Positions 1 through 64,000 of a DNA stretch of 64,000 nucleotides are shown here, one piece after another. Both the position numbers and the translations under genes were made by a program. Source of the DNA: Anolis carolinensis (Eukaryota); NCBI RefSeq assembly GCF_035594765.1, contig NW_026943825.1:124001-188000 (forward strand), in the 5' to 3' direction. The notes beneath the pieces are model-generated. The model made no database searches, was not told the DNA's origin, and was given only the letters and a program-made list of their open reading frames with translations. The first letter of the stretch is position 1; each line of letters opens with the position of its first letter.

Positions 1-93
1 TCTGAACCCACTGCAGGTGAGTCCCACTCTCTCAGCCTCAGATGGAGAGGGTTCCCTTAGGGTCGCTCTACGTCTGGAATGACTTGAAGGCAC

Positions 94-142
<49 letters not shown>

Positions 143-256
143 GAGGGTAGTCCGGCCTCTGAGCAACCTGACGGGCCCTGACTGGTCCCCGCTTGGGAAG
201 CGCCAGGACCCCTGCCGGTCGGGCCCACGGGTGCCGGGTTCGTGCCCCTCGCTCAC

Positions 257-1885
257 CTTGATCTCAATGTTCCCGACTTTGGCGGTGGAGCGGATGACGG
301 GGCGCCCCACCAGCGCCGGGAAGATGTGCTCGGGGAAGTTGGACCCCGCGTAGCCACACTTGACGAACTGCAAACGACAAACAAACACTCTTTGCAAAGC
401 TGGCATTTCTGTCTAGGCACCGTGCTCCTATTGATGCGGACCAGGGTCGCGTTGGCCTTTTGAGCTGCTGCATCACAGTGTTGGCTCATGTTCAGCTGGT
501 GGTCTACTCACTCTCTACACATAATACAAGTGAAAAGAGAGCGCTGGGAAGCCCACCGATGAGGCACCCAGAGCAAACAGGCCCAACATCACACATGTGT
601 AGGTCCTGACGGAGTTTCAGGGGGTTCGTTCCCCCGGCCCGGTGGGAGTTGTTGTTCACCCACAACCGCATGCCTTTTGCACAATAACACAACTGACGAG
701 AGGAAGAGAGGAAGGGGAAGCCCAAGCCCGGCTGTGACTCAGAGCGAGGCTGCAAAGCGGAAGCAGCGGCTGGAAGAGAATCGGCAAAGACTTGCAAAGG
801 AGAAGCGCAAAGGCCTCTCTGCTAGAGAGAGGCTGCCCTTGGGCACCCTGAACCTCCCAAAACTCCCAGTTAACCAGAACCCGGGCAACGGGAACTCTCA
901 AGCAACCAGCAAAAAGAAATGAAGAAAAAAATACTGGGAGTCTGCTGTGTGTATAATGTACTAGCTGTGCCCGGCCACACATTGCTGTGGCCAAGTATGA
1001 TGGTGGTATTGGTTAAAAATTGTTGTGGAATTTTTATTTGACATTATTTGTATTTTTTAATTAATTTTATTGTAAGTACTGTAATCTTTTTATTTATTAT
1101 ATTTTATTATTTTCTAGTATTATTTTGAGTTATTTTCTGTTATTATTGTACTTTATTGTATTAATTTGTTAGTGTTTTTAATTATTTTTAATGGTTTTTT
1201 ATTATTTTTATTGGGTTGCTAGGAGACCAAGTGGGCGGAGCTTAGCCTTCTAACTGGCAGCAATTGGATAAAAGCAATTCTTCCTCTCCCTCTAATTTGG
1301 ACTTTATTTTTCTTTCCTTTTTGTTGTATCAACCTAGAGGCGTGGATGATGGGTTGTGTTGTCAATTTTCCAGTTTGTGGGGTGTTTAGTTTTGTTGTTT
1401 TGGCAGTCGCCAGGATTCCATCACTCTTTTATATATATATATATATATATAGATTTAGCAACGGGAAGGAAGTGCGCTGTGCAAAGGCACCTTGTGCTGT
1501 TCCCCAAAAGCAAACAGGCCTGGACTTTGCCTTCGAACTGCAAGAGCTGCCCATCAGGGCTGGGTGGCCATCTGTCGGGAAGGCTTGGGCTGTGCCTTCC
1601 TGGGCAGCAGCACGGAGTCGGTCTGGATGACCTTTGGGGTCCCTCCCAACTCTAGGATTCCGTCATCGTCCTCTTTGATAATAATAATATTATTTTAATA
1701 ATATTCTATTATTAATATTATTATATTCTAACAATATTATAATTATAATAATGGGCTTGGATGCTGTCACTCTTAATTGCAGAAAGGGGTCGTTCCGAAT
1801 GGCCTTTGGGGTCCCCTCCAACCCTAAGATCCTATCATCACCAAATTTGATAATAAAAATGTTTTAAGAATATTATATTCTAATA

Positions 1886-1934
<49 letters not shown>

Positions 1935-2031
1935 GGCTTGAATGGTGTCATTCTGAATTGCAGAAAGGGGGTCGTTCTGGATGGCCTTTGGGGTCCCCTC
2001 CAACCCCAAGATCCAATCATCACCATCTTTG

Positions 2032-2085
<54 letters not shown>

Positions 2086-2459
2086 TTTTAATAAAATTCT
2101 ATTAATATTATATTCTAATAATATTGCAATTAAATACAGTAGAGTCTCACTTATCCAACACTCGCTTATCCAACGTTCTGGATTATCCAACGCATTTTTG
2201 TAGTCAATGCTTTCAATATATCGTGATATTTTGGTGCTAAATTCATAAATACAGTAATTACTATATAGCATTACTGTGTACTGAACTACTTTTTCTGACA
2301 AATTTGTTGTCTAACATGATGTTTTGGTGCTTCATTTGTAAAATCATAACTTAATTTGATGTTTAATAGGGTTATCCTTAATCCCTCCTTATTATCCAAC
2401 ATATTTGCTTATCCAACGTTCTGCCGGCCCGTTTATGTTGGATAAGTGAGACTCTACTG

Positions 2460-2527
<68 letters not shown>

Positions 2528-2957
2528 GGCTTGGATGCTGGGTGGGTTTCTGGGTGGCCCCTCCAACCCCTCCCCCTAAATAATCAAAACAATCAGGGAA
2601 GCAGTATTACGAAGCGGTATGGAAGCGCGTTACTTTTGCAGTGCAGACGCACTCTGCCTGCAAACAATCCCTCCCGGAACAGAGCAAACAACTTTGGAAA
2701 AGGGGGGGGGGGGGTGTTTGAGCAAGAAGGCCACTGATTGCAAATCCCACACGAAACTCTCAGTTAACCGGAAACTCTCAAGCAACCGGCAACGAGAGGT
2801 AATATTATAAACAAATTGGGGGAAAAGAATAAAAAAACGGGAAAAAGATGGAGATGGATATTCCGGTTGCTTGAGAGTTTTTCCTGTTAAGCGGGAGTCC
2901 CGGCCTCACCCCGGTGCCGTTGTCGCAGACCACCACGCGGCGCCCCTGGCTGTCCAT
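257..2957 (-). CDS. ACTR2: Actin-related protein 2 (ARP2), exons 1-2 only; gene continues beyond left edge
   Basis: Exon 1 2910-2957 ([16 protein letters not shown], donor GTGAGG). Exon 2 257-367 ([37 protein letters not shown], tttgcag/GTGAGC). Near-identical to the vertebrate ARP2 N-terminus; orthologue versus paralogue unresolved. Confidence 0.93.
425..508 (-). mobile_element. CR1 LINE ORF2 fragment
   Basis: Translates [16 protein letters not shown], matching the CR1 MSQQC..AA.KAN motif. Confidence 0.65.
961..1453 (-). mobile_element. Non-autonomous Helitron
   Basis: 5' TCTATATA.., 3' GCCAC..GTGGC hairpin plus CTAG, inserted in A|T with no TSD. Confidence 0.8.
2137..2459. mobile_element. 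Tc1/mariner (Tigger/pogo-like) MITE, 323 bp
   Basis: TIR CAGTAGAGTCTCACTTATCCAA, TA target duplication; further copies at 3777-4092, 7946-8268, 26629-27036, 35514-35836, 36770-37092, 46261-46570, 58457-58884. Confidence 0.85.
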
Positions 2958-3240
2958 CGCCGCCCGCTCCCGCCTCCGCCTCCGCCGCCTCCTCTTCCTC
3001 GGTCTCCGGCTGCACCTGGGACACAAGAGCGGGGCGGCGGCGCGCCCACGCCCGCCTGTGATGCAACATCCTGGGCTGGCGGAGCCAAAGAGACGCCCTT
3101 CGCCGCCGCCGCCTCCCCTCCCTCCCTCCCTCCCTCCCTCCCGGGACCGCCTCGATTGCTCGGGGGGAAACGCAGGGCTCCGGGACCTGCTCATGAACTC
3201 CAACATGACCCCCCCCCCCACCCCCCACCCCATCATGAAA
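2880..3240 (-). promoter_or_regulatory. CpG island / promoter and 5'UTR of ACTR2-like gene
   Basis: CpG-dense GC-rich segment surrounding the ATG exon. Confidence 0.6.
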
Positions 3241-3386
3241 AATAGTAACTTATAGTTTTGCTAAGGACAAGGACATCAGGCTGGATAATAAGGGTCAAGT
3301 CTTGGTCAATTTGCAAAAGCAACAACATTTAATCAAGGCTGTTTGTCCTATATTTCATTTAATCAAGGCTGTATGTCCTATATTTC

Positions 3387-4806
3387 AGACCAAGTGGGCG
3401 GAGCTTAGCCTTCTAACTGGCAGCAACTGGATAAAAACAATTATTCCTCTCCCTCTAATTAGGACTTTAGGGTGTTAGCTGGCCCTGATTGTTTCCTTTG
3501 TGGAATTTCCAATTTCACTGCTTTATTTACTTTCTTTCTTTATTTACTGTCCTGGTTTTAGAGATTATATTGTTCTGCATTATTCTATCCCAGAAATTAT
3601 TTCATATCAAAGTAGAATCTCACTTATCCAACATTTTCTTATACAATGTTCTGGATTATCCAACGCAGTCTGCCTTTTCATAATCAATGTTTTTGTAATC
3701 GGTGTTTTAAATTCACTGTGATATTTTAGTGGTAAATTTGTAAATACAGTACAGTATATATATATATATATATATAGTAGAGTCTCACTAATCCAACATA
3801 AACGGGCCGGCAGAATGTTGGATAAGCAAATATGTTGGATAATAAGGAGGGATTAAGGAAAAGCCTATTAAACATCAAATTAGTTTATGATTTTACAAAT
3901 TAAGCACCAAAACATCATTTATACAACAAATTTGACAGAAAAAGTAGTTCAATACTCAGTAATGCTATGTAGTAATTACTGTATTTATGAATTTAACACC
4001 AAAATATCACGATATATTGAAAACATTGACTACAAAAATGCGTTGGATAATCCAGAACATTGGATAAGTGTTGGATAAGTGAGACTCTACTGTAATTACT
4101 ACGTAACATTACTGCGCGTGGAACTACCTTTTCTGTCAAATTTGTTGTATAATATGATGTTTTGGTGCTTAATTTGTATAACGATTACCTAATTTGATGT
4201 TTAATCGGCTTTTCCTGAATCCCTTATTATCCAACATATTCACTTATCCTGCCGGCCTGTTTACGTTGGATAAGTGAGACTCTACTGTATATTGATAATC
4301 TTAAATTATCTGCTCAGAACTGGATTATCTGAGGCCCCTTCTTCACAGCTGTATAAAATGCACACTGAAGTGGATTATATGGCAGTGTGGAGTCAAGATA
4401 ATCCAGTGCAAAGCAGATAATATAAGATTATAAATGGGTTCTATAGCTGTGTGGAAGGACCTTGAGTCTACACTGCCATATAATCCAGTGCAAATTAGAT
4501 AATCTGTGGAAGAGGCCTAAGTGAGGCCTAAATCTCCCTGTCCCCTAACTGAACCCTGACTGTCCCTTGGCTGAGTTGGTCGCTAGGAGACGAAGTGGGC
4601 AGAGATTAGCCCTCTAAACTGGCAGCAATTGGATAAAAAAAATTATTGCTCTCCCTCTAATTAGGACTTTATTTTTCTTTTCTTTTTGTTGTATCAACCC
4701 TGAGGCATGGGTGATGGGTTGTGTTGTCAAATTTCGAGGTTGGGGGGCCTGTACTTTTGTTGTTTTGTGAGTCGCCGTGATGCCATCACTCTTTTATATA
4801 TATAGA
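3387..4806 (-). mobile_element. Helitron, 3'-truncated, carrying nested MITEs
   Basis: 5' TC terminus at 4806; internal sequence matches 35230-36544. Confidence 0.7.
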
Positions 4807-5127
4807 TTGCAACTGTTGAAGAAAGTGTACCTCTAAGTGAGAAATAACATTGAAACCACTAAGCTCTGTGCCTGAATAAACCTGTTATTGTTCTTTCAAC
4901 ATCCAAGCCTCTGTCGCATATATTCTAAACTAAGTTACGCTAATATCTAAAGTGAAGAAGAAGGAAAAAAAAGTGAAAGGTCTCCTCCCTGAGTCTTTGG
5001 TGGTTGCGGAATATAAATACTGTAAATAAATAAATAATTCCAGTTAGATCTGTAGTGATCAGTTGAAGTAAGAACATCCGTTGGAGGAAAAAGGTTTAAA
5101 CTGCTCAAGGAAAGGAGAAAGTATTTT

Positions 5128-5536
5128 GAAAGTGGATTCATCATATGTTATATTATTGCAACTGTTGAAGAAAGCGTACCTCTAAGTGAGAAATAACATT
5201 GAAACCACTAAGGAAAGTGGATTCATCATATGTTATATTATTGCAACTGTTGAAGAAAGCGTACCTCTAAGTGAGAAATAACATTGAAACCACTAAGGAA
5301 AGTGGATTCATCATATGTTATATTATTGCAACTGTTGAAGAAAGCGTACCTCTAAGTGAGAAATAACATTGAAACCACTAAGGAAAGTGGATTCATCATA
5401 TGTTATATTATTGCAACTGTTGAAGAAAGCGTACCTCTAAGTGAGAAATAACATTGAAACCACTAAGGAAAGTGGATTCATCATATGTTATATTATTGCA
5501 ACTGTTGAAGAAAGCGTACCTCTAAGTGAGAAATAA
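5128..5536. repeat. 85-bp tandem repeat (~4.8 copies)
   Basis: GAAAGTGG at 5128, 5213, 5298, 5383, 5468. Confidence 0.9.
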
Positions 5537-5878
5537 ATAAAATAAGCTCTGTGCCTGAATAAACTTGTGACTGTTCTTTTCAACCTCCAAGCCATCTAAA
5601 GTGAAGAAGAAAGAAAAGAAAAGTGAAAGGTCTCCTCCCTGAGTCTTTGGTGGTTGCGCATGGCTGAAATAGGAGGCACCTCCTTGCCAATTGGTGGTTG
5701 CCACGTTAACACCTCCGAACCCGGGACGCACAAGAACAGAGCCCGTGAGAGGTGAGGCCTTGCCTTCGCAGAGCAAGGAGGAGCCACAGAGCCACGACTC
5801 ACGACCACGTCTGCCACACGCCTGCTTTATCTCTGAAACACGTCCGTGGTGTTTGTAAGACGGGACCCCGGTGTCGCT

Positions 5879-7635
5879 TCAGGCCCCGGATTCCTCCTCG
5901 GGGTGTTTCTGCAGAGCCTCGTCGTCCTGGGGCTTCTGGCTCACAAACACCCTGAGCAGGACGTGGTGGGCGTCGGCGGTGGCCCCGTCCACGAAGGTCT
6001 TGAGCATGTTGTAGGCGGCGGCGAAAGAGCGGCCCTGCGAGGCCACGGGCAGCAGCGGCTTGGGCAGTTTCGGGGCCTTGCTGGCCGCCTCCGCCAGCCT
6101 CTCCACCACGTCCTCGCGGGAGACCTCGGCGGCCAGCGGGCCCTTGACCACGGCCCTGAGCTGGCCGAACGGGAGCCCGGCCTGGGCGGCGGCCTTGCGC
6201 AAGGCGGACTCCTCCAGGCCGAAGTGGACGCAGTATCCGCGCAGCGTCTGGAGGAGCAGCCCCACGTCGGTGGCGATGGACAGCTCGGGGAGGGGCTCCG
6301 GGTCCTGGCCGCAGGCCACCACGGCCACCAGCCACAGCTGCTGCCCCACCACGTCCCGCTTCTTCTCCAGGAGGCGGTGGGAGAGGTTGGGGGCCGCCAG
6401 GAGGAAGGAGTGGCTCCGCGGGAGGCCCAGGTCCCGCCACAGCGTCTCCCCGAGCAGCGGGAGGTCGTACCTGCCGAACGCGAGGCTGGAGACCAGGAAG
6501 ACCTTCGGGAAGGAAAGACACCGGGGTCAGACTCACCGGCTCCCTTCCTGGTGGAGACCACGACCTTCCCCAAGCCTTCTCTCGTCACCCGTCCGTCTAG
6601 GATCCTGTTGCTCACCGTTTCCTGTATGTACCATATATATATATACATTGGATAAGGGGCCGGGCTGTGGCGCAGATGGCTAGTAACCAGCTGCTATAAA
6701 TCACTACTGACCGAGAGGTCATGAGTTCGAAGCCCGGGTCGGGTTAAGCCTACGACCATTAAAAAAATAATAATAATAGCCCCGGCTTGCTGTTGACCTA
6801 GCAGCCCCGAAAGACAGTTGCATCTGTCAAGTAGGGAAAATTTAGGTACGCTTTATGCGGGAGGCTAATTTAACTAATCTACAACACCATAAAACTGCTC
6901 ACGAGGAAAGGAATGAGGAAGAACAGCCACCAATGGACGGTGAAGCAACAGCTCCCCCTGTGGCCGGAATCGTGAAGCTGGAAAGATGTTAAAAATGCCT
7001 CTGTGTCTGTCTAAAACTGAATGTTGTTTGTCTATTGGCATTGAATGTTTGCCATATATGTGTTCATTGTAATCCGCCCTGAGTCCCCTTCGGGGTGAGA
7101 AAGGAGGGCAGAATATAAATACTGTAAATAATAATAAATAAATACATAAATAAGACTCTACTGTATATATATACATATATAGACTAGCTGTGCCCGGCCA
7201 CACGTTGCTGTGGCGAAGTCTGGTGTTTTGGGAAATAAAGTATTGAGGAATCGGTGGTAGTTAAGGTCAAGGGTAAAGGTTTTACCTTACATTATAAATG
7301 GGTTATATAGCTGTGTGGAAGGGCCTTGAGACTACACTGCCATATAATCCAGTTAAAATCAGATAATCTGTATTTTATAGGCAGTGTGGAAGAGGCTTAA
7401 GTGAGGCCTAACTCTGCCTGGGCTGAGTGGGTTGCTAGGAGACCAAGTGGGCGGAGCTTAGCCTTCTAACTGGCAGCAATTGGCTAAAAACAATTATTCC
7501 TCTCCCCCTAATTAGGACTTTATTTTTCTTTTCTTTTTGTTGTATGAACCTAGAGGCATGGGTGAGGGGTTGTGCTGCCAAGTTTAGTGTTTCTGGGATG
7601 TGTCGTTTTGTCGTTTTGTCCTAGGCCGAAATTAC

Positions 7636-7688
<53 letters not shown>

Positions 7689-9419
7689 AGTGATGGCATC
7701 ATGGCGACCCACAAAACAACTAAACTACAGGCCCCCCAACCTCGAAATTTGACCACACATCATCCACGGCTATAGGTTGATGCAACAAAAAGCAAAGAAA
7801 AATAAAGTCCTAATTAGAGGGAGAGAAATAATTGTTTTTATCCAATTGCTGCCAGTTAGAAGGCTAAGCTCCGCCCACTTGGTCTCCTAGCAACCCACTC
7901 AGCCCAGTGTTAATAAAAGAATAAAAAATAAAATAAATACAAATACAGTAGAGTCTCACTTATCCAACGTAAATGGGCCGGCAGAACGTTGGATAAGCAA
8001 ATATGTTGGATAATAAGGAGAGATTAAGGAAAAGCCTATAAAACATTACATTAGGTTATGATTTTACAAATTAAGCACCAAAACATCATGTTATACAACA
8101 AATTTGACAGAAAAAGTAGTTCAATACGCAGTCATGCTATGTAGTAATTACAGTATTTACGAATTTAGCACCAAAATATCATGATGTATTGAAAACATTG
8201 ACTACAAAAATGGCTTGGATAATCCAGAACGTTGGATAAGTGAGTGTTGGATAAGTGAGACTCTACTGTAATACAATAAAAAATAATTAAAAACACTAAA
8301 AAAATTAATACAATAAAATACTATAACAAAATAACTAAAAATAATACAACAAAATAATAAAATATAATAAATAAAAAAGATAAGTTACAATAAAATTAAT
8401 TAAAAAAAATACAAATAACGTCAAATAAAAATTGCACAACAACTTTTAACCAATACCACCACCACTTTGCCACAGCAACGCGTGGCCGGGCACAGCTAGT
8501 ATATATATATATATATATTTGTGTAACTGGAAAACACTTCTAAAGCTCTGCTGTTTTTATGCACTGGCAAAAACCTCTGTTTTCCGAACAGATCAGAGAT
8601 AGCAGGTCATTCAGTCTAACAACCGAAACCTTGCATAATGATATTGGTTGTAGACCACAAGAGGATATTCTACCCTAAAGGCCTTTTGGCTCTTCTTGGA
8701 AAAAGTTATGATTTCCCAGCACGTTCTGCGTGGGGGGGGGCTGGACCGGGCGGCCCACGGGGTCTCCCCTGTGGCTCTGAGACCTTGGGGGACTTGACCC
8801 CGGCGGCCGCGAGGTCCTGCAGGCAGGCTTCCCGGATCTCCTTCAGGGCGGCCGCCTCGCTGAACCCGGCCGGACCCTCCCTCCGCCGCCGCCGGGCCTC
8901 CACGTCCTGGTCCACGCGGGAGCGGACGAAGTAGACGTCGGCCTGGGCCTTCTGGAGGAGTCGGGCCAGCCGGCCGTGGAGGGCCGAGAAGCGCCCGGAC
9001 GAGAGGACCAAGAACAAGTCGTAGCGAGAGAACTCGACCTGCTGCAGGTAGTCCCGGGGCTGGAAACCGGGGCCGCCGATGCTCGGAAGGTCCCACAGCC
9101 TCACGTCCGCGTATTTCGGGTGCGTGTACGGACGGGGCTCCGTGGTGGTAGCCGTGGTGGTGGTGGCGGCGGACCCCCCGGTCGGGGCGGCATCATCGTC
9201 GTCGGCACTCACGTCCCGGAAAGCGTTGATGAAGGTGGACTTGCCGACGGCGGGCTCGCCGGTGATGGCCACGTCCAGGCGGAGGTTCTCCAAGGCCGAA
9301 TGCGCCTCCCGGAGCCGGTCAGAGAGGTCGGAGAAGCTCCCTTTCTCGAAGGCACGTTGGAGGTCCCGGATCTGCATCTCCGTCAGAGAGACCTTGGCCT
9401 CCGTCCCCTTCGCGGACAT
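5879..9419 (-). CDS. Immunity-related GTPase (IRG/p47 family, IRGC / interferon-inducible GTPase 5-like), 419 aa, 2 coding exons
   Basis: Exon 8784-9419: LDVAITGEPAVGKSTFINA (G1), PYTHP, LWDLPSIG (G3), YFVRSRVD (G4). Exon 5879-6502: VFLVSS..RYDLPLL, AAPNLS..LEKKR, ending in TGA. Phase-0 GT..AG intron 6503-8783; acceptor ttccag just upstream of a gccgccATG Kozak context. Confidence 0.88.
6656..7150 (+). mobile_element. tRNA-derived SINE with L2-type tail
   Basis: A box TGGCGCAGATGG, B box GAGTTCGAAGCC, 3' CCGCCCTGAGTCCCC..(TAAA)n tail. Confidence 0.75.
7184..8499. mobile_element. Two Helitrons head-to-head sharing a (TA)n tract, in the IRG intron
   Basis: CTAG termini with hairpins at 7184 (-) and 8499 (+); MITE 7946-8268 nested in the second. 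Confidence 0.78.
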
Positions 9420-9570
9420 GGCGGCAGCGCGCGGCGGTCAAGACGGTAATCGGTCAGCCTGGAAGAGGAAGACCGGCAGAGACTCACCGCCCAGTTGACC
9501 CGGGAGACGGTGCCACCACCACGTTTGGACTGCATCCAAACTAAGAATTGGGCTGTTGTGTGTGGCCACG

Positions 9571-10494
9571 TGTCATGATCTCCAATCTGTGACAAAGAAC
9601 AGATGCCAGCCATAAAACCTCAATGACCCTCTGGTATGTGAGAGCCCCTATATAAGTGGGCCAAAGAAAAGGTTCTGGTATTCTGTACAATAAAACCTGT
9701 TATGTCATGGTCTCCAATCTTTGACACCTCTGGTCGGCTGACAAAGAACAGATGCCAGCCATAAAACCTCAATGACCCCCTGGTATGTGAGAGCCCCTAT
9801 ATAAGTGGGCCAAAGAAAAGGTTCTGGTATTCTGTACAATAAAACCTGTTATGTCATGGTCTCCAATCTTTGACACCTCTGGTCGGCTGACAAAGAACAG
9901 ATGCCAGCCATAAAACCTCAATGACCCCCTGGTATGTGAGAGCCCCTATATAAGTGGGCCAAAGAGAAGGTTCTGGTATTCTGTACAATAAAACCTGTTA
10001 TGTCATGATCTCCAATCTGTGACATCTCTGGTTGGCTGACAAAGAACAGATGCCAGCCATAAAACAGGCCAGCCATAAAACCTCAATGACCCCCTGGTAT
10101 GTGAGAGCCCCTATATACGTGGGCCAAAGAGAAGATTCTGGTATTCTGTACAATAAAACCTGTTATGTCATGATCTCCAATCTGTGACATCTCTGGTTGG
10201 CTGACAAAGAACAGATGCCAGCCATAAAACAGGCCAGCCATAAAACCTCAATGACCCCCTGGTATGTGAGAGCCCCTATATACGTGGGCCAAAGAGAAGA
10301 TTCTGGTATTCTGTACAATAAAACCTGTTACGTCATGATCTCCAATCTGTGACATCTCTGGTTGGCTGACAAAGAACAGATGCCAGCCATAAAACAGGCC
10401 AGCCATAAAACCTCAATGACCCTCTGGTATGTGAGAGCCCCTATATATGTGGGCCAAAGAGAAGGTTCTGGTATTTGGTACAATAAAACCTGTT
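9571..10494. repeat. Tandem repeat, 6 units of 132/149/165 bp
   Basis: Unit starts at 9571, 9703, 9852, 10001, 10166, 10331. Confidence 0.92.
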
Positions 10495-10523
10495 GGAACC
10501 CACCCCCCCCTCCGGATACTCAC

Positions 10524-10700
10524 GCCACTTGCACCCTCCACACGCGTGAAGTGTCTCCATGGCCGGACAATCCGGAGGGTCAGCGACAGGTTGCTCCTTC
10601 CTCAGGCCAGGATGGGGCTGCCATAGAGACTACTCGCGTCCTTCGATTGGCCAAGAAGGACATCCCAGTGTGAGGTCAGCAGAAGCCCAGGCAGACAGGC
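10524..10700 (-). other. Candidate non-coding first exon of the IRG gene
   Basis: GTGAGTA donor at 10523 on the minus strand in unique GC-richer sequence, pairing with the acceptor at ~9459; the 5' boundary is a guess. Confidence 0.35.
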
Positions 10701-10814
10701 CAGGGACCCCATTTCCCCTAGAACTTCCTTGACCAGAACGACCAGAACCAGGTGGCTGTGATTGCCCAATCGTCCTTGCAGTTGATTGAACTAGAATGAC
10801 TGATTACGCTTGCC

Positions 10815-11600
10815 AAGATTTTGCAGTTCTCCTTACAATTTATTTCACGAGAACGACTGACGTTAGATTATCATTTCCCAATTTCCCATACAATAAATTT
10901 CAACAGAATGACCGAAGTTAAGGTTGTGAAAAATTCGCAATTTTCCTTACAATTTATTTCACGAGAACGACCAACGTTCAGGTTGCGAACGTTTTGCAAT
11001 TTTCCTTACAATTTATTTCACTAGATCAACCGGATAAGGATGCAAAAATTTTGCAATTCTCCTTACAATTTATTTCACGAGAACAACTGGATGAGGTTGT
11101 AAAAATTTTGCAATTCTCCTTATAATTTATTTCACTAGAATGACTGAAATTTTGCAATTCTCCTTACAATTTATTTCACGAGAACGACTGAAGTTAGGTT
11201 GCTATCATTTCCCAATTTTCCATACAATAAATTTCAACAGAATGACCGAAGTTAAGGTTGTGAAAATTTCACAATTTTCCTTACAATTTATTTCACGAGA
11301 ACGACGGACGTTCAGGTTGCAAACGTTTTGCAATTCTCCTTATAATTTATTTCACTAGAATGACTTAAATTTTGCAATTCTCCTTAGAATTTTGCTATCA
11401 ATTCCCAATTTTCCATACAACAAATTTCAACAGAACGACCGAACTTAAGGTTGTGCAAATTTCGCAATTTTCCTTACAATTTATTTCATGAGAACGACTG
11501 ACGTTCAGGTTGCAAACGTTTCGCAATTCTCCTTACAATTTATTTCACACAAACGACCGAATAAGTCAGGTTGCTCTAATTCCACAATTTTCCTTATAAC
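10815..11600. repeat. Degenerate ~57-bp minisatellite
   Basis: Recurring TTGCAATTCTCCTTACAATTTATTTCACGAGAA. Confidence 0.88.
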
Positions 11601-11770
11601 CACCTTCACAATGTTACGTTGTTATGAACGTTCTTCTTCAAACCTTATTTTTTTACAACTAAACCTTTGGAGACGAACCCATCCTATCGGACCCAAAACA
11701 CCGGCAAACACGGGATCGGAGGCCCAAAGAGACTCGACCTTTATTTTCTCGTCCAGCATATAAAATTACA

Positions 11771-11801
<31 letters not shown>

Positions 11802-12024
11802 TGTGTATTTATAAAGGCACACAAGGCGGAGCTGTCTGTCCGGCGTCTCGTATCAACTCAAGATTAATCAGATTTAAGGCATTTCTCGGAAGGTCTTGAA
11901 CATGTCACACTAAATCCCTTTTTAAAAAAAAAAAAAAATCTGTTTTAAAAATCACACTTAATTACAAAAGATTCGTCAAGAGAACATTTACAACAGGAAG
12001 ACGAGGCCGGATCGTAGTCGGGCT

Positions 12025-38100: not shown

Positions 38101-39613
38101 TGTGCCATGGGAAAATAGACTATGTATCTGTGGCCAAAGTCAGGTAGAAGACATTGTGCATTACATGTTAGTTTGTCCATTGTATAGTGCCCCAAGAGAA
38201 AGACACCTGGAACCCCTGCTAACCCATGGTAAAGGGAATTGCTTAGCAGAAACTGTGCATTTTCTGCTGAGTGACACAAACAACTAAGGAACTCACAAAG
38301 CAGCCCTGTTTGCTCTATCTGCAAAAAAGATAAGAAAGGTAGAATTAGATAAAATTGCCATCAACTGCCGAGGAAACTCAAAGGATTAAGTGGACTCACA
38401 ATATGCATCTGTATGTGAACTCTTTTGCAATATTTTTTTTAAATTACTGTTAACTGGCATTGTTTTAACTCCTTGCGGGAGCATGATTATGGCTTCTGCT
38501 CAGTATTTTTGGAGTCTATTGCTCCGAGGGTACTATTGTGTGCATGTGTTGCTTTTTGTCATGGCCTTGGGCCCGTACAATAAACTATTTTGGATTTATT
38601 TATTCATTTACATCACTTTTGCTCCGCCTTTCTCCCCGAGGGGACTCAAAGTGGCTGACAATAAACAGGCAAAAATTCAATGCCTAAAACAATGTAAAAA
38701 CAACAATTCATTTAAAACAATCTACAAAACAAAAATTCATATAAACAAATACCATTACAAAGTAAAATCACATTATATAAAATTTTAAGCGTGTCCAGAA
38801 TTAGAATCCATTCATCCAGAATCCTCAATAAGTTTTCATACAGGTCATGTAAAGTCCATGTTCTCATTCATTAAAAGCTTGTGTGCACAACCAGTTATTA
38901 CACTACTATTCCTGTTCCTGGTTTGAAAGCGTCATTTCCTGTTTCACTGTGTAGTCCTTGCTTCGAAAGCGGTTGTTCTATTCCAGAAACTTGGTTGTTT
39001 TTGTGGCTGAATTGGTTGAGACTCGATGATGAGAGATTCATTGGGAAACTATAACAGCAAAACGTGCTATGGCAGGATCTCCCTCCCGCAGAAACAAAGT
39101 TTGTGCAGTATGAGTTTTCCAGGCTGTATGGCCATGTTCCAGAAACATTCTCTCCTGACGTTTTGCCCACATCTATGGCAAGCATCCTCAGAGATTGAGA
39201 GGCCTTTTGGAAACTAGGCAAGTGAGGTTTAGGTATCTGTGGAATGTCCGTGGCGGGAGAAAGAACTCTTGTCTGCCCGAGGCAAGTGAATGTTGCCATT
39301 GGCCACCTTGATTGGCATTGAATGACTTTTCAGCTTCAAAGCCTGGCTGCTTCCTGACTGGGGGAATCTTTTGTTGGGAGGTGTTAGCTGCCCTGATTGT
39401 TTCATGCCTAGAATTCCTCTGTTTTCTGAGTATTGTTCTTTATTTGCTGTCCTGATTTTAGAGTTTTTAAATACTGATAGCCAGATTTAGTTCATTTTTA
39501 TGGTTTTCTCCTTTCTGCTGAAATTGCCCTTGAGCTTCTTGTGGATTTCAGTGGCTTCTCTGTGTAGTCTGACATGGTGGTTGTTAGAGTGGTCCAGCAT
39601 TTCTATGTTCTCA

Positions 39614-39695
<82 letters not shown>

Positions 39696-42514
39696 GTGTT
39701 CGACTTGTGATTTTGTGATACGAAATCCAGCATAACTATCTTGTTTGCTGTGTCATACAATAAAATAATAATAATAATAATAATAATATGTGCTCACAAA
39801 ATTTATTAATATTGTTCTCTTATTAAGAGAATAAGAGAACTGGGCCTGAATATATTGCACAAGATTTCTCTAGCCTAAAATGATACATTTTAATATATTG
39901 GGTTTATGGTTCCCGTCTCCTTGATCAGGTCATGTAAGTGTTATTGATTTCTATAATTGTATTTTTACTTTGCTTAATAATGTGTTACTATGTTGTTATG
40001 TAATATTTGTGTTGTTTTTATGATTGGAAGCCGCCCTGAGTCCCATCCGGGAGATAGGGCGGTATATAAATAAAGTTTTATTATTATTATATTATTATTA
40101 TACTGTAAGCTAAGTCCGGAGAAGTGTGTCACAAATAAAATATTATTGTCCTTGCAGAACCACATCTATGCGGCCCGGAAGGCCTTTGACAGCTTCTTCC
40201 TGCGCTACCCGTACTGCTATGGCTATTGGAAGAAGTACGCCGACATGGAGCGGCGCTTCGACTTCATCAAGGAGACAGAGGAGGTAGAGGAGACCCTCCA
40301 GTCCCTCCCGACAGATGGCCAGCCGGACTGATCCTTTCTTGCCTATTATAATCCCCTCTCTTCTCTTCTTGGCAGGTCTTCCAGCGCGGCCTGCAGTCCA
40401 TCCCGCTGAGCATGGACCTCTGGATCCATTACATCTCCTTCCTCCAGTCCTCCTTGGACATGAACCATCCTGATTCGGCCCAGAAGATTTGTGGGTAAAT
40501 CATAATAATAATAGAATTTCTTACCTGAGGCGGATTGCAGCCCAATTAAAACACACAAACATTGCAAAAATCCTAGAAATACACACATTGAATGTATTTC
40601 TGTAAAAGATACTTATTAAAATGTATTACTATTGTTGTCATGGTTGTTAAGCAAAGTCTGGGTGGCCTCTTTGATGCATATGCTCATCTCAGCCTAGACT
40701 TAATTTCTCTCTATATATAATCTCTAGTATTATTATTATTAAGCAGAGGTTGGGTGTGTCTATGTCTATAATCTCTATTATTATTATTAAGCAGAGGCTG
40801 TGTGGCCTCCAAAGCATATAGTTACCTCAACCCAGACTTACACACACAACCTCTCTCTCTCTTTCTATATATATATATATATATACAGTAGAGTCTCGCT
40901 TATCCAACGTAAACGGGCCGGCAGAACGTTGGACAAGCTAATATGTTGGATAATAAGGAGAGATTAAGGAAAAGCCTATTAAACATCAAATTAGGTTATG
41001 ATTTTACAAATTAAGCACGCAAACATCATGTTATACAACAAATTTGACAGAAAAAGTAGTTCAATGCGCAGTAATGCTATGTAGTAATTACTGTATTTAC
41101 GAATTTAGCATCAAAATATCACGATATATTGAAAACATTGACTACAAAAATGGCTTGGATAATCCAGAAGCTTGGATAAGCGAGTGTTGGATAAGTGAGA
41201 CTCTACTGTGTATATATATATATATGTGTGCGTGTGTGTATATATATATATAATTTCCATTATTATTATTAAGAAGAGCCTTGGTGTCTCTTTGTTTATA
41301 TAATCCTAATAATGATGATGATGATGATGATGGAGATTATATATAGAGAGAGAGTAAATAAGTCTGTGCTGAAACGACTGTACACTTTAAAGAGGCCTCC
41401 CAGCCTCTGAATAATAATAATAATAATACTTTATTTATACCCCGCCACCATCACAATAATAATAATAATTTTTATTATTCAGAGGCTGGGAGGCCTCTTT
41501 GAAGCATACAGTCATCTCAGCCCAGACTTACTTCCTCTTTCTATTATATCCATCATGGCCATCTGTCGGGAGGGCTTGGGTGGTGCCTTCCTGGCTCAAT
41601 ACTGGCCTTGATCCTGCGACTTTTCCATTGTCAACGGCCATCTCTCTCTCTCTGTCCCTCCTGGCAGGACCTTTGAATCGGCCATTGCCGCGGCTGGGGT
41701 GGACTTCCGCTCAGACAAGCTGTGGGAGATGTACGTGGAGTGGCAGCGGGAGCAGGGCGACCTCAAGGCTGTCACCGGTGTCTACGACCGTGTCCTCAGC
41801 ACTCCCACCCAGCTCTACAGCCACCACTGGGAGAAGTACGCTGGGCAAACTGGGAGCAGTGGGGCCACTGCATAAGGGCAGCTACCCCTCTTGGCCTTCT
41901 CTCTTTGGGAACTGATGATAATATTGTTGTACTATATTATTATTTGTATTATTGTTATTATTAATATTATTATGGCTTCTCCAAATCCCCATGGATGCCA
42001 TGGGTTAGCTAAGAATCTATTGTGTTATTATTATAACTCCTTGGTTGCATTAGTTGTCTGGGTCTTTTTGGTTGTCTGAGTCTTTGTTGTTGTTGTTGTT
42101 GTTGTTCTGGCCTCTCCCAATCCCTATGGTTGCCATAGCTTAGCTGAGAGTTTGTATTATTATTGTTACTATTATAACCCATTGGTGCCATGAGTTACCT
42201 GAGAGTCTATTGTATTATTATCTCATTGGTGCCATGAGTTGTCTTGAGTCTATATTATTATTATTGTTATTGTTCTTATTATTCTGGCTTCCCTCAATCC
42301 CCATGGCTGCCTTGGGTTAGCTGAGAGTTTATTGTATTATTATTATTATTATGGCTTCTCAATCCCCATGGGTACCTTGGGTTAGCTGAGAGTTTTATTG
42401 TATTATTATTATAACTCATTGGTGCCATGAGTTATTTTAGTCTATTGTATTATTTTATTCTTATTATTCAGGCTTCTCCCAATCTGCTTGGGTGCCATAG
42501 GTTAACTGAGAGTC

Positions 42515-42557
<43 letters not shown>

Positions 42558-45500
42558 TCTGGCTTCTCAATCCCCATGGGTACCTTGGGTTAGCAGAGAG
42601 TTTATTGTATTATTATTATTATTATTATTATTATGGCTTCTCCAAATCCCCATAGGTGCCTTGGGTTAACTGAGAGTCTCTTCTATTAATATTATTATTA
42701 TTATTCCCACCCAGGTTCAAGGAGCACCTGAGCAGCCACCACCCGAGGGACATCCTCTCCTCAGAGGAGCTGCTCTGGATCCAGTCGAAGATGGCCGCCG
42801 ATGCCGGGCGGAGCAAAGGCCTGGAGGGGGGGCCCGAGGAGGAGGAGGAGGAGGGGGAAGAGGAGGCCCCGCCCCCAGGGGAGGAGCTCCCACCCCCCAA
42901 GAGGGAGGCCCCCCCGCCCATGGAGGGTTCCGGACAAGCGGGACACGTGATGGTGAGTCCTGGTCCCGTATATCCCTCTTGGCTGCTTCCGCTTTTGGTC
43001 CACAGCTGTTATTAGATTATTATATTATATGCTAGTATGATATATATTCACACACATAGATTCATACAAGCTGCCCCCGAGTTAAAAACATCCACTTAAA
43101 AAGGACTCCTATTTAAGAACGGGGCTGAGACAACAGGAAGTGAGAGGCACATTGTATATAATTATAGCGTTTTATAGTGTTTTCAGTGTTTTATTGTACA
43201 ATGTTTTATGCTGATTTTATATTTGAAACCGCCCTGAGTCCCTTTTAGGAGAGAGGGCGGTATACAAATAAACTTTTACTTACTTACTTACATGAGGCCA
43301 CAAGAATGTGAATGAATACTATTGTCATTTTAAACTGTTTATTTTATGATGTTTTATACTTTCTTGTTGATGTATTTGGATTGTTTATTATATATTTTAT
43401 TTATATATTACAATATTTATATCCCACCCTTCTCACTCAACAGGGGACTCAGGGCGGCTTACAAAAAACACATTATTATACAGTGCACTATAAAGTTTAA
43501 AAATTTATTTTTTTAACTAAAGCGGGATATAAATAAAGATTTGTTGTTGTTGTTACTAGTGTTATCTATATATATATAAAAGAGTGATGGCATCACGGCG
43601 ACCCACAAAACAACCAAACTACAGGCCCCCCAACCTTGAAATTTGACAACACAATCCATCATCCATGCCTCTAGGTTGATACAACAAAAAGAAAAGAAAA
43701 ATAGTCCTAATTAGAGAGAGAGGAATAATTGCTTTTATCCAATTGCTGCCAGTTAGAAGGCTAAGCTCCTCCAACTTGGTCTCCTAGCAACCCAATAAAA
43801 AACAATAAAAAACACTAAAAATAATAAAAAACACTAAAAAATTAATACCATAAAATACCATAATAACAAAAAATAACTAAAAATTATACAAGAAAATAAT
43901 AAAATATAATAAATAAAAATATAACTTACAATAAAATTAATTAAAAAATACAAATAACGTCAAATAAAAATTACACAACAATTTTTAACCAATACCACCA
44001 CCACTTTGCCACAGCAATGCGTGGCCGGGCACAGCTAGTAATATTATATGATTATATTTCTTAATACTCTGTATTAATAGTGTGCTGTATGGTCTGTTTG
44101 TTCCTGGGTGCCAGGGTCCGATGGATGAAGACAAAATCCTGGAGATGTCCCTCTCAATACGGCAGCAGATCTTCAGCCAGAACGAGGCCGAAGTCAGCAA
44201 GCGCTGGAACTTCGAGGAAGGGGTTCGTATGGCTTATTCTAATGTTAAAGCAGGAGCTTCCTCCATGTCGTAAAAGGCTCAAATCCTGCTTGGAGGTGGC
44301 ACTCATGTCGCCTCCGAGGTTGGCTCTGCAAAGCAACAAAGAGAGAGCAACGGAAGCGAGCCCTCAACGCTCCCGGGTTGTTTCCTCCAGATCAAGCGGC
44401 CCTACTTCCACGTCAAGCCCTTGGAGCGAGCGCAGCTGCGCAACTGGCGCGAGTACCTGGACTTTGAAATAGCCAACGGGTCCCACGAGCGCACCATCGT
44501 CCTCTTTGAGCGCTGCGTCATCGCCTGTGCCCTCTACGAGGAGTTCTGGATCAAGGTAGGAAAGAGGAGATTTCCTGGTTCGAAAGTGTTATTTCCTGTT
44601 ACATTTGTGGCCTTTCCTTTGGAAGTACTCCAGAAACTTCATTTTTGTCTTATAGTAGTATAATAATAAATTATCATAGTAAGTTATAATATACTAGCTG
44701 TGCCCGGCCACGCGTTGCTGTGGCGTTGTCTGGTGGTGTGGTGAGAAATTGTTGAGGTAGTGGTGGTATTGAATGTCTGTTATATGGTTGTCTTTATGTT
44801 TAGTATGCACACTGAAGTGGATTATATGGCAGTGTGGAGTCAAGATAATCCAGTTCAAAGCAGATAATATAAGATTATAAATGGGTTATATAGCTGTGTG
44901 GAAGGGCCTTGAGTCTACACTGCCATATAATCCAGTTAAAATCTGATAATCTGTGGAAGAGGCCTAACTGTGCCTGTCCCCTGGACTGAGTAGGTTCCTA
45001 GGAGACCAAGTGGGCGGAGCTTAGCCTTCAAACTGGCAGCAATTGGATAAAAACTATTATTCCTCTCCCTGTAATTAGGACTTTATTTTTCTTTTCTTTT
45101 CGTTATATCAACCTAGAGCCGTGAATGATGGGTTGTGTTGTCAGATTTCGAGGTTGGGGGGCCTGTAGTTTTGTCGTTTTGTCCTCTGCCCTGATGCCAT
45201 CACTCTTTTATATATATAGATGATATTTTAACAATATATCCTAATGCAGTGTATTGCAATAATAAATACAGAAATAATATATTTTGTCCTATGTTGTTTG
45301 GGCCTCTGCCCCATGTAAGCCGCCTCGAGTCCCCGCGGGGAGATGGTGGCGGGGTTTAAATAAAGTTTTTATTATTATTATTATTATTATTACATACAGT
45401 AGAGTCTCACTTATCCAGCATAACAACAACAATAATAATAGTACAACTGCATTGAAGGACCTATAAAATGGCTAGAGTTTTTTTAGAGAGATAAAGTGCG

Positions 45501-45909
45501 TATAAATAATAATTATAATAATAGTCACTGTGTGCACGGGAGGAGCTAGAGATTCCTAGAGAAGTATTTTCTCGGCATTCATGGGGGTTATGGGCCCAGG
45601 ACTCTATGAAAGAAACATACTGTTGATTGATCACAGAGGTGATGACAATGAGGATGACAGTAATGACAATAATGCTTAAGAATGTCTCTCCTCCCCTGAA
45701 CGCAGTACACGAGGTACCTGGAGAGTCACAGCGTGGCCGGGGCCCGCAACGTCTTCCAGCGCGCCTGCTGCTACCACCTTCCCCGGAAGCCCACCATCCA
45801 CCTCCTCTGGGCCGCCTTCGAGGAGAAGCACGGTGAGCGAGATTGGATAATTCTATTATTATTCATAATATTTGAAGGCCCTTGGGGTCCCAACTCTAGG
45901 AGTCTATGC

Positions 45910-45950
<41 letters not shown>

Positions 45951-46626
45951 GATACTATTTGATACATAACAAGATTAATCTAATGATTCTATTTTTATCT
46001 TTTTATTGCTGCTACAATCCCCCCACCTATGAATTTGAATGATTTGTATTGGTGGTTGTTTGATACTATTACTGTTGTATTAATTTTTGTTTTTATTACC
46101 ATATTGTGTTTTAATCTGTGCATATTGTGTTAACGTATGTGTGTTGTTCTTTTGTAACATTGTAAGCCACCCCGAGTCCCCGCGGGGAGATGGTAGCGGG
46201 GTATAAATAAAGTTTTTTAAAAATTATTATTATTATTATTATTTATTAGTAGTAGTAGTACAGTAGAGTCTCATTTATCCAAGCTAAACGGGCCAGCAGA
46301 AGCCATTTTTGTAGTCAATGTTTTCAATATATCGTGCTATTTTGGTGCTAAATTAGTAAATACAGTAATTACTACATAGCATTACTGCGTATTAAACTAC
46401 TTTTTCTGTCAAATTTGTTGTATAACATGATGTTTCAGTGCTTAATTTGTAAAATCATAACCTAATTTGATGTTTAATAGGCTTTTCCTTAATCCCTCCT
46501 CATTATCCAAGATATTCGCTTATCCAAGCTTCTGCCTGCCTGTTTAGCTTGGATAAGTGAGACTCTACTGTATTATGATTATTATTAAGAGAGACTGGGT
46601 GGCCATTGGTTGGAAGTCTATGATTC

Positions 46627-46683
<57 letters not shown>

Positions 46684-46722
46684 ATAGAGACTGGGTGGCC
46701 ATTGGTTGGAAGTCTATGATTC

Positions 46723-46758
<36 letters not shown>

Positions 46759-47112
46759 ATAGAGACTGGGTGGCCATTGGTTGGAAGTCTATGATTCTAT
46801 TATTGTTATTATTACTATATTATTAAATAGAGGCTGGGTTGTGATTTGCTGGAAGTCTATGATTCTATTATTGTTATTATTACTATATTATTAAATAGAG
46901 GCTGGGTTGTGATTTGTTGGAAGTCTATGATTCTATTATTGTTATTACTATATTAATAGAGGCTGGGTTGTGATTTGTTGGAAGTCTATGATTTTTCTAT
47001 TATTATTGTTGTTATGATTATTGTTGTTGTTGTTATTATTAAGTAAAGGCTAGGTGGCCATCTGTTGGGAGGTAGTCTATGATTCTATTGTTGTTGGAAG
47101 TCTATTATTCTT

Positions 47113-47147
<35 letters not shown>

Positions 47148-47904
47148 TTATTATGACACAGCAAACAAGATAGATATGCTGGATTTCATATCACAAGATC
47201 ACAAGTCGAACACTTCCCAAGTGTCTAGGACTGTGTGATGTATTTTCGGATGATGTGCGCAGATCCCAGTCGGGTGGCCTTTTGCAGTTGGCATTTTTTT
47301 ATTATCATCATCATCATCATTATTATTATTATTATTAAGTAAAGGCTAGCTGGCCATTTGTTGGGAGGTAGTCTATGATTCTATTGTTGTTGGAAGTCAA
47401 TTATTCTGTTGTTGTTGTTGTTGTTGTTGGAAGATAGTAGGTGCCCGTTGGCTGGGTGTGGCTGTCCCTGGGTGGCCCCTTCTGAGCCCTGTTCCCCGTG
47501 TGCTTCCCTCCCTCGGTCTGTGCAGGGGAGGTGGAGGAGGCGCGGCGCATCCTGCGCACCTTTGAGGAGTGCGTCCCGGGCCTGGCGATGGTGCGCCTGC
47601 GGCGGGTGAGCCTGGAGCGGCGTCAGGGCAACATGGAAGGGGCGGAGGCGCTGCTGGCGGCCGCCATCCGGGAGAACGAGGGCCTGCCCGTCTCCTCCTT
47701 CTACTCCGTCAAGCTGGCCCGACAGGTCCTCAAGGTCCAGAAGAACATCACCAAGGCCCGCAAAATCCTCCTTGAAGCCCTCGAGAAGGACCCCGTCAGT
47801 ATTATTTCTGTTGGGATTTTTATATTACAATGTTCTGTATTATTAGTACTACGGTACTATATTATTAGATTATTTTTGTATTGCTATATTATATTTGTAT
47901 TACA

Positions 47905-47955
<51 letters not shown>

Positions 47956-48655
47956 GCTGTAGCCAGAAAAAAAAATTCAGGAGAGGTTTTGTAAATTTTG
48001 GGGGGGGGGGTTGAACCCCTAGCACACACCTCTCCCCGCTACAAACCTGTCAATATCTGCTTGAGATAGTGCCTGGAGGGACTCTTAATGTTTTGCGTCT
48101 CATAGACTTAGCATGGGGATTTGGTTAACCAGTTAAAATTCATGAGTAAACCAGGTTTTTTTTTATAACCTGAAAAATTTCGGGGGGGGGGGGGGGGGGT
48201 TGAACCCCTAAAACCACCNNNNNNNNNNNNNNNNNNNNNNNNNNNNNNNNNNNNNNNNNNNNNNNNNNNNNNNNNNNNNNNNNNNNNNNNNNNNNNNNNN
48301 NNNNNNNNNNNNNNNNNNNNNNNNNNNNNNNNNNNNNNNNNNNNNNNNTGTTAAAGCGCTGAGCTGCTGAACTTGCAGACCGAAAGGTCCCAGGTTCAAA
48401 CCCCGGGAGCAGCGTGAGCGGCCGCTGTTAGCTCCAGCTTCTGCCAACCTAGCAGTTCGAAAACATGCCAATGTGAGTAGATCAATAGGTACTGCTCCAG
48501 CGGGAAGGTTATGGCGCTCCATGCAGTCATGCCAGCCGCATGACCTGGAGATGTCTCTGGACAACGCCGGCTCTTTGGTTTAGAAATGGAGATGAGCACC
48601 AGCCCCCCAGAGTCGGTCACGACTGGACTTAACGTCAGGGGAAAACCTTTACCTT

Positions 48656-48711
<56 letters not shown>

Positions 48712-49624
48712 AAAATAGGCCATCCCCAAGTTACATACATCCAACTTACAAACGACTCCTAGTTCAGAATGGTGCTGAGGCAACAGAAAAGGAGAGGAAT
48801 CTTTATTATTTGCTAGCTTGGGTACCTGGTGATGCCCAGGTTATTTGAAAAGGGCCTTGTTTGTGTTTGGATGTTAGGTGATATCAGTTTGGTCATATGT
48901 TACACTATTTCTTAGGGGAAAAAACCCAACCTTTGCTTTTGTATTTTATGAATGCTCCCATTAGAAAACGCATAAGGATGTGGCTGAACTATACATCCCA
49001 GTCCCTACAACTCCTATAAACCCAAACCTCTTTCTCTAGCATGTTCAGTTGCTGTGTGCCATAGGAAACAATAGGAAAGGGTTAAGGGAGAGGCAGGGGG
49101 CGGGGTCATGCAAATTCCACACCAATGGAGAGAAAGGAACCCTGGGATGTGCTCGCTATAAAGCTGTTTGTGGAGGCTGTCTGTGTAAATGGACACTGCC
49201 ACCACATACACACATACAGATTTCCCCTTTTATTATGATTATTAATTATAGTATATTATACCTATCTTTCTATCTGTACCTATCTGTCTGTGTATTTTTC
49301 TATGTCATCCAAAGCTGAAATATGTCTAATTGCGGCTGGAGCTATACATTTATTTATTTATTTATTTATTTACTACATTTATATGCCGCCCTTCTCGCCC
49401 CAAAGGGGACTCAGAGCGGCTTACAAATTACATTCACATACAATACATTATATTATTGGCATATTATTATTATTTGGCATATTAATATTATTAGTAATAT
49501 TACATTTAATATATAATTAATATTATTAAATTGTCTTATTATCAGTATTATATCGTAATACATTATAATATTATCAATATTATATGTATATACAATATAT
49601 TATATTATAAATTAAGCTGTATAT

Positions 49625-49679
<55 letters not shown>

Positions 49680-50859
49680 AGGCATTAAAGGTCCCCTACT
49701 TATATGGTTTCCATGTCTCAGGGTGCTATGTGATTCAGTATTCCCTGTCTTAATAATAATAATACTTTATTTTTTATTTTTTATTATTTATTTTGTGTTT
49801 TATAATGACTGTGATTTTATTTTATGCTTTTTAATTATTTGTATGTTTTTTGTATTTGATACTTTGTATGCTGGTTTTATATCTGTGAGCCACCCCGAGT
49901 CCCTCTAGGGAGATGGTGGCGGGGTATAAAAATAATAATAATTATTATTATTATTATTTTTCTATGCCGCCACCATCTCCCCGAAGGGACTCGTGGCGGC
50001 TAAATATCCCTGCTCCAACTTACAAATTCAACTTAAGCGCAACTTGTTTGCCGCCCGGGACGGCCTGTGTTTGTTTCCCATACGTCTTAATGTATCTCGC
50101 AGTCCAGTAGTAGACCCTTGAGTTGTAACTGCAACCCATTAGGACAACGCCAAGCTGTACGCCAACCTGCTGGAGATGGAGTTCAGTGCGGACGTGCGCC
50201 AGAACGAGGGCCACACCATGAGCAGCTTTGACCGGGCCCTGACCAGTGGCCTCCCCCTCGAGACCAAGATCATCTTCTCCCAGCGACGGGTCGAGTTCTT
50301 GGAGGACTTTGGCTCCAGCATCCACAGGTACGGAGCCACGAGAAGGGGCCGCAAGAGCCCCCTGGACCCCAGTGGCGCCTCACCTCCGGCCTGTTTCTGT
50401 CCTAAACACCATCCCCACCCTCTCTTCCAGCTTGTTGATGTCGTACGACGAGCATCAGAAGCTCCTGAACCAACAGATGCTGAGGAAGAGGCTCCTGGAA
50501 AACGGGTAAAGGGACTTATTGTATTATTATTATTATATTATGACACAGCAAACAAGATAGAGATGCTGGATTTCGTATCACAAAATCACAAGTCGAACAC
50601 TTCCCAAGTGTCTAGGACTCTGTGATGTATTATTATTATTATTATGATTATTATTATTATGACACAGCAAACAAGATAGATATGCTGCGTTTCGTATCAC
50701 AAAGTCACAAGTCGAACACTTCCCAAGTGTCTAGGACTCTGTGATGTATTATTATTATTATTATTTTATTGTATGACACAGCAAACAAGATAGATATGCT
50801 GGATTTCGTATCACAAAATCACAAGTCGAACACTTCCCAAGTGTCTAGGACTCTGTGAT

Positions 50860-50894
<35 letters not shown>

Positions 50895-50988
50895 TTATTG
50901 TATGACACAGCAAACAAGATAGATATGCTGCGTTTCGTATCACAAAGTCACAAGTCGAACACTTCCCAAGTGTCTAGGACTCTGTGAT

Positions 50989-51020
<32 letters not shown>

Positions 51021-64000: not shown

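What the first reader, a model, noticed from the sequence alone, without database searches (positions are those of the whole stretch)
8915..9270. IRG with poly-threonine switch I and altered G3/G4 motifs: pseudo-GTPase or kinase decoy?
Seen: G1 is intact (GEPAVGKS), but switch I reads APTGGSAATTTTATTTEPRPY (an ACC/ACG codon expansion), G3 is DLPS rather than DLPG, and G4 is SRVD rather than TKVD. Established: in mouse Irga6 switch I (TGVVEVT) holds catalytic E106 and T102/T108, which Toxoplasma ROP18 phosphorylates. Inference: the catalytic Glu is missing and target-like threonines are multiplied while the 419-aa frame stays open. This fits a catalytically altered regulator or a decoy against apicomplexan kinases.
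Basis: partly seen in the sequence, partly recalled or inferred. Interest (0 to 1): 0.7.

Follow-up and report, generated by a model that had tools for sequence, protein, structure and literature searches.

The report
Catalytically disarmed lizard immune GTPase
This anole gene belongs to a lizard-and-snake branch of immunity-related GTPases that lacks the residues its mouse relatives need to split GTP and so likely acts as a brake on its active relatives, while the threonine run that drew attention was seen in this one species only and is likely incidental slippage.

Summary
The motifs are as quoted, but the finding is two things of different age. Old: the gene (Anolis carolinensis XP_008123411.2; 419 aa only after splicing a 2,281-nt intron) belongs to a single squamate IRG clade (13 named species, SH-aLRT 100) whose closest turtle and alligator relatives are fully canonical. 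In the clade 0 of 14 keep the Irga6 Glu106, 0 of 14 keep the G3 glycine, and switch I is the least conserved six-residue window of the protein (26% identity against 64% overall), the reverse of canonical IRGs. That supports a hydrolysis-dead quasi-IRG that arose separately from IRGQ and lacks the GMS motif; a brake on active IRGs is inferred, not shown. Young: the threonine run, G57A and K168R occur only in A. carolinensis, on a GC-drifting branch; the other 13 orthologues lost the Thr108 target, and the last threonine is polymorphic. The kinase-decoy reading is not supported. SKVD is an ordinary G4, and Glu106 loss alone is common (53 of 221 other IRG domains). Contigs also show an in-frame splice form lacking G4.

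The parts
8784..9419 (-). Coding exon A, 212 codons: N-terminal helices and G domain up to the strand before G5
   Evidence: 100% to RefSeq XP_008123411.2
9237..9260 (-). G1 GEPAVGKS; Pro at Irga6 78 clade-wide, Ala at Irga6 Gly79 only in this species
9141..9182 (-). Switch I: Thr80 (Irga6 T102) kept, no Glu106, six-residue insertion
9141..9164 (-). Imperfect ACC/ACG run, T86-T93; last codon Thr/Pro polymorphic at 9143
9081..9092 (-). G3 DLPS (Gly129 to Ser, clade-wide)
9033..9041 (-). Alternative splice donor CAG|GTCGAG at 9039|9038; use skips 255 nt in frame (residues 128-212, including G4), 334 aa
   Evidence: 55-nt junction contig in run X3; same contig break in X15; frame computed
8910..8921 (-). 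G4 SRVD (SKVD or TKVD in the other 13 clade members)
6503..8783 (-). Phase-0 intron, 2,281 nt, GT..AG, weak donor AAG|GTCTCA, full of dispersed repeats; absent from the paralogues of this genome
   Evidence: paralogue halves contiguous
5879..6502 (-). Coding exon B, 207 codons plus stop: end of G domain and C-terminal helical domain

Best explanation
The gene encodes a squamate IRG that keeps the IRG fold and core nucleotide-binding residues but lacks the catalytic switch I glutamate and the G3 glycine, so it is predicted to be hydrolysis-dead and likely restrains active IRG paralogues by binding them, as mouse IRGM proteins do; the threonine run is likely slippage in the freed loop. Shown: clade membership, motif losses, reversed conservation of switch I, splicing, single copy. 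From established biochemistry of mouse Irga6: every Glu106 substitution tested abolished hydrolysis, and T102/T108 alanine mutants did too while still binding nucleotide. Inferred: loss of hydrolysis in the lizard protein (about 0.75); retained GDP/GTP binding in most species (about 0.6); GDI-like binding to canonical paralogues through the G interface (about 0.45). The A. carolinensis-only changes (Thr run, G57A, K168R) are likely passengers of GC-biased drift acting on a relaxed G domain (about 0.8).
For: Clade of 10 squamate rows at SH-aLRT 100 on a 0.48 stem, sister (97) to turtle+alligator IRGs (16 rows at 100). Irga6 numbering from an ungapped match to Pogona. Clade: Glu106 0 of 14, Thr108 1 of 14, Gly129 0 of 14 (13 Ser, 1 Asn); others: 168 of 223, 195 of 223, 203 of 230. 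Kept: Glu77 14 of 14, Lys82 13 of 14, Asp126 13 of 14, Lys184 13 of 14, Asp186 14 of 14. Switch I core is the least conserved of 383 six-residue windows in 13 orthologues (0.263 vs 0.644 overall) but rank 354 of 383 in 16 canonical IRGs; matched controls: turtle/alligator 0.954, canonical squamate 0.869, mammal sister group of equal overall identity (0.635) 0.578 with Glu106 in 17 of 19. Python has lost the G1 lysine (GESGVDRA) in a full-length 413-aa record. Fold: pLDDT 82, TM 0.74 to Irga6. Irga6 biochemistry and GMS precedent: PMC3042988, PMC3006384, PMC4774019, PMC2532785 abstract. Canonical candidates to be regulated exist in this genome: L002, L003, L005 keep Glu, Thr and Gly. Passenger reading: 54 vs 14 lineage-specific changes against A. 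sagrei, net +13 G/A/R/P and -21 F/Y/M/I/N/K, GC3 0.936, neighbour AP5B1 exon 0.955.
Against: No biochemistry on any lizard IRG; all catalytic inference is transferred from mouse Irga6 at about 28% identity. Glu106 loss alone is common (53 of 221; 4 of 7 GKS paralogues here), so it does not single out a regulator. The GMS-like D164H is also in 65 of 231 other domains, and R159Q is in only 1 of 14 clade members. Python's lost G1 lysine and the G4-less splice form suggest nucleotide binding may be dispensable, which fits a scaffold better than a GDI-like partner. No codon-level test separates relaxation from diversifying selection. Interferon induction and tissue are unknown. Trees are quick searches without bootstrap and hold no IRGM sequence.
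Confidence: 0.5

Rival explanations
1. Hydrolysis-dead IRG that works as a nucleotide-independent scaffold or adaptor through its helical domain, on the way to an IRGQ-like state, with no role in restraining other IRGs.
For: C-terminal half is as conserved as the G domain (0.669 vs 0.637); Python lost the G1 lysine; an in-frame form without G4 is spliced; the clade has a shortened, Pro/Lys-rich segment where relatives carry a hydrophobic stretch near the C-terminus; the gene sits alone, on another contig than the other IRG loci.
Against: G1 Lys, G3 Asp and G4 Asp are kept in 13, 13 and 14 of 14, and G1, G3 and G4 windows are more conserved (0.76-0.79) than the protein overall, unlike IRGQ, which lacks the motifs.
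Confidence: 0.25
2. Still an active GTPase, using another residue (for example the invariant Glu77 or a partner's glutamate supplied in a heterodimer) in place of Glu106.
For: Glu77 14 of 14, Thr102 13 of 14, Gly103 11 of 14, G1 and G4 largely kept; many reptile and amphibian IRGs lack Glu106, so the family may tolerate it.
Against: In Irga6 no Glu106 substitution allowed hydrolysis; the loop sequence is essentially unconstrained in the clade; the G3 glycine is also gone.
Confidence: 0.12
3. Switch I varies because of an arms race with parasite kinases: as an escape variant across squamates, or as a threonine decoy in A. carolinensis.
For: Switch I is the most variable window and differs between records of one species in A. 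carolinensis (T/P) and A. sagrei (T/K); ROP18 targets T102/T108 in mouse Irga6; the run puts a Thr back at the 108 column.
Against: Run present in 1 of 14 orthologues, absent from A. sagrei; others hold 0-4 Thr; the commoner allele in the runs laid replaces the last Thr by Pro (4 of 4); no length change in the run in those 4 runs' exon contigs; changes on this branch follow GC bias; I found no report of a ROP18-like kinase acting on reptile IRGs in the 10 of 41 papers listed (titles and abstract starts only).
Confidence: 0.07
4. The A. carolinensis copy is decaying: the extra motif changes, weak donors and G4-less splice form are early pseudogenisation.
For: Long terminal branch (0.29 vs 0.067 for A. 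sagrei); G57A and K168R; two non-consensus donors.
Against: Frame open over 419 codons with only in-frame indels; most changes are conservative and GC-directed; spliced transcripts exist; two annotation sets give the same 419-aa model.
Confidence: 0.06

Closest known systems
Mouse Irga6 / Irgb10 (GKS effector IRGs)
   Same: Pfam IIGP 239 bits, best PDB sequence matches, same fold (TM 0.74), GKS in G1, Glu77, Thr102, Gly103, Asp126, Asp186.
   Different: No Glu106, no conserved Thr108, G3 Gly to Ser, Pro in G1, changed Lys161/Lys162/Asn191/Lys196 columns, no Gly2 for myristoylation, coding intron.
Mouse GMS proteins Irgm1-3
   Same: Glu106 substituted and His at Asp164 (PMC3042988 section 16; clade 14 of 14 His); the proposed role as GDP-state brake is modelled on them (PMC2532785 abstract).
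   Different: G1 is GKS, not GMS; position 106 is variable (G, D, A, S, I), not Arg; R159Q in only 1 of 14; G3 glycine lost, whereas Irgm1 keeps DLPG; groups with turtle and alligator GKS proteins.
IRGQ and zebrafish irgq1-3 (quasi-GTPases, Bekpen 2005, PMC1297648)
   Same: IRG homologue with a modified nucleotide site and doubtful GTPase activity; regulatory role was already proposed for such proteins.
   Different: Motifs only partly eroded; no N-terminal extension; this genome has a separate IRGQ-like gene (L009) that falls outside the clade.
IRGC and an amniote sister group of 'interferon-inducible GTPase 5-like' proteins (turtle, alligator, platypus, marsupials, laurasiatherians)
   Same: Joined at SH-aLRT 98; turtle+alligator are the direct sister (97).
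   Different: Turtle/alligator members keep Glu106, Thr108 and Gly129 in 14 of 14; mammals keep Glu106 in 17 of 19.
Fish irgf genes with a coding intron
   Same: One intron near the end of the G domain, 'at the end of helix 4' (PMC1297648 section 12).
   Different: The lizard intron lies at Irga6 Pro226|Ile227, some six residues past that helix by my count; whether the positions coincide could not be checked (figure and .doc supplements not readable).

Membership tests
IRG / p47 GTPase family | IIGP profile match over the full length | tested here: met
   PF05049, residues 16-395, 239.4 bits vs cut-off 24
IRG / p47 GTPase family | G domain between N- and C-terminal helical domains | tested here: met
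   Model pLDDT 82.1; Foldseek top hits Irga6 and GM4951, TM 0.71-0.75
IRG / p47 GTPase family | Open reading frame on one long exon (mammalian and irge type) | tested here: not met
   2,281-nt coding intron; fish irgf genes are a known exception
IRG / p47 GTPase family | Interferon inducibility (not universal: IRGC is not induced) | not testable with these tools
   One GAS-like 9-mer at 11883 in 7 kb upstream, no more than chance by my estimate; no induced RNA data
GKS effector IRGs (Irga6 type) | G1 GxxxxGKS | tested here: met
   GEPAVGKS; Lys in 13 of 14 clade members, lost in Python
GKS effector IRGs (Irga6 type) | Catalytic Glu106 and conserved Thr108 in switch I | tested here: not met
   Glu 0 of 14; Thr 1 of 14, supplied by the run
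GKS effector IRGs (Irga6 type) | G3 DxxG | tested here: not met
   Ser 13, Asn 1 of 14
GKS effector IRGs (Irga6 type) | G4 (T/S)KxD | tested here: inconclusive
   Met in 13 of 14 clade members; K>R in this species, Asp kept; absent from the short splice form
GKS effector IRGs (Irga6 type) | GTP-dependent oligomerisation and cooperative hydrolysis | not testable with these tools
   needs purified protein
GMS / IRGM regulators | Met in place of the G1 Lys | tested here: not met
   Lys 13, Arg 1 of 14
GMS / IRGM regulators | E106R, D164H, R159Q interface substitutions | tested here: inconclusive
   106 substituted but never Arg; 164 His 14 of 14 but also 65 of 231 outside; 159 Gln 1 of 14
GMS / IRGM regulators | GDP-dependent binding to GKS proteins | not testable with these tools
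   needs pull-down or two-hybrid assay
GMS / IRGM regulators | Descent from the IRGM clade | not tested
   no IRGM sequence was among the rows; the clade's sister is a canonical GKS group
IRGQ quasi-GTPases | G1, G3 and G4 motifs unrecognisable | tested here: not met
   motifs recognisable and conserved at 0.76-0.79 versus IRGQ motifs
IRGC orthologues | Phylogenetic grouping with mammalian IRGC | tested here: inconclusive
   hedgehog IRGC-type row P0302 sits in an open fork with the mammal group and the reptile group, support 98

The most novel reading that the evidence does not exclude
Squamates evolved their own IRG master regulator: an amniote GKS-type IRG was converted on the squamate stem, independently of mammalian IRGM and of IRGQ, into a hydrolysis-dead partner that holds effector IRGs in check, gained a coding intron, and in the green anole is further tuned by an alternative splice that removes the guanine-binding motif. 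This would show convergent invention of the IRG brake in a second amniote lineage.
Probability: 0.35. Interest if true: 0.65.

Novelty: new variant of a known kind. Interest (0 to 1): 0.42.

Why it matters
Active IRGs damage host membranes unless restrained, and in mice the GMS proteins do this; fish were reported to lack GMS genes and none of the 9 IRG loci found in this anole genome carries GMS. A conserved, catalytically disarmed squamate IRG beside canonical turtle and alligator relatives is a testable candidate for how non-mammals regulate the system, and a natural series (turtle intact, lizards without switch I catalysis, python without the P-loop lysine) for how a GTPase becomes a pseudo-GTPase. 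The threonine run itself matters little.

Tried and rejected
Complex prediction of the lizard protein with canonical paralogue L002 plus GDP and Mg gave no answer (median 0.32, mark 0.34): not used either way. Sequencing-run search: no RNA holder listed on record; 7 of the 24 listed runs were laid. Runs of three other organisms gave no orthologue: X21 and X24 nothing, X22 one 33-nt low-complexity match to the run. The first lay included the repeat-rich intron, which swamped the joint table. D164H as a GMS signature was rejected because 65 of 231 other domains have it. My interim idea that DLPS was ancestral to the amniote group (from the mole sequence) was rejected: most mammals and 14 of 14 turtle/alligator members have DLPG. 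My early note that the own-genome paralogues are all canonical was wrong: 4 of 7 lack Glu106. ISRE/GAS scan upstream found nothing beyond chance. An indirect look for the fish intron position in truncated records gave only a hint (P0130). The careful tree did not finish; quick trees were used. No gecko, tuatara or advanced-snake member of the clade turned up, which is no evidence of absence. Earlier findings of this scan: none. Literature searches listed no paper on squamate IRGs; one search returned 0 papers; subscription journals are largely outside this library. dN/dS could not be run: only protein sequences of the orthologues were available.

Full report
OBSERVATION. The minus-strand frame from 9419 carries GEPAVGKS (9260-9237), APTGGSAATTTTATTTEPRPY, DLPS (9092-9081) and SRVD (8921-8910) as quoted. 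The genomic ORF stops at 237 aa. Joining exon A (9419-8784) to exon B (6502-5879) across a 2,281-nt GT..AG intron gives 419 aa with no internal stop, identical to RefSeq XP_008123411.2 of Anolis carolinensis; an older model XP_008123411.1 is the unspliced 237-aa form. The gene is single-copy: both halves match only this place closely, and in the seven other loci that match both halves the matches are contiguous, so these have no such intron. Neighbours are an actin-family gene reading like ACTR2 on one side and Ig-domain exons reading like F11R on the other, inside a block with AP5B1, RNASEH2C, a MYST gene, a Rel gene, Bles03, PRP39, Img2 and ubiquitin domains (gene names for the actin and Ig exons are my recognition, not a call's label). 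The Pogona and Hemicordylus orthologues are filed under 'junctional adhesion molecule A' and 'intelectin-1', which suggests the same neighbourhood there.

EXPRESSION AND SPLICING. Of 24 listed runs I laid 7; none is on record as RNA. In run X3 a 313-nt contig runs from exon A into 24 letters that occur once in the window, at the start of exon B, with no cover in the intron start. A second, 55-nt contig joins 9036-9065 to the same exon B letters: an upstream donor CAG|GTCGAG that skips 85 codons in frame (residues 128-212, with G4), giving 334 aa. Run X15, from another study, breaks into contigs at the same places. Both junction contigs have fewer than the 31 letters per side that the tool asks for a bridge, so the short form rests on one direct and one indirect observation; the similar contig depths (32.0 and 32.8) are no measure of share. 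The last Thr of the run is Pro in 4 of 4 runs and in P0028; X3 has one extra Arg codon in a nearby Arg run.

THE CLADE. Searches gave orthologues in 13 named squamates (two anoles, Sceloporus, Pogona, Elgaria, Varanus, Python, Rhineura, Lacerta, two Podarcis, Zootoca, Hemicordylus) and one unnamed record; 11 duplicate or fragment records were set aside before counting. A quick maximum-likelihood tree of 51 chosen rows puts 10 of them in one clade (SH-aLRT 100, stem 0.48), sister (97) to turtle and alligator proteins, with a mammalian group and an IRGC-type row next (98); an earlier 73-row tree gave 16 rows at 100. The presence of a cordylid beside iguanians, anguimorphs, a snake and lacertoids places the origin early in squamates; the crown group is about 190 million years old (PMC12629976, search listing).

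MOTIFS. With Irga6 numbering from an ungapped match: Glu106 0 of 14 in the clade versus 168 of 223 other domains; Thr108 1 of 14 (the run itself) versus 195 of 223; Gly129 0 of 14 versus 203 of 230; Pro at 78 in 10 of 14 versus 8 of 224. Kept are Glu77 (14), Lys82 (13), Thr102 (13), Asp126 (13), Lys184 (13), Asp186 (14). Turtle and alligator relatives keep Glu, Thr and Gly in 14 of 14. Switch I positions 104-109 form the least conserved of 383 windows in 13 orthologues (0.263 vs 0.644 overall) and rank 354 of 383 in 16 canonical IRGs (0.751 vs 0.457); in a mammal group of equal overall divergence the value is 0.578 with Glu106 in 17 of 19. Against over-reading: Ser is the commonest first residue of G4 (129 of 229), His164 is common (65 of 231), and Glu106 alone is missing in 53 of 221 other domains and in 4 of 7 GKS paralogues of this genome; all three losses together occur in 6 of 221 others, all in long multi-domain records, and in 13 of 14 clade members. 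Python's record reads GESGVDRA and DLLN, a further loss.

THE THREONINE RUN. It is in 1 of 14 orthologues; A. sagrei has a different two-residue extension, the rest none, and they hold 0-4 Thr in the loop where ordinary IRGs hold 3-5. Its codons contain a repeated ACC ACC ACG unit, as slippage would leave. The model gives the insert low confidence (residues 83-88 under pLDDT 50) in an otherwise sound IRG fold. The A. carolinensis branch has 54 changes against 14 on the A. sagrei branch, strongly towards GC-rich codons, four of them K>R including G4; GC3 is 0.936, like the neighbouring AP5B1 exon at 0.955 and unlike most paralogues at 0.37-0.61. I read the run, G57A and K168R as passengers on a relaxed domain.

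MECHANISM. In Irga6, dimerisation through the G interface positions Glu106 at the active site (PMC4774019, passages); no Glu106 substitution allowed hydrolysis (PMC3042988, passages and sections 5 and 16); T102A and T108A abolished hydrolysis but not binding, and ROP18 phosphorylates these residues (PMC3006384, passages). GMS proteins carry interface substitutions and hold GKS proteins in the GDP state (PMC2532785, abstract). That the G3 glycine senses the gamma-phosphate is recalled from Ras-family work and comes from no call. I therefore commit to a nucleotide-binding, hydrolysis-dead IRG acting as a GMS-like brake on canonical paralogues such as L002, L003 and L005 (0.5 overall). Shown: sequence, phylogeny, conservation pattern, splicing. 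Inferred: loss of catalysis, binding to paralogues, regulatory role. Rivals: nucleotide-independent scaffold (0.25), active enzyme by another route (0.12), parasite-kinase escape or decoy (0.07), decay in this species (0.06).

COMPARISON AND NOVELTY. It is an IRG by profile and fold; it fails the tests for a GKS effector (Glu106, G3), for GMS (G1 Met) and for IRGQ (motifs still present). Quasi-IRGs are a known kind (PMC1297648: passages, section 12, supplements 5 and 7; its Figure 6 and .doc supplements 9 and 10 could not be read and bear on whether the fish irgf intron matches this one). The protein is already annotated as an IRG, but five searches (titles and abstract starts) listed no description of this squamate clade or its motif losses. 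Membrane-binding segments were compared only loosely with the Irgb10 model (PMC7815755, passages). Verdict: new variant of a known kind; interest 0.42.

Noticed in passing
window 9039|9038 to 6502, minus strand: Alternative in-frame splice removing residues 128-212 including G4; the donor needs the Val codon after QQ, which A. sagrei and Sceloporus proteins lack, so it may be species-specific.
   Followed up: partly
window 6503-8783: Coding intron absent from all paralogues of this genome; AAGGTCT lies at both junctions. C-terminal-only records from Phrynocephalus and Podarcis lilfordi start at the first Met after this position, a hint that the intron is clade-wide.
   Followed up: partly
P0041 (Python bivittatus record): Full-length orthologue with G1 GESGVDRA and G3 DLLN: the P-loop lysine is lost as well.
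   Followed up: no
P0078, P0202-P0240: A mammalian IRG group (laurasiatherians, marsupials, platypus) related to this clade; the placental members lack Glu77 (G1 GG[T/M]GSGKS) while keeping Glu106.
   Followed up: partly
L004, L007 and P0291, P0286, P0295, P0095: Another reptile/amphibian IRG group with Gln at the Glu106 position; L006 and L008 have Ala and Thr there. L007's frame ends at 232 aa.
   Followed up: no
L009 (G000:C12:92434-95964): IRGQ-like gene with no G1 motif, GC3 0.86, outside the clade.
   Followed up: partly
window 9605-10494 and 5128-5536: A 165-bp tandem array (5.6 copies, 95%) begins 190 nt upstream of the ATG, and an 85-bp array (4.8 copies, 100%) lies downstream of the stop.
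   Followed up: no
window 9511: Contigs of three runs (X15, X18, X19) leave the reference at this base with about 105 unlike letters, suggesting a structural difference just upstream of the gene.
   Followed up: no
window 8882: One extra Arg codon in the Arg run of exon A in run X3; this run and a two-residue insert beside it are also specific to A. carolinensis.
   Followed up: no
window 100-3000, 16470-16980, 37265-47960, 55188-55463, 62616-62918; L010-L015: Neighbours: ACTR2-like, F11R-like, PRP39-like, Img2 (MRPL49) and ubiquitin-like exons; further left Bles03, Rel, MYST, RNASEH2C and AP5B1 genes, all very GC-rich at third positions where measured.
   Followed up: partly
window 56598-57215: 205-aa ORF that reads like the C-terminal endonuclease end of a non-LTR retroelement (label recalled, not from a call).
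   Followed up: no
P0031 and P0056: Pogona and Hemicordylus orthologues are named in NCBI as isoforms of junctional adhesion molecule A and intelectin-1, so name searches miss them.
   Followed up: no
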